Assembly: GCA_963799055.1 (NCBI GenBank)
Contig: CAWCVP010000013.1
Location: forward strand, 7,866 to 71,865
Reading direction: 5' to 3'
DNA length: 64,000 nucleotides
Source: an uncultured Candidatus Rokubacteria bacterium
Lineage (GTDB): Bacteria > Methylomirabilota > Methylomirabilia > Rokubacteriales > DASRDR01
Part shown: positions 1 through 64,000 of the stretch, piece by piece
Numbering within the stretch: position 1 is the first letter of the stretch
Layout: each line of letters opens with the position of its first letter
Notes under the pieces: generated by a model
What the model was told of the DNA's origin: nothing
Seen by the model: the letters and a program-made list of their open reading frames with translations, nothing else
Database searches by the model: none
Program-made: the position numbers and the translations under genes

Positions 1-24
1 GCCGCCGGGAGGAGCTGGCTCCGC

Positions 25-517
25 ATGCACGCCTTCGACCTCGTCGTCTACCTCCTCGCGGCCGGCCTGGCGGTCGCCGCCTACCTCCGCGACCCGGGCC
101 TGCCGATGGTCGGCCTCCGCGCCGGCGGGCCAGCTGTTCCTGGACGTGATGCCGCGGCTCGTCGGCGCGCTCATCATGACGGGGATGCTCCAGGTGCTGA
201 TCGCGCCCGAGTGGATCCGGCACTGGCTCGGCAGCGGGTCGGGGCATCGGGGGATCTTCGCCGGCTTCGTGGCGGGCATCCTCACGCCGGGGGGGCCGCT
301 GGTGAGCTTCCCGATCATGGCGGTCTTCTACAAGGGCGGCGCGTCGCTCTCGGCCCTGGTCTGCTACATGACGAGCTGGTCGCTCTTCGGGTTCCAGCGG
401 GTCATCGCGTGGGAGCTGCCCTTCATGGGGAGCGGGTTCCTCCTCGCGCGCGTCCTGCCGACGCTCGCGTTCCCGATCGTGGCCGGCTATCTCGTGCGGT
501 TCATCTACGAGGACTAG
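25..517 (+). CDS. small multi-pass membrane permease-like protein; apparent frameshift near 128
   Basis: ATG at 25 follows GGGAGGAG. The hydrophobic N-terminus MHAFDLVVYLLAAGLAVAAY (frame 1) continues as QLFLDVMPRLVGALIMTGMLQVLI... in frame 2 (ORF 146..517). Several TM helices. Predicted-permease look, judged by eye only. Confidence 0.45.
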
Positions 518-693
518 GAGGTGACTGCTCGACCCGCGGGTCTGTCGCCGGCTCGCCCGGGCGCGGCTTCGCTCCGTCACCCGTTCGCCACAGGCCCGAC
601 GCGGTCGCGGCCCGATGCGAAGGGGTCCCACCGCTGTGCCGCGCCGGGGTCGAGCCGGCGCCACCCGCGGGCCTGCGACGACTGAGCCGCGCG

Positions 694-2158
694 ATGAGCT
701 TCCAGGATCTGCGCGAGTTCGTCGCCCTGCTCGAGAAGAAGGGCCAGCTGCGGCGCATCAAGGCGCCCGTGAAGCGGGAGCTCGAGATCACGGAGATCGC
801 CGACCGCGCCGTGAAGGGGCCGGCGAGCCAGAACCATGCCCTCCTCTTCGAGCGGGTCGAGGGGTGCTCCATGCCGGTCCTGATCAACACGTTCGGGACC
901 GAGGAGCGGACGGCGTGGGCGCTCGGGGTCGAGCGGCTCGACGAGCTCGGCGAGAAGGTGAAGGGGCTCCTCCAGCTCAAGATGCCGGGCTCGCTCCTCG
1001 AGAAGTTCCAGAAGGGCATGGATCTCCTCGACGTCGTGCGCGCGGGGCCGAAGGTCGTGAAGAGCGGCCCGTGTCAGGAAGTGGTCGAGACCGACAACCC
1101 GTCGATCGCCGGGCATGCCGGTGCTCTGGTGCTGGCCGAAGGACGCGGGGTACTACATCACCTTCCCGCTGGTGATCACGCGGGACCCGGTCACCGGGCT
1201 CCGGAACGTGGGCACCTACCGGATCCAGGTCCACGACGAGCGGACGCTCGGCCTCCACTGGCAGACCCACAAGGGCGGGGCCGAGCACGAGCGCGAGGCG
1301 CGCCGGACCGGCAAGGACCGCATCCCGGTGGCGATCGCGCTCGGCGCCGACCCGGCGACGATGTACGCGGGCACCGCGCCGCTCCCGCCGGGGCTCGACG
1401 AGATGCTGCTCGCCGGGTGGATCCGCGGGAAGGGCGTCGAGATGGTGAAGTGCCGGACGATCGACCTCGAGGTGCCGGCCCACGCGGAGATCGTGCTGGA
1501 GGGCTACTGCGACCCCGCGGAGTCGCGCGTCGAGGGGCCGTTCGGCGACCACACGGGCTACTACTCGCTCGCCCACCCCTACCCCGTCTTCCACCTCACC
1601 GCGGTGACGCGCCGCCGCGACGCGATCTACCCGACGATCGTCGTGGGGCGGCCGCCCATGGAGGACTACTGGCTCGGCAAGGCGACGGAGCGCCTGTTCC
1701 TGCCGATCATCCGGATGATGCTGCCGGAGATCGTCGACATGAACATGCCGGCCGAGGGCATCTTCCACAACCTCGTGATCGTCTCGGTGAAGAAGCGCTA
1801 CCCGGGTCAGGTCCGCAAGGTGATGTACGGGCTCTGGGGGCTCGGGCTCCTCATGCTGGCGAAGAACGTCGTCGTCGTCGACGAGTGGGTGAACGTCCAC
1901 GACCTCTCGGAGGTCGCCTGGCGCGTCACGAACAGCATCGACCCGGCGCGCGACCTGGTGGTCGTGGAGGGGCCGTCGGACGACCTCGACCACGCCGCGC
2001 TCCGCCACCGCTACGGCGGGAAGCTCGGGATCGACGCCACCGAGAAGCGGGCGCCGCTCGACCGCGTCGAGCAGCCGTGGCCGGAGGAGATCCGCATGTC
2101 CGACGAGATGCGGCAGCGCGTCGCCCAGCGGTGGCGCGAGTACGGCCTCGGGTCGTGA
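694..2158 (+). CDS. UbiD-family aromatic decarboxylase (UbiD/MqnL type); apparent 1-nt frameshift near 1112
   Basis: MSFQDLREFVALLEKKGQLRRIKAPV... in frame 1 joins ...PVLWCWPKDAGYYITFPLVITRDP...GPFGDHTGYY... in frame 2 (ORF 1115..2158). Both halves are collinear with UbiD-family proteins. Confidence 0.85.
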
Positions 2159-2223
2159 GCCCGCGCGGCTGAGCGTGCCGGGAGGCTCCGTCCGGACGTT
2201 CCTCCGCGCCGACCTGGGCGGTC

Positions 2224-2509
2224 GTGCTCGCGCCGGCCGTGCTCCTGCCGCTGCTCGGCGTCCTCGGGTTCCAGGCGACGCTGTTCCTCGCGTACCTCCT
2301 GGCCGTCGAGATCCCCTTCGCGCTCTTCCATCGCCTCGGCCTCCCGGTCGGGCGGCGGGGCGACTGGTTCGGCTATGCGTTCCCGAACGCCCTCGGCTGG
2401 ACGCTCATCGTCCTGACGGACGTCGATCGCCCTCTACCTCCTCGGCAGCGCCGCGTCCGCCGCCTGGACGCGGGCGCGGCGGGGGCCGCGCGCGAGGGGC
2501 GCCCGGTGA
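2224..2509 (+). CDS. hypothetical 3-TM membrane protein; apparent frameshift near 2418
   Basis: GTG start. Two TM helices lie in frame 1 (LLPLLGVLGFQATLFLAYLL, NALGWTLIVL). A +1 shift gives a third helix, SIALYLLGSAASAAW, plus a basic tail ending at TGA 2507..2509, which overlaps the UbiA GTG (GTGA). The ORF track fuses it to UbiA. Confidence 0.35.
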
Positions 2510-3354
2510 GCGCGCTCCGGCACTTCCTCGACGCGATCAAGGTCGAGCACACCGTCTTCGCGCTGCCGTTCGCCTACCTCGGCATGGTGCTGGCCGCGCG
2601 CGGGTGGCCCGGCTGGCACGCCTTCCTCTGGATCACGGTGGCCATGGTCGCGGCGCGGACGACGGCGATGGCGGCGAACCGGCTGATCGACCGCCACCTG
2701 GACGCGCGGAACCCGCGGACCGCTGGGCGGCACCTCCCGCGTGGGCTGCTCGCGCCCCGCGACCTCACGGTGGCGGCGGTGTGCTCGGCGGCGGTCTTCT
2801 TCCTCGCGGCCTGGCAGCTCGGGCCGCTCTGCCTCGCGCTCGCGCCGATCGCGCTCGTCTTCCTGGTCGGCTACTCCTACACCAAGCGCTTCACCTGGCT
2901 CTCGCACTGGATCCTCGGGTTCACCGACGGCGCGGCGGCGGCCGGGGCCTGGATCGCGGTGCGCGGGACGATGGAGGCGCCCGCGTGGCTCCTCTGGCTG
3001 GCCGTCACCGTGTGGATCGCGGGGTTCGATCTTCTCTACGCCTGCCAGGACGTCGAGTTCGACCGGCGCGAGGGGCTCCACTCGGTCCCCGCGCGGTTCG
3101 GGATCCCCGCCGCGCTGCAGGCGGCGCGCGCCTGCCACGTCCTCACCGCGCTCGCGCTGGCCGCCGCCGGGTGGACGCTCGGGCTCGGCGTGCTCTACTG
3201 GCTCGGGTGGCTGGTCGTGGTCGGGCTGCTCGTCTACGAGCACTCGCTCGTGTCGGCGGACGACCTGTCGCGGCTCGACATGGCGTTCTTCAACGTCAAC
3301 GGGTACATCAGCGTGATCACGTTCGTTGCTGCCGTGGCGGGCCTGTGGTACTGA
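2506..3354 (+). CDS. UbiA-family polyprenyltransferase (4-hydroxybenzoate/naphthoate prenyltransferase type)
   Basis: From VSALRHFLDAIKVEHTVFALPFAYLGM... with NRLIDRHLDARNPRT and a second Asp-rich motif DLLYACQDVEFD. About 282 aa from GTG 2506, the normal UbiA length. Sits next to UbiD and UbiE genes. Confidence 0.85.
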   Translation: MSALRHFLDAIKVEHTVFALPFAYLGMVLAARGWPGWHAFLWITVAMVAARTTAMAANRLIDRHLDARNPRTAGRHLPRGLLAPRDLTVAAVCSAAVFFLAAWQLGPLCLALAPIALVFLVGYSYTKRFTWLSHWILGFTDGAAAAGAWIAVRGTMEAPAWLLWLAVTVWIAGFDLLYACQDVEFDRREGLHSVPARFGIPAALQAARACHVLTALALAAAGWTLGLGVLYWLGWLVVVGLLVYEHSLVSADDLSRLDMAFFNVNGYISVITFVAAVAGLWY

Positions 3355-3467
3355 GGCCGCTGGCTGACGCGGATCCGGCCCGCGGGTCCTGTCGCCGGCG
3401 CCACCCGCGGGACCGGAGCGCGTGACACACGCGCCAGTCCGGCCGTGGCGGGGACAAGGCGGCGCGC

Positions 3468-4191
3468 GTGCGGCAGATGTTCGCGCGGATCGCGCCGCGG
3501 TATGACCTCATGAATCGGCTCATGACGGGCGGGCGCGACAGCGCGTGGCGGCGCGCCGCCGCGCGCCTCGCGGAGCCGCCGGCGGGCGGCGCTCGCCCTC
3601 GATCTGGCGACCGGCACCGGAGATCTGGCGCTCGCGCTCCTGCGCGAGACGGGGGTGCGCGGCGTGGTGGGCGTGGACTTCGTCGAGGGCATGCTGCGCC
3701 TCGGCCGGGAGAAGCTCGACGCGCTCGGCGAGCGGCGGATCCGGCTCCTCGCCGGGGACGCGCTCGCGCTGCCGTTCGCGGATGGCGCGTTCGGCTGCGT
3801 CGCCTCCGCGTTCCTGCTCCGCAACCTGGCGGACCTTCGCGCGGGGCTGGCGGAGATGCGGCGGGTGACGGCGCCGGGGGGGAGCGTCGTCGCGCTCGAG
3901 ATCACCCAGCCGACCTTGCCGGGGTGGCGGCAGGCGTTCCGGCTCTACTTCCACCGCGTCGTGCCGGCGGTGGGCGCGCTGATCGCGGGGAACCGCGAGG
4001 CGTACACGTACCTTCCCCAGTCGGTCGACCGCTTCGTGACGCCGGGCGAGCTGGCCCGGCTCATGGAGGCGGTGGGGCTCCGCGACGTGCGCGTCCGGCG
4101 CGTCGGCCTCGGGACCGTCACGATCCACGTTGGCCGCGTCGGCCACGCTGACCACGTCGGGCGCGCCCGCCCCGCGGGCGCCGCCGCCTGA
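3468..4191 (+). CDS. ubiE: UbiE/MenG-type class I SAM-dependent (demethyl)menaquinone/ubiquinone methyltransferase; apparent frameshift near 3590
   Basis: [29 protein letters not shown] (frame 3) continues as [13 protein letters not shown]...[10 protein letters not shown]...FLLRNLADL...PGGSVVALE (frame 1, ORF 3655..4191). Confidence 0.8.
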
Positions 4192-4207
4192 CCCGGAGGC
4201 TCCTTCG

Positions 4208-5015
4208 ATGCCCTTCCTCGACACGAACGGCTGTCAGCTCTACTACGAGACCCACGGCGAGGGGCCGGCGCTCGTCTTCGCCCACGGCCTCGGCGGGAGC
4301 CACCTCGCCTGGTGGCAGCAGGTGCCGCACTTCCGCGACCGCTACACGTGCGTCACCTTCGATCACCGGGGGTTCGGGCTCTCGCGGGAGGGGCATGGCG
4401 GCCCCGGCCCCGACGCGTTCGTCGACGACCTCGCCGCGCTGGTCGACCACCTGGGCCTCGCCGACGTCCGGCTGGTGGCCCAGTCGATGGGCGGCTGGAC
4501 CTGCCTCGGCTACGCGCTCCGTCATCCGGCGCGCGTCCGCGCCCTGGTCCTCGCCAGCACCACGGGCACGCTCGACGACCCGGAGACGCTCGCCCTCTTC
4601 CGCGCCCACGGCGCCGCGGCGCCCGAGGCCGCGGTCGCCGCGCGCGGCATCCACCCCGCGTGCGGCGAGCGGATGGCGCGGGAGCAGCCCGCCCTCCACT
4701 TCCTCTACCGGGAGATGGACGCCCTCTCCCACGACCTCGACAAGGTCGCGGTCCGGAAGAAGCTCGTCGCCATGCGGACGACGCCGCGCGCGGCGGTGGC
4801 GGCCCTCCGGATGCCGGTCCTCTGCCTCACCGGCGAGGAGGACATCGTCATCCCGCCGGCCGCCGTCGCGGTCCTCGCGTCGATCGTCCCGGGCGCGCGG
4901 CTCGCGCGGGTGCCCGGCGGCGGGGCACTCCGTCTACTGGGAGCGCCCGGTGGCCTTCAACCGGCTGGTGGACGACTTCCTCCGCGAGGCGGGCGCGGCG
5001 ACCCCGGCCGCGTGA
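4208..5015 (+). CDS. alpha/beta hydrolase; apparent frameshift near 4920 in a G-run
   Basis: GGAGG then ATG. MPFLDTNGCQLYYETHGEGPALVFAHGLGGS, nucleophile elbow AQSMGG. The C-terminal PGAGHSVYWERPVAFNRLVDDFL is recovered in the adjacent frame (ORF 4395..5015). Confidence 0.8.
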
Positions 5016-5136
5016 CCGCGCGGTCCCGGGCTGGCGCGCCCCGCGGGGCGCGCCTATACTCCAGTCGGGCCGCGGCACCGCGCCGCGGCCGCGACGACCG
5101 ATCCTCACGACGGACCTACTCGGGAAGGAGCCTGAC

Positions 5137-5925
5137 GTGCGCGAGAACACGGTGAAGTCGATCTGGGCCAAGGGCGGGGTCGTGGTCAACGGGTGGCTGT
5201 CGATCCCGTCGAGCTTCTCGGCGGAGGTGATGGCGCACCAGGGCTTCGACTCCCTGGTCGTGGACATGCAGCACGGCGTGGTCGACTACCAGACCGCCGT
5301 GACGATGCTCCAGGCGATCTCGACGACGGGCGTCATCCCGTTCGCGCGGGTGCCCTGGAACGACCCGGCCCACATCATGAAGATCCTGGACGCCGGCGCC
5401 TACGGGATCATCTGCCCGATGATCAACTCCCGGAAGGAGGCCGAGCAGCTGGTCCGCACGTGCAAGTACGCGCCGAAGGGCTACCGGAGCTTCGGGCCGG
5501 TGCGCGCGTCGATCTACGCCGGCTCGGACTACGCCCAGCACGCGAACGACACGCTCGTCGTGATGCCGATGATCGAGACGAAGGAAGCCGTCCAGAACAT
5601 CGACGAGATCCTGAGCACGCCGGGGGTCGACGCGATCTACGTCGGCCCGGCGGACCTCTCGCTCACGCTCGGCTGCACGCCGAAGCTCGACCAGACCGAG
5701 GCGCCGGTCGTCGAGGCCCTCGGGAAGATCCTGGCCGCCTGCAAGCGCCACAAGGTGATCGCCGGCCTCCACAACGCGACCAGCGGCTACGCGCTCAAGA
5801 TGGCCAGCCAGGGCTGGCAGTTCGTGACGCTGGCGAGCGACAGCCGGTTCCTCGCCGCGCGGGCCGCCGAGGAGGCCGCCGCGGTCAAGCAGACGGTGGC
5901 GAGCGGGAAGCTCCCCGCCTACTAG
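5137..5925 (+). CDS. HpcH/HpaI-family 2-keto-3-deoxy-acid aldolase
   Basis: GGAAGGAG then GTG at 5137. WLSIPSSFSAEVMAHQGFDSLVVDMQHG...VMPMIETKEAVQNIDEI...VGPADLS is typical of HpcH/HpaI aldolases. Intact. Confidence 0.85.
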   Translation: MRENTVKSIWAKGGVVVNGWLSIPSSFSAEVMAHQGFDSLVVDMQHGVVDYQTAVTMLQAISTTGVIPFARVPWNDPAHIMKILDAGAYGIICPMINSRKEAEQLVRTCKYAPKGYRSFGPVRASIYAGSDYAQHANDTLVVMPMIETKEAVQNIDEILSTPGVDAIYVGPADLSLTLGCTPKLDQTEAPVVEALGKILAACKRHKVIAGLHNATSGYALKMASQGWQFVTLASDSRFLAARAAEEAAAVKQTVASGKLPAY

Positions 5926-5973
5926 GCCGCCCGGTGGTGGATCGCCGGTATGTCTTTGAATGCCGCGCGGGTT

Positions 5974-6106
5974 GTGACGGCCGCCTGCCCGGCGCGCCGA
6001 GGCTCCGGGTCCCTTTCTCCGGCGCAGGTCGCGAAGCGCTGCTTCGGCGACCCGTCGCGGAGGGGAGCCCGCATCCGCCTCGGCGCGCCGGGCAGCCGGC
6101 CGTCAC
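5974..6106. repeat. 29-bp inverted repeat (1 mismatch) around a 75-nt GC-rich spacer
   Basis: GTGACGGCCGCCTGCCCGGCGCGCCGAGG (5974..6002) pairs with CCTCGGCGCGCCGGGCAGCCGGCCGTCAC (6078..6106). The spacer holds a sub-hairpin, GTCGCGAAGC/GCTTCGGCGAC. Intergenic, 77 nt upstream of the GTG at 6183. Confidence 0.6.
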
Positions 6107-6182
6107 TAGCGCGGGATCGCTCGCCACTCCCCCACCACTATCAACGTAGTAACAGGGCTCGCGGCGTGGACCGCCTCGCGCC

Positions 6183-8292
6183 GTGACGACGCAGCCGGTC
6201 GGCGACGTGCTGGCGCCGTTCCCGCCGGAGCGGACGTGGCTCCTGCCCGCGCTCCAGGCGGTCCAGGCGGAGCGCGGCTGGCTCTCGGCCGACGACCTCG
6301 CAGCCGTCGCGCGGCACCTTCACGTGCCGGCGAGCGAGGTGTACGGCGTCGCGACGCACTACCCCGAGCTGCGGCTCGCCGCGCCGGGACGGCATGTCGT
6401 CCGCGTGTGCGCGGGCGTGTCCTGCCGGGTGAACGGGAGCCTCGGGCTCCTGGCGGAGCTCGGGCGGCGGCTCGGCGTCGAGGCCGGGCGCACGACGGCC
6501 GACGGCGAGGTCACGCTGGAAGAGGCGGACTGCTGCTTCGTCTGCAGCGTCGCGCCCGTGGTCGAGGTGGACCACGCGTATCTCGGGGCGCCGACGGCCG
6601 ACGCCGTGCTCGCCGCGTGCCGCGCGCCGCATGCCGCGCATCCGGCCGTGCCGTTCGGCGCGGCGATGACGGGTCCGCTCGCCGCGGCGACCCGCGACGC
6701 GCCGGCGGCGGCCGAGGGGCCGGCCGGAGCGACCGCCCGCGACCGGCTCGAGGGGCTCGTCGACTCGCGCGCGAGCGGGCCTGTCTCGGTCGACGACGCG
6801 GCTCCTCGTCGCGACGGGCTCCTGCGGGCTCGCCCGGGGCGCGGCGTCGACCCGCGACGCGCTCCGCGAGGCGGTCCGGCGCGCGGGGCTCGACGCCGTC
6901 GTCGAGGACGGCGCCTGCAGCGGCCTCTGCCACGCCCAGCCCGTGGTCGAGGTCCTGACGCCGGGCGTGCCGCGGCTCACGGTGGAGCGCGTCACCGTCG
7001 AGCGCGTTCCGGCTCTCCTGCCGGCTCCTGCGCGGGGCCGCCGACCACGGGCTCTCGGCGACGGCGTGGCCCCTGCGGCCCACCCGGTCCTCGGCGGCCA
7101 GGAGCGGGTGCTCGCCGAGCGCTGGGGCGCGCTCCGACCCGGCTCGCTCGACGACGCGCTGCTCGCGGGCAGCTACGCGGCGCTCGCGAGCGCGCTCGAC
7201 GCGGGCGACCCGGGCGCCGTGACCGCGGCCGTGAAGGGCGCGGGGCTCCTCGGCCGCGGCGGCGCGTACTTCCCGGCGGCGGTCAAGTGGGAGGGCTGCC
7301 GCGCCGCGCGCGGCGCGCCGAAGTACCTGGTCGCCAACGGCGAGGAGGGCGAGCCCGGCATCTTCAAGGACCGCCACCTGATGGAGGCCGATCCCCACCG
7401 GTTGCTCGAGGGCATGCTCCTGGCGGCGTACGCCGCGGGCGCGAGCCGGGGCATCCTCTATATCCACGGCGAGGCCGGCCTCTCCGCCGCGCGGTGCGCC
7501 GAGGCCGTGCGGGAGGCGTCCGGCGCGGGGCTCCTCGGCTCGCGCGTCCTCGGCACCGACTTCGCCTTCGAGGTCGAGATCCGGCGGGGCGCGGGCGGCT
7601 TCGTCCTGGGCGAGGAGACGGCGCTCCTCGAGTCGATCGAGGGGAAGCGGGCGATGCCGCGCCCGAAGCCGCCATTCCCCGTCGAGGCCGGCGTCCACGG
7701 GCGGCCCACGGTCATCAACAACGTGGAGACGCTCTCCGCGGTGCCGCTCATCGTCGGCGGCCGGCCCGAGGCCGCGCGGACGAAGCTCTTCGGCCTCTCG
7801 GGCCACGTCGCGCGGCCGGGCGTCGTCGAGGCCGCGCCGCCGCTGACGCTCCGGCGGCTCGTCGACGGGCTCGGCGGCGGCCTCGCCACCGGCCGGCCCC
7901 TCGGCGCGGTGGTGATCGGCGGGCCGTCGGGGATCGTCGTCCCGCCGGCCTTCCTCGACCGGCCGCTCGAGCGGCCGACGCTCTCGCCGGGGACCGGCGG
8001 GATCGCCGCCCTCGACGACCGGGCGGACGTCCGCGACGTGGTCCGCACGCTCCTCGCGTTCAACGCCCGCGAGTCCTGCGGCAAGTGCACGCCGTGCCGC
8101 GAGGGCACGGCCCGGCTGGTGGAGCTCCTCGACGGCGTCGGCCGCGCGGGCGTCGCGGAGTCGCTGGGCCAGCTCCGCGAGCTGGCGGACGTGGTCCAGC
8201 TCGCCTCGCTCTGCGGCCTGGGCCAGGCCGCGCCCTTGTCGCTCCGCGCGGGGCTCGAGCACTTCCCGGAGCGCTTGACGGGCGCCCGCTGA
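6183..8292 (+). CDS. NAD-dependent formate dehydrogenase beta / NuoE-NuoF fusion flavoprotein; apparent frameshift near 6780
   Basis: NuoE-like 2Fe-2S part (VCAGVSC...CCFVCSVAP) in frame 3. Then a thioredoxin-like 2Fe-2S domain (LLVATGSCGLARGA...GACSGLCHAQP) and NuoF motifs (GRGGAYFPAAVKW, ANGEEGEPGIFKDR, ESCGKCTPCREG) in frame 1. Confidence 0.85.
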
Positions 8293-8305
8293 CGCATCCT
8301 CCCCG

Positions 8306-9274
8306 ATGACGTCGGGCGCGGCCGGGGGACGCGGCCTCTGGGCCGCGGCGGCCGTCCCGATCGGCGCCGCCGTGGACGCGGCGCTCCTCGACGACGAGGC
8401 CTACGTCCGGACCCTCCTCCGCGAGTTCAACGCCGTCACTCCGGAGAACGCGATGAAGTGGGGGCCCGTGCATCCGGCCGAGCACGGGTGGGACTTCGGC
8501 CCGGCGGACCGGATCGTCGACTTCGCGGAGGCCCACCGCCTGCGCGTCCACGGTCACACGCTCGTCTGGCACGAGCAGCTGCCCGACTGGCTCACGCCGG
8601 CGCTGACGCGGCGCCGGGCGGCGCGCGTCCTCGCCGCGCACGTCGAGACCCTCGTGGGTCGCTACCGTGGGCGCGTGGCCGCGTGGGACGTCGTGAACGA
8701 GGCGGTGGGCGACGGTGGCCGGCTGCGCCCGAGCGTCTTCCTGCGCACCCTCGGGTCGGGCTACGTCGCGGAGGCCTTCCGCCTGGCCCACGCGGCCGAT
8801 CCGGCCGCCCGGCTCTACTACAACGACTACGGCGCCGAGGGCCGCGGCCCGAAGTCCGACGCGGTCTACGCGCTTGCGCGGCGCCTCGTCGAGCAGGACG
8901 TCCCGATCCACGGCGTCGGGCTCCAGATGCACCTGCGCGCCACCCATCCGCCCGCACCCGACGCCATCCGGGCGAACGTGGCGCGGCTCGCCGCGCTCGG
9001 CCTCGAGGTCCGCATCTCGGAGATGGACGTGCGGATCCGGCGCGTCCGGCGGCCCGATCCCCTGGCCGTCCAGGCGCGCGTGTATCACGACGCGATCGCC
9101 GCGTGCGCGGAAACGCCCGGCTTCGCCGGCGTGACGTTCTGGGGCGTGAGCGACGCGCACTCCTGGATCGACGCCCGCTTCGGCGAGGACGATCCCCTGC
9201 TCCTCGACGCCGACTACGCGCCGAAGCCCGCCTACTTCGGGGTCCGCGCCGCCCTGGCCGCGGGTCGGCGATGA
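8306..9274 (+). CDS. glycoside hydrolase family 10 (endo-1,4-beta-xylanase-like)
   Basis: FNAVTPENAMKW, HGHTLVWHEQLP, WDVVNEA (acid/base Glu), YYNDY, ISEMDV (nucleophile Glu), GVTFWGVSD. Intact. No recognisable signal peptide. Starts 14 nt after the stop of the 6183..8292 gene. Confidence 0.85.
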   Translation: MTSGAAGGRGLWAAAAVPIGAAVDAALLDDEAYVRTLLREFNAVTPENAMKWGPVHPAEHGWDFGPADRIVDFAEAHRLRVHGHTLVWHEQLPDWLTPALTRRRAARVLAAHVETLVGRYRGRVAAWDVVNEAVGDGGRLRPSVFLRTLGSGYVAEAFRLAHAADPAARLYYNDYGAEGRGPKSDAVYALARRLVEQDVPIHGVGLQMHLRATHPPAPDAIRANVARLAALGLEVRISEMDVRIRRVRRPDPLAVQARVYHDAIAACAETPGFAGVTFWGVSDAHSWIDARFGEDDPLLLDADYAPKPAYFGVRAALAAGRR

Positions 9275-9288
9275 GGCCTCAGCGAGTC

Positions 9289-10500
9289 GCCCTGGGGACC
9301 GTCCTCGCCGCGAGCTCGCCGATCCGTGTCCCCATCGCGCTGCCGACCTCCGTCGAGTTGCGGTAGTGCACCCCGTCGTAGATGCGGGCCAGGGCGACTT
9401 CCCGGACGAAATCGCCGACGCTCGCCCCACGTGCGCACGGCGCCGCCGGCGGTCGAGCTGGCCGAGCTCAGCGTCGGCGACCGTCCGGTGCCGATCTCGG
9501 CCGCGAGCACGGCGCCGAGAGATGCGGAGACGATGCAATGGGCGCAGGGATACTCGGGGTGCATCGGGGTGTCGATGAACGGCGTCCAGGCGGGATCGCG
9601 CAGGTCGCCCTCGGCGTTGCGAATGGCCGTGACCGGGCGCCAGAGGTTGTAGGTGTACTTCGCGTCGAACACGGCGATCAGCGCGTCGTCCATCGCCATC
9701 GCCGCCACCGCCAGGAAGCGCGCGTTGTCGCTCTCGTTGCGGCCCGGCACGTTCGCGACCGAGCGCGCCACCGGCCAGTAGACGGCCGGGGCCGTCGCTT
9801 CCCAGAACTGGGCGATGGCGGTCTGCTCCGGCGTGCGCTGGGCGCTGGTCTTCCCGCCGAGCGCCTTGATCTCGGTCAGGTCGCGCTTCCACGTGTCACT
9901 CGTCAAGCTGGGCGGCGGGCCCGGACGGAACTGGTCGCCACTGGCCATCACCCACGGCTTCCGCTTGCCCCAGTGGGGGACGGCGGGAAAGACCGTCGGC
10001 ACGTAGACGCCCGGGGTGGTGTGGGGTCGATACGTGTTGGGCGCCACCGCCCCGTCGTTCGCGCACGAGGCCACGATGGCCTCCGCCGCCTGCTCGCCGA
10101 CCGCGATGCCAGCGGTCTTCGCGGGGCCGTCGGGCACCAGCTTCAGGGCGGCCTGGTAGTCCGCCTCGATCGCCGCCTGCTGGGTCGGCATGAGCTTCAG
10201 CAGGGCGGTCCGTGTCGCCGAGGCCACGGCCGCGTCCAGCGAGGCGCCGGGCGCGGCGCTGACCTTCGCGCGAAACGCGGGGTACCGCCCGGTGACCGCG
10301 TTGACGGCGTCGAAGACCGAGACCTGCACGATCGCCATCATCCTCACGGCGATGGGCGTCGACGGATGCCGGGACGCGATCGTCGCGGCCTTCTCGTTCG
10401 CGTCGGTGACGACGTCGGCGTGAGCCCACGGGGCGCCGACCAGCGCCATCGCGGTCAGGAGCCCGATGACGATGCGGAATGACCCACCTGTGGTCCTCAT
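9289..10500 (-). CDS. secreted PAP2 / vanadium-haloperoxidase-like protein; apparent frameshift near 9420
   Basis: Signal peptide MRTTGGSFRIVIGLLTAMALVGAPWAHA. Motifs KYTYNLWRP and PEYPCAH. The third motif, ARIYDGVHYRNS, and the stop (9289) are recovered only after a 1-nt shift. Strong RBS GAAGGAGG. Confidence 0.75.
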
Positions 10501-10536
10501 GGCGTGTCCTCCTTCGCGAGCCCTCCGGTTCGCGGA

Positions 10537-11686
10537 CTAGGCGTTGACGTCCAGGCCGAGGGCCAGGCGCCCCGAGTAGAGGAGCTGCGCGCTGCCGCGG
10601 ACCGGGTGATAGCGGGCGCCCTGCACGTCGCGGAAGAGCCGCTCGAGGCCCAGCTCCCGGAAGAAACCGGCGCCGCCGGCCACCTCCATCGCGACCTCGA
10701 CGGCCCTGATCGCCGCCCGGCCGGCCACCGCCCGGCCGATCAGCACGTCGTTCGTCGTCTCGAGCGCCATGTGTCCGGAGCGCGGCCGCGTCGATCATCT
10801 GCCGCAGCGCCATCCGCGCGGTGGCCAGCTCCGTCTCCATCAGACCGACCAGCTCCTGGGTGCCGGCGTCGTGCCGTCGGCTGGCCGCCTGGCGAAGCCC
10901 GAGCGCGCGGGCGGCCTCCGCGATGCCGACGTAGACCGAGTAGATCAGCGGCAGCGCGATCGTCGCGACCACGTGCCACACCGGGCTCCACCGTCCCGCC
11001 GGACGGCGGACGCCGATCGCGGCGTCCGGCACGAACACGCCCTCGAGCACGACGTCGTGCGAGCCCGTTCCCCGCATGCCGAGCGAGCGCCAGTTGTCCT
11101 TCACGTCGAGGCCGGGAGCGTCGAACGGGATCGCGCAGTGCAGCACCGTCGGGCCGTTCTCGGGGTCGTCGTGGACCGCCATGGTCATGAACAGGTCTCC
11201 GACCGGCGAGCCGCTGGCGAACACCTTGCGACCGGTGACGCGGTAGCCGCCGTCCACCTTCTCGGCGCGACCCGACCCCGCCAGCCAGTCGGATCCGCCG
11301 CTGGTGACGAGGATCAGCTCCTCGGCGGCCACGCGTCGCAGAAAGGGCTCCGTCGGGGCGCCCTCGTGGCGCCACCGCCAGGCGGGGATCGCGACCTGGT
11401 GGGTGTGCATCGCCAGCGCGAGGGCGGTGGAGCCGCAGTATTGCGCGAGCACGCGCAGCATCGCGCACAGGTCGGCGTGCGTCGCGCCGCCGCCCCCGAG
11501 CTCGGCGGGCACGCCCGCCGAGAAGACCCGGCGCTCGCGCAGGTCGCGATAGTTCTCGGCGACGAAGACGTCGCCGGCATCGTGCGCGGCGGCACGAGCC
11601 GCGAAGCGCGGCCCGACTTCTCGAGCCATCGCGGGCCAATCGAAGCGCACCCGGTCACCGGTCGGCGCGGTCTGGGAACCAGACAT
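10537..11686 (-). CDS. acyl-CoA dehydrogenase family protein; apparent frameshift near 10775
   Basis: GGAGGGG then ATG at 11686. MSGSQTAP...ENYRDLRERRVFSAGVPAELGGGG...WRSLGMRGTGSHDVVLEGVFVP. The C-terminal MALETTNDVLIGRAV...FRDVQGARYHP is in ORF 10537..10770. Confidence 0.8.
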
Positions 11687-11817
11687 CGTCACCCCTCCTG
11701 CCGTCCTCGCGAGGGCCCGGCCCCCGACGGCCACAGAGTGCGCAACCGCGCCCACCGCTGCCAAGCCCAGAAAATGGACTTGCCACGGCCGACGGGAGGC
11801 GCCTAGAGTTGGCCAGC

Positions 11818-12519
11818 ATGACGGGCTACGGACAGTTCTGCCCCATCGCCGTGGCGTGCGAGACCTTCGCCGAGCGCTGGACGCCCTTGATCCTGCGAGA
11901 GTTGCTGGGCGGCGCACGGCGATTCAGCGAGATCCGCCAGTGCATCCCGCGCATCTCGCGGACGCTGCTCGCCCAGCGGCTGCGCGAGCTCGAGGACGCG
12001 GGCGTCGTCCAGAGCCGGCCGCGGGCCCGCGGCCGGGGTCGGGAGTACCAGCCGACGCGGGCGGCGGAGGAGCTCCGAGAGGTCCTGGAGCGGCTCGGCG
12101 AGTGGGGCCAGCGGTGGGGCACCGGCCAGTTCGACCCCGAGAATCTCGACCTGGCGCTGCTCATGTGGAACGTCCGCCGGCGAATCGACCTGCAGCGGCT
12201 TCCCCACCGCCGCGTGGTCGTTCGCTTCGATTTCCGCGCGTTCCCTCCGCGTTGCCGCGGCTTCCGGACGTGCTGGCTGATTCTCGAGCCCAAGGGCACG
12301 GACCTCTGCCTGAAGGATCCAGGGTTCGACGTCGACCTGGTCGTCACCGCCGACGCCGCGGCCATCGCACAGGTGTGGACGGGAGCCATCACGTTCGCGC
12401 AGGCGGTGCGGGCGGGCGGTCTCGCGATGGAGGGCCCACGCGATCTCGTCCGGGCGTTCCCGACCTGGCTCCTCCTGAGCCACTTCGCCCACGTCGAGCG
12501 ACCGGCGCGCGCAGGCTGA
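11818..12519 (+). CDS. HxlR-family winged-helix transcriptional regulator with a C-terminal extension
   Basis: YGQFCPIAVACETFAERWTPLILRELLGGARRFSEIRQCIPRISRTLLAQRLRELEDAGVV is the HxlR signature. Divergent from the acyl-CoA dehydrogenase operon, and 46 nt upstream of fdhA. Confidence 0.8.
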   Translation: MTGYGQFCPIAVACETFAERWTPLILRELLGGARRFSEIRQCIPRISRTLLAQRLRELEDAGVVQSRPRARGRGREYQPTRAAEELREVLERLGEWGQRWGTGQFDPENLDLALLMWNVRRRIDLQRLPHRRVVVRFDFRAFPPRCRGFRTCWLILEPKGTDLCLKDPGFDVDLVVTADAAAIAQVWTGAITFAQAVRAGGLAMEGPRDLVRAFPTWLLLSHFAHVERPARAG

Positions 12520-12564
12520 GCTCGAGGCCGCGGCCGGGCCCCGGACCCGGGCTAAGATAGGCCC

Positions 12565-15288
12565 ATGCGGCTGACCATCGACGCTCGGCCGGTGGAGGTG
12601 CCCGAGGGGGCGACGGTCCTCGACGCCGTCAACCGCCTCGGGATCGCGCTCCCCCAGCTCTGCAAGGACCCGGACCGGCCGCCGCTCGGCGCCTGCCGGA
12701 CGTGCCTGGTGGAGGTCGAGGGCCAGCGCGGTTTCCCCGCCTCGTGCCACCTGCCCGGCCGCGAGGCCATGGTCGTCCGCACCGACACGCCGGCGGTCGT
12801 CCGCATGCGCCGGGGCGTCCTCGACCTGACGCGCTCGATGCTCGAGGAGGGCGACGGGCGCGACGGCTTCGGCCAGCTCGGCGAGGCGGCGGCGCGCCAC
12901 GGGCTCGCGCGGCCGACGTGGGCGCCGCTCCACCGGCACGCCGTCGACGACTCGAAGTCGTTCTTCGTGCTCGACCGCGCGGCCTGCATCCTCTGCGGCC
13001 GCTGCACGACGGCCTGCGACGACGTCCAGCGGATCGGCGCGATCAGCCTCCTCGGGCGCGGCCACGCCGAGCGCGTCGGGGTCTTCGGCGACGGGCTGAT
13101 GGCCTCGTCGATCTGCACGTCCTGCGGCCAGTGCGTCGCCACCTGCCCGACCGGCGCGCTCCGCCCGAAGGAGACCCCCGCGGCGATCGTGCGGCGCGTC
13201 GAGACCACCTGCCCCTACTGCGGCGTCGGCTGCGGCATCGTGAGCGCGGTGCGGGACGACGGCCGGCTCGCCGTCATGGCCGACGACGTGCCGCGGAACC
13301 GCTCGAGCGAGGGCATGCTCTGCGTGAAGGGCCGGTTCGGCACGGGATTCGTTCACGCGAAGGACCGCATCGTCCGCCCGATGGTCAAGAGGGACGGCCG
13401 GTGGGAGACCGTCTCCTGGGACGCGGCCCTCGACGCGGCGGCGGCCGGGCTCGCGCGCCATCGGGGGCGGTTCGGCGCGCTCGCCTCGGCCAAGGCCACC
13501 AACGAGGACGGCTACCTCATCCAGAAGCTCTGCCGCGCCGTGATGGGCACGAACACCGTCGACCACTGCACGCGGCTCTGCCACTCCCCGTCGGTGGAGG
13601 CGATGCTGACGTCGATGGGCTCCGGCGCCACCTCGAACTCGTACGTCGACTACGAGGAGGCCGGGTGCCTCATGGTCGTCGGGGCGGACGCGAGCGCCAA
13701 CCACCCGGTGATCGCCATCCGCTTCCGCCGCGCCCACGCGCGCGGCGCTCGCATCATCGTGGTCAACCCGAAGCGGATCGAGCTGTGCGACTACGCCCAC
13801 GTGTGGATCCGTCCGCGCGCGGGGGCGGACGTCGCGCTCTTCAACGCGATGGGGCGGGTCATCCTCGACGAGGGGCTCTGGGACGAGGCCTTCGTCCGAT
13901 CGCGCACCGAGGACTTCGACGCCTGGCGGGCCGCGGTGGAGCCCTACACCCCGGAGCGCGCCGCGGCGCTCACGGGCGTGCCGGCGGCCGACATCGTCCA
14001 GGCCGCCCGCTGGTACGCGCGGCCGCCCTACGCGGGGTCGTGCCTCATCTGGGGGATGGGCATCACCCAGCACACGAACGGCACCGCGAACGCCCACGCG
14101 CTCCTGAACCTCGCCCTCGTCACCGGGCAGCTCGGGAAGCCCGCGAACGGGATCTCCCCGCTCCGCGGCCAGAACAACGTCCAGGGCTGCGGCGACGCCG
14201 GGTGCATCCCGACGAACCTCCCCGGCTACCAGCGCTACGACGACGCCACGCTCGCGAAGTTCGAGCGCGCGTGGGGCATCCGCCCACCGGCCGAGCCCGG
14301 CCTGGTCGTGACGGACATGGTGGAGGGCTGCCTCGACGGACGGATCCGCGCGATGTACGTGGTGGGCGAGAACCCGCTCCTGTCGGAGCCCGACCTTCAT
14401 CACGCGCGGAAGGCCCTCGGTCAGCTCGACTGCCTCGTCGTCCAGGACCTCTTCCTCCACGAGACCGCGGAGCTCGCCCACGTGTTCCTCCCGGCGGCCG
14501 GGTTCGCCGAGAAGGAGGGCACGTTCACGAACTCCGAGCGCCGCGTCCAGCGCGTCCGCCGGGTGCTCGACCCCGCCGGCGATGCGCGGCCGGACTGGTG
14601 GATCACGGCGGAGCTGGCGAAGCGCCTCGCGCGGCGGGTCGGCCTGCCGGCCGAGGGCTTCGACTACCGGGATGCCTCCCAGGTCTGGGACGAGATGGCC
14701 GGGCTGGTGCCCTTCCTCGCCGGGATCTCGCACGCGCGTCTCGACCGGGAGGGGGGGCTCCAGTGGCCCTGCCCGGCGCCCGATCACCCCGGCACGCCGT
14801 ATCTCTACGGGGAGAGCTTCCCGCGCGGCCTGGGGAAGTTCGTCCCGGTCACCCAGGGCGAGCGGGCGGCGGAGCTGCCGGATCCGGACTACCCGTTCGT
14901 CCTCAACACCGGACGGCTCCTCTACCACTGGCACGGGGGGACGATCACGCGGCGCGTCCCGGGGCTGCTCGAGCTCGAGCCGCGGCTCCGCGTGGCGATC
15001 CACCCCCTGGACGCGCGGCGCCTCCGGCTCCACGACGGCGACCCGGTCCGGCTCACCTCCCGGCGGGGGGAGCTGGAGGGGTACGCGCGGCTGACCGAGG
15101 ACGTGCGCGCCGGCGAGGTGTTCGTGCCCTTCGTGAAGCTCGCCGAGTCCGCGGCCAATTTCCTCACGAACTCCGCCCACGACCCGACGTCGAAGATCCC
15201 CGAATACAAGGTCTGCGCCGTGCGCGTGGAGGCGGTGCGCGCCGAGGCGGAGAGCCACTCCACCGCGGCCGCCCGTCCTCGCGCCTGA
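12565..15288 (+). CDS. fdhA: formate dehydrogenase alpha subunit (molybdopterin, NAD-linked FdsA/FdhA type), Cys variant
   Basis: N-terminal 2Fe-2S and 4Fe-4S cysteine clusters (CRTCLVEVEG, CILCGRCTTAC, CTSCGQCVATCP, CPYCGVGC). Active-site VDHCTRLCHSPSV has Cys where FdhF carries Sec. 907 aa, intact. Confidence 0.9.
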   Translation: MRLTIDARPVEVPEGATVLDAVNRLGIALPQLCKDPDRPPLGACRTCLVEVEGQRGFPASCHLPGREAMVVRTDTPAVVRMRRGVLDLTRSMLEEGDGRDGFGQLGEAAARHGLARPTWAPLHRHAVDDSKSFFVLDRAACILCGRCTTACDDVQRIGAISLLGRGHAERVGVFGDGLMASSICTSCGQCVATCPTGALRPKETPAAIVRRVETTCPYCGVGCGIVSAVRDDGRLAVMADDVPRNRSSEGMLCVKGRFGTGFVHAKDRIVRPMVKRDGRWETVSWDAALDAAAAGLARHRGRFGALASAKATNEDGYLIQKLCRAVMGTNTVDHCTRLCHSPSVEAMLTSMGSGATSNSYVDYEEAGCLMVVGADASANHPVIAIRFRRAHARGARIIVVNPKRIELCDYAHVWIRPRAGADVALFNAMGRVILDEGLWDEAFVRSRTEDFDAWRAAVEPYTPERAAALTGVPAADIVQAARWYARPPYAGSCLIWGMGITQHTNGTANAHALLNLALVTGQLGKPANGISPLRGQNNVQGCGDAGCIPTNLPGYQRYDDATLAKFERAWGIRPPAEPGLVVTDMVEGCLDGRIRAMYVVGENPLLSEPDLHHARKALGQLDCLVVQDLFLHETAELAHVFLPAAGFAEKEGTFTNSERRVQRVRRVLDPAGDARPDWWITAELAKRLARRVGLPAEGFDYRDASQVWDEMAGLVPFLAGISHARLDREGGLQWPCPAPDHPGTPYLYGESFPRGLGKFVPVTQGERAAELPDPDYPFVLNTGRLLYHWHGGTITRRVPGLLELEPRLRVAIHPLDARRLRLHDGDPVRLTSRRGELEGYARLTEDVRAGEVFVPFVKLAESAANFLTNSAHDPTSKIPEYKVCAVRVEAVRAEAESHSTAAARPRA

Positions 15289-15307
15289 CCCAGGCGGGGA
15301 ACACACC

Positions 15308-15670
15308 TCAGAGCGGGCGGGCGAAGGAGAGCTCGTGCCCGTCCGGGTCCGTGAGGTGGAAGTAGCGTTCGCCCCACTCGGCGTCCCGGGGCGGACCTTC
15401 GGGCGATAGCCCGGCGGCGCCCGCCCGGGCATGGAGGAGATCCACGTCGTCGACGTGGATGATCACCCGGCCCCACCAGCTCCACCGGGCCCCCGCCGGC
15501 GCCGCGATGAGGTTCAGGTAGCCCTCGCCGACCGCGAACGACGTGAACGCCGCCGTCTCGCCGCCCGAGACGCGGTCGAAGCCGAGCGCGCGGTAGAACC
15601 GCACGGCGCGCCCCATGTCGCGGGTGGCCAAGGTGACAGCGCTGATCGCGCGGAAGCGGGGCGGGGCCAC
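15308..15670 (-). CDS. VOC-family (glyoxalase/bleomycin-resistance fold) protein
   Basis: 120 aa. AVTLATRDMGRAVRFYRALGF...FHLTDPDGHELSF is the typical VOC beta-alpha-beta-beta-beta pattern. Intact. Confidence 0.75.
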   Translation of the reverse strand: MAPPRFRAISAVTLATRDMGRAVRFYRALGFDRVSGGETAAFTSFAVGEGYLNLIAAPAGARWSWWGRVIIHVDDVDLLHARAGAAGLSPEGPPRDAEWGERYFHLTDPDGHELSFARPL

Positions 15671-15850
15671 GCGGCATTGTAGCTCGCCGCGGAGGCGACC
15701 GAGCCCTAGCCCGCCGCGCGGCGGGCGGTCACCCGACGACGGCGTGGCCCACCCCTCCCCCTTCTAAGTGCGCGGATCCATGGCCTCGCGTGAGGGGGGT
15801 GCATGGGACATCCCCGTCATTCGTCGGAAGGGAAGCGAAGGGAGGTCTCC

Positions 15851-16072
15851 ATGACGAACACTGGCATGCGGTGGATCTCGGCGGTCGCGGGCCTCGTGCT
15901 CGCGTCGTCCCTCGTCACGGCCTGCGGCACGCTGGGCGGCGCGGCGGTGGGCGCCGGCTCGGGCGCGGCGATCGGGGCCGGGACCGGGTACGGCGCCGGC
16001 AAGGGTGCCCTCATCGGCACGGGTGTCGGCGCGGCCGCCGGCGCGATCTACGACGTCTCGAAGCGACGGTGA
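15851..16072 (+). CDS. glycine-zipper lipoprotein (copy 1)
   Basis: GGGAGG then ATG. Lipobox LVTAC, then GAAVGAGSGAAIGAGTGYGAGKGALIGTGVGAAAGAIYD. 73 aa. Paralog at 20053..20274. Confidence 0.7.
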   Translation: MTNTGMRWISAVAGLVLASSLVTACGTLGGAAVGAGSGAAIGAGTGYGAGKGALIGTGVGAAAGAIYDVSKRR

Positions 16073-16242
16073 CGGGCGACCGCATCAAGGCACGGCGGCG
16101 GCAGCCCTAGTCCGCGCAGTGACGAGCCACCCGGTCGCCCGCCGAGCGGGCGACCGGGGCCTGCGGCGTTTCACGCTTCCGCCCGGCCGGGGTCTCACTC
16201 GGCGTGGTCGACGATCCACACCATTCCACCCGGGAGGGACAG

Positions 16243-16699
16243 ATGAGCGACAAGGCCACGCTGCTGCGCGACGGGAACGAGGCGTTCAGGAGCTCCACGG
16301 GGCGATCGACGGCCTGGCGGAGGCCGACATGCGGGAGATCTGGTTCGGCACCTGGGGCGTGCGGGAGATCCTGATCCACATCGCGGGCTGGCACGAGGCC
16401 ATGACGCCGGCCCTCCGCCGCATCGCGAAGGGGCGAGGCGCCGTATCCGCCGGGCGCCTACGACGACGCGGACGCGTGGAACGCGCGGTTCGTCGAGGGG
16501 CAGCGGGGCGTGAAGGCGGTCGACCTCCTGGTCCGGGTCGACGCCACCCACCGGGCGTTCGTCGCCGCGGCCGACGCGGTGCCGGAGCCGCACTTCGAGC
16601 CGGGCGGAGCGGCCCGGGACGTGTTCGACGGCTCGGGCCCCGCCCACTATCGCGAGCACGCGGCCCAGATCCGGGAGTGGCGCCAGCAGGCTCGGCTAG
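16243..16699 (+). CDS. DinB-like four-helix-bundle protein; two apparent frameshifts (about 16290 and 16433); 3' end uncertain
   Basis: MSDKATLLRDGNEAFR (frame 1), then ELHGAIDGLAEADMREIWFGTWGVREILIHIAGWHEAM (frame 3), then APYPPGAYDDADAWNARFVEGQRG...HYREHAAQIREW (frame 1). No in-frame stop before the palindromic element at 16700. Confidence 0.55.
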
Positions 16700-16782
16700 G
16701 GGGTCAGACTTTGACTTCCGGACAATTCTGCAAGCGCGCGACGGCGCGGCCGAAAATTGTTAGGAAGTCAAAGTCTGACCCC
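16700..16782. repeat. palindromic intergenic element, copy 1 (GGGGTCAG...CTGACCCC family)
   Basis: Perfect 20-bp arms: GGGGTCAGACTTTGACTTCC (16700..16719) and GGAAGTCAAAGTCTGACCCC (16763..16782). Inner ACAATT/AATTGT pairing. Noticeably AT-richer than its surroundings. Confidence 0.8.
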
Positions 16783-16881
16783 GGACTGGCGCTCTGCCCG
16801 AGCCTTGGGGTATCGTGCCGTAATTCATCGGGGCTGCGCGGGGAGTCCAGGCCGCGCCCTACCCAAGGAGGGTTCGGGACC

Positions 16882-17850
16882 ATGACCATGAGATCCGCGG
16901 CGGTCGGCGGTGCTGGCGGCCGGGCTCGTCCTGTCGAGCCTGGCGAGGCCCAGGAGAAGGTGCAGCTCTCGATCGGGACCGGCGGGACGGGCGGCGTCTA
17001 CTACCCGCTCGGCGGCGGCATCGCCAACGCGCTGTCGAAGAGCGTGCCGGGGATGTCCGCGACCGCGGAGGTGACGGGCGGCTCGGTCGACAACCTGAAG
17101 CTCGTCGCGAGCGGCAAGCCCTATCTCGCCATGACGATGGCCGACGCCGGGCAGGACGCCTTCCGCGGCGAGGACAAGTTCAAGGGCAACAAGGTCCCGC
17201 TCCGGACCCTCATGATCATGTACCCGAACCGCATGCACGTGGTCACCATCGAGGGGACCGGCATCAACACGCTGGCGGATCTCAAGGGCAAGCGCGTCTC
17301 GACGGGCTCGCCGGGGAGCGCCACCGAGGTCATGGGCTTCCGGGTGATCGAGGCGGCGGGCCTCGATAAGGACAAGGACATGCGCCGCGAGCGGCTCGGC
17401 GTCGCCGAGTCGGTGAACGCGATCAAGGACAAGAAGATCGACGCCTTCTTCTGGGTCGGCGGGCTGCCGACGGCGGCCGTCACCGACCTGGCGAACACCC
17501 CGGGCGTCCGGATCAAGCTGATCGACCACGTCCAGGTGGTGGCGCCCATGAACAAGAAGTACGGGCAGCTCTACTCCGAGGACACCATCCCGAAGGCGAC
17601 CTACAAGGGCATGGAGACCGACAACAAGAACGCCACGGTGTGGAACATCCTCGTCTCGCACGAGAACATGAGCGACGCCCTCGCGTACAGCATCGTGAAG
17701 ACGATCTTCGAGAAGCGCGAGGACCTGATCGCCGTGCACCGGGAGGCGGAGAACTTCAAGCTCGAGCTGCAGAAGGCGGCCGCGACGCCGATCCCCTTCC
17801 ACCCGGGGGCGCTGAAGTACTTCGCCGAGAAGGGCGTCAAGGTCAACTGA
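16882..17850 (+). CDS. TAXI-family TRAP transporter solute-binding protein (system 1); two compensating frameshifts in the signal peptide (about 16905 and 16945)
   Basis: AAGGAGG then ATG. Mature part QEKVQLSIGTGGTGGVYYPLGGGIANALSK...FHPGALKYFAEKG is typical TAXI. The hydrophobic signal core VLAAGLVLSSLA reads only in the +1 frame. Confidence 0.85.
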   Translation: MTMRSAAVGGAGGRARPVEPGEAQEKVQLSIGTGGTGGVYYPLGGGIANALSKSVPGMSATAEVTGGSVDNLKLVASGKPYLAMTMADAGQDAFRGEDKFKGNKVPLRTLMIMYPNRMHVVTIEGTGINTLADLKGKRVSTGSPGSATEVMGFRVIEAAGLDKDKDMRRERLGVAESVNAIKDKKIDAFFWVGGLPTAAVTDLANTPGVRIKLIDHVQVVAPMNKKYGQLYSEDTIPKATYKGMETDNKNATVWNILVSHENMSDALAYSIVKTIFEKREDLIAVHREAENFKLELQKAAATPIPFHPGALKYFAEKGVKVN

Positions 17851-17860
17851 CCGCGCCGCC

Positions 17861-19903
17861 ATGGTGGCGCCGGAGGAGCCAGCTCCCGCCGAGCCGGTCG
17901 TCGTCGACGAGCAGGCGCTCCGGCGCGCCGAGGCCTACGTCGAGGAGGAAGAGGGCGCCGCCAACCGGCTCCACGGCGCCCTCGGCGGCGCCGTGGCGGC
18001 GCTGGCGGTCGCTGATGTCGCTGTTCCACCTGTACGCGGCGTACTCCATCGTCCCGACCCACGCCCTCCGGGCGATCCACGTCGCCTTCGTCCTGGCCCT
18101 GTCGTTCCTCGTGTTCCCCGTCGCGCGGCGCTTCCGCCACCGCGTCATGTGGTGGGACTGGCTGGCCGGGATCGCCGCGGTGGTCGTGGTGGCGTACATG
18201 CTCCACGGCGGCGACGACTTCACCGACCGCAACACCTCGCCGGACACGTGGGACATCGTGCTCGGCGTGACGCTGATCGTGCTGATCCTCGAGGCGATGC
18301 GCCGGACCTCGGGCTGGGTGATGCCGGTGGTCTCGCTGGCCTTCGTCGCCTACGCCCTCGTCGGCCCCTGGCTCCCCGCCCCCTGGACCCACAAGGGCTA
18401 CGACGTCGGCCGGCTGGTCGGCCACATGTACATGACGCTCGAGGGCATCTTCGGCGTCGCCATCGACGTCTCCTCCTCGCTCATCATCCTGTTCACGATC
18501 TACGGCGCCTTCCTCCAGTTCTCCGGCGCCGGCAAGTTCTTCCTCGACTTCTCCTTCGCCGCGATGGGGGGCAAGCCCAGCGGGGCCGGGCGCACCATCG
18601 TCCTCGCCTCGTTCCTCCTGGGCGGGCCGTCGGGCAGCGGCGTGGCGACCACCGTGACGATGGGATCGGTCGCCTACCCGATGCTCGCGCGGGCCGGCTA
18701 CGGGAAGGAGGCGGCGGGCGGGCTCCTGGCGGCCGGCGGGCTCGGCGCCATCATCTCGCCGCCGGTCCTCGGCGCGGCGGCGTTCCTCATCGCCGAGTTC
18801 CTGAAGATCTCCTACCTCGACGTGCTGCTGATGGCCGTCATCCCGACCGGCCTCTACTACTTCGCCCTCTTCCTCATGGTCGAGATCGACGCGCGCAAGT
18901 TCCGCATGCACGCCGTCGCCATCGAGCGCGCGGAGTCGATCGGGCAGCCTCACGCGGCGCTTCTGGTTCCACTTCCTCTCGCTGGTGTCGATCGTCGCCT
19001 TCATGCTGATGGGGTTCTCGCCGGTGCTGTCCGTGTTCTGGGCCACGGTGGTCGCCTTCCTCACGAGCCTCCTCCGGCCCGAGAGCGCGATGCTCTCGTA
19101 CGACCTCTTCCGCGGCCGGGGGCCGATCGTCCCGCAGGTCCTCCGCTCCAAGCTCGTGCAGGCGCTCGAGGGCGGGTCGATCGGCATGCTGAACGTCGGC
19201 GCGACCTGCGCCGGCGCGGGCCTCATCGTCGGCGTGGTGACGCTCACCGGGCTCGGGCTGAAGTTCTCCGCGATCATCCTCGACTATGCCGGCGGGTCGC
19301 TGCTCCTGACCGCGATCTTCACCGCCCTCACCGTGTGGATCGTGGGGCTCGCGGTGCCGGTGACGGCCTCCTACATCATCTGCGCCGTGATCGCCGCGCC
19401 CGCCCTGATCAAGCTGGGCGTCCCCGACTTCGCCGCGCACATGTTCATCTTCTACTACGCGGTCCTGTCGGAGGTGTCGCCGCCCACCGCGCTGTCGCCC
19501 TTCGCGGCGGCGGCGATCACCGGCGGCGACCCGTACCGGACGACGCTCCAGTCGTGGAAGTACACGATGCCGGCGTTCCTGGTGCCGTTCATGTTCGTCC
19601 TGGATCCCGTCGGGCCAGGGGCTCCTCCTCACGGGCTCCATCAAGGGGCTCGGGCAAGCCGACTGGGGCGCGATCGGGCTCGTGACCACGACCGCCGCGA
19701 TCGGGATCTCCGCCCTCGCCGGCGGCTTCCAGGGCTGGCTCCTCCGGCGGACGACCGGGCTCGAGCAGGCGATGCTCGTCGTCGCCGGCCTGGCGCTGGT
19801 CTACCCGCGGCCCCTGTTCGATGCGATCGGCGTCGGGCTCTTCGCGCTCGTCCTCGTCCTGCAGTACGCGCGCCGCGCCGCGCCCGCCCGCCTCCCGGCC
19901 TGA
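17861..19903 (+). CDS. TRAP transporter fused 4TM/12TM permease (system 1); three apparent frameshifts (about 18012, 18948, 19612)
   Basis: Collinear pieces in ORFs 17861.., 17640..19685, 18985.. and 19682..19903: SLFHLYAAYSIVPT..., GGPSGSGVATTVTMGSVAYPML, SYIICAVIAAPALIKLGVP, FYYAVLSEVSPPTALSPFAAAAI. Clear paralog of the permease at 45149..47808. Confidence 0.85.
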
Positions 19904-20052
19904 CGCCGCCGTCACGCTCGTCGCGCTGTCGCTCGGGCGACAGCGTGGCGTCGCGGCCTCTCGTAAGTGCGCGCCATTGCGATGACGCGGCCACGTCGCC
20001 TCGCGGGCACGGAACTTGCCCCGCTTCGTTGGCAACAAGAGGAGGGTCCTCG

Positions 20053-20274
20053 ATGACGAAGCAGCGGACGCGATGGATGGCCCCGCTCGCGGGGCTGGTG
20101 CTGGCGTCGTCCCTGGTCAGCGCCTGCGGCACGGTCGGCGGCGCCGCGGTCGGCGCGGGCTCGGGCGCGGCGATCGGAGCCGGCACGGGGTACGGCGCGG
20201 GCAAGGGCGCGCTCATCGGCACGGGCGTGGGCGCGGCGGCCGGCGCGGTCTACGACATCATGAAGAAGAACTGA
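20053..20274 (+). CDS. glycine-zipper lipoprotein (copy 2)
   Basis: GAGGAGGG then ATG. Lipobox LVSAC. 73 aa, with 58 of 73 residues identical to copy 1 by my manual alignment. The roughly 90 nt of 5' leader is also similar. Confidence 0.7.
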   Translation: MTKQRTRWMAPLAGLVLASSLVSACGTVGGAAVGAGSGAAIGAGTGYGAGKGALIGTGVGAAAGAVYDIMKKN

Positions 20275-20285
20275 CGGAGGGCGCG

Positions 20286-20556
20286 ATGAAGAGGATCTGG
20301 ACCCAGTTCGGCATCGCCCTCGTCGCTCCGATACTCCTGTGGAGCGGAACGGCCTTCGGGCAGGCCGCGAAGCCTCCCGTCCACCAGGGCAGCACCCCGA
20401 GCAGCGTCGAGGGCCAGGTGGTCAAGATCGACAAGCCCACGGGGCGGGTGACCATCAAGGCGTCCGACGGCTCGACGCACGAGTTCACAGGCGTCCAAGG
20501 AGACGCTCGACGATCTGAAGGTGGGCGACCGCATCGAGGCGCGGCTCCGCCAGTAA
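20286..20556 (+). CDS. small secreted hypothetical protein; apparent frameshift near 20492
   Basis: Signal peptide MKRIWTQFGIALVAPILLWSGTAFG. VEGQVVKIDKPTGRVTIKASDGSTHEFT continues after a 1-nt shift as SKETLDDLKVGDRIEARLRQ, then TAA (20554..20556). Confidence 0.5.
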
Positions 20557-20653
20557 CGCGGCGGAGCCACACGGTCCCAGGCCTTAACCGGCTCGGGGCC
20601 GAGCGTGACCGGGCGACGGCACTTTTGACTAGGGAGAGCCGACGCACGGTCTG

Positions 20654-20690
20654 GAAGGCCCGGCGGATGACGCCGGGCCTTCCTCTTTTT
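20654..20690 (+). terminator. intrinsic terminator
   Basis: 12-bp stem GAAGGCCCGGCG / CGCCGGGCCTTC with loop GATGA, followed by CTCTTTTT. Confidence 0.65.
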
Positions 20691-20698
20691 CGGGGCCC

Positions 20699-21493
20699 CT
20701 AGCTCGGGCGCGTGAGGTAGGGCACCCACCGGGCGAGCACGGCGGCCAGCGTGCCGTCGCGCCGCCAGACGGCGAGGCTCTCGTTGACCTGGGCCAGGAG
20801 CTCCGGGTCGCTGCGGCGCACGCCCCAGGCCAGGTGCTCCTTGTTCAGGAACTGCCAGATCCCGGCCAGGTCCGCCTCGTTCGCGGACACGAGCCACGCG
20901 ATCGAGGGTGCGTCGTGCACGAACACATCGACCGTGCGGCGTCGGAGGGCCAGCGCGCCGTCGCTCGCCACCGTGAGGAGCACCCGCTGCGCGTTCGGGA
21001 AGTTCTGCTGCACGAAGACGTCGCCGGTCGTCCGCTCGATGACGCCCACCGGGACCTGCGCCTGGAGCAAGACCTCCTGCGAGGGGTAACGCCGGGCATC
21101 CTCGGCGCGCACCGCGGCCACCAGGCCGGCCTCGAGATACGGCTCCGTGAACGCGATCCGCACGGCCCGCGCGTCCGTCACCGACATCCCCGACATGATG
21201 ATGTCGGTCCGCCCGGCGAGGAGCGCGTCGATCTGCTGGTCCCACGGCACCTCGACGAAGTGCGCGGGCCGGCCCAGCCGGGTGGCCAGGAGGCGCGCGA
21301 GCTCCGCCTCGACCCCCGCGACCTGGCCGGCCTGCCGGAAGACGATGGGCGGATACGTCGACGTGACGCCGACCTTGAGGGCGTTCGGCGGGATCTCGAC
21401 CGACTCGGGCGCCCGGTAGTAGTCCTGGACGCAGCCCGCCGACACGGACACGGCGACGAGCAGCGGGACGAGCCGCAGGAACCGATGGACCAT
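20699..21493 (-). CDS. family-3 (polar amino acid type) ABC transporter substrate-binding lipoprotein
   Basis: MVHRFLRLVPLLVAVSVSAGC lipobox. KVGVTSTYPPIVFRQ...VPWDQQIDALLAGRTDIIMSGMSVT...AWGVRRSDPEL pattern. Intact. No cognate permease or ATPase nearby. Confidence 0.8.
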   Translation of the reverse strand: MVHRFLRLVPLLVAVSVSAGCVQDYYRAPESVEIPPNALKVGVTSTYPPIVFRQAGQVAGVEAELARLLATRLGRPAHFVEVPWDQQIDALLAGRTDIIMSGMSVTDARAVRIAFTEPYLEAGLVAAVRAEDARRYPSQEVLLQAQVPVGVIERTTGDVFVQQNFPNAQRVLLTVASDGALALRRRTVDVFVHDAPSIAWLVSANEADLAGIWQFLNKEHLAWGVRRSDPELLAQVNESLAVWRRDGTLAAVLARWVPYLTRPS

Positions 21494-21702
21494 TCGACGC
21501 CCCTCTCCCGGCACGGAGGCCATGGTGATCACCCGGCAGCGATCATAGCAGCCGGGGCCGGGGCGCGTGCCTAGTCCATAGGCAGGGTGCCCTCTCCGGC
21601 GTCACCGGACGCCGGCCCGGTCGCCGCCGGCCGCCGGGTCGGTCGCCTGGAAGTGCCGATCATCGCTGGCCGTGGAGCCCTTCCGGCACTCGCCGCCCGC
21701 GC

Positions 21703-21719
21703 CGGCATCCCCCTTGCTA
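21703..21719 (+). promoter_or_regulatory. candidate sigma-54 (-24/-12) promoter for glnK-amtB
   Basis: CGGCAT-CCCCC-TTGCT matches TGGCAC-N5-TTGCW with the GG and GC correctly spaced. About 120 nt upstream of the glnK ATG. Confidence 0.35.
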
Positions 21720-21824
21720 CCCTTCCGCGCCGAGTCACGAGACGCCGTCGCGCTCGGCCGGCGACGGCGCCCGCTCGAGATGCCCGTCCTCGCCCGGTCC
21801 CCCGGGAGGCGGGGCGACCACTGA

Positions 21825-22178
<354 letters not shown>

Positions 22179-22244
22179 CTCGAGGGTGTGATGACGCGGT
22201 CCACGAATCGACAGCCAGCCCGCTCGGGCTACTCAGGAGGGCCA

Positions 22245-23720
22245 ATGGTGTCTCGATCCCGTCGAATGCTCGTCGCCTCGGCGTTCCTCTCCATCGTGGC
22301 TCTCGCCCTCGGTGCCTCCGATGGGCTGGCGCAGCAGGCGCCCGCGCCGGCGCCGGCCCCGGCCCCCGCCGCGGCGCCCGCGCCCGCGGCGCCCGCGCCG
22401 CCGGCGCCGAAAGTCGACTCGGGCGATACCGCCTGGGTCCTCACGTCCTCGGCCCTGGTGCTCATGATGACCGCGCCGGGGCTCGCGCTCTTCTACGGCG
22501 GCATGGTGCGCCGGAAGAACGTGCTGGCCACCCTCATGCAGTCGTTCATCCTGATGGCCCTCATCTCGGTCCAGTGGGTCCTCTTCGGGTACAGCCTCGC
22601 GTTCGGCCCCGATCTGGGCGGTATCGTCGGGAGCCTCGAGTGGATCGGGCTGTCGGGCGTCGGCGTCGAGCCGAACGCCGACTACGCGGCGACGATCCCC
22701 CACCAGGCGTTCATGGTCTTCCAGCTCATGTTCGCCATCATCACGCCCGCCCTGATCACGGGCACGTTCGCCGAGCGGATCAAGTTCTCCGCGTTTCTTC
22801 TCTTCTCGCTCCTGTGGGCCACGCTGATCTACGCTCCGCTCGCTCACTGGGTCTGGGGCGTCGGCGGCTGGATCCGGGCCCTCGGGGCGCTGGACTTCGC
22901 CGGGGGCACGGTCGTCCACATCTCGTCCGGCGTCTCCGCCCTCGCCGCCGCGCTCGTGATCGGCCGACGGAAGGGCTACGGCCGCGAGCCGATGCCGCCC
23001 CACAACCTGCCATTCACCGTCATCGGCGCGGCAATGCTCTGGGTCGGCTGGTTCGGCTTCAACGCGGGGAGCGCGCTCGGCGCCGGAGGCCTCGCGGTGA
23101 CCGCGTTCGTCACCACGAACACGGCGGCGGCCGCGGCCACGCTCGCGTGGATGTTCGCCGAGTGGGCGATCCGCGGCAAGCCGACCGTCCTCGGCGCCGC
23201 GTCCGGCGCCGTCGCGGGGCTCGTCGCCATCACGCCGGCCGCGGGCTTCGTCGGGCCGGTCTCGGCGATCCTGATCGGCATCGGCGGCGGCGTGCTCTGC
23301 TTCGCCGCCTGCAACCTGAAGTCGAAGTTCGGGTACGACGACAGCCTGGACGTCGTCGGCGTCCACGGCATCGGCGGCACCTGGGGCGCGATCGCGACCG
23401 GCCTCTTCGCCTCCAAGGCCATCAACGAGGCGGGCGCCGACGGGCTCTTCGCGGGGAACCCGGGGCTTCTCGGCTCCCAGCTCCTGGCGGTGGTGGCGAC
23501 GTGGGTGTTCGCGTTCGTGGGCTCCGTCGTCCTGCTCAAGATCGTCGACGCCGTGGTCGGGCTCCGGGTCACCGAGGAGGACGAGTTCGCCGGGCTCGAC
23601 ATCTCGCAGCACTCGGAGAACGCGTACGCCCTCGAAGGCGGGTACGGCGGCGTGAGCGCTCACGTCGAGCCCCCCGCGCGGCGGGAGGGGGCGCCGGTCC
23701 TGTCCTCGCACCGTCCGTAG
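22245..23720 (+). CDS. amtB: ammonium transporter
   Basis: AGGAGG then ATG at 22245. Signal peptide, then an Ala/Pro-rich linker, then DSGDTAWVLTSSALVLMMT.PGLALFYGG, DFAGGTVVHISSG, WFGFNAGS, VHGIGGTWG. Intact. Confidence 0.95.
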   Translation: MVSRSRRMLVASAFLSIVALALGASDGLAQQAPAPAPAPAPAAAPAPAAPAPPAPKVDSGDTAWVLTSSALVLMMTAPGLALFYGGMVRRKNVLATLMQSFILMALISVQWVLFGYSLAFGPDLGGIVGSLEWIGLSGVGVEPNADYAATIPHQAFMVFQLMFAIITPALITGTFAERIKFSAFLLFSLLWATLIYAPLAHWVWGVGGWIRALGALDFAGGTVVHISSGVSALAAALVIGRRKGYGREPMPPHNLPFTVIGAAMLWVGWFGFNAGSALGAGGLAVTAFVTTNTAAAAATLAWMFAEWAIRGKPTVLGAASGAVAGLVAITPAAGFVGPVSAILIGIGGGVLCFAACNLKSKFGYDDSLDVVGVHGIGGTWGAIATGLFASKAINEAGADGLFAGNPGLLGSQLLAVVATWVFAFVGSVVLLKIVDAVVGLRVTEEDEFAGLDISQHSENAYALEGGYGGVSAHVEPPARREGAPVLSSHRP

Positions 23721-23747
23721 CGCGAGGATCATCGACGTCAGGCCGTG

Positions 23748-23779
23748 GCCGGCCGCCGGGGGTGACTCCGGCGGCCGGC
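23748..23779. terminator. GC-rich hairpin between convergent amtB and the DUF456 gene
   Basis: 12-bp arms GCCGGCCGCCGG / CCGGCGGCCGGC with an 8-nt loop. No U-tract, so function as a terminator is only inferred from position. Confidence 0.35.
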
Positions 23780-23785
23780 GCCGTC

Positions 23786-24280
23786 TTACCGCAGGTAGGC
23801 GACGGCGAAGACGCCGATCATCGCCAGGACGAGGGCGAGCCGGCCCGCCGTCCCGAGCAGGAGACCCAGCCACGCCCCGAGGCCGGCGCGACCCGCCTGC
23901 CGCACGTCGCGGCGCGCGATCAGCTCCGCCGCGAACGCGCCGAGGAACGGCCCGACCAGGAGCCCGACGAGGCCGAAGAACAGCCCGCCCAGCGTGCCGA
24001 GCAGCGCGCCGAGCACGCCCCACCAGCTGGTCCCCAGGCGCCGAGCCCCCACCGCGGTCGCGGCGACGTCGAGGGCGTACGACGCCGCCGTGAGCGCAGC
24101 CAGGACGGCGAGGATCCCGAAGCCCACCCGCGCGAACCCGTCGATCCAGGCGGCGAGCACGAGGCCGGCGAGCACCAGGATCGCCCCGGGCAGGCCCGGC
24201 AGCACGGTGCCGGCCACGCCGACCAGGACCAGCCCGATGGCGAGGACCCAGAGCATGAGGGCGCCGGCCGACCCCTCCAT
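23786..24280 (-). CDS. DUF456-like small integral membrane protein
   Basis: 164 aa, four hydrophobic segments. LPGLPGAILVLAGLVLAAW and GPFLGAFAAELI motifs. Intact. Confidence 0.7.
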   Translation of the reverse strand: MEGSAGALMLWVLAIGLVLVGVAGTVLPGLPGAILVLAGLVLAAWIDGFARVGFGILAVLAALTAASYALDVAATAVGARRLGTSWWGVLGALLGTLGGLFFGLVGLLVGPFLGAFAAELIARRDVRQAGRAGLGAWLGLLLGTAGRLALVLAMIGVFAVAYLR

Positions 24281-24287
24281 CGGCAGC

Positions 24288-25145
24288 TCAGCGCCGGAGC
24301 GGCGTCACGACCTCGTTCCAGAGCCGGCGGGCGCCCGCCGCGCTGTACGGGATCGGGCAGGTGAAGATGAGGTGGGTGGCCCCCGCCGACACGAACTCGC
24401 GCCCGAGGGCCACCAGCTCGCCCGCGCCGTTCTGGAGGGCGTCCGGCCCGAACTGGATGGAGCGCTCGACGGCCGCCGGCTCGCGGCCGGCTTCGCGGCA
24501 GTAGCCGTCGAGAAGCTCCGAGAGGCGACGGAACTCCGCGGGCGTGCCCTTGGACATGTTCCACTCCTGGGCGTGGCGCGCGACGATCCGGAGGCCGACC
24601 TTCTCCCCGCTGGTCCCGAGGACGAGCGGCGGATGCGGCCGCTGCACCGGCTTCGGCTCGTGGAAGGCCTCGCGCACCTGGTAGTGGACGCCCTCGACCG
24701 TCGCCCGCGTCTCGGTCCAGAGCGCCCGCAGGATCCGGCAGGCCTCGTCCAGCCGGCGCATGCGCTCGCCGAGGGGCGGGAGCGGGAGGCCGTACTGCCG
24801 GTGCTCGTCCTCGTGCCAGCCCGCGCCGAGACCGACCTCGACCCGGCCGCCCGACACCACGTCCACGGTCGTGGCGATCTTCGCGAGGACGGCGGGATGG
24901 CGGAACGTGTTCGCGGTCACCATGAGGCCGCCGCGGATCCGCCGCGCCTCGGTGAGGAGCGCCGTCAGGATGGTCCAGCCCTCGTCCTCGTGGCGGGCGG
25001 GGTCGTTCTGGTTGAGGAGGTGGTCGTGCGCCCACGCGGTGTCGAACCCGAGGCGGTCGGCCTCGAGCCAGGCGTCACGGATCTCCGCATAGGTGCCGCC
25101 CATCTGGGCGACCTTCAAGCCGAACCGGAGGCGCTTCGAGGGCAC
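24288..25145 (-). CDS. luciferase-like (LLM class, probably F420-dependent) oxidoreductase
   Basis: FDTAWAHDHL...TANTFRHPAVLAKIATTVDVVSGGRVEVGLGAGW...RLDEACRILRALW. Intact, 285 aa. Confidence 0.85.
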   Translation of the reverse strand: MPSKRLRFGLKVAQMGGTYAEIRDAWLEADRLGFDTAWAHDHLLNQNDPARHEDEGWTILTALLTEARRIRGGLMVTANTFRHPAVLAKIATTVDVVSGGRVEVGLGAGWHEDEHRQYGLPLPPLGERMRRLDEACRILRALWTETRATVEGVHYQVREAFHEPKPVQRPHPPLVLGTSGEKVGLRIVARHAQEWNMSKGTPAEFRRLSELLDGYCREAGREPAAVERSIQFGPDALQNGAGELVALGREFVSAGATHLIFTCPIPYSAAGARRLWNEVVTPLRR

Positions 25146-25168
25146 GGTCGTCTCCTTCTCGAGATGGC

Positions 25169-25963
25169 TCAGACGCGTGTGAGCTGCGAGAGTCCGGGCA
25201 GGCGGCCGAGGAGATTGCCGGTGAGGCCGCCGTCGACGATCAGGTCGTGGCCGTTGACGTACCGGGCGTCGGACGAGAGCAGGAACGCGATGACCGCCGC
25301 CATGTCGTCCGGCACGGCCACGCGCCCGAGCGGCACGAGGTCGTCCCGCTCCTTGGCGATCCCGGGGTCGGCGTAGACGCGCACGCTCATCCCGGTGCGC
25401 GTCATGCCGGGCGAGATCGTGTTGACGCGGATGCCGTCCCGCCCGAACTCCTGGGCGAGCACGCGCGCCAGCATGATGACGGCCGCCTTGCTCGGGGCGT
25501 AGGCGCCGAGGCCCGCGTGGACGTGGGTGCCCGACATGGAGCCCACGACCACGATGGCGCCGCCCGACGTCCGGAGCGCGGCATGGGCGGCCTTCGCCAG
25601 GAGCCAGGTCGCCCGGGTGTTGACGGCGAAGAGCCGGTCCCAGTCCTCCACCGCGTACTCGACGAGCGGCCCGGGCCGGTTGATGCCGGCGTTGCTCACG
25701 AGCCCGTCGAGCCCGCCGAAGCGGGCGACCGCCTCCCCCACGACGCGCCCCGGCGCGTCGGGCGTCCCCATGTCGCCCTGGAGCGGGAGCGCGTCGGCGC
25801 CCAGCTCCCGCAGCTCGGCGACGAGGCTCTCCAGCTGGGCCGGCGCCACGACGTCCACCGCGGCCACCTTGGCAGTCCGGCCCGCCGCCTTGGCGTCACG
25901 CGCGAGCCTGACACACGTGGCACGGCCGATCCCGCTCGCCGCTCCGGTCACGAGCACCCGCAT
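25169..25963 (-). CDS. SDR-family oxidoreductase
   Basis: MRVLVTGAASGIGRA, NAGI, and the S...YAPSKAA catalytic pattern. Intact from ATG 25963. Confidence 0.85.
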   Translation of the reverse strand: MRVLVTGAASGIGRATCVRLARDAKAAGRTAKVAAVDVVAPAQLESLVAELRELGADALPLQGDMGTPDAPGRVVGEAVARFGGLDGLVSNAGINRPGPLVEYAVEDWDRLFAVNTRATWLLAKAAHAALRTSGGAIVVVGSMSGTHVHAGLGAYAPSKAAVIMLARVLAQEFGRDGIRVNTISPGMTRTGMSVRVYADPGIAKERDDLVPLGRVAVPDDMAAVIAFLLSSDARYVNGHDLIVDGGLTGNLLGRLPGLSQLTRV

Positions 25964-26010
25964 GCGTCTCTCCCTTCCAGGTGAAGTGCGCCAGGAACCA
26001 GGTCCGTCGG

Positions 26011-26837
26011 TCAGCCGAGCCAGCCGAGCAGGCACTCGGCGAGCGCGCGCGGGGCGTCGAAGGTCACGTGGTGGTGGGCGCCCGGGATCTCCTCGAGCGT
26101 CGCCGCGGGCAGCACCTTGGTCATGCGGAGGGCGACGTCCCGGTCGAGGATCGTGCTGTGCTCGCCCCGCACCACCAGGGTCGGCACGGTGATCGCCGGC
26201 AGCAACGGCCAGCAGTCGACCGGGATTCGCGTCCGCTCGCAGGCCGGATCGAAGCGGTAGCGCCAGCGGCCCGACGGCAGGCGCACGAGGCCCCGGCGCG
26301 CGATGCTCCGGAGGAGCGCGGGCGAGGCGAGCGTCTCCGATGGGCGCAGCCGGAAGCGGGCCAGCGCGGCGGCCCGCGTCGGGAACTCCGTCGGCGGGCC
26401 CGGGGCGCGGCGCTGGAGCGCCCGGAGGCGCTCGAGGTTGACGTGGGGCCGCGCGTCGAGGACGACCAGGCGGGCGAGCCGGTCCGGGTGCCACCCGGCG
26501 AAGGCCATCGCGCAATGGCCGCCCATGGAGTGGCCGGCCACGATGACGTCCTTCAGCTCGAGCCGCTCGATCACCCCGATCAGATCGGCGGCAAAATCCT
26601 CGCTCCGGTAGGCCGGAGGCCGGGGCCACGCGCTCCGCCCGTGGCCGCGCCAGTCGAGAGCCAGCACGCGCAGGCGGTCCGGCGAGATGTGGCGCGACGG
26701 GGTCCCACCAGTGCGCGTGCGCGGCCGCGCCGTGGAGGGCCAGGAACGGCTGGCCGTCACCTCCCCAGTCGCGATAGCGAAGGCGGAGGCGGCCGACGGT
26801 GACGAAGCGGTCCCGAGGTCTCGCGGTGGCCGGACAT
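26011..26837 (-). CDS. alpha/beta hydrolase; two apparent frameshifts (about 26805 and 26680)
   Basis: MSGHRETSG / DRFVTVGRLRLRYRDWGGDGQPFLALHGAAAHAHWWDPVAPH / PDRLRVLALDWRGHGRS...AGHSMGG...GAHHHV lie in three consecutive frames. Confidence 0.7.
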
Positions 26838-27194
26838 CCCTCCGATTATGCCGCGACCCGACCGATCGTGCCGGGAGCGGATCGAGCCGGCCGGCTGGGC
26901 CGCCCATCGGCCTCCCACGGAGGCCGCGGTCTACCCGCATCAGCCGTATCCTCCACCGCACGCGGGGCACACCGGAGGTACGGGCTGCCCGCGAGACGAG
27001 GCCGCAGAGGTCGCAGACGGCGACCTCCTCCGGGCCCGATCCGGACGAAGACCGTGCCTCGACGCGACGGGGCAGCGCCGGCGCAACCTCCGGCGGCGCG
27101 GGCGCCGCCGACGCGAGGTCGACGGACGCGGCGACGGGGGCGTCAGGCCTCTGCTGACCGGCACCCTGCTGCGTCGCGCCCGACGCCACGAGGG

Positions 27195-27506
27195 CTACGC
27201 GACCTCTTCGAGCACCGGCTCGAGATCCGGCGTCGCATCCTCGGCCGGCGCGTCGTTGACCTGCGCCCAGACGCGGTAGAGCTCGGCGACGGCCTCCCGC
27301 CAGCGGAGGAGCGTCCCGTCCGCCGCGCAGAGCTCGGCGTAGAGCGTCCCCACCTCGCGCTCCGCGCGCTCCATCGCGTCGCGCCACGCGGGGTCCTGCG
27401 CCACGAGGCGCTCGACGCTTCCCGAGCGATAGCCTCGTCCCACGGCGCGGGTGACAGCCTCCAGATCGCCACTCGCCATCGTCTCCAGCAGTCCTGCGCG
27501 CTTCAT
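27195..27506 (-). CDS. hypothetical helical protein (103 aa), possibly longer
   Basis: GAGGAGG RBS 6 nt before the ATG. Coding-like composition. No family recognised. See the finding on a possible zinc-ribbon continuation. Confidence 0.45.
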   Translation of the reverse strand: MKRAGLLETMASGDLEAVTRAVGRGYRSGSVERLVAQDPAWRDAMERAEREVGTLYAELCAADGTLLRWREAVAELYRVWAQVNDAPAEDATPDLEPVLEEVA

Positions 27507-27558
27507 CGGCCACCTCCTCGTTGCCCTGACCAGCCTCGGGCTCGTCTGTTCACGGTGG

Positions 27559-27587
27559 ATGCTAACATCTGTTTAGTGCTCTGACAA
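27559..27587 (-). promoter_or_regulatory. candidate sigma-70 promoter for the 27506 gene
   Basis: Minus strand reads TTGTCA-N17-TAGCAT, inside the most AT-rich stretch of the window. About 50 nt upstream of the start codon. Confidence 0.3.
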
Positions 27588-27675
27588 TCCGCCATATCTT
27601 GTAGCTGAGCAATCGACGTGCCACGACCCGAAGTATTCACGGGGATCCTGCGGGCCCATCGGCCCTGATCGCCGG

Positions 27676-28882
27676 GTGGCGTACCCTGTGGAGACCATGG
27701 CGCCCACCGCCGAGCCCACGGTCTGGCTCGTCTTCCTCGCCAAGGCGGTGCGCACCTTCTGCTACGGCTACCTCGGGGTCCTCCTGCCCCTCCACCTCGC
27801 CGCGCTCGGGCTCGGCCCGACCGGCATCGGGGTGGCCGTGACGCTGACGCTCGGCGCCAGCGCGCTCCTCACCCTGCTCATCCGGCGGCCCGCCGAGCGG
27901 CTCGGGAGCCGGGCCGCCCTCGTCCTGCTCGCGGGGCTCACGGTGGCGGCCGGCGTGCTCCTCGCGACGGCGCGCACGCCCGCCCTCGTCGTGCTGGCGG
28001 CGATGCTGGGCAACGTGGCGGTCAGCGCCGGCGAGACCGGGCCGTTCCTGTCGATCGAGCAGGTGCTCGTCGCGCGGGCCGCCGCCGGCCGGGATCTGAC
28101 GCTCCGCATGAGCCTCTACAACCTCGTGGGATACGTCGCCATGGGCCTGGGCGCCCTCGTGGTCGCGGTGCTCCCCGGGAGCAGCTACGGGCCGCTCTTC
28201 TGGCTGTTCGCGATCTCGGGGGTCGTCCAGGCGCTCTTCTACCTGCGGCTGCCGGACGCGCCCGTCCGGCGCCCGGGGAGCGGCGTCCCATCCTTCCCGT
28301 CACGCCGCCTGATCTACCGCATCGCCGCCCTCTTCGCCCTCGACTCCTTCGCGGGCGGCTTCGTCCTCCAGAGCCTGCTCGTCTACTGGCTCTACGCGCA
28401 CTTCGCCCTCACCCCGGCCGCGATCGGCTCGGTGTTCGCCGCGGCGCAGCTCTTGACGGCGTGCTCCGTCCTGCTCGCCGTGCGGGCCGCCCGCTGGTTC
28501 GGCCTCGTCAACACCATGGTGTTCTCGCACCTGGCCTCGAACGTCCTCCTCATCGCCATGGGGTTCGCGCCGACGGCAGGCGCGGCGGTGGGCCTCCTGC
28601 TCGTCCGGGCCCTCCTCTCGCAGATGGACGTGCCGACGCGCCAGGCGTTCCTGATGCTGGTCGTGCGGGACGACGAGCGAGAGGCGACGGCCACGGTCAC
28701 CAACGCCGGCCGGACGATCGCCCAGGCCGTGAGCCCGACCTTGACCGGCTACGTGATGCAGGCGGTGTCGCTCTCCGCCCCCTTCGTGCTCGGGGGGCGT
28801 GCTGAAAATTGTCTACGACCTGCTGCTCTACGACACCTGCCGCCGTGCGATGCCGGTCAGCGCGCCCGAGCGCGCGGACTGA
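27676..28882 (+). CDS. MFS transporter; apparent frameshift near 28795 in a G6 run
   Basis: About 12 hydrophobic segments, MFS-like loops (LIRRPAERLGSR, VRAARWFG). The last helix and tail, VLKIVYDLLLYDTCRRAMPVSAPERAD then stop, are recovered in the +1 frame. Confidence 0.8.
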
Positions 28883-29633
28883 ACCGCATCATCACGCGGT
28901 CGACGAGACCGGGCGACACGGCGTTCGCGAGGAAGAGGAGCCGGGCCGGCAGGAAGGGGTGCACCTCGGCCCGCGGCCGGCGGATGGCGCGGACGATGGC
29001 GCGGGCCACGTGGTCGGCGCTCTGGATGGGCCCGCCCCGCCCGGAGACGCCGAGACGGTTCAGCTCGATGTCGTGGAACTCCGTGGCGGTGCCGACCGGG
29101 CAGACGCACGTCACGTGGATCCCCGTCCCCCGGAGCTCCATGCGCAGCGTCTCGGAGAACCCCACCAGGGCGAACTTCGACGCGACGTAGGCCGCGCGGA
29201 AGGGGCTGGCGCGCTTGCCGAGCACCGAGGCCACGTTGACGATGTGGCCCCGGCCCTGCCGGCGCATGTGCGGGAGAGCGGCCAGCACGCCGTGGACGGC
29301 GCCGTGGAAGTTCACCCGCATGAGCCGCTCGTACTCGGCCGGCGTCGTCTGCTCCACCGGCGCCAGGACGCCGACGCCGGCGTTGTTCACCAGGACGTCG
29401 AGGCGCCCCCACGCGGCGACGGTCCCGTCGACCAGCTCCCGGATCGCCGCCTCGTCGGCGACGTCCGTAGGGACGACGCGCGCCTCGCCGCCCGCGGCCC
29501 GCACCTCGTCGGCCACCCGGGCCAGCCGGCCCGCCCGCCGCGCCGCCAGCGCGACGCGCATCCCCGCGCGGGCGCACTCGACCGCGGTCGCCGCCCCGAT
29601 CCCGCTCGACGCCCCCGTCACGATGACAACCAA
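28857..29633 (-). CDS. SDR-family oxidoreductase
   Basis: VVIVTGASSGIGAA, NNAG, S...YVASKFA. Intact, TTG start. Its 3' end overlaps the convergent MFS gene by about 26 nt. Confidence 0.85.
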   Translation of the reverse strand: MVVIVTGASSGIGAATAVECARAGMRVALAARRAGRLARVADEVRAAGGEARVVPTDVADEAAIRELVDGTVAAWGRLDVLVNNAGVGVLAPVEQTTPAEYERLMRVNFHGAVHGVLAALPHMRRQGRGHIVNVASVLGKRASPFRAAYVASKFALVGFSETLRMELRGTGIHVTCVCPVGTATEFHDIELNRLGVSGRGGPIQSADHVARAIVRAIRRPRAEVHPFLPARLLFLANAVSPGLVDRVMMRFSPRARAR

Positions 29634-29636
29634 ACC

Positions 29637-29704
29637 CGGGGTCAGGCCCTGACTTCTGATTTCCGAGACGTCGCTGAGACAGTCAAAATCCGGGCCTGAC
29701 CCCG
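29637..29704. repeat. palindromic intergenic element, copy 2 (GGGGTCAG...CTGACCCC family)
   Basis: 13-bp arms CGGGGTCAGGCCC (29637..29649) and GGGCCTGACCCCG (29692..29704). Inner TGACTTC ... AGTCAAA words are shared with copy 1. Fills the whole spacer between two SDR genes. Confidence 0.75.
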
Positions 29705-29705
29705 T

Positions 29706-30473
29706 TTACCGGGTTGTGGCGGTGAGGCCGGCGTCGATGACGAGGACGTGGCCGGTCACCCAGCGGGATTCGTCGCTCGCCAGGTAGACGGCGCCCCAGC
29801 CCACGTCCCACCCCGTCCCTTCGGTGCCGAGGGGGCTCGCCTTCCGGCGGCGCTCGCGGGCCTCGGGACCGAGGCCCTCGACCATGGGCGTCCAGACGGT
29901 GCCGGGCGCGATCGCGTTGATGCGGACCCCCTGAGGGCCGAGCTGGACCGCCACCGACCGGACGAAGCCCTCGATGCCGGCCTTCGCCGCCGCGTAGGCC
30001 GTGCGGCCGTGTCCCCGGTGCCCGGCGATCGACGACACGCAGACGACCGAGCCGCCGCCGCGCCGGACCATCGCGGGGACGGCCGCCTGCGTCGCGAGGA
30101 ACACCGACTTGAGATCGACCGCGAGGACCTCGTCCCACTCCTCCTCGGTCGTCTCGAGGAGGTCCTTGCGGGACTCGATGCCGACGTTGTTGTGGAGGAC
30201 GTCGAGGCCGCCCCAGCGGGCGACCGCCGCGTCGACCATGGCGCGGCAGTCGTCGCCCCGCGTGACGTCAGCCTCCAGCGCCGCCGCCTCGCCGCCCTCC
30301 GCCCGGATCAGGGCGACGGTCTCCTCGGCCCGCGGGAGCGCCCGGTCGACGCAGAGGACGCGCGCGCCCTCGCGCGCGAAGAGGATCGCGGCCGCCTTGC
30401 CGTTGCCGAGCCCGGGACCGCGCGAGCCCGCGCCGGTCACGATCGCCACCTTCCCGCGGAGCCGGTCGCCCAT
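29706..30473 (-). CDS. SDR-family oxidoreductase
   Basis: GKVAIVTGAGSRGPGLG, HNNVG, S...YAAAKAG. Intact, 255 aa. Confidence 0.85.
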   Translation of the reverse strand: MGDRLRGKVAIVTGAGSRGPGLGNGKAAAILFAREGARVLCVDRALPRAEETVALIRAEGGEAAALEADVTRGDDCRAMVDAAVARWGGLDVLHNNVGIESRKDLLETTEEEWDEVLAVDLKSVFLATQAAVPAMVRRGGGSVVCVSSIAGHRGHGRTAYAAAKAGIEGFVRSVAVQLGPQGVRINAIAPGTVWTPMVEGLGPEARERRRKASPLGTEGTGWDVGWGAVYLASDESRWVTGHVLVIDAGLTATTR

Positions 30474-30669
30474 GGTCCGCCGAGCCTAGCCCGGCCTCCG
30501 CGGGACCGTCAAGGACACGACCGCGGCGGCAGCCGAGGTCGAGTGGACGGGGCTGAGCGGAGGACTCCGACTGCACGTCGGCAGGGCGCTCGGATCCGTC
30601 GCCGCTGTCGGAGCTCACGACCGGCAGCGCCTCCCGGGACCCACGGCACCGAGCCGAGAAGGAGCGTCC

Positions 30670-30762
30670 ATGATCGACTGGATGACTCTGCTGCTCCCGC
30701 TGGCCGTGCTGGCCATCGTCGCGCTCTTTCCCTTCGTGGGCTGCGGCGAGCTCTCCCTCTGA
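30670..30762 (+). CDS. candidate 30-aa hydrophobic mini-protein
   Basis: GAAGGAG 6 nt before the ATG. MIDWMTLLLPLAVLAIVALFPFVGCGELSL then TGA. Below the ORF-track length cut-off. No homology evidence. Confidence 0.3.
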   Translation: MIDWMTLLLPLAVLAIVALFPFVGCGELSL

Positions 30763-30859
30763 GAACCCCCTGCCCAACCTCCCCCTCCGGCCCCGGAGCC
30801 CGAACCCGGAGTTGATCCCCCCGCGGGGGCCAGGGTCTCAGGCTTCGAAGCGGACGGAG

Positions 30860-32243
30860 CTACGCGGGGACGACCGCCTTGATCGACGCGCGCACGATCT
30901 CCAGCACGCGGTCGATCTGCTGCTCGGTGATGACCAGCGGCGGCGAGAAGAAGATCTGCTCGGCGACGGTGCCGTCCGGCACCGGGTAGCTCCGGATGCG
31001 CGTCGCGAGCCCGCGCTTCTCCATGTCCCGGCGGACCCGGAGGCCCACCTTCTGATCGGCCGGGAACCCGGCCTTGGTCGTCCGGTCGGCGACGAGCTCG
31101 ACGGCGGCGATGAGCCCCTTGCCCCCCCGCACGTCGCCGATGGCCGGCAGCTCCTTCTGGAGCCCGAGGAGCCCCTGGTAGAGGCGCGTCCCGAGCTTGG
31201 CCGAGCGCTCCCAGAGCCGCTCGCGCTCCATGATCCCGATGTTCGCCAGCCCGACCGCGCAGCACATCGGGTGCCCCGAGTAGGTGGCGGCGTGCATCCA
31301 CCGGTCCTCGGGCTTGACCGTGTTCATGGTCTCGAAGATGTCGCGCGAGACCACGATGCCCCCGAGCGGGGCGTAGCCCGACGTCACCGCCTTGGCGAAC
31401 GACTGGATGTCCGGCTGGACGTTCCAGTGCGTCAGCGCGAACCACTGGCCCGTCCGGCAGAACCCGGTGATGACCTCGTCGGCGATGAACAGCACGTCGT
31501 GCTTCGTGCAGATCTCGCGGATGCGCGGGAAGTAGTCGTCCGGGGGAACGATCACGCCGCCCCCACCGATGATCGGCTCGGCGATGAACGCCGCCACGGT
31601 GTCGGCGCCTTCCCGCAGGATCGCCTCCTCCAGCTCGCGGGCCGCCGCGTGCCCCACCGTCTCCCCCGGCCGGGCGCCCTGGAAGCGATAGGGATACGGT
31701 GCCTGGATGTGGTAGAAGCCGGGCACGCGCGGCTCGAACATCTTCCAGAACTGCGCCATGCCGGTGGCGCTCATCGCCTGGAGCGTGACGCCGTGGTACG
31801 CGTTCTGCCGCGCGATGACCTTGACCTTGTTCGGCTTGCCCTTGGCCTTCCAGTAGAAGCGCGCGGTCTTGAACGCGGACTCGTTGGCCTCGGCGCCAGC
31901 GGTGGTGAAGTAGACAGCGGCCATGTTGGGATAGGAGAGGCTCACGATCTTGGAGGCGAGCTCGACGGCCGGGACGTTCGAGTATGCCGACGTAGTTCGA
32001 GTAGTAGGCGAGCTTCTTCATCTGCTCGAACGCCGCCCGCGCCAGCTCCTCCCGGCCGTGGCCCACGCTGACGTTCCAGAGGCCGGCCAGCCCGTCGATG
32101 TACTCGTTGCCGTGGACGTCCTTGATGACCGCGCCGTGCCCTTCCACGATCACGAGCGGCTCGGCCGCCTCGGACGAGTGATGCTGCGGGTGGATGAGGT
32201 GGGCCTGGTCGTTCTTGATGAGATCGGCTGCCGCTATCGTCAT
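30860..32243 (-). CDS. class III (omega-type) PLP aminotransferase; apparent frameshift near 31965
   Basis: GGAGG then ATG at 32243. DLIKNDQAHLIHPQ...GLAGLWNVSVGHGR in one frame. SNVPAVELASKIV...AYHG...FIADEVITGF.RTG...FAKAVTSGYAPLG (PLP Lys) in ORF 30860..31945. Confidence 0.85.
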
Positions 32244-32258
32244 CGGGAGTCCTCCAAG

Positions 32259-32714
32259 CTAGGGGTTGCCGCGCGCGCCCGCGAGGTGGGCGCGCCAGTC
32301 GCCGGACTCGACACGAGGCCCGCGGCCGGCCGCGGGCCCGAATCGCTCGTTGTACGCGTACACCCAGGCGTCCCGCGTCGGCCCGCCCGCGGTCTCCACC
32401 GGCACCGTGCGCCGCACGTAGAGGCTCCGCGTCTCGTCAGCCGGATCGCACCACTCGGCCTCATCGAGCTCCGGGAGGCGCGCCGCCAGATCGGGGACGC
32501 GGTAGAGCTCCCCGGTGACCCAGCCCCGGTCGTCCAGGACCACGCCGGGATAGTCCCCGAAGTGATAGAGGGAGCCGCGGATCCGTCCGCCCCCCTCGAG
32601 GACCGCCGCGCCGAGGAGCGGGCGGCGCGAGAAGCCGGTCATCAGCGTGCCATAGGCGAAGAGCCGATCCGGGCCCGGAGCGGGAGCGGGATCGGCCGCC
32701 ATCACGGCGGTCAT
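32259..32714 (-). CDS. gamma-glutamylcyclotransferase / AIG2-like protein
   Basis: LFAYGTLM...GSLYHFGDYPGVV...GELY pattern. Intact. 16 nt upstream of the aminotransferase start, in the same orientation. Confidence 0.7.
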   Translation of the reverse strand: MTAVMAADPAPAPGPDRLFAYGTLMTGFSRRPLLGAAVLEGGGRIRGSLYHFGDYPGVVLDDRGWVTGELYRVPDLAARLPELDEAEWCDPADETRSLYVRRTVPVETAGGPTRDAWVYAYNERFGPAAGRGPRVESGDWRAHLAGARGNP

Positions 32715-32845
32715 TGTAGCAGCGGGGTCACATCGCGTCGAGGCGAGGCGGCGGACGCGTCGACCGCGGGCGGTTGACGCCGCGCCCGCCAGTCGGTATT
32801 GACTACCAGACGCCGGGGCAACGGACCCCGCGCAAAGGAGGAGCC

Positions 32846-33254
32846 ATGACGATCCACGCTCGTCTCGCGCCAGCGCTCCTGGCCGGGATGCTGCTCACCG
32901 CCGCATCCCTCGCGGGGGCCCAGCCGGCCGGCGAGGGCACCAAGTTCTACCGGGAATACCGGGCGGCCTTCGCGAAGGCCAAGGCCATCGAGGACGTCCT
33001 GCCGTACCTCTCGAAGGAGCGGGCCGAGATGGTGCAGCAGACGCCGAAGGACGACCGCGTCAAGATGTTCGGCATCATGAAGGCGATGGACGTCAAGGAC
33101 GTGAAGGTGCTGAAGGAGTCGAAGACCGAGACCGGCTACGTGCTGGAGGCGACCGGCAAGGGCGGCATGGGTCCCGGGGAATCGAAGGGCATCGATCAAC
33201 ATCGTGCGCGAGGGCGGGAAGCTCAAGCTCGACCGGGAGAGCTGGAAGCAGTAG
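32846..33254 (+). CDS. secreted hypothetical protein; apparent frameshift near 33195
   Basis: AAAGGAGGAG then ATG. Signal peptide MTIHARLAPALLAGMLLTAASLAGA. The C-terminal INIVREGGKLKLDRESWKQ then TAG is recovered in the adjacent frame. Confidence 0.5.
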
Positions 33255-33280
33255 GGCCCGCGCGCCCGCGCCGTCCCCGA

Positions 33281-35293
33281 TCATCCGGCGCCCGGGGCCG
33301 GAGGCGCGGGGGCGGCGTGGTCGTCGTGCTCGTCGGCGAACTCGATGGCGATCCGGCGCCACTCCTCGCGCACGTCGAGGAAGGCGTCGACCATGTCGGG
33401 GTCGAACTGGGTCCCCCGCCCCGCGACGATCGACTGGACGACCTCGTCGTGCGGGAGCGCGCCCTTGTAGACCCGCGGGCTCGCCAGCGCGTCGTAGACG
33501 TCGACCAGCGAGACCAGCCGGCCCGCGATCGGGATCTGCTCCCCCCGGAGCCCTTCCGGATAACCGCTGCCGTCCCACCGCTCGTGGTGCGAGTACACGA
33601 TCTCCTTCGCCAGCCGGAGCAGGAAGTCGTCCCGGACGCCGACCCGCTCCTCCGCCCGCGCGATGACGTCCCGCCCGTACACGGGATGCCGTGACATCTC
33701 CGCGCGCTCGTCGTCCGACAGGGGGCCCGGCTTCCGGAGCGTCCGGTCCGCGACGCCGACCTTGCCGATGTCGTGGATCGGCGCCAGCCGCGCCACGAGG
33801 TCGATCGTCTCCGGGGTGAAGAAGTCCCGGAACTTGGGGCGGGACGACAGCGCCTCGCCGAGGACCTGCGCGTAGCGGCTCGTCCGGATGAGGTGCGCCC
33901 CGGTCTCGAAGTCGCGCGTCTCGGTGAGCGAGGTCAGGGCGTGGAGCATCATCTCGCGCGCGGTCCGGAGCTGGCGGGTGCTCTGGTCGGCCCGCCGGCG
34001 CTCCGCGACGAGCCGGTGGAGGGCCGCGATGCCCAGCGCCCCGGCCAGGGCGAGCGTGGGGAAGAGGGGCGAGACGTAGAGGCCGCGGGTGGCCAGGAGC
34101 CACGCCGCGCCGAGCCAGAGGAAGGCCCCGCCGAGCAGGGCCAGGGGCAGGTTCCAGGCCCAGCCGAGCGCCGCCACGCCGAGCGCGACCGCGAGCGCGG
34201 CGACCAGCACGAGCCCGAGCTCCGCGGCGGCGGCGCCCGCGGGGCGGCGGAGGAAGTCCCCGCGGAGGAGGTTGTCGGCGAGGGTCGCGTGGACCTCGAT
34301 TCCCGTCAGGAATGCGCCGAGCGGCGTCGCGACCAGGTCACCCAGGCCGAGCGCGGAGACGCCGACGAAGACGATGCGGCCCTCCAGCGCGCCGGGCGGG
34401 ACACCGCCCTCCAGCACGTCGACGGCCGAGAAGCGCGGGAAGGTGCCCGGGGGCCCGCGAAAGCGCACGAGCAGGCTCCCGTCGGACTCGAGCGGGAACG
34501 CCCTCTCGTCGAGCCGGAGCGTCGGGCGCCCTCCCGGCGGGTCGACCACCGCCAGCTGGCGAGCCGCCAGCGCGGTGCGGATCGTCGCGAGCGCGAGGCC
34601 CGGATAGAGGTCCCCCCGGAACTCGACGATCTGGGGCATGCGCCGGAGAATCCCGTCCGGATCGGGCGACGCGTTCAGAAAGCCGGACGACCGCGCGGCC
34701 TGGGCGAGGGGGACGAGGCTGCAGACGACCCCCGTGGCGCGGGGGACTCCCGGCGCGCCATCGGCCGGAGCCGCGCCCGGGCTGCGCGCCAGCCCGATGC
34801 GCACGAGATGGCAGGGACGGTCGACGGCCGGGCCGAACGTGAAGGCGAAGCCGATCACCGACGGGCTCTGCCGGAGCGCCTCGGCGAGGGCGGCATCCCG
34901 GACGGAGAGCGGGGCCGGGTCGCCGGGAGGGGGCGAGCCCGACGGCGCCGGGCCCGTCCCGTCGGGCTCCGCGAAGATCACGTCGAGCCCGATGGCGGCC
35001 ACGCCCATCACCCGGAGGCGATCGACGAGGCGGGCAATCCGGTCGCGGGACCACGGCCAGCGGCCGATCGCGGTCAGGCTCCGCTCGTCGATCTCGACGA
35101 GCGCCAAGCGATCCGACGGGGGACGCAGCGGCGCCGCGGTCAGGAGGCGGTCGTAGACGGCGAGCTCGATCCGGCCCAGGAGCCCCGGACGGTAGACGTG
35201 GAGCCCGGCGACGACGGCGGCCAGCGCGAGACACGCGGCGACGAGCCGGATGGGCGACAGCCCGCGGCCGGCCGCGGCCCCCAAGGTGGTCAT
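33281..35293 (-). CDS. CHASE2 sensor domain / HD-GYP c-di-GMP phosphodiesterase
   Basis: N-terminal TM, then the CHASE2-like LALVEIDERSL...WPWSRD...GLDVIF. Three TM helices. C-terminal HD-GYP (HDIGKV, HHERWDGSGYP). 670 aa, intact. Confidence 0.85.
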   Translation of the reverse strand: MTTLGAAAGRGLSPIRLVAACLALAAVVAGLHVYRPGLLGRIELAVYDRLLTAAPLRPPSDRLALVEIDERSLTAIGRWPWSRDRIARLVDRLRVMGVAAIGLDVIFAEPDGTGPAPSGSPPPGDPAPLSVRDAALAEALRQSPSVIGFAFTFGPAVDRPCHLVRIGLARSPGAAPADGAPGVPRATGVVCSLVPLAQAARSSGFLNASPDPDGILRRMPQIVEFRGDLYPGLALATIRTALAARQLAVVDPPGGRPTLRLDERAFPLESDGSLLVRFRGPPGTFPRFSAVDVLEGGVPPGALEGRIVFVGVSALGLGDLVATPLGAFLTGIEVHATLADNLLRGDFLRRPAGAAAAELGLVLVAALAVALGVAALGWAWNLPLALLGGAFLWLGAAWLLATRGLYVSPLFPTLALAGALGIAALHRLVAERRRADQSTRQLRTAREMMLHALTSLTETRDFETGAHLIRTSRYAQVLGEALSSRPKFRDFFTPETIDLVARLAPIHDIGKVGVADRTLRKPGPLSDDERAEMSRHPVYGRDVIARAEERVGVRDDFLLRLAKEIVYSHHERWDGSGYPEGLRGEQIPIAGRLVSLVDVYDALASPRVYKGALPHDEVVQSIVAGRGTQFDPDMVDAFLDVREEWRRIAIEFADEHDDHAAPAPPAPGAG

Positions 35294-35367
35294 CGGGAGC
35301 CATCGTACCCCACCGGGGCCGATGATTGACCCGAAGGCGGCCGTCGCGGTACCGTGAGCTTGTCTCC

Positions 35368-37122
35368 ATGCTCGGAAACGAGGCCGTCCGACGCTGGGTA
35401 GACGACGCCGCGCGGCTCTGCCGCCCCGATGATGTCGTCTGGTGCGACGGCTCCGAGGGCGAGCGCGAGCGGCTCACCGAGGCGGCCGTCCGCCAGGGGG
35501 AGCTCATTCCCCTCGACCAGCGGAAGCTGCCGGGCTGCTACCTCCACCGGAGCGCCCCCAACGACGTCGCGCGGACCGAGCACCTCACCTTCATCTGCTC
35601 GCCCGACCAGGAAGACGCCGGCCCCACCAACAACTGGATGGCGCCGGCCGAGGGCTACGACCGGCTCGGCAAGCTCCTCGATGCCTCCATGGCCGGCCGC
35701 ACCATGTACGTCATCCCGTTCCTCATGGGCCCGCCCGGCTCGCCCTTCAGCCGGGTGGGCGTCCAGGTGACCGACAGCCGGTACGTCGTCCTCAACATGC
35801 GGATCATGACGCGCATGGGGCAGGTCGCCCTCGACCACCTGGGCGACTCGGACGACTTCACGCGCGGCCTCCACTCGACGGCGGATCTCGACGTGGAGCG
35901 CCGGTTCATCTGCCACTTCCCGGAGGACCGCACGATCTGGAGCGTGGGCTCCGGCTACGGCGGGAACGCCCTCCTCTCGAAGAAGTGCATGTCGCTCCGG
36001 ATCGCGGGGGCCATCGGGCGGCGCGAGGGGTGGCTCGCCGAGCACATGCTCATCGTCGGCATCGAGAGTCCCGACGGCGAGATCACGTACGTCTGCGGGG
36101 CCTTCCCGAGCGCGTGCGGCAAGACGAACCTCGCGATGCTCACCCCGCCGCCGTCCATGAAGGGCTGGCGCATCCACACCGTCGGCGAGGACATCGCGTG
36201 GCTCCGGCCCGGCCCGGACGGGCGCCTCTGGGCCGTCAATCCCGAGAACGGCTTCTTCGGGGTGGTGCCCGGGACCAACTCCCACACGAACCGGAACGCC
36301 ACCGAGACCATCCGGCGGGACACGATCTACACGAACGTCGCCTTGCGGCCCGACGGCACGGTGTGGTGGGAAGGCCACGACGACCCGCCGCCCGCGTCCG
36401 CCACCGACTGGCGCGGCCGACCCTGGACGCCGAAGAGCGGCGAGCCCGCGGCGCACGCGAACAGCCGCTTCACGGTGCCGGCCTCGCAGTGTCCGACGCT
36501 CTCGCCGGCGTTCCAGTCCCCCGAGGGCGTCCCGATCAGCGCCATCCTCTTCGGCGCCCGGCGGCGCGCGCTCATCCCCCTCGTGTTCCAGGCCTTCAAC
36601 TGGCAGCACGGCACGTTCCTGGGCGCGACGCTCGCCTCCGAGACCACGGCGGCGGCCACCGGCGCCGTCGGCGTCGTGCGGCGCGACCCGATGGCCATGC
36701 TCCCGTTCTGCGGCTACAACATGGCCGACTACTGGGGGCACTGGCTCGAGGTGGGGAAGCAGCTCACCCAGCCTCCGAAGATCTTCCGCATCAACTGGTT
36801 CCGCCGGGACGCGGGAGGGCAGTTCCTCTGGCCGGGCTTCGGCGAGAACCTGCGGGTCCTCCAGTGGATCGTGGAGCGGTGCCGGGACAGCGGCCACGCC
36901 GAGGAGACGGCCATCGGCTACCGGCCCGCCCCGGGCGCCATCGACACCGCCGGCCTCTCCATGGCGCCGGACGCCATGTCGGAGCTGCTCCACGTCGATC
37001 GGGAGGGCTGGCAGCAGAACCACCGGAGCCAGGCGGAGTTCTTCCAGAAGTTCGGCGACAAGCTCCCGCGCGGGATCCGCGCGGAGTGGGAGGCGCTCGG
37101 CAGCCGCCTCCGCGCCCGCTGA
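35368..37122 (+). CDS. pckG: phosphoenolpyruvate carboxykinase (GTP)
   Basis: WVDDAARLCRPDDVVWCDGS, GPTNNWM, YVIPFLMGP, GSGYGGNALLSKKC, FPSACGKTNLAM, NPENGFFGV, INWFR. Intact. Confidence 0.95.
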   Translation: MLGNEAVRRWVDDAARLCRPDDVVWCDGSEGERERLTEAAVRQGELIPLDQRKLPGCYLHRSAPNDVARTEHLTFICSPDQEDAGPTNNWMAPAEGYDRLGKLLDASMAGRTMYVIPFLMGPPGSPFSRVGVQVTDSRYVVLNMRIMTRMGQVALDHLGDSDDFTRGLHSTADLDVERRFICHFPEDRTIWSVGSGYGGNALLSKKCMSLRIAGAIGRREGWLAEHMLIVGIESPDGEITYVCGAFPSACGKTNLAMLTPPPSMKGWRIHTVGEDIAWLRPGPDGRLWAVNPENGFFGVVPGTNSHTNRNATETIRRDTIYTNVALRPDGTVWWEGHDDPPPASATDWRGRPWTPKSGEPAAHANSRFTVPASQCPTLSPAFQSPEGVPISAILFGARRRALIPLVFQAFNWQHGTFLGATLASETTAAATGAVGVVRRDPMAMLPFCGYNMADYWGHWLEVGKQLTQPPKIFRINWFRRDAGGQFLWPGFGENLRVLQWIVERCRDSGHAEETAIGYRPAPGAIDTAGLSMAPDAMSELLHVDREGWQQNHRSQAEFFQKFGDKLPRGIRAEWEALGSRLRAR

Positions 37123-37135
37123 CGCCGGCGGGCCC

Positions 37136-37978
37136 TCACTCCAGTCGGTAGCGCTTCTCCCGGACGAAGGCGCCGAAGTCCGCGCGCTGCGGCTCGCTGT
37201 ACTGCCGCGCCTTGTCCTCGGTCCAGCCGTAGCGCTCGGCGGTGCCGAAGCGCTCGGCCAGGCGCTGCCGGCGGTACGGGCGCTCGCGGATCCGCCGCTC
37301 GTCGTAGCGGTCCAGCTCCCGGTCGACCCCGGCGGCGTCGTAGCGGCCGGCGTGCACGGTCGCGTCGAGCGCGAGGCGCGGGCTCGGCGGCTCGTTCGCC
37401 TCGGGCCAGCCGAGCGTCAAGCCGGCGATCGGGAACACCCAGTCGGGCAGCGCGAGCCGTTCGGCGACCGCCGCCGCGTGGTTCCGGATCTCGCTGATGG
37501 GGCAGGTCCCGAGGCCGGCGAGCCCGGCCGCCTGGACGAACGTCGAGAGCACGATCGCGCCGTCGACCGTCGCGTTGAAGAACGCGTCGAGGTGCTCGTT
37601 CGGGAACGCGCGCCCGCGCCGCGCGAACAGCCGGCGCAGGCGGAAGCCGTCGCCGCAGAAGACCAGGAACTCCGGCGCGCCGGCGATCCACGGCGAGCCG
37701 GGGAAGAGCGCGTCGATCGCCGCCCGGTCCCGGCCCGGCTCGACCCGGACCACGCTCGCCTGCTGGAGGTCGCTCTTGGTGGGCGACGCGAGCGCCGTCG
37801 CGCAGAGGAGCCGCAAGAGCGCCGCCGGGACGGGCTCGGCGCGATAGCGCCGGCAGACCGACCGCTCGTTCATGACGGCCAGGGCGTCCGCCTCCGGCAG
37901 CTCCGTGGGGACGTCCACGGTCTCGCCGTAGCGACGGTGGATGGCGGCGGCGATGCGAGTCGACGCGGAAGTGCTCAT
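37136..37978 (-). CDS. nitroreductase-family protein
   Basis: ERSVCRRYRAEPVP...ASPTKSDLQQ...GLGTCPISEIRN pattern. Intact. ATG 37978 preferred over the upstream in-frame start at 38014. Confidence 0.7.
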   Translation of the reverse strand: MSTSASTRIAAAIHRRYGETVDVPTELPEADALAVMNERSVCRRYRAEPVPAALLRLLCATALASPTKSDLQQASVVRVEPGRDRAAIDALFPGSPWIAGAPEFLVFCGDGFRLRRLFARRGRAFPNEHLDAFFNATVDGAIVLSTFVQAAGLAGLGTCPISEIRNHAAAVAERLALPDWVFPIAGLTLGWPEANEPPSPRLALDATVHAGRYDAAGVDRELDRYDERRIRERPYRRQRLAERFGTAERYGWTEDKARQYSEPQRADFGAFVREKRYRLE

Positions 37979-38013
37979 CGCGGGACTATAGCGCGCGCAC
38001 CGGCCGTGGGACA

Positions 38014-38860
38014 ATGCGCCCGATGGCTTCGAGCGCTCGGCCGGTGACGCCCGACTTCCTCTACGGCACCGCCTGGAAGGAAGACCGGACCGCGGCCCTC
38101 ACCGAGCTCGCCCTCCGGATGGGCTTCCGGGGCATCGACACCGCGAACCAGCGGCGCCACTACTTCGAGGCCGCCGTCGGCGAGGGGCTCGCCGCCGCGT
38201 ACCGCGCGGGCGTGGTGACGCGCGCCGACCTCTTCCTCCAGACGAAGTTCACCTACCGGGACGGCCAGGACCACCGGCTCCCCTACGACCCCGGGGCCGA
38301 TCTGGCCACGCAGGTGGCCCAGTCCCTGGCGAGCTCGCTCGAGCATCTCGGCACCGACCACGTCGACAGCTTCGTGCTCCACGGCCCCGCCGACGGTCAC
38401 GGCTGGAGCGAGGACGACCGGGAAGTCTGGGCCGCGATGGTGAGGGAGCGCGACGCCGGCCGCACCCGCGTCCTGGGCGTGAGCAACGTCTCGCTGCGGC
38501 ACCTCCGGCAGATGGTCGCGGAGGGGGCCGAGCGCGCCGGCCTTCGTCCAGAACCGCTGCTTTGCCCGCCTCGGCTGGGACCGCGAGGTGCGCGCGCTCT
38601 GCCGGGATCTCGGGGTCGTCTACCAGGGCTTCTCGCTCCTCACGGCGAACCCGGGGGTGCTGCGCCATCCCCTGGTGGCGGGCATCGCCGCGCGAAGCGG
38701 GGCCACGCCGCCCCAGGTCGTGTTCCGCTTCGCGCAGGCGGTCGGGATGCTGCCGCTGACGGGCACCTCCGACCCCACGCACATGACGCAGGACCTGGCG
38801 AGCCGCAGCCTGGCGCTCTCCGACGAGGAGGTCCGCGCCATCGAGTCCCTGGCCGGCTGA
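38014..38860 (+). CDS. aldo/keto reductase; apparent frameshift near 38535
   Basis: FLYGTAWKEDRT...GFRGIDTANQRRHYFE...HVDSFVLHGP (frame 1) continues as FVQNRCFARLGWDREVRALCRDLGVVYQGFSLL... (ORF 38588..38860). Confidence 0.8.
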
Positions 38861-38993
38861 CGTCGACGGCGCGCCCACGCGCGTCCCCGCCTCTCTCTGG
38901 CCAGCCCGGTTCGCGTGGGCTATGCTGTCCCTGGACGCACGGGTGGTGCCGAGTGACGGTGCCGCGCCGCGTGAACCGCACGGGGGCTCCTTC

Positions 38994-39941
38994 ATGCGGA
39001 GAGTGCCGCTCTACAGCAGCGCGCGTCGTCCCGGGCCGGCCGCTGCCCCCGGCGTCCGCGCGCCCGACGATCCGCCTCCGCTCCCGGCGGGCTCCCCCGC
39101 GGCCACGTCGCCGGACCAGCCTGCTCGCCGGCGGTCCCCCTGGTCCTGGCGCGGATTCGGCCGGCGCCGCGGGCTCATCCTGACCGGCGCGGTCGGCCTG
39201 CTCGTCCTGATGGCCGTGACCCTCCAGGCGGTGCGGACCCCGCCGCCCCGGCGCATCACCCAGCAGGACATCGACGCCGCGGTGCTGCACACGCTGGCGA
39301 CCAAGTCCCTGCCCTCCCGCGCGGCCAAGGCGTACGCGGTCATCCGGCCTTCCGTCGTGGAGGTGCGGGGGTGGAAGGACGACGAGGGCGCGAAGAAGGG
39401 CACCGGGAACGACGTCGGCACCGGGGTCGTCATCGTCGACAAGGGCATCATCCTGACGAACCTCCACGTCGTGTCGGAGGCCAAGCGCGTGGAGGTCGTC
39501 TTCGCCGACGGGCTCACGTCCGAGGCGACGATCATCTCGGTCAAGCCGGAGCACGACCTGGCCGTGCTCCAGGCGAAGACGATCCCGGACGATCTCGTCC
39601 CGGCGACGCTGCGCTCGACCCGGGGCCTCGCGCCGGGCGACGAGGTCGTGGCCGTGGGCTTCCCCTTCGGCATCGGGCCGTCCGCGTCGTCGGGCGTGGT
39701 CTCCGGGCTCCGGCGCGAGTTTCACTCGCGGCGTGGCCAGCGGCTCCTGACGAACCTCATTCAGTTCGACGCCGCGGCGAATCCGGGCAACTCCGGCGGG
39801 CCCCTGGTGACGATGGACGGCGAGGTGATCGGCATCGTGACGGGCATTCTCAATCCCACCGACCAGCGGGTGTTCGTCGGCATCGGGTTCGCGGTGCCGA
39901 TCGAGAACGCGGCGTCGGCCGTCGGGCTGTCCCCCTTCTAG
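38994..39941 (+). CDS. membrane-anchored trypsin-like (S1C) serine protease without a PDZ domain
   Basis: Pro/Arg-rich cytoplasmic N-terminus, TM LILTGAVGLLVLMAVTL, and the catalytic His (ILTNLHVV), Asp (EHDLAVLQ) and Ser (NPGNSGGPLV). Alternative start at 38922. Ends 24 nt before moxR. Confidence 0.75.
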   Translation: MRRVPLYSSARRPGPAAAPGVRAPDDPPPLPAGSPAATSPDQPARRRSPWSWRGFGRRRGLILTGAVGLLVLMAVTLQAVRTPPPRRITQQDIDAAVLHTLATKSLPSRAAKAYAVIRPSVVEVRGWKDDEGAKKGTGNDVGTGVVIVDKGIILTNLHVVSEAKRVEVVFADGLTSEATIISVKPEHDLAVLQAKTIPDDLVPATLRSTRGLAPGDEVVAVGFPFGIGPSASSGVVSGLRREFHSRRGQRLLTNLIQFDAAANPGNSGGPLVTMDGEVIGIVTGILNPTDQRVFVGIGFAVPIENAASAVGLSPF

Positions 39942-39964
39942 CGGGGCGGGAGGAAACGGGACCG

Positions 39965-40981
39965 GTGGAGACGCTGGAGCGGGACCGCAGCGAGATCGCG
40001 GTGCTCATGGAGCGGATCCTCTACGAGGTGAAGAGGATCGTCGTCGGCCAGGATCACTTCCTCGAGCGCGTGCTCGTGGCCGTCCTGGCGCAGGGGCACC
40101 TCCTCGTCGAAGGCGTGCCGGGCCTGGCCAAGACGTTGACCGTCAAGACGCTCGCCCAGACCGTGCGCGGCGCGTTCCGGAGGATCCAGTTCACTCCGGA
40201 CCTGGTCCCCGCCGATCTCGTGGGCACGCGCGTCTACAATCAGCGGACCGGCGAGTTCACGACGTCGCTCGGCCCCGTCTTCACGAACCTCCTGCTGGCC
40301 GACGAGATCAACCGAGCGCCGGCGAAGGTGCAGAGCGCGCTCCTCGAGGTGATGCAGGAGCGCCAGGTCACGATCGCCGGCGAGACCCATCGGGTCGCCG
40401 AGCCGTTCGTGGTGATGGCCACCCAGAACCCGATCGAGACCGAGGGCACCTATCCCCTCCCCGAGGCGCAGGTCGACCGGTTCATGATGAAGGTCCTGGT
40501 CGGCTACCCGAGCGAGGAGGAGGAGTTCGTCATCGTCGACCGGGTGACGGGCCCCGCGACCACGGTCGCGCCCGTCGCCACCACCGAGCAGCTCGGTCGA
40601 ATCCAGCGCGAGTGCCGGACCGGCTACGTGGACCCCTCGGTCATCCAGTACGCCGTCCGGCTCGCCGCCGTGACGCGAAGCCCGGCGCGGTACGGGCTCG
40701 GCGACCTCGCGCGGTACGTGTCGTACGGCGCCAGCCCGCGGGCCTCCATCCACCTGATCGAGGGGGCGCGCGCGCTCGGATACCTCCGCGGGCGCGCCTA
40801 CGTCCTGCCGGAGGACGTCACCGACCTCGCGCCCGACGTGCTGCGCCACCGGCTGGTCCTGTCCTACGAGGCCCTCGCCGACGGGATGACCGCCGATCAG
40901 CTGATCCGCCGGATCCTGCACCACGTGCCGGCTCCCGAGAAGCCGCTGGCGACCCATGTCCGAGTCGGCGCACCATCCTGA
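39965..40981 (+). CDS. MoxR-family AAA+ ATPase
   Basis: VVGQDHFLERVLVAVLAQGHLLVEGVPGLAKT (Walker A), LLADEINRAPAKVQSALLEVMQE (Walker B), ATQNPIE. Intact. Confidence 0.9.
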   Translation: METLERDRSEIAVLMERILYEVKRIVVGQDHFLERVLVAVLAQGHLLVEGVPGLAKTLTVKTLAQTVRGAFRRIQFTPDLVPADLVGTRVYNQRTGEFTTSLGPVFTNLLLADEINRAPAKVQSALLEVMQERQVTIAGETHRVAEPFVVMATQNPIETEGTYPLPEAQVDRFMMKVLVGYPSEEEEFVIVDRVTGPATTVAPVATTEQLGRIQRECRTGYVDPSVIQYAVRLAAVTRSPARYGLGDLARYVSYGASPRASIHLIEGARALGYLRGRAYVLPEDVTDLAPDVLRHRLVLSYEALADGMTADQLIRRILHHVPAPEKPLATHVRVGAPS

Positions 40982-41934
40982 GGAGCTGCTGCGGCGGCTC
41001 GAGTGGACGGTGATCCGGCGCCTGGACGGGCTCCTGCAGGGCGACTACCGGACGCTGTTTCGCGGCGCCGGGCTCGACCTGGCGGACCTGCGCGAGTACC
41101 AGTACCACGACGACGTCCGGCACATCGACTGGAACGTCACGGCCCGCCTGGGAACGCCCTACGTGCGCGAGTACCACGAGGACCGCGAGGTCACCGCGTG
41201 GTTCCTGCTCGACGTGACGGCGTCCATGGACTTCGGCTCGCGGGGCGCTCCCAAGCGGTCATGCGTCGGCCGAGCTCGTGGGCGTTCTCGCCCGTCTGCT
41301 GACGCGCCACGGGAACCGCGTCGGGGCCCTGCTCTACGACGGCCGGCCGGAAGAGCCGATCGCCGTGATCCCGCCGCGAAGCAGCCGCCGCCACGTGCTC
41401 CACATCCTCCACCGGCTGCGCGCCCGCCCGGACGCGACCCGGCCGGCCGCCACGAAGCTGGCCGACCTCCTGCGGCTGGCCGCCCAGCTCGTGCGGCGCC
41501 GCGCGCTCCTCTTCGTCGTCTCCGACTTCATCAGCGTGCCGGGCTGGACCGCGCCCCTCGGCCACCTCGCTCAGCGCCACGACGTGGTGGCCGTGCGGCT
41601 CCTCGACCCGCTCGAGACCGAGCTCCCTGACCTGGGGCTCGTCGTGGTCCAGGACGCCGAGACCGGCGAGCAGCTGTTCGTGGACACGCACGACCGCGCG
41701 TTCCGCCGGCGCTTCGCGGCCGCCGCCGTGCGGCGGGACGCGGCCCTCCGCGCGGCCTTCGCCGAGGCCGGCGTGGACGCCCTCGAGCTGTCGACCGGCG
41801 ACGACCTGGTCGAGGCCCTCTCGCGGTTCGCCGATCTCCGGAAGCGGCGCGCCCGGCTGGCCGGGGGCGGCGGGCTGCCGGACGACGGGACGCCCGGACG
41901 CCGGCCGCTTCCCGCTCCGGCGCGGAGCGCGTAG
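40956..41934 (+). CDS. DUF58 protein (MoxR partner); apparent frameshift near 41268
   Basis: GDYRTLFRGAGLDLADLREYQYHDDVRHIDWNVTARLGTPYVREY (frame 3) continues as ELVGVLARLLTRHGNRVGALLYD...LFVVSDF (ORF 41278..41934). Overlaps the moxR 3' end by 26 nt. Confidence 0.8.
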
Positions 41935-41957
41935 GCCGGCCCGCCAATGGCGACGCC

Positions 41958-43005
41958 ATGACCTTCATCTGGCCCGACATGCTGTGGCTGCTGCTGGCGG
42001 TGCCGGCGCTCGTCGGCGGGTACGTCCTGCTGGTGCGCCGGAGGAAGAAGGCCGCCCTCCGGTACGCGAGCCTGAGCCTCGTGCGGGAGGCCCTCGGCCC
42101 GGGTCAGGGCTGGCGGCGCCACCTGCCGCCGCTCCTCTTCCTGCTCTCGCTCGTCTCGATGCTCCTCGCGGTCGCCCGGCCGAGCGCCGTCGTCACGCTG
42201 CCCTCCCACCACGACACGGTGATCCTCGCCATGGACGTCTCGGGCAGCATGCGGGCCACCGACGTCCTGCCCAACCGGCTGGTCGCCTCCCAGGCCGCCG
42301 CCCGCGCCTTCGTCGCCGAGCAGCCGCGCCGCACCCGGATCGGCGTGGTCGCGTTCGCGGGCACGGCGGCCGTCGTGCAGGCACCCACCAGCAACCGGGA
42401 GGAGATCCTCGCCGCGATCGACCGCTTCCAGGTCCAGCGCGCGACCGCCATCGGCAGCGCGATCCTGGTCTCGCTGAAGATCATCTTCCCGGACATCGAG
42501 TTCGATCTCCGCTCGTCGGACCCGCGGCCCGACTCCGGGAAGATGGGCACCCCCCTCGCCTCGGGGAGCCGAGCCCAGCCGGCCGGCGTTCCAGCCGGTG
42601 CCGCCGGGCTCCTACGAGTCCGCCGTCATCATCCTCCTGACCGACGGCCGGACGACCACCGGCCCCGATCCCGTCGAGTCGGCCCGCATGGCCGCCGAGC
42701 GCGGCGTGCGCGTCTTCACGGTGGGCGTGGGCACGAAGGAGGGCGGCACCCTCTCCTACGAGGGCTGGTCGATGCGCGTCAGCCTCGACGAGGAGGCGCT
42801 CAAGGCGATCGCCTCCACGACGCGGGCCGAGTACTATCACGCGGGCACCGCCGCGGATCTGATGAAGATCTACCAGCGCCTGAACGCCCGGGTCGTGATG
42901 GAGCGGAAGGAGACCGAGATCACGGCGCTGTTCGCGGCGGCGGCGCTCGCCTTCGCGCTCGCCTCGGCGCTCCTGTCCGTCCTCTGGTACCACCGGATCC
43001 TGTAG
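41958..43005 (+). CDS. BatA-like membrane-anchored VWA-domain protein; apparent frameshift near 42580
   Basis: N-terminal TMs. The MIDAS motif ILAMDVSGSM is in frame 3. VIILLTDGRTTTGPDP...VFTVGVG and a C-terminal TM are in ORF 42598..43005. Confidence 0.8.
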
Positions 43006-43169
43006 CCCGGCGGCGCCGCGCCGGCCGGACGAGTCCTAACGCCGCGGAGCTGCGTGCCGTCGAGCGCGGCTAGCGGCGGATCGGCGTCGGCGGGCGACCG
43101 AGGGCGCGAGGACTGCGGCGCGCCGCACTGCCCGGGCTCCGACCCGGAGCCCGTCCCCGGCGGGGGCCG

Positions 43170-43247
43170 TCAGCCGAGACCGCGGCGCCAGAGGAGCACG
43201 AACAGGGCGCCGAACCCCACCGCCGCGAGGATCTGGTCCCAGCTCAC
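43170..43247 (-). CDS. candidate 25-aa single-TM mini-protein, translationally coupled to the upstream oxidoreductase
   Basis: The GTG start overlaps the TGA stop of the 43244 gene (GTGA). VSWDQILAAVGFGALFVLLWRRGLG then TGA. No homology evidence. Confidence 0.25.
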   Translation of the reverse strand: MSWDQILAAVGFGALFVLLWRRGLG

Positions 43248-43930
43248 GGGTCTGCGCTCGCGCCGCCGTCGGTGCCCGTCCCGTCGACCGCCCGCAGCAC
43301 GGCGTCGACGAAATCCGCCTCCGGCACCGCCCCCTCGAACGACACCCGGTCGTTGACGACCGTCTTCGGCACGGCCATGACCATGTAGCGCTGCGCCAGG
43401 TCGGGGAACTCGTTCGCCTCGACGCAGTCGCCGCGGATCCACGGGGAGGCGATGGCGAGGTGATGAGCCAGGCGCACGGCCCGGGGGCAGTGCGGTCAGG
43501 TGGGCGTCGCGAAGACCTGGATGTGGACGCGCTCCTTCAGCTGGGAGAGGCGCTCGAGCGTGGCGGCCTGGAGCGACGGGGTGCCGGACGAGGCGGCGAT
43601 CATCGAGTCGATCAGGTTCGTGAACTCGTAGCCCATCGGAATGCCGAAGAAGCGGATCCCGTAGTCCTGGGCCCCCTCGACGACGATCGCCGGCACGCGG
43701 TCGACGCCGTAGGCCTCCGCCCGCGCCCGGTCGATGTGGAGGTTCAGGATCTCCACCGTCACCTGGTCCGAGCACTCGGCGACCTCCCGGACCAGCCGCT
43801 CGGTCTCGAGCGAGTACTCCGACGCCCCGAGCTGGGTCGTGAACACGACCAGCTTGACCGGCCCCGCGAGCTTGGCGAGCTCGGTCTTGACCGCCGTCCG
43901 GTCCCGGTCCGTCAGGATCGCCATGCGCAT
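43244..43930 (-). CDS. glutaredoxin-like protein disulfide oxidoreductase (two thioredoxin folds) with an in-frame TGA at 43496..43498; candidate Sec (UPHC) protein or a nonsense allele
   Basis: ORFs 43496..43930 and 43244..43477 share one frame. The minus strand reads ACG CCC ACC TGA CCG CAC TGC CCC = T P T * P H C P, exactly where the family has FxTPTCPxCP. The rest (ANEFPDLAQRYMVMAVPKTVVN) is collinear. Confidence 0.6.
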
Positions 43931-43967
43931 GCGCTCCGGATCACGCGGTCGGTGGACGCGCGACGTG

Positions 43968-45152
43968 TCACCCGAGGCTCCCGAGCCCGCGCTCGATGCG
44001 CGAGAGCGCCTCGCGGATGGTCTCGCGCGAGGCGGCGTAGGACAGGCGGAGGTACCCCTCGCCGTGCTCGCCGAACGCCGTCCCGCCCAGCACGGCCACG
44101 CCGGCCTGCTCGAGCAGGTGGGTGGCGATCTCCTTCGAGGGCCGCCCGAGCGCCTTCACGTTCGGGAACACGTAGAACGCGCCGCGGGGCCGGGCGCAGC
44201 TGACGCCGGGGATCCGGTTGAGCCCGTCCACGACGAGGTCGCGCCGCTGGCGGAACTCCTCCACCATCTGCTGCACCGGGGTGTCGTCGCCGCGCAGGGC
44301 GGCCAGGCCGGCGTGCTGGATGAAGGTCGCGGTGCAGGAGGCCGAGTTCGTCATGAGGCGCGTGAGGTGGTCGGCGAGCGCCTTCGGCATGACGCCGAAC
44401 CCGAGCCGCCAGCCGGTCATGGCGTAGGTCTTCGAGAACCCGTCCAGGATGATCGTCTGGGGCTTCATGCCGGGCAGGCTCGCGACCGACGCGAACTCGC
44501 CCTCGTAGAGGAACCGCCGGTAGATCTCGTCCGACAGCACGGGGACTCCGTAGTGCCGCGCCAGGTCGGCGATGCGGCCGACGTCGTCCGGCGACAGGAC
44601 GCCGCCCGTCGGGTTCTCCGGCGAGTTGATGATGATCAGCTTGGTCTTCCGCGAGACGCGCCGCTCGAGCTCCCGCAGGTCGAAGCCGAAGCCGCTCTCC
44701 TCGAGGAGGGGGATGGGGACCGGGACCCCGCCCACGAAGTTGATCACCGACTCGTAGATGGGGAAGCCGGGGTTCGGGTACACCACCTCGTCCCCGCGAT
44801 TCGTGAGCGCCATGATGACGAAGAACATGATGGGCTTGGCCCCGGGCGTGACCACCACCTCGTCCGGCGCCACCGGGACCCCGCGGGTCTTCTCGATGTG
44901 CTCGGCGATGGCCTCGCGCAGCTCGGGAAGCCCGGCCGACGGGCCGTAGTGGGTGGCTCCCGCGTCCAGCGCCCGCTTGGCCGCCTCGCGGATGTGCGCC
45001 GGCGTGTCGAAGTCGGGCTCGCCGATCTCGAGGTGCACGACCGACTTGCCCTGGCGCTCGAGCGCCTTCGCCCGCGCCAGCACCTCGAAGGCGGTCTCGG
45101 TCCCGAGCCGCCCCATTCGCTCCGCGATCATGGACTCGATCATCGCCGTCAC
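43968..45152 (-). CDS. class I/II PLP aminotransferase (aspartate/aromatic type)
   Basis: LEIGEPDFDTP, YGPSAGLPELREAI, INSPENPTG, DEIY, GFSKTYAMTGWRLG (PLP Lys), YLRLSYA. Intact. The start may instead be ATG 45143. Confidence 0.9.
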   Translation of the reverse strand: MTAMIESMIAERMGRLGTETAFEVLARAKALERQGKSVVHLEIGEPDFDTPAHIREAAKRALDAGATHYGPSAGLPELREAIAEHIEKTRGVPVAPDEVVVTPGAKPIMFFVIMALTNRGDEVVYPNPGFPIYESVINFVGGVPVPIPLLEESGFGFDLRELERRVSRKTKLIIINSPENPTGGVLSPDDVGRIADLARHYGVPVLSDEIYRRFLYEGEFASVASLPGMKPQTIILDGFSKTYAMTGWRLGFGVMPKALADHLTRLMTNSASCTATFIQHAGLAALRGDDTPVQQMVEEFRQRRDLVVDGLNRIPGVSCARPRGAFYVFPNVKALGRPSKEIATHLLEQAGVAVLGGTAFGEHGEGYLRLSYAASRETIREALSRIERGLGSLG

Positions 45153-47808
45153 CCTCCGTACCGCGCAATCTTACCTGCGGTCCCGCGCGCTCTCAAGGCG
45201 CCGCCTACGGCACGGCGAGGCCGGGGCGCGGGGCCGCGCGCTGGCGAACGCCCCTGCCACCACCAGACGAGCAGGGCGACCAGGGCCCCGGGGATGAAGA
45301 CCCAGTAGGGGGCGGGGCGGGCCGGGTTCGGCAGCTTGAGCTCGGCGATCGTGTAGCCCTGGTCGATCCCGAGCTTCCGCGCGAGGCTGCCGAACTTCAC
45401 CGCGGCGACCTGGATCTCCTCTCCCTGGGGCACCAGCGTCACGCCCGCGTTCCGGATCCGCTCCCGGCCGTCCCGACCCGGCCCCATCGGCAGCGCGACC
45501 ACCTTCCGGACCTCATCGCCCTCGACGTTCTCCCCTCTGATACCCAGCACCAGGAGCTGGTCGGGCACGAGCGTGTCGGCGACACGGTAGATGTCCTTTG
45601 CCGGCGCGCTCACGTACTCCGGGTGGAAGCGGTCGATCACCCAGTCGGGCCGGAAGAAGAGGAAGGTCGCCACGAGCAGGAGCGCGATCTCGAGCGCGTT
45701 GCAGCGGGTCCGGAACCAGGCCATCGTCGCCGCCGCGAAGAGGAGCGACGCCACGGTCGCGGTGACGGCGACCAGGGTCACCTCCCACCACGAGTGGACG
45801 CCGATGAACAGGATCTGCGGGTTGAAGACGAACACGAACGGCAGCACGGCGGTCCGGAAGCTGTACCACGTGGCCTGCATGCCGGTGGCGTTCGGATCGT
45901 CGCCGGAGATCGCCGCCGCCGCGTACGAGGCGAGGCCCACCGGGGGCGTGACGTCGGCCATGATGCCGAAGTAGAAGACGAAGAGGTGCACGGCGATCAG
46001 CGGGATCACCAGGCCGGACTGGGCCCCGAGCTCCACGATCACCGGGGCCATGATCGTCGCGACCAGGATGTAGTTCGCGGTGGTCGGCACGCCCGCCCCG
46101 ATCAGGAGGCAGACGACGGCGGTGAGCACCAGCATCACCAGCACGTTCCCGCCCGAGACGTACTCCACGAGCTCCGTCATCATGAAGCCCATGCCGGTGA
46201 GCGTGATCGCGCCCACGATCAGCCCGGCGCTGGCCGTCGCCACCCCGATGCCGATCATGTTGCGCGCCCCGAGCACGAGCCCCTTCCAGAGGTCGCCGAG
46301 CCCGCGCCGGAGCGCCGCGCGGACCTCGCCCTGGCGCCGGAGCAGCGCCAGGAGCGGCGGCTGCACCACCACCGTCGCCATGACCGTCGCCGTGGCCCAG
46401 AACGCCGACAGCCCGGGAGACAGCTCCTCGACCATCAGGCACCACAGGAGGACCACGAGGGGGACGAGGAAGTGCAGGCCCGCGCGCACCGTCGGCCACA
46501 GCTCCGGCAGCCGGATGACCGGCGCGCTCGGATCGTCCATCGGCAGGTCCGGGAAGCGGGCCGAGAAGGCCAGCAGCCCGAGGTAGCCGCCGGCCGTGAG
46601 GATCGCGAGCGACCCAGCCGGCCGACTCCCCGAAGACCCGCTGCACCCCGGTGACGACGTAGTAGATGACGACGACGGCGGCGAGCGTGCCCGCGGCGCC
46701 GAGCGCGCCCTCGATGAGCCGCTGGCGCCGCCGCGGCGGGCCGTGGCGCGGGATCGGCTTCAGGTCGTACTTGAGCGCCTCCAGGTGGACGATGTAGAAG
46801 AGCGCCACGTAGGAGATGATGGCCGGCAGCGCGGCGTGCTTGATGATCTCCGAGTACGGGATGCCGACGTACTCCACCATGAGGAACGCCGCCGCGCCCA
46901 TGACGGGCGGCATGAGCTGGCCGTTGATCGACGAGGCGGCCTCGATGGCGCCCGCCTTCACGCCCGAGTAGCCGGTCCGCTTCATCATCGGGATCGTGAA
47001 GATGCCGCCGGAGACGACGTTCGACACCGAGGAGCCGGAGACCACCCCGTTCAGCGCCGACGACAGCACCGCCACCTTGGCCGGGCCGCCCGCGGAGGTG
47101 GCCGAGCAGCGCGGTCGAGACCTGCATCATGTAGTTGCCGGCGCCCGCGATGTCGAGCAGCGTGCCGAAGAGCACGAACAGGAAGATGAACTGGACCGAG
47201 ACGCCGAGCGCCACGCCGTAGACGCCCTCGGTGGTGAGCCACATGTGCGAGACCATGCGCGACAGGCTCGCGCCCTTGTGCTGGATCACCTCGGGCATGT
47301 ACGGGCCGGCGAAGATGTAGGCGAGGAAGACGCCGGTCGTGATCAGCATGGCGGTGCCCATGGCCCGCCGCGTGGCCTCGAGCATGATCGCGATCCCGAC
47401 CAGCCCCACCACCATGTCCAGCGTGGTCGGCTGGCCCGGCCGCAGGGCGAGCTGGTTGTAGAAGACATAGAGATACGCGCCGCAGAACGCCCCTACGGTG
47501 GCGAGCACCCAGTCTGCCCACGGTATCCGCTGGCGCGACGACGACTTGAACGCCGGGAACGCCATGAACGCCAGGAAGATCGCCAGCGCGAGGTGGATCG
47601 CGCGGGCCTCGGTGTCGTTGAAGATGCCGAACCGCAGGACGAACGGGAGCGGCGAGGCGTACCAGACCTGGAAGATCGACCAGCCACCGGCCAGGAGAGC
47701 GAGGAACGTTCCGACCCGCCCGCCCGGGTCGCGGCCGCCGATGTCCGCTTCCTTGACGAGCTGATTCAGCTGGTCGCTGGTGTACGCCTTCGGCGTCTCG
47801 GCCTCCAT
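45149..47808 (-). CDS. TRAP transporter fused permease (system 2) with a C-terminal extra domain; at least two apparent frameshifts (about 47090 and 46612); 3' end uncertain
   Basis: Pieces lie in ORFs 46435..47808, 45513..47075 and 45149..46540: WSIFQVWYASPLPF, GGPAKVAVLSSALNGVVSGSSVSNVV, TANYILVATIMAPVIVELG, FYFGIMADVTPPVGLASYAAAAI, then a roughly 130-aa tail domain. Confidence 0.85.
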
Positions 47809-47897
47809 CCACCCTCCTCAAGCGAGACGGGCGGAAGGCAGGTGCCTTCCGCCCGTCCGCAGGGCGCCCCGACGGGCGCCGGTCCGTCGGCCTCGGC

Positions 47898-48879
47898 TTA
47901 CTTGAGCCAGCCCTTCTCCCGGTAGAACTTGGCCGCGCCGTCGTGGAGCGGCGCCGAGAGCCCGTTCGTGATCATGTCCTCCGTCTTCAGCACGGCCAGG
48001 GCGGGATGGAGCTTCTTGAACTCGTCGAAGTTGTCGAACACCGCCTTGACCACCGCGTACACGACGTCGGCCGGCACCTTCGACGAGGAGACAAACGTCG
48101 CCAGCACACCGTACGTCTGGGTCGGCTCCGGATTCGCGGGATACAGGCCGCCCGGGATGGTCGCGGGCGCGTAGTAGGGCCGCTCCTTGACCAGCTTGTC
48201 GACGGCGGGCCCTGTCAGGGACACGAGCTTGGCGCCGCAGCTCGTGGTCGGATCCTGGATGTTGGCCGACGGGTGCCCGACGCCGTAGAAGAAGCCATCG
48301 ATCTTCCCGTCGCAGAGGGCGGGGCCGTGCTCGTCGGCCTTGAGCTCCGAGGCGAGGGCGAAGTCCGAGAGCTTCCACCCCAGGGCCGCGAGCAGCTCCT
48401 CCATCGAGGCGCGCGTGCCGGAGCCGGGATTGCCGACGTTGAACCGCTTACCCTTGAAGTCGGCGAACGCTCCTGGCGTTGAGCTCCTTCCGGCCGAGCA
48501 CCGTGAAGGGCTCCGGGTGCAGCGAGAAGACCGCGCGAAGGTCGCCGTAGGCGCCGGCGTCCTTGAACTGGCCGAGGCCCTTGGCGGCGTTGTAGTGCAC
48601 GTCGGACTGGGCGACGCCCATGTCCAGCTCGCCGGCCTTGATGGTGTTGATGTTGAACACGGACCCGCCCGTCGATTCGACCGAGCACCGGATGCCGTGC
48701 GTCTTGCGGTCCTTGTTGACGAGCCGGCAGATCGCGCCCCCCGCGGCGTAGTACACGCCGGTGACGCCGCCGGTCCCGATCGTGATGAACTTCTGCTGCG
48801 CGGACGCCTCCGGGACGAGCGCGCCGAGCGCGACCACCGCCAGGGCGGCGGACCAGGCTGCCAGTTTCCTCATGTTCAC
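47898..48879 (-). CDS. TAXI-family TRAP solute-binding protein (system 2); 1-nt insertion near 48470
   Basis: GAGGAGG then ATG. Signal peptide, then [27 protein letters not shown]. After the shift, [27 protein letters not shown]...[16 protein letters not shown]. Confidence 0.85.
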
Positions 48880-49040
48880 TTACCTCCTCGGTGTGGTGAT
48901 CTCTCCGACGGGGCGGACTAGCCTGCGATCCATGGGGGAAGCGGCCGCGCGCCGATCGTCGCCACGGATGGTAACACCTCTGCCCGCCGCCACAAGGCGG
49001 GCGTACGGGCCGGAAGCGGGTGAAGGCCGCCGGGGCGGCG

Positions 49041-50481
49041 CTAGAAGCGGAGGGTCGCGAGGACGATCGCGGTCGCCTGGACGTTGTTCGCCGCGTGGGC
49101 CAGGATCCCCGGCAGGAGGCTGCGCGTCCGCTCGTAGGCCACCGCCCAGAGCACGCCGCTCATCAGGACCGAGCCGAAGCCCACCGCCCCATAGCCGTGC
49201 GCCAGGGCGAAGATCCCGGCGCTGACCAGGGTCGCCGCCCCCGGGCCGAGCCGGAGCCGGAGCGTCCCGTACAGCACGCCGCGGAAGAGCAGCTCCTCGA
49301 GGACCGGGGCGAGGACGCAGCTGTCCAGGACGTCCACCGCCACCTCGCCCGGCGTGCCCCACACGAGCCGCTCCTGGAAGCCGTCGGACCAGTGAGGCGC
49401 GAGCCCGAGGCGCGACCCGACGAAGTCGAGCACGAAGTCCCCGACGGTGGACACGGCGACGAGCGCGAGCGTGACGCGCGCCACCCTCGCGGGCCCTCCC
49501 TGCTCCGGGGAGACGCGGAGGCCAAACGTCTCGGCCACCGACGACCCCGAGCGCCGGCAGTACCAGAACACGTACCCGAGGAGCGGCACCGCGGACAGGA
49601 GCGTGATCAGGAGACTCGACCACGCGGTGTCCGGGAAGAGCGGCCACAGGAGGGCCACGCCCACGAGGCCGACGGCGCCGCGCGCGAAGAGCCCCACCCC
49701 GTCCGCGAAGGCCCAGCGGGGGGGAATCGGCGCGGCGCCCACCCGCGCGGCGCGGAGCCCCGGCGCCCGCGCAAACAGCGCGAGCGCGGCGGCCCCCAGG
49801 ACCACGAGCAGGATCTCGACGCCGAGGATCGCGCGGAGCCGCCAGAGGAGCCGCGGTCCCGCGCGCCTGGGTCGCCCGCTCCGCCGCCGCCGCGGTCTCC
49901 GGATCGCCGAGGCGCGACGCCAGCCGCGCCAGCAAGCGGTCCGTGAACCAGCCCGCCGGCAGCTCGCGCCGGACCGCATCGATGGCGCCCCGGAGCTCGG
50001 CGGGCGAGGGTGGCGTCCGGTCGTACGCCGCGCGAGCCCATTCCGCGAGACGCGCCACCGGGGGGTCGGTCGGCGTCCAGGCGTCGAGCGCCGCCTGGAC
50101 GGATTCGTGCTGCTCGTCCTCCGCGAGCAGCACGACGCGATGGAGCTCGGCCACCGGGGAGCTCTCCTCGCGCACGAGCTCCTCGTACCAGAGGATCGCG
50201 TCGCCTCGGGCCTCGGCGTCGGAGGAGAGCGCGAGCGCCAGAAACCGGCGCTCCCAGACGGGAGCCGTCCCGAGCGCGGCCCGGAGGTCCATCTCGCGCG
50301 TGACCACGCGCTCGAGCGATTGCTCCGGCCGGTCGAGCAAGTCGAGCCCGTGCGCCGGCCAGAACAGGAGGGCGGCCAGGCCGGCCAGGAGCCCGAGGGC
50401 GACGCCCGTCACCCACCGGTTGAACCGCGGCGACCCGTCGATCGGCTCGGCCGGCGCCTCTCCCCCGGACTCGGCGGACAT
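49041..50481 (-). CDS. CPBP-family (CAAX-type) intramembrane glutamic protease with a long N-terminal extension; apparent frameshift near 49858
   Basis: C-terminal core APVLEELLFRGVLY, FALAHG, ILAHAANN in ORF 49041..49979. The N-terminal 200 aa (MSAESGGEAP..., one TM, helical region) reads in the adjacent frame from ATG 50481. Confidence 0.7.
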
Positions 50482-50565
50482 GCGGCGGCAGTATACCGCG
50501 GCGCGATGACCGGACGCGGTCCGGCGCCCCTTCTCCTGGCGCACGGGCCGCAGTACGATTCGAGC

Positions 50566-51549
50566 ATGCGCGCGCGCCGCCGCGGCCCCGCCCCGTACCT
50601 CCTGGCGGCGCTCATCCTCGTGGGAGCGGGCCCTTCGCCGGCCGCCGCCTTCGATCTTCAGGGGCATCGCGGCGCGCGCGGGCTCGCGCCCGAGAACACC
50701 CTCGCCGGGTTCCGAAGGGCCCTCGAGATCGGCGTCACCACGCTGGAGCTCGACCTCGGCATGACGCGGGACGGCGTGCTGGTGGTGTCCCACGATCAAG
50801 TGCTGAACCCGGACGTGGTGCGCGGGCCCGACGGCCGGTGGCTCGCCGCGCCGGGGCCGGCGCTCGGCGCGCTCACGCTCGCCGAGCTTCGGCGCTACGA
50901 CGTGGGCCGCCTCGATCCCAAGAGCCGGTACGCCCAGCAGTGGCCCCAGCAGGCGCCCGCCGACGGCGAGGGCGTCCCGACGCTCGCGGAGGTCGTGTCC
51001 CTCGCGCGCGCCTCCGGCCGGAACGTGCGCCTGAACGCCGAGACCAAGCTCCGGCCCGATCGGCCGGCGGAGGCGCCGCCGCCCGAGGTGTTCGCGAAGG
51101 CCGTCGTCGAGTTCTGGCGGGCGCAGGGCCTCGCGGCGATCGCCACCGTGCAGTCGTTCGACTGGCGCACGCTCGTCGAGATCCGGCGGCTCGCCCCCGA
51201 GATCCGCACGGTGTGCCTGACGATCCAGCAGGCCGGCTTCGACAACGTGCAGCAGGGCCGGCCCGGCCCCTCGCCGTGGACGGCCGGCCTCGACGTCGAC
51301 GACCTCGCGGGCTCGGTGCCGCGCCTGGTGGAGCGCGCGGGCTGCGCGGTCTGGTCGCCCTTCTTCCGGGACCTGACCCCCGAGCGCGTGCGGGAGGCCG
51401 GCGCCCTCGGCCTCGCCGTGATCCCCTGGACCGTCAACGACCGGGCCGACATGGTCCGCCTGATCGACCTCGGCGTGGACGGGATCATCACCGACTATCC
51501 CGACCGCCTCCGCCAGGTGATGGCGGACAAGAACCTGCCGCTGCCCTAG
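50566..51549 (+). CDS. secreted glycerophosphodiester phosphodiesterase (GDPD family)
   Basis: Signal peptide, then FDLQGHRGARGLAPENTLAGFRRALEIGVTTLELDLGMTRDGVLVVSHD...WTVN...GVDGIITDYP. Intact. Confidence 0.85.
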   Translation: MRARRRGPAPYLLAALILVGAGPSPAAAFDLQGHRGARGLAPENTLAGFRRALEIGVTTLELDLGMTRDGVLVVSHDQVLNPDVVRGPDGRWLAAPGPALGALTLAELRRYDVGRLDPKSRYAQQWPQQAPADGEGVPTLAEVVSLARASGRNVRLNAETKLRPDRPAEAPPPEVFAKAVVEFWRAQGLAAIATVQSFDWRTLVEIRRLAPEIRTVCLTIQQAGFDNVQQGRPGPSPWTAGLDVDDLAGSVPRLVERAGCAVWSPFFRDLTPERVREAGALGLAVIPWTVNDRADMVRLIDLGVDGIITDYPDRLRQVMADKNLPLP

Positions 51550-51587
51550 CGGCCACGCGATGCGATCGGGGACGGGGGCGGCGCGGC

Positions 51588-52635
51588 GTGAGTGACTCGC
51601 GGGACGGCGCGCGCGCCGCCCGCGAGCGGGCGCGGCGGCTCCTCGAGGCGACCGACCTCGTGGACCTCCACATCCACGTCGGCGCCGCGGTGGCGCCGCA
51701 CGTGCTTGTGGGAGATCGCCCACGACCACGGGTTCAAGCTGCCGGTGAAGACCTACCCGGAGTTCCAGGACCTCGTCTACGCCGATCCGGACCGCGTCAC
51801 CTCGCTCGACACCTACCTCGACATCCTCCACCGCTGGACCGAGCGGATCCAGTCGTCGCCGGCGGCCATCGAGCGGTCCGTCTACTCGATCATCGGCAAG
51901 GAGTACCGCTCCTCGCGCGTGTCGACCATCGAGCTGCGCTTCAACCCCATGAAGCGGAACCTGGGCGGGGAGCGGGACCTCGACCACATCATCGCCGCCG
52001 CCATCCGGGGGATGGAGCGCGCCTGCCTCGCCTACGGGATCCGGGCCGGACTGATCTTCTGCCTCGCCCGCGAGTTCGACTACGAGCTCAACGACATCAT
52101 CGTCCGCAAGGCCGAGCGCTACCGGGACCGCGGCGTGGTGGGCATCGACCTCGCCGGACCCGAGCAGCACACGCTCGAGTTCGGGGGCGACGTGGACCGC
52201 TATCGCGACCTCTTCGCCCGGGCGCGCGCCGCCGGGCTCGGCACGACCATCCACACCGGGGAGACCTCGCACACGGGCGCCGACGGCGTCTTCGCCGTGC
52301 TCGAGAAGCTCCAGCCCGACCGCATCGGCCACGGGATCGCCGCCGCGCGCAGCGAGGAGCTGATGCGCCGCCTCGGCGACCAGGGCACGGTGCTCGAGCT
52401 GTGCCCGTCGTCGAATCTCCGCACGCGCGCCGTCTCGGGCTGGGACGAGTTCCGGGAGGTCTACCAGCGCCTGCGGGACGCCGGCGTGCGGACGACGATC
52501 AACACCGACGGCACCTACCTGCTCCGGACGACGCTCCGCCACGAGTTCGAGCTGCTCCTGGCGCACGACGTCCTGAGCCTCGACGACGTGCCGCGCGTCA
52601 TCGAGACCGCCCGGCAGGCCAGCTTCGTCCGGTAG
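51588..52635 (+). CDS. adenosine/AMP deaminase-family metallohydrolase; 1-nt insertion near 51705
   Basis: VSDSRDG...LVDLHIHVGAAVAPHVL (frame 3) continues as WEIAHDHGFKLP...IDLAGPE...HTGE...RIGHG...LCPSSN...TINTDG (ORF 51592..52635). Confidence 0.8.
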
Positions 52636-52666
52636 CGGCCCCCAACCCCAAACAACGGAGGAGCAC

Positions 52667-53115
52667 GTGAAGCGCCAGGTCATCAGCACCGACAAGGGTC
52701 CCCGGACGGGTCTCCCCTACTCGCAGGCCATCCGTCACGGCGACCTCGTCTTCGTGGCGGGCCAGGTCCCGCTCGACCCCAGCACCGGGCAGGTCGTCGA
52801 GGGCGACATCCGCGCCCAGACGCGCCAGGTCCTGGAGAACATCCAGGCGATCCTCGGGGCGGCGGGCACCTCGCTCGCGCACTCCGTCGAGTGCCTCTGC
52901 CTCCTCAGCAACATCGGCGACTTCGCGGCGTTCAACGAGGTCTACAAGGGATTCTTCCCGACGGATCCGCCCGCGCGGACGACGGTCCAGGCGGTGCTGC
53001 CGCGCCCGGGCTTCCTGGTCGAGATCCGCACGGTCGCCGCGATGCCGCCGCCGCGCGCGGCGAAGCGCGCCGCGAAGCCGGCCCGGCGGGCGCCGGCCAA
53101 GCGCGCCGCCGGTAG
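52667..53115 (+). CDS. RidA/YjgF-family protein with a basic Ala/Lys/Arg/Pro tail; 3' end uncertain
   Basis: PYSQAIRHGDLVFVAGQVPLDP.TGQVV.GDIRAQTRQVLENIQAIL...ARTTVQA...VEI. The track ORF runs on antisense to the next gene until 53977. A 1-nt shift in the tail would stop at TAG 53113..53115. Confidence 0.7.
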
Positions 53116-53119
53116 ACGG

Positions 53120-53908
53120 CTAGCGGCCGCGGAAGACCGGGGGGCGCTTCTCGGCGAAGGCCCGCACGCCTTCGGCGAAGTCCTCGGTGTGCCCGCTCTG
53201 GGCGATCGACTGGCTCTCGTGCTCCATCTGGGTCTCGAGGCTCTCGGTCGTCGAGAGATGCAGGAGGCGCTTGCCGCGCCCGAGGGCGAGGGTCGGCCCC
53301 TGGGCCAGCTCGGCGGCCAGGCGTCGCACCGCGTCCGGGAACTCCGCGTCGGCCACGACGCGCGTCGCGAGCCCCCACTCCACGGCTTCCTTCGCGGTGA
53401 GGACGCGGTTCGTGTAGAAGAGCTCGACCGCGCGGCGGATGCCGCAGAGCCGCGGCAGCCAGTAGGTCGAGGAGCCGTCCGGCGTGGCGGCGATGCGGGA
53501 GTACGCCATGGTGAACCGGGCCGACTCGGCGGCGATCACGAGATCGCCGGCCAGGGCGAGCGCGAGCCCGCCGCCGGCGGCCACGCCGTTGACGGCCGTG
53601 ATCACGGGCTTCGGCGTCCGCACGAGGCGGGAGACCACGCCGTGGATGTAGGTGGTCAGCTCCTTCAGGAGCACCCCGATCCGCGGCAGGTCCTGCGCGA
53701 AGTCCTTGACGTCGCCGCCGCCGCAGAAGGCCTTGCCCGCGCCGGTGAGGACGACGCAGCGCACCGCCGGGTCCTCGTCCACCGCGAGGACCGCCCCGAA
53801 GAGCTCGCGCGCCAGCGCGAGGGTGAGGGCGTTGTACGCGTCCGGCCGCGCGAGCGTGATCGTCGCGACACCCTGGGCCACGTCGAGCCGTATCGTGTCG
53901 TAGGGCAT
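53120..53908 (-). CDS. enoyl-CoA hydratase/isomerase (crotonase) family protein
   Basis: ITLARPDAYNAL...VVLTGAGKAFCGGGDV...AVNGVAAGGGLALALAGD. 262 aa, intact. Confidence 0.85.
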   Translation of the reverse strand: MPYDTIRLDVAQGVATITLARPDAYNALTLALARELFGAVLAVDEDPAVRCVVLTGAGKAFCGGGDVKDFAQDLPRIGVLLKELTTYIHGVVSRLVRTPKPVITAVNGVAAGGGLALALAGDLVIAAESARFTMAYSRIAATPDGSSTYWLPRLCGIRRAVELFYTNRVLTAKEAVEWGLATRVVADAEFPDAVRRLAAELAQGPTLALGRGKRLLHLSTTESLETQMEHESQSIAQSGHTEDFAEGVRAFAEKRPPVFRGR

Positions 53909-54048
53909 CCCATCTCCTCGCTTGGGGTCCGACCCCTCGGGCGCCGAGTGGAGGTCCGGTGCGGCGCCGAGGCCTGACCCCGGCGCGCCCCAATTCTGCC
54001 ACGCCGCCGCGCGCCGGTCAGGATGACGGGTCCTCGGTTCGGGGTAGA

Positions 54049-55170
54049 ATGGGCGCCGTGACCCAGCGCGCGACCTGGCTCGTCGCCGTCGTCCTGGTGG
54101 TCGGCCTCCTGATCGTCGGCGGTCTCGTCTCGATCCGGGTCGACCTGCACCCGCCGCGGTGGGCGGCGGCCGAGTTCTGGACCAACGCGCCGAAGGACGG
54201 GCCGCTCCAGCCGGCCTTCCAGCTCTGGGTCGACCTCGCCAAGGCGGCCCGGCCGGCCGTCGTCAACGTCAGCACGCAGGGGCGCGGCGCCGACCCGCGG
54301 GCCGAGTTCTTCCGCCGCTTCTTCGAAGGGACGCCGCCGGGCGGGCAGAAATCGAGCCTCGGCTCCGGGTTCGTCATCTCGACCGACGGCTACGTCGTGA
54401 CCAACAACCACGTCGTGGCGGGCGGCGGCGACATCAGCGTGCGTCTCTCCCGGGGCGGCGAGTATCCCGCGCGGATCGTGGGCACCGACCCGCCCACCGA
54501 CCTCGCGCTCCTCAAGATCGACGCGTCGAAGCTGATCGCCCTCCCGCTCGGCGACTCGGACCAGCTCGAGGTGGGCGAGCCCGTCATGGCCATCGGCAAT
54601 CCCTTCGGGCTCGACCAGACGGTGACGACCGGCATCGTGAGCGCCAAGGAGCGCTTCATCGGGAGCGGCCCCTACGACGAGTTCGTCCAGACCGACGCGT
54701 CCATCAATCCGGGCAACTCGGGCGGGCCGCTGATCGACAGCCGCGGCGCCGTGGTCGGGATCAACAGCGCGATCTTCTCCCAGTCGGGCGGCTCCATCGG
54801 CATCGGCTTCGCGATCCCGGTGAACCTCGCCAAGACGGTGCTGCTCCAGCTCCGGGACCGTGGCGGGGTGGTCCGCGGGTACCTGGGCGTGTCCGTCCGG
54901 CCGGTCGCGCCGGACGCGACCGAGGCCGAGCAGAAGGGCGTCGCCGTCGAGAGCGTCGTCGAGGGCGCGCCCGCCGAGCGGGCCGGCGTGCGCAAGGGCG
55001 ACGTCATCGTCGCGGTCAACAACCAGCCGATCGTCACGCCGCCGGAGCTGACCCGGCGCATCGTCGGGATGGCGCCGGGCACGCGCGTCGAGCTATCGGT
55101 GGTCCGCGACGGCAAGTCGCTCAAGATCCCGGTCGAGCTCGGCCGCCGCCCCGAGCCGCCGTCCCGCTGA
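54049..55170 (+). CDS. HtrA/DegP-family periplasmic serine protease with one PDZ domain
   Basis: TM anchor. GSGFVISTDGYVVTNNHVV, DLALLKI, TDASINPGNSGGPL. PDZ domain (GVAVESVVEGAPAERAGVRKGDVIVAVN). Intact. Confidence 0.9.
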   Translation: MGAVTQRATWLVAVVLVVGLLIVGGLVSIRVDLHPPRWAAAEFWTNAPKDGPLQPAFQLWVDLAKAARPAVVNVSTQGRGADPRAEFFRRFFEGTPPGGQKSSLGSGFVISTDGYVVTNNHVVAGGGDISVRLSRGGEYPARIVGTDPPTDLALLKIDASKLIALPLGDSDQLEVGEPVMAIGNPFGLDQTVTTGIVSAKERFIGSGPYDEFVQTDASINPGNSGGPLIDSRGAVVGINSAIFSQSGGSIGIGFAIPVNLAKTVLLQLRDRGGVVRGYLGVSVRPVAPDATEAEQKGVAVESVVEGAPAERAGVRKGDVIVAVNNQPIVTPPELTRRIVGMAPGTRVELSVVRDGKSLKIPVELGRRPEPPSR

Positions 55171-55210
55171 CGCCCGCGCCCGAGGCCCGTCGGCCGCGCG
55201 GCCCGCGGCG

Positions 55211-55552
55211 TCAGTACTCCGGCGGGGCGTAGACGGTGAGGAAGAAGAGCGGGTGCGCGCCCACGCTCCGCACGTGGTGGAGCGTGCCGGCGGGGATGAG
55301 GACGAGCGCGCCGGGCCCGACCGTCACCGGCTCGGCGTCGAGGCGGACCTCGGCCTCCCCCTCGATCACGTAGACGATCTGGTCGGCGGCGTGCGTCTCG
55401 GCCGGACCGGCGTCCTGCCCGGGCGCCACGGTCATGACCGCGGTCTGGCTGCGCGCGGTCTCCTGCAGCACGCGGAAGTAGTCGCCCCGGTGGTCGCCGG
55501 GCCGGACGACGAGCGCGCCGCGGCGGAGCGGACCCTTCTTCATCGCGTGCAC
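55211..55552 (-). CDS. cupin-domain protein
   Basis: 113 aa. HAADQIVYVIEGEAEV...GALVLIPAGTLHHV double-motif cupin pattern. Intact. Confidence 0.75.
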   Translation of the reverse strand: MHAMKKGPLRRGALVVRPGDHRGDYFRVLQETARSQTAVMTVAPGQDAGPAETHAADQIVYVIEGEAEVRLDAEPVTVGPGALVLIPAGTLHHVRSVGAHPLFFLTVYAPPEY

Positions 55553-55673
55553 ACGATCTTACCGCCGATGTTCTCGCAGTTGGCCAGGCTCTGCCAGGGC
55601 CACGCGCGCGCCACGGGCCCGCGCGAAGGTCCACCCGCCGGTCCTCCGGTGCTCATGCGGATCACCTGCATCG

Positions 55674-56484
55674 CTACGCGGGCGTCCCGGCGAGCCCGCC
55701 GGACGGCACCCGGGGCAGCCCCGCGAGAAACTCCCGGATCGCGGCGTTGACCGCCGCGGGCTGCTCCAGCTGGGGGAAGTGCCCGGCGTCGGCGATCTCG
55801 ACCAGGCGCGCCCCGCCGATCGCCGCCGCCAGGAGGCGGCCGGAGGCCACGGGGGTGAGGCGGTCCTCGGTCCCCGCGACGACGAGCGTGGGCGTCCGGA
55901 TGGCGCCGAGCCGCGGCCGCACGTCGAACCGGTCACACGCCAGGTAGTCGCCCAGCGTCACCAGCGGCGCGCCCGCCCGGAGGACGCGGTCCACCATCGC
56001 GACGCGATCCGGAGGCGTCGCCGCCGCGTACGAGAGCCTCTCGATCAGGCCGAAGCCCTCCGCGGGGCGCTGGCGCAGGAGCTCGAGGACGCGGGCCAGC
56101 ACCTGGAGCCGCGCGCCCGTCCCGACGAGGATCAGGCCCGCGAGACGCTCCGGCCGCGCGAGCGCGACGGTCTGAGCGATCGCGCCGCCCATCGAGTGGC
56201 CGACGACCACGACGGGCTCGTCGCCGAGGGCGTCGAGGAAGCCGTCGACCCAGTCCGCGTAGGCGGCGATGCTCTGACTGCCGCGGCCCCGCTGCGGCCC
56301 GTGACCCGGCAGGTCGAGCGCCACGACGCGCGCCAGGTCGGTGAGCCCCTCGAGCTGCGGTTGCCAGAGATCCGCGCTCCCGCCCGCCCCGTGGATCAGG
56401 ACGAGCGGCGGCTCCCGACCCTGCCTCGAGCCAGGCCGCTTCGCGGCCCGCGATGGACCGAGTGCGCCGGGGGAGCCCCGTCAC
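55674..56484 (-). CDS. alpha/beta hydrolase; apparent frameshift near 56415
   Basis: The GTG start overlaps the upstream gene's TGA (GTGA). VTGLPRRTRSIAGREAAWLEAGSG / REPPLVLIHGAGGSADLW...LDLPGHG...GHSMGG...AGHFPQLE. Confidence 0.75.
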
Positions 56485-57593
56485 AGGCCCGCGCCGCGCG
56501 CGGTGATCGGCCAGAGGGCCTCGACGCGGCCGCGGCGGACGGCGACATACCAGTCGTGGAGGTTGATCGTCGGGTCGCAGTGGCCGGGGACGAGCCAGAC
56601 CCGGTCGCCGAGCGCGAGCCCGCGCCCGTCCGCCTCGAGCCGAAGCACGCCGTGCTCGTCGGAGGCCCGCTGGTACTCGACGCCCGCGAGGTCCCGCACC
56701 CGGGGCATCCCCTTGTCGACCGAGAGGGCCTTGAGGCCGGCATCGACCACCGCGCGGTCGGCGGTGGGACGACTCATCACGGTCGCGAGGACGTAGAGCG
56801 ACTGCTCGAACTCCCTCGGGAACCCCTCGACCAGGCCGTACTCGACGTCCATGAAGCAGTAGGAGCCGGCCTGCACCTCGGTGTAGACCCCGCTCGCGGC
56901 CTCCCACCGGTACGTGCCGGTCCCCGCCCCGCTGACGGTCTCGCACGGCAAGCCGTGGCGGGCGAGGAGGTCGACCGTCTGGCGGACCTGGTCGATGGAC
57001 ACCTCCATCGTCGCGCGGCGCTTCTCCTCCTCGTTGATGTGCTGCGCGCGGCCGTGGTAGGCCTGGAGGCCCGCGAACCGGAGGTTCCGCTGCGCCGCCA
57101 CGTGGCGCGCCAGCCGGAGGGCCGGCTCTCCCGGCAGGACGCCGCACCGGCTCATCCCGACGTCGATCTCGACGAGCACCGGCAGCCGCACCCCGAACGC
57201 GCCCGCCGCCTCGTCGAGGTCGCGGACGTTGTCCGGGTCGTCGGCGCACACCGCCACCTCGGCCTGCCGCGCGAGCCCGACCAGGCGGGCGATCTTCCGG
57301 GCGCCGACCACCTCGTTCGACACGAGGACGTTCCGGACGCCCCCGTACACCATGGCCTCGGCCTCGCTCACCTTCTGGCAGCACGACCCCACCGCGCCCC
57401 GCGCGATCTGGTGGAGGGCGACGACCGGGCACTTGTGCGTCTTGGCGTGGCCGCGGAGGCGCACGGGAGTGCCGGCGAGCGAGGTCGCCATCCGGTCGAG
57501 GTTGCGCTCGTAGGCGTCCAGCTCGACCACGAGGGCCGGGGTGTCGATGTCGGCGACCGGGGTCCCCACGTCGGCGGGCGGGCGCGTCGTCAC
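56481..57593 (-). CDS. DSD1-family PLP enzyme (D-threonine aldolase / D-serine dehydratase-like, alanine-racemase fold)
   Basis: TPALVVELDAYERNLDRM...LRGHAKTHKCP (PLP Lys)...EIDVGMSRCG...VPGHCDPTINLHD. Intact. Confidence 0.8.
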   Translation of the reverse strand: MTTRPPADVGTPVADIDTPALVVELDAYERNLDRMATSLAGTPVRLRGHAKTHKCPVVALHQIARGAVGSCCQKVSEAEAMVYGGVRNVLVSNEVVGARKIARLVGLARQAEVAVCADDPDNVRDLDEAAGAFGVRLPVLVEIDVGMSRCGVLPGEPALRLARHVAAQRNLRFAGLQAYHGRAQHINEEEKRRATMEVSIDQVRQTVDLLARHGLPCETVSGAGTGTYRWEAASGVYTEVQAGSYCFMDVEYGLVEGFPREFEQSLYVLATVMSRPTADRAVVDAGLKALSVDKGMPRVRDLAGVEYQRASDEHGVLRLEADGRGLALGDRVWLVPGHCDPTINLHDWYVAVRRGRVEALWPITARGAGL

Positions 57594-57618
57594 CGGCGGG
57601 TCTCCTCCGCGGGCAGGC

Positions 57619-58689
57619 TCACAGGCGCGGAAGCACCTCGTCGACGAGCAGGCGCATGGACCGCGTCCAGAGCTCGCGCGGCTCCCACTCGTGGCCGATG
57701 ACGAGGAGCGTGCCGAAATCGCCGACGTCCTCGCGAAGGGCTCGAATGCGCCGGACCACCTCGTCGGGATCGCCCACGAGCCACGTGTTGTCGGCCAGGT
57801 ACTCGAGCGTGACCGCGCTGTCGGGCATCGCCGGATCCTGCTTGAGGACGTCGAGGCCGCGTCCCTTCTTGACCAGCGGGAAGAAGTAACCGGTCCAGTC
57901 GCGCCCCATCGGCCCGGCCAGCGCCTGCCGGCGCGCCTCCGCCGACGTCTCGGCGACGAGGACGTCGCGGGCGATGCGCCAGGTGGCGCGATCGGCCACC
58001 CGGCCCCCTTGCCGCGCCCCCGCCTCGACCGAGCTCCAGTGCGTCTTGAGGACGCGCGGCGGCACGAAGTTGATGCTCATCGGGATGTAGCCGCGCTCGC
58101 CGGCCAGGACCAGCGTGTCCGACTTCTCGGTGACGCCCGCCACGGCGATCGGCGGGTGCGGCCGCTGGTACGGGCGGAAGTGGAGCCGGAGCGCGATGTC
58201 CTCCTGCGGCTCGGGGACGCGGAAGCGCCAGCGCGGCGCCTCGTAGACGCCGGGCTTCGGGTCGTTCCAGAGGTCCAGGATGAGATCGAGCGCGGCGCGG
58301 GTGACCGTGCGGTGCTCGCCGCCCTTCGCGTCGAGCTCGAAGAGCTCGAGGTCGCCCGGGAACCCGCCCGAGCCCACGCCCCAGAGGAAGCGGCCCTGCG
58401 CCATCTGGTCGAGCTGCGCGATGCGCTGGGCCAGCATCAGGGGGTTGTGGTTCGGCAGGCACGAGACCCCGGTCCCGAGCTTCATCCGCCGCGTGACGCC
58501 GAGCGCCTGGGCGATGAAGAGGTCGGGGCACGGGATGTTCTCCCACTCCGCCGTGATGTGCTCGCCGACCCAGGCCTCCTCGAAGCCCAGCTGGTCGAGG
58601 AACACCAACTGCTCGAGGTCGTCCGCCATCGTCCGCCCGGGATCGGCCCCCGGCGGATGGAGGGGCATCGTGAAGTAGCCGAGGCGCAT
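57619..58689 (-). CDS. luciferase-like (LLM class) flavin-dependent monooxygenase
   Basis: GGAGG then ATG at 58689. MRLGYFTMPLHPPG...FEEAWVGEH...GTGVSCLPNHNPLMLAQRIAQLD...GVGSGG. Intact. Confidence 0.85.
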   Translation of the reverse strand: MRLGYFTMPLHPPGADPGRTMADDLEQLVFLDQLGFEEAWVGEHITAEWENIPCPDLFIAQALGVTRRMKLGTGVSCLPNHNPLMLAQRIAQLDQMAQGRFLWGVGSGGFPGDLELFELDAKGGEHRTVTRAALDLILDLWNDPKPGVYEAPRWRFRVPEPQEDIALRLHFRPYQRPHPPIAVAGVTEKSDTLVLAGERGYIPMSINFVPPRVLKTHWSSVEAGARQGGRVADRATWRIARDVLVAETSAEARRQALAGPMGRDWTGYFFPLVKKGRGLDVLKQDPAMPDSAVTLEYLADNTWLVGDPDEVVRRIRALREDVGDFGTLLVIGHEWEPRELWTRSMRLLVDEVLPRL

Positions 58690-58881
58690 CGAGGCCTCCC
58701 CTCGCAACGCGGGCCGGCTCGGGCCGGCCCACGCGTGACCCGGCTAGCCTACCACGCCACCGCCACGCCGTCGGTGACCCGGCTCTCGCCGTCGGGCCCG
58801 CCTCGCCTGACGGACCCGGCGCCGATGCGGTAGACTGCGCGCAGTCACGATCGATCACCCGCATCCGGAGGAGCGACCGTC

Positions 58882-59996
58882 ATGGCTGAGACCGGCAGGC
58901 TGGCCGCGTGGATGGGCGTGGGCAAGGGCTTCGAGATCCGCGAGTACCCGGTGCCGGACCCGAAGCCCGGCGCGGTCCTCATCAAGGTGGCGATCGCGAA
59001 CGTCTGCGGCTCCGACATGCACTACTGGAAGGGCGAGCAGGACATGGAGAAGCGGGGGCGGAAGCTCCCGCTCAACACCGGGCACGAGCACATGGGCACG
59101 ATCGCCAAGCTCGGCGCCGGGGTGACGACGGACTCGTCGGGGCAGCCGCTCCGCGAGGGCGACCGCGTCATCTACCGCTACTTCCTGCCCTGCGGCCGCT
59201 GCCGGGCCTGCCTCCGCCGGCAGTTCAAGTCGTGCCCGACCCGGCAGTCCAACTGGTCGGTGCCGTGCGACGTGTGGCCGCACTTCCAGGGCGGCTACGG
59301 CCAGTACTTCTACCTCGGCCCGAACCACGCGATCTTCCGGATCCCCGACGAGATCACCGACAAGATGGCCGCCGGCATCAACTGCGCGTTCACGCAGGTC
59401 CTCGCCGCGACTCGACATCGCCGGGTTCAAGGCCGGCCGGACGGTCGCGATCCAGGGCGCCGGGCGGGCTCGGCGTCTACGCGTGCGCCGTCGCCCGCGA
59501 GATGGGCGCGTCGCGGGTGATCGTGATCGACGGCGTCGACGAGCGGCTCCAGCTCGCCCGGGACTTCGGCGCCGACGAGACGGTCGACCTGCGCGAGTGC
59601 CCGACGCCCGCCGCGCGGATCGAGCGCGTCATGGAGCTCACCGAGCGGTGGGGCGCCGACGTCGTGATGGAGCTGGTGGGCAACCCGAACGTCGTCGACG
59701 AGGGCCTCCGCATGGTGGCGCCCGAGGGCACCTACCTCGAGATCGGCAACATCAACGTCGGCTGGGAGACGCGCTTCGACCCCGCGTGGATCCTCTTCGG
59801 CAACCGCCGGATCATCGGCGTCGCCCACTACGAGGCCGAGCACCTGAAGGCCACGCTCGACCTCATGATCCGGACGCGCGAGCGGTATCCCTACGACCGG
59901 ATCCTCTCGCACACGTTCCCGCTCGACCAGATCAACGAGGCGTTCCGCCAGCAGGAGGATGGCCATATCACTCGCGGCGCCATCGTGCCCGCCTAG
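58882..59996 (+). CDS. zinc-type medium-chain alcohol dehydrogenase; two apparent frameshifts (about 59410 and 59464)
   Basis: CGSDMHYWKG...GHEHMG...CGRCRACLRRQFKSC (frame 1), LDIAGFKAGRTVAIQGAG (frame 2), GLGVYACAVAREMGASRVIVIDG... (frame 3, ORF 58908..59996). Confidence 0.8.
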
Positions 59997-60061
59997 CCGT
60001 TCGCGCCGAGCCACGGACGCCGGGCGCACCAGCTGATCGTCGTCGTGGCGCCGTCGCGGAG

Positions 60062-61469
60062 GTGAGACGCGCGGTCGGTCCCTATCTCGGCATCGACTTC
60101 GGGACGACCAGCACCAAGTCCGCCCTCATCGACGTCGAGACCGGCGCGCTGACCGACGTGCGCCACCATGCGGCCATCCCGGCGAGCCCGGGACGGCCGG
60201 GCCGCTTCGAGGTGCCGCTCGAGGCGATCCGAGACCGCTTCCTCGACCTCTGCGCCGGCTACGCGGGCGAGCTCGCGTCGCCCCTCGCCGGCATCGTGAC
60301 GTGCGGCGAGATGCACGGCTTCGCGCTCGTCGACGACGCGGGGCGGCCTCGATCCCCCTACGTGAGCTGGAAGGACGAGCGCTCGCGCGAGCCGATCGCG
60401 GGCGTCGACAGCGTCACCCTCGTCACGCGCGCGCTCGGCGACCGCTTCCGGGCGATCACGGGCATGCGGGCGCGGCCGGGCCTGCCGCTCATGAACCTCG
60501 TCCACCTCCTGCGGGAGACGCTCGCTCCCCGACGGACTGCACGTCGTCTCGCTGCCCGACTGGCTCGCCCGCGCATGCGGCGACCCGACCGGGCTCGGGC
60601 ACCCGACCATGCTCGCCGGCATGGCGCTCTACGACCTTCGGACGTCGCGGAGCTCGGACGAGCTCGTCGCCCTCGTCCGGGAGCTGACGGGCCGCTCGGT
60701 GCGGCTGGCCGCCCCGGCCGAGGTGGGCGCGGTCGCGGGGACGTGGCGGCACGAGGGCCACCGGGTCCCGATGCACGTGGGCGCCGGCGACCACCAGACG
60801 ACGCTCCTGGGCGCCGGCGTGACGGCCGGGGACTGCGTCTCGCTGAACCTCGGCACCGGGTCCCAGCTCGCCGTCCTGGACCGCGCGAGCGGCGACGACG
60901 CCGTCGAGCGCCGGCCGTACTTCGACGGCGGCATGCTGCACGCGATCACGCACATCCCGGGCGGCCGCGCGCTCGCGACGTTCGTCGGCTTCCTCGAGGA
61001 CGCGGCGCGGGCCGGCGGCGCGCCGGCGCCCGACTTCTGGCGGGAGCTGGCCGCGCTCGACGCCGCTGACTTGGCCTCGGCCAGCCTCGACGTCGACCTC
61101 GCCGTCTTCCAGGGCGCCTGGGGGTACGCGGACGGCGGCCGGCTCGGCCGCATCGAGGACGGCACGCTGACCGTGCGGAACTACCTCGCATCCGTGCTGC
61201 GCGCGTTCGTCGCGCAGTACGCCGCGCTCCTGCCGCGACTCGACCCCGGGCGCCGGCTCGACCGGATCGTGCTGAGCGGCGGGCTCGCGCGGCGGCTGCC
61301 CGCGCTGCCCGGCCTCCTGGCGGCGGCGACCGGCTACACGGTCACGCCGCCGACGGTCTCCGACGAGTCGCTGCTCGGTCTGCGGGCGCTCGCGCTGGTG
61401 GCGAGCGGGCGAGCGCGAACGGCGGCCGCCGCCCAGGCCATCTTCGGCCGAGCCGCCGCCGCGAGCTGA
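60062..61469 (+). CDS. FGGY-like (actin-fold) carbohydrate kinase; apparent frameshift near 60525
   Basis: LGIDFGTTSTKSALID, GEMHGFALVD (frame 2), then PDGLHVVSLPDWLA...HVGAGDHQTTLLGAG...IVLSGGLARR (ORF 60609..61469). Confidence 0.65.
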
Positions 61470-61490
61470 CGCGGCGGACGGGCCGCGCCG

Positions 61491-62494
61491 CTAGCGTCGA
61501 ACCCGCGCGGCCACCCGCGTCAGGAAGCGCTCGAGCCCCGCGAGGTCGTAGGGAGGGCGGGCCGCGACGATGAAGTGCGTCACGCCGACGGCGACGTACT
61601 CGTGGAGCCGATCGACCGCCCGGCTCTCGTCGACGGGGAGCAGCGACTCCCAGACCCAGGCCCGCAGTCGCGCCTCGAGGTCGGCGGCCGACACGCCTTC
61701 CCCCTCGAGCCGCCGGCGCTCGGCCAGGAGGTTCGGGTTGCTCATGCGGACCATCGCCTCCCACATCGCCTCGGCCTGCGCCTCGCTCCGCAGCACCACG
61801 GAGACGCGAATGTCGTCGGGATTGCGGCCGACCGCGCGGCAGTGCTCGCGGAGCACGCCGAGCTTCCGGGCGAAGGCGCTGGGCCCGACCTCGCCGTTCC
61901 ACTCGTCGGCGTGCTTGGCGACGACCCGGAGCGTCAGCTTCTCCCCGCCCCCGCCGATGAGGACGGGCAGCCGCCGGCCGCCGTGGGGCTTGGGCTCGCA
62001 CAGCGCGTCGGCGAGATGGTAGAAGCGGCCCGCGAAGCTCGGGCGACGCTCGGTGTGGAGCAGGCGGATCACCGTGAGGGCCTCGTCCAGCCGCTCGATG
62101 CGGTCCCGCATCGTGCCGAACGGGAGGGCGTAGCCGTCGTGCTCGCGTCTGCAGCCACCCCGCGCCGAGCCCGAGCGTGAAGCGCCCCTCCGCGACGTGG
62201 TCGAGGCTCGCGGCCATGTTGGCCAGGACCGCCGGGTGTCGGAACGTGTTGCTGAGCACGAGGGGCCCGATCCCGATCCGGCGCGTGCGGGCGGCCACCG
62301 CGGCCAGCACGGTGCCGGCCTCGAAGCAGGGCCCGGTCGGGTCGCCGTAGCCGGCGTAGAAGTGGTCGGGCACCCACCCCGTGTCGAAGCCCATCTCGTC
62401 CGCGCGCTGCCAGACCTCCAGGAGATCGGGCCACGTCGTCTGGGCGACGCCCGGTGAAGACCCCGAAGCGGATCGGATGCGGCGGAGCGCTCAT
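61491..62494 (-). CDS. luciferase-like (LLM class, probably F420-dependent) oxidoreductase; two apparent frameshifts (about 62448 and 62150)
   Basis: MSAPPHPIRFGVFTG / AQTTWPDLLEVWQRADEMGFDTGWVPDHF...SNTFRHPAVLANMAASLD...GLGAGW / EHDGYALPFGTMRDRIERLDEALTVIRLL... lie in three frames. Confidence 0.75.
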
Positions 62495-62509
62495 CGCCGG
62501 TGTCCGTCC

Positions 62510-63424
62510 GTCAGCCGGCCGCTTCGCGGAACCGCTCGAGCCCGGCAAGGAACGCGTCGATGGTGGCGCCGCCGCCCCAGGCGATGACCTCGGTGACGCC
62601 GGCGTCGCGCATCCGGGACAGGTCGCCGCGGATCTGGGCGGCGCTGCCGCACAGGAGCCCGCGCGTGCGCGTCGTCGAGGGCCGCGTCGGTGACCTGGGC
62701 GCCCGTCAGGTAGATGACCTCGAGCCGCGCGGGGTCGCGGCCCGCCTCGCGCGCGAGCGTGCGGAGCTGGATGACCATCTGCCCCAGCGCGGGGAGGGGC
62801 ACGCCCGACGGGAGCCACCCGTCGGCGAGCGCCGCCGCGCGGCGGAGCGCCGGCGCCACGTAGGCCGCGAGGTAGAGCGGCGGGTGCGGCGACTGGACGG
62901 GCTTGAGCCCGACGATCGAGCGCGCCACGCGGAAGTGGCGGCCCTGGAACTCGACGGGATCCGGCCCCCACAGCGCCTTGAGGACCCCGATGAACTCGTC
63001 CGCGCGCGCGCCGCGGGCCTTCGGGTCGGCCCCGACCGCTTCCAGCTCGTCCACGGACCAGGCCTGGCCGAGGCCCACGCGGAGCCGTCCGCCGGACAGC
63101 ACGTCGAGCGTCGCCAGCCGGCGGGCGAGGACCACCGGGTTGTAGAAGGGCATGTTGAGGACGCTCGTCCCGAGCGTGATCCGCCGGGTGTGGGCGGCCG
63201 CGAACGTCAGCGCCTCCACCGGGTCCATCGACCGCTTGAAGTACTCGGGCAGGACCCCGTCGGCGGTGGCCGGGTACTGCGAGCGCGGCGCGACGGGCGC
63301 GAGGAGCCGGTCGGCCACCCAGGCGGAGTGATAGCCGAGCGCCTCGGCGCGCTGCGCGCTCCGGCTCAGCGCGTCGGGTCCGGCAAGCGGTCCGAGTGTC
63401 GGCAAGGCGAAGCCGAGTCGCATG
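62510..63424 (-). CDS. luciferase-like (LLM class) oxidoreductase; apparent frameshift near 62670
   Basis: GGAGG then ATG at 63424. MRLGFALPT...GYHSAWVADRL...LGTSVLNMPFYNPVVLARRLATLD...GLGQAW. The C-terminal GLLCGSAAQIRGDLSRMRDAGVTEVI...ERFREAAG is in the adjacent frame, with the stop at 62510. Confidence 0.75.
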
Positions 63425-63558
63425 AGGAAGCCTCCGTTCCTGGATCGAGTCGGGCGACGTCGCGGCCGCCTCGCCTTGACAGGCGCGGACCGCTGTCCCA
63501 GACTAATCGCCGCACGTGTTCGTCGTAGTTGGATCCTAGCATGCCAAAGGAGGGTGTC

Positions 63559-64000
63559 ATGGACGACACTCGGTCCGCGCCGCGCGCCGGCGCCGTCTCC
63601 CGCCGTACCGTGCTCCGTATCGGGGGCGCTGCCCTCGCCGGCGCCGCCACGGGCCCGTTCGTCTTCACGCCCGCCCGCGCCCAGGGCTTCAACTGGAAGC
63701 GCTTCCAGGGGAAGGAGCTCTTCTTCCTCTTCTACAAGCACCCGTGGGTCGACGAGATGGTGAAGCACATCCCCGAGTTCGAGTCCATGAGCGGGATGAA
63801 GGTGAAGTACGAGATCCTGCCCGAGGTCCAGGGGCGCCAGAAGCTGGTCGTCGAGATGACCGGCGGCTCCGGCGGCGTCGACGGGTTCCACTCCTCGACC
63901 CACGTCGAGAAGCGCCGCTTCTGGAAGTCCGGCTGGTACCACCCGATCAACAAGTTCCTCGAGGACGCGACGCTGACGCCGCCCGACTTCGACTGGAACG
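63559..64000 (+). CDS. Tat-exported ABC transporter solute-binding protein (family 1, sugar type), 5' partial at the window edge
   Basis: AAAGGAGGG then ATG. Twin-arginine signal SRRTVLRIGGAALAGAATGPFVFTPARA. FQGKELFFLFYKHPWVDEMVKHIPEFE... runs off the window end. Confidence 0.7.
   Translation, partial: MDDTRSAPRAGAVSRRTVLRIGGAALAGAATGPFVFTPARAQGFNWKRFQGKELFFLFYKHPWVDEMVKHIPEFESMSGMKVKYEILPEVQGRQKLVVEMTGGSGGVDGFHSSTHVEKRRFWKSGWYHPINKFLEDATLTPPDFDWN

Follow-up and report, generated by a model that had tools for sequence, protein, structure and literature searches.

An in-frame TGA in a two-thioredoxin-fold protein disulfide oxidoreductase gene of Rokubacteria very likely encodes selenocysteine

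Selenocysteine (Sec) has been predicted before in the family of protein disulfide oxidoreductases (PDO) to which the gene described here belongs. The family is catalogued as a UxxC selenoprotein family "predicted with high confidence" (PMC13188914), the review's example being ABB15282.1, and it is listed as a selenoprotein for Carboxydothermus hydrogenoformans and Symbiobacterium thermophilum (PMC1794560). In C. hydrogenoformans it corresponds to a "glutaredoxin-like" TGA gene, CHY_0740 (PMC1914089), and the family is also listed in Asgard archaea. For the Methylomirabilota, a MAG with 63 predicted selenoprotein genes as well as Sec-type hydrogenases have been reported. Here we analyze a gene of a Rokubacteria/Methylomirabilota bacterium whose frame is interrupted by a TGA codon. 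Judged from the sequence and its relatives, the locus is very likely a genuine selenoprotein gene, and the in-frame TGA almost certainly encodes an active-site Sec. The gene is not novel, since the family has been listed as a selenoprotein since the mid-2000s and its UxxC pattern and mode of recoding are likewise established.

The gene lies on the minus strand of the window, that is, the whole 64-kb stretch of DNA that was analyzed (Table 1). From ATG 43930 to the stop TGA 43246..43244, the sole interruption of the frame is the TGA at 43498..43496, around which it reads ...VHIQVFATPT-(TGA)-PHCPRAVRLA.... The list of open reading frames breaks the locus into a 144-aa ORF (43496..43930) and a 77-aa ORF (43244..43477) in the same frame; the preliminary description had joined the two into one frame broken only by this TGA, and re-reading the strand gave exactly the same result. 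No other TGA in the window has a strong coding signal on both sides (GC3 of 0.98 and 0.96). The start is probably ATG 43924 rather than ATG 43930, which would add Met-Arg. The relatives begin with M/V-AILT and, when truncated, measure 142 aa, and the GGAG at 43937..43934 is only 3 nt ahead of the alternative ATG 43930. Neighboring genes show apparent frameshifts and the assembly looks indel-prone, as had already been remarked.

Table 1. Features of the candidate selenoprotein locus (positions in the window).
Feature	Positions	Strand	Basis or remark
Full selenoprotein CDS (predicted), 226 codons including Sec, plus stop TGA 43246..43244	43244..43924	minus	Frame, family profile
GGAG, Shine-Dalgarno-like	43934..43937	minus	Inferred from sequence; 9 nt before ATG 43924
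In-frame TGA, read as probable selenocysteine, first residue of U-P-H-C	43496..43498	minus	Sequence, conservation, alignment
Predicted redox motif U-P-H-C (TGA CCG CAC TGC)	43487..43498	minus	Sequence, relatives
N-terminal thioredoxin-fold unit, 142 aa, S-E-Y-S replacing CxxC	43499..43924	minus	Alignment to 1J08
C-terminal thioredoxin-fold unit, 3' of the Sec codon	43247..43495	minus	Pfam Thioredoxin_3, dN/dS
Candidate SECIS CCGGGC[CGUGC]GCCUGG	43468..43484	minus	5' arm 43484..43479, loop 43478..43474, 3' arm 43473..43468
Invariant block of codons +4 to +9 (CCC CGG GCC GTG CGC CTG), all six of them 4- or 6-fold degenerate	43469..43486	minus	16 genomes
25-aa hydrophobic peptide ORF, start overlapping the selenoprotein stop (GTGA)	43247..43170		Kept in 8/16 loci

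On the evidence of sequence profiles and alignments, the product is a two-thioredoxin-fold PDO of the TIGR02187 family. With Sec entered as Cys, it scored 260.1 bits with the NCBIfam model TIGR02187.2 ("PDO_seleno_TRX"), for which the cut-off, the curated NCBIfam equivalog threshold, is 185; the match spans residues 8-213 and profile positions 2-208 of 209. Over its full length, the protein aligns with the PDO structures 1J08 and 1A8L with E around 1e-44 (query residues 1-213, chain residues 1-225), the TGA falling on the first Cys of TPTCPYCP in both. Among the 36 full-length homologs listed, 35 have Cys at this position. The C-terminal half matches Pfam Thioredoxin_3 (residues 136-212, E 1.4e-21), and the N-terminal unit matches Pfam DUF7088 below the cut-off (27.0 bits vs 27.8). 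The second-fold motif [C/U]-P-x-C after ...VF-x-TPT is present as FATPT-U-PHC-PRAV, where homologs have TPTCPYCP. A glutaredoxin-like protein of two thioredoxin folds, with Sec in place of the N-terminal Cys of CxxC (UPHC), was the reading first put forward for this locus; the profile score and the PDO alignment agree with it, as do the conservation of the TGA, the purifying selection, and a SECIS-type hairpin at a suitable spacing, all described below.

The N-terminal unit differs from that of the two-active-site enzymes. Its ...GASEYS... aligns to ...HCQYC... of 1J08 (relatives have SEYS or SEYC), and the second CxxC of the Pyrococcus-type PDO is absent (S-E-Y-S vs C-Q-Y-C). This unit is predicted not to be redox-active, since the CxxC of the family is replaced by S-E-Y-S. 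By the CxxC chemistry of thioredoxin-fold proteins, Sec is presumed to be the attacking nucleophile and the Cys encoded at 43489..43487 the resolving residue. Relatives carry the name AhpF in public and JGI/IMG records. We rejected this identity because the scores are far below the cut-offs (78.8 bits vs 502.9 for the AhpF model TIGR03140) and the protein, with 226 aa, has no fused flavoprotein reductase domain. No reductase or peroxiredoxin gene adjoins the selenoprotein gene at this locus. A Pyr_redox_2 flavoprotein gene does adjoin one Cys-type relative (L141), which is a hint only.

A SECIS-like structure was sought 3' of the UGA. The bSECIS criteria (PMC13188914) are a loop of 3-9 nt with G within its first two nucleotides, a stem of 4-16 bp, a spacing of 16-37 nt, and an energy of at most -7.5 kcal/mol. 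The hairpin CCGGGC[CGUGC]GCCUGG lies within all four limits: its stem has 6 bp including one G.U, its 5-nt loop has G-U at positions 2-3 and begins 17 nt after the UGA, and its energy is -9.6 kcal/mol. It is unchanged in 17/17 sequences, and when the consensus sequence of the relatives is folded, it makes up the core of the minimum-energy structure. This hairpin is most likely the functional SECIS.

The preliminary description had drawn two other GC-rich hairpins downstream of the UGA and had not named this third one. Both can indeed be drawn in the window but neither is conserved, and the likely SECIS is instead the structure at 43484..43468. The first, CGCAC...GUGCG, is the minimum-energy fold in the window, yet it needs G at 43493 (CCG), which is C in 15 of the 16 relatives; the remnant that relatives can form, CAC.GCC[CCCG]GGC.GUG, falls outside the bSECIS rules, with a spacing of only 10 nt and a loop lacking G at its start. 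In the second, GGGCC-GUGCGCCU-GGCUC, most relatives have a mismatch, G.G or G.A, as it draws on the third base of codon +10, which is variable. A long-range stem proposed by RNAalifold (alignment columns 31-37 with 69-76) was also set aside, since several of its pairs are broken and it shows no covariation. At gathering thresholds, no Rfam RNA family was found in the window.

Taken by itself, the hairpin of the window does not stand out in such a GC-rich sequence: 27.5% of synonymous resamples yield an equally or more stable bSECIS-type hairpin, the fold z-score of the region is only -0.7, and a competing hairpin, CGCAC.UGC...GGC.GUGCG, is more stable at -12.4 kcal/mol. The invariant block of Table 1, which coincides with the bases of the candidate hairpin, comes from comparison with relatives. 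Across 16 genomes, codon diversity is 0 in columns +4 to +9 compared with a mean of 0.36 elsewhere; among the other degenerate columns 7/99 are invariant, and 0/100,000 permutations gave a value as low (p<1e-5). The fixed codons include CGG and CTG, which are not the preferred synonyms of this gene. Of 125 Sec-type genes, 108 have a hairpin with 5 bp or more whose loop follows the UGA at 17, 18, 21, or 22 nt, whereas among synonymous resamples the share is 18%; the mean energy was -8.75 kcal/mol, against -3.88 kcal/mol in the resamples. In the subclass with a 6-nt loop, one stem pair is G-C in 20 sequences, A-U in 10, and C-G in 1, and 96.4% of the cells are paired. For the candidate hairpin itself, the motif-defined alignment (A3) has 86.8% of the cells paired vs 22-51% with the partners slid. 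No covariation was seen when the alignment of the window's own hairpin class was checked, because the sequence is nearly invariant. Five Cys-type genes had weak hairpins or none (0, -4.9, -7.1, 0, and -2.8 kcal/mol). The invariant synonymous sites, the family-wide excess, the covarying pair, and the weak or missing hairpins of the Cys-type genes indicate, at the level of sequence comparison, that the hairpin is under selection and is not a mere by-product of GC-richness.

The genes for Sec synthesis and insertion were looked for in the window and in the related loci. A tblastn search with the E. coli SelA, SelB, and SelD proteins against the window and 143 loci gave nothing in the window or in the Rokubacteria loci, and no selA, selB, selD, or tRNA-Sec was found in the window or in 16 related loci. 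ARAGORN predicted no tRNA in the window. Its absence of sel genes had been pointed out beforehand, as had the Cys type of fdhA (12565..15288), which is uninterrupted and reads HCTRLCHSPSV. In the related loci a single tRNA was predicted, a 96-nt "tRNA-Pro(GGG)" in L006, which was discarded as spurious because Rfam gave it no tRNA match even with E relaxed to 1 and because it lies in ordinary GC-rich sequence. On three metagenomic contigs (L045, L027, and L128), selA adjoins Sec-type PDO genes.

A UGA recoded through a SECIS and SelB could also be read as Cys by a tRNA of the tRNA(ReC)/selC* type, or as a mixture of Cys and Sec set by the selenium supply. Such tRNAs can decode UGA with a downstream SECIS as Cys and occur in genomes with Sec-type genes (PMC13582414), and the sequence of the window fits either amino acid. 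We nevertheless regard this reading as very unlikely: no tRNA(ReC)/selC* is present in the window or the related loci, Cys-only insertion would leave a clade-wide UGA and SECIS without obvious advantage over TGC, and the Methylomirabilota are reported to be rich in selenoproteins. Sec remains the preferred residue at the UGA.

The TGA has also to be considered as a true stop, which would give a 142-aa single-fold protein, the downstream domain being untranslated or made separately from GTG 43477. This is how the gene is commonly recorded. Fragments of 142 aa named "AhpF" stand in public records and come from gene callers, and the GTG at 43477 is indeed present. Against this, dN/dS is 0.106 over codons +1 to +70 after the TGA, tighter than the 0.235 found upstream, which argues that the downstream region is translated and under strong purifying selection. 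In alignments to full-length homologs, their catalytic Cys falls at the TGA. The stretch from the TGA to the GTG codes for the invariant P-H-C-P-R-A, which contains the resolving Cys; a product begun at GTG 43477 would be without the entire redox motif, and this GTG lies inside the hairpin loop with no ribosome-binding site ahead of it. Termination at this codon is highly improbable, slightly more so than its reading as Cys. The C-terminal unit lies past the UGA, and its translation would require recoding of this codon.

A sequencing or assembly error for TGC or TGT, or a recent inactivating mutation, has a negligible probability. The frameshifts of the neighboring genes would favor it, and one metagenomic contig (L137) with TTA at this codon shows that single-base differences at this position occur in databases. 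The TGA is nevertheless found in 16/16 related Rokubacteria/Methylomirabilota genomes with 75-93% amino-acid identity, which settles in favor of TGA the question, raised in the preliminary description, of whether close relatives carry TGA or TGC. These are independent MAGs from several projects and different assemblers, and the codon is TGA in 17/17 aligned sequences. About 70 close protein clusters agree, their members being called as fragments of 141-142 aa; of the 150 nearest representatives of 50%-identity clusters, 63 stop right at ...TPT, and TPT-TGA-PYCP followed by an in-frame domain occurs on at least 120 metagenomic contigs, whereas no relative above 60% identity has Cys at the site. 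The occurrence of the TGA in independent assemblies removes the caveat of a sequencing error.

TGA reassignments exist in other uncultured bacterial lineages, but a genome-wide reassignment to a standard amino acid (Trp, Gly) in this one, of equally negligible probability, is refuted by the stop-codon usage of the window, where TGA is the commonest stop and ends 21 of 41 confident ORFs, this gene included, and where only one in-frame TGA is flanked by coding signal; no other in-frame TGA of the selenoprotein type was found in the 64-kb window or in 280 kb of related Rokubacteria loci, in which the remaining same-frame TGAs all fall between adjacent genes.

With Sec as the residue at the UGA, we infer the following course, from SelB/SECIS-dependent recoding to the redox partner and the physiological substrate. 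SelB carrying Sec-tRNA(Sec) would bind CCGGGC[CGUGC]GCCUGG as the ribosome meets the UGA at 43498..43496, so that Sec would be inserted without termination, and the ribosome would go on to translate the second thioredoxin fold, ending at the real stop, 43246..43244. With the CxxC of the first fold gone, the sole redox center would be the U-P-H-C of the second. If PDO and the N-terminal domain of AhpF are taken as models, a substrate disulfide would be attacked by the selenolate and the selenenylsulfide resolved by the neighboring Cys; a thioredoxin-reductase-like flavoprotein, whose gene would lie at another place in the genome, would then re-reduce the oxidized U-C pair. A bolder interpretation is that an unusual form of the family, which would be Sec-only (no Cys-type relative above 60% identity), has become fixed in soil Rokubacteria. 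It has UPHC with a DsbA-like P-H, has lost the N-terminal CxxC, and is followed by the 25-aa peptide. Together, these traits might mark a distinct selenium-dependent, membrane-associated thiol-oxidizing module rather than a conventional cytoplasmic reductase, an idea that we consider unlikely, with an outside chance of being correct.

The main value of the finding is for annotation. Gene callers truncate the gene at the Sec codon, and once the UGA is read as Sec, the redox enzyme is complete again; in the collections searched, the Rokubacteria orthologs and many other family members stand as truncated proteins of 141-142 aa. The gene is a further data point for the Methylomirabilota as heavy users of selenium.

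The closest known system is the Sec-type PDO family itself. Its members share with this protein the NCBIfam model, the two thioredoxin folds, and Sec as the first residue of the C-terminal UxxC, and the bacterial ones likewise have a hairpin just downstream of the UGA. What differs here is the Rokubacteria/Methylomirabilota host, the UPHC in place of the commoner P-Y, and the loss of the N-terminal CxxC (SEYS). The candidate hairpin fits the bSECISearch consensus model in loop, stem, G-U, spacing, and energy, although the flanks of its loop, C...C, are unable to form the N1-N2 pair that the most frequent bSECIS loop pattern has. In the Sec thioredoxins and glutaredoxins of bacteria (UxxC), Sec also stands for the N-terminal Cys of CxxC and the SECIS is also in the coding region just downstream, but these consist of a single domain and fall into other Pfam families (PF00085, PF00462).

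Full-length alignments were obtained with the PDOs of Pyrococcus furiosus and P. horikoshii (1A8L, 1J08), Aquifex aeolicus (2AYT, 2YWM), and Aeropyrum pernix (2HLS), with E from 1e-44 to 5e-30. These PDOs have in common with this protein the C-terminal active site ...VF-TPT-[C/U]-P-x-C-P..., where they use Cys and where the nucleophile is here encoded by UGA, and 1J08 has an N-terminal CxxC (HCQYC) where this protein has SEYS. The N-terminal domain of AhpF (1HYU, 1ZYN, 4O5Q) has the same tandem thioredoxin folds (E around 1e-15), and its single redox-active CxxC sits in the second fold, as in this protein. In AhpF this domain is fused to a thioredoxin-reductase-like flavoprotein, whereas here it stands alone. 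By the loss of the N-terminal CxxC, the protein resembles the AhpF N-terminal domain more than the Pyrococcus enzymes, and by this analogy an AhpF-like role, with electrons passing from a flavoprotein reductase to a peroxiredoxin-type acceptor, is plausible.

The PDO gene of the window is very probably a genuine Sec-encoding gene: the conserved TGA, the constrained downstream domain, the family assignment and a SECIS-type hairpin agree with the preliminary description of a candidate selenoprotein carrying Sec in a UPHC motif. The minus-strand frame from ATG 43930 to its terminal TGA is interrupted by a single codon, around which the translation reads ...VHIQVFATPT*PHCPRAVRLA...; as had been read before, the mechanical ORF list breaks this one frame into 144-aa and 77-aa pieces. 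The start is probably the second ATG, because relatives begin M/V-AILT, the truncated forms are 142 aa long, and a GGAG precedes that ATG by 9 nt. The corrected gene model and the corrected candidate SECIS, the useful outputs of this analysis, are listed in the table.

Features of the window and of related loci
Feature	Sequence	Position	Strand	Remark
PDO gene, corrected model	window	43924..43244	-	stop TGA 43246..43244
Sec codon (TGA)	window	43498..43496	-	
Candidate SECIS hairpin	window	43484..43468	-	core of the minimum-energy fold of the relatives' consensus
25-codon hydrophobic ORF, V-SWDQILAAVGFGALFVLLWRRGLG	window	43170..43247	-	GTG start overlaps PDO stop (GTGA)
Aspartate aminotransferase-family gene	window	43968..45152	-	upstream of PDO gene
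vWA-domain gene	window	41958..43005	+	split across frames
TRAP-transporter fused permease gene	window	45149..47808	-	split across frames
fdhA	window	12565..15288	+	Cys-type
NuoF-like subunit gene	window	6943..8292	+	upstream of fdhA
selA	L045	4510..5925		2.4 kb upstream of PDO gene
PDO gene, Sec-type	L045	about 8331..9100		OsmC-family gene 3'
ARAGORN 'tRNA-Pro(GGG)'	L006	3741..3836	-	false positive
PDO homolog (protein P0010)	L137 (JGI contig Ga0597037_0494071)	177..836		TTA at Sec codon
Cys-type PDO relative, gene context	L139	1..1651		PDO gene between genes for hybrid-cluster protein, desulfoferrodoxin and rubrerythrin
Cys-type PDO relative, gene context	L141	1..477		Pyr_redox_2 flavoprotein gene adjoins the PDO gene

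For the family searches, Cys was entered at the TGA position. The window protein scored 260.1 bits against the NCBIfam equivalog TIGR02187.2 ('PDO_seleno_TRX', protein disulfide oxidoreductase; curated cut-off 185), Pfam placed Thioredoxin_3 in its C-terminal half, and it aligned over its full length with the Pyrococcus PDO structures 1J08 and 1A8L (E about 1e-44), the alignment to the AhpF N-terminal domain being weaker. The first Cys of the TPTCPYCP site of both structures falls on the TGA position; score and alignment thus bear out a two-thioredoxin-fold disulfide oxidoreductase with TGA at the first Cys of its CxxC. The CxxC of the N-terminal unit, HCQYC in 1J08, is S-E-Y-S in the window protein, and therefore the U-P-H-C of the second fold is the only redox centre. 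Rokubacteria fragments of 142 aa are named 'alkyl hydroperoxide reductase subunit AhpF' in public sources, a mis-annotation, since the AhpF model gives 78.8 bits against a cut-off of 502.9.

No SelA, SelB or SelD homolog was found in the window or in the 16 related Rokubacteria/Methylomirabilota loci, no tRNA gene or Rfam match in the window, and no tRNA-Sec in the 16 loci. The lack of sel genes, already flagged as a caveat along with the Cys-type fdhA, says little for a multi-megabase genome. The fdhA gene, for a formate dehydrogenase alpha subunit (TIGR01591, 727 bits), runs without interruption and encodes Cys where Sec-type enzymes carry Sec (HCTRLCHSPSV); a Cys-type fdhA does not conflict with the use of Sec by other genes of this genome. 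Three metagenomic contigs (L045, L027 and L128) carry a selA homolog no more than a few kb from a Sec-type PDO gene, the selA of L045 being bona fide (TIGR00474, 533 bits); three cases in about 120 mostly short contigs (at least 120 in the scan) is above the chance expectation of linkage. The 96-nt 'tRNA-Pro(GGG)' that ARAGORN reported in the related locus L006, 6 kb from the PDO gene, is as long as a tRNA-Sec or allo-tRNA; it resembles GC-rich coding DNA and matches no Rfam tRNA even at E <=1. A minor alternative to Sec insertion is that the UGA is read as Cys, in a SECIS-dependent manner, by tRNA(ReC), as drawn from PMC13582414.

Genome-wide reassignment of TGA is excluded, since TGA is the commonest stop codon of the confident ORFs in the window (21/41) and the proposed Sec codon is the only TGA in the 64 kb flanked on both sides by strong coding signal (third-position GC 0.98 and 0.96). 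About 70 clusters with 77-99% identity came out of a protein search, each 141-142 aa long and covering 62% of the query, so gene callers had stopped at the same codon; full-length matches appeared only at <=60% identity. Scanning species-representative genomes gave 16 loci from several projects (75-93% identity to the query), titled as Rokubacteria, Methylomirabilota or Methylomirabilia MAGs in 13 cases and 'uncultured bacterium' in 3. Whether close relatives carry TGA or TGC had been posed as a check: all 16 have TGA, after which the frame continues with P-[H/Y]-C-P-R-A-V and the conserved domain, and sequencing error is dismissed as its source, although the assembly is indel-prone. Pairwise dN/dS was 0.235 before the TGA versus 0.106 past it (codons +1 to +70), a substitution pattern indicating that the downstream domain is translated and constrained. 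No other in-frame TGA of this kind was found in 280 kb of related loci, where the remaining same-frame TGAs part adjacent genes. In the best 'full-length' homolog, in locus L137, the Sec codon reads TTA (Leu), one base away from TGA and very rare in this 70% GC gene, yet the hairpin CCGGGC[CGUGC]GCCUGG is intact; the probable cause is an error in sequencing or a mutation of TGA to TTA in the very recent past.

In the bSECIS consensus a stem of 4-16 bp carries an apical loop of 3-9 nt with G among its first two bases, in most cases with G or U next; the UGA-to-loop distance is 16-37 nt and the free energy <= -7.5 kcal/mol (PMC13188914). Neither hairpin first proposed just 3' of the UGA held up in relatives: CGCAC...GUGCG needs G 43493, unique to the window, its conserved core having 10 nt spacing and a CCCG loop, and GGGCC-[sequence]-GGCUC has mismatches in most of them. 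The relatives' consensus instead folds around a third hairpin, the one that L137 retains; in the window its stem of 6 bp closes a loop of 5 nt whose positions 2-3 are G-U, the spacing is 17 nt and the free energy -9.6 kcal/mol. Its sequence is identical in 17/17 and matches exactly in position a run of six codons (+4 to +9), each 4- or 6-fold degenerate, in which the 16 genomes show zero synonymous variation; in the rest of the gene 7/99 degenerate columns are invariant (mean codon diversity 0.36), and 0 of 100,000 permutations were as low as this block. For several of these invariant codons (CGG, CTG), the gene favours other synonyms.

Because GC-rich sequence readily forms hairpins, synonymous codons were resampled as a control, with every protein sequence left unchanged and codons drawn at the usage of the gene concerned. 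The window hairpin alone was unexceptional, 27.5% of resamples being as good. Among 125 unique Sec-type genes, however, 108 carried a hairpin with 5 bp or more whose loop lay 17, 18, 21 or 22 nt after the UGA versus 18% expected, and mean energy was -8.75 versus -3.88 kcal/mol in resamples; five Cys-type homologs, a natural control, gave 0, -4.9, -7.1, 0 and -2.8 kcal/mol. In the first 89 unique sequences CGUG was the commonest loop start (53/89) and each stem position held several Watson-Crick pair types. With subclasses set by amino-acid motif only, 96.4% of cells were paired in the 6-nt-loop class (n=32) versus 16-55% with slid partners. One stem pair there is G-C in 20, A-U in 10 and C-G in 1 (0/500 shuffles match); in this pair a switch among Arg, Gln and Pro codons goes with a synonymous switch of Leu codon. 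The window's 5-nt-loop class (n=39) had 86.8% paired versus 22-51% slid and no covariation, because it is nearly invariant. Conservation, position and the family-wide pattern support the candidate SECIS of the window; covariation in its own clade is no part of that support.

The aspartate aminotransferase-family gene precedes the PDO gene in 16/16 Rokubacteria loci, directly so in most, with no functional link apparent. The overlap of the 25-codon ORF with the PDO stop suggests translational coupling; this ORF, found by tblastn 3' of the PDO gene in 8/16 of the loci at 55-80% identity, may encode a small membrane peptide. Relatives match the pieces of the vWA and TRAP permease genes contiguously or in shifted frames, which fits indel errors in the assembly, as had been cautioned. 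The neighbours of the Cys-type PDO genes of L141, a thioredoxin-reductase-like flavoprotein, and L139 suggest a role in oxidative-stress defence.

Judging from the family, SelB with Sec-tRNA(Sec) would bind the hairpin, so that the UGA is read as Sec; disulfides of the substrate would undergo exchange with the U-P-H-C centre via a selenenylsulfide intermediate, and a thioredoxin-reductase-type flavoprotein would return that centre to its reduced form.

Sec-type members are systematically recorded as truncated proteins of ~141-155 aa ending ...TPT, often named 'AhpF', in the protein collections searched: among the nearest 150 representatives (clusters at 50% identity), 63 stop precisely there and 41 have TPTCxxC. 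A metagenome scan for TPT-TGA-P-Y-C-P found at least 120 contigs, and among the listed matches 80/80 translated loci were clear family members. The family is listed for both Carboxydothermus hydrogenoformans and Symbiobacterium thermophilum (PMC1794560), CHY_0740 is a 'glutaredoxin-like' TGA gene (PMC1914089), and PMC13188914 counts the family among UxxC selenoproteins and notes it in Asgard archaea too. For Methylomirabilota, Sec-type hydrogenases are reported (PMC13582414), and 63 predicted selenoprotein genes are cited for one MAG (PMC13188914). The PDO of the window is an ordinary member of this selenoprotein family, which was already established, and large selenoproteomes are a known trait of the phylum it comes from.
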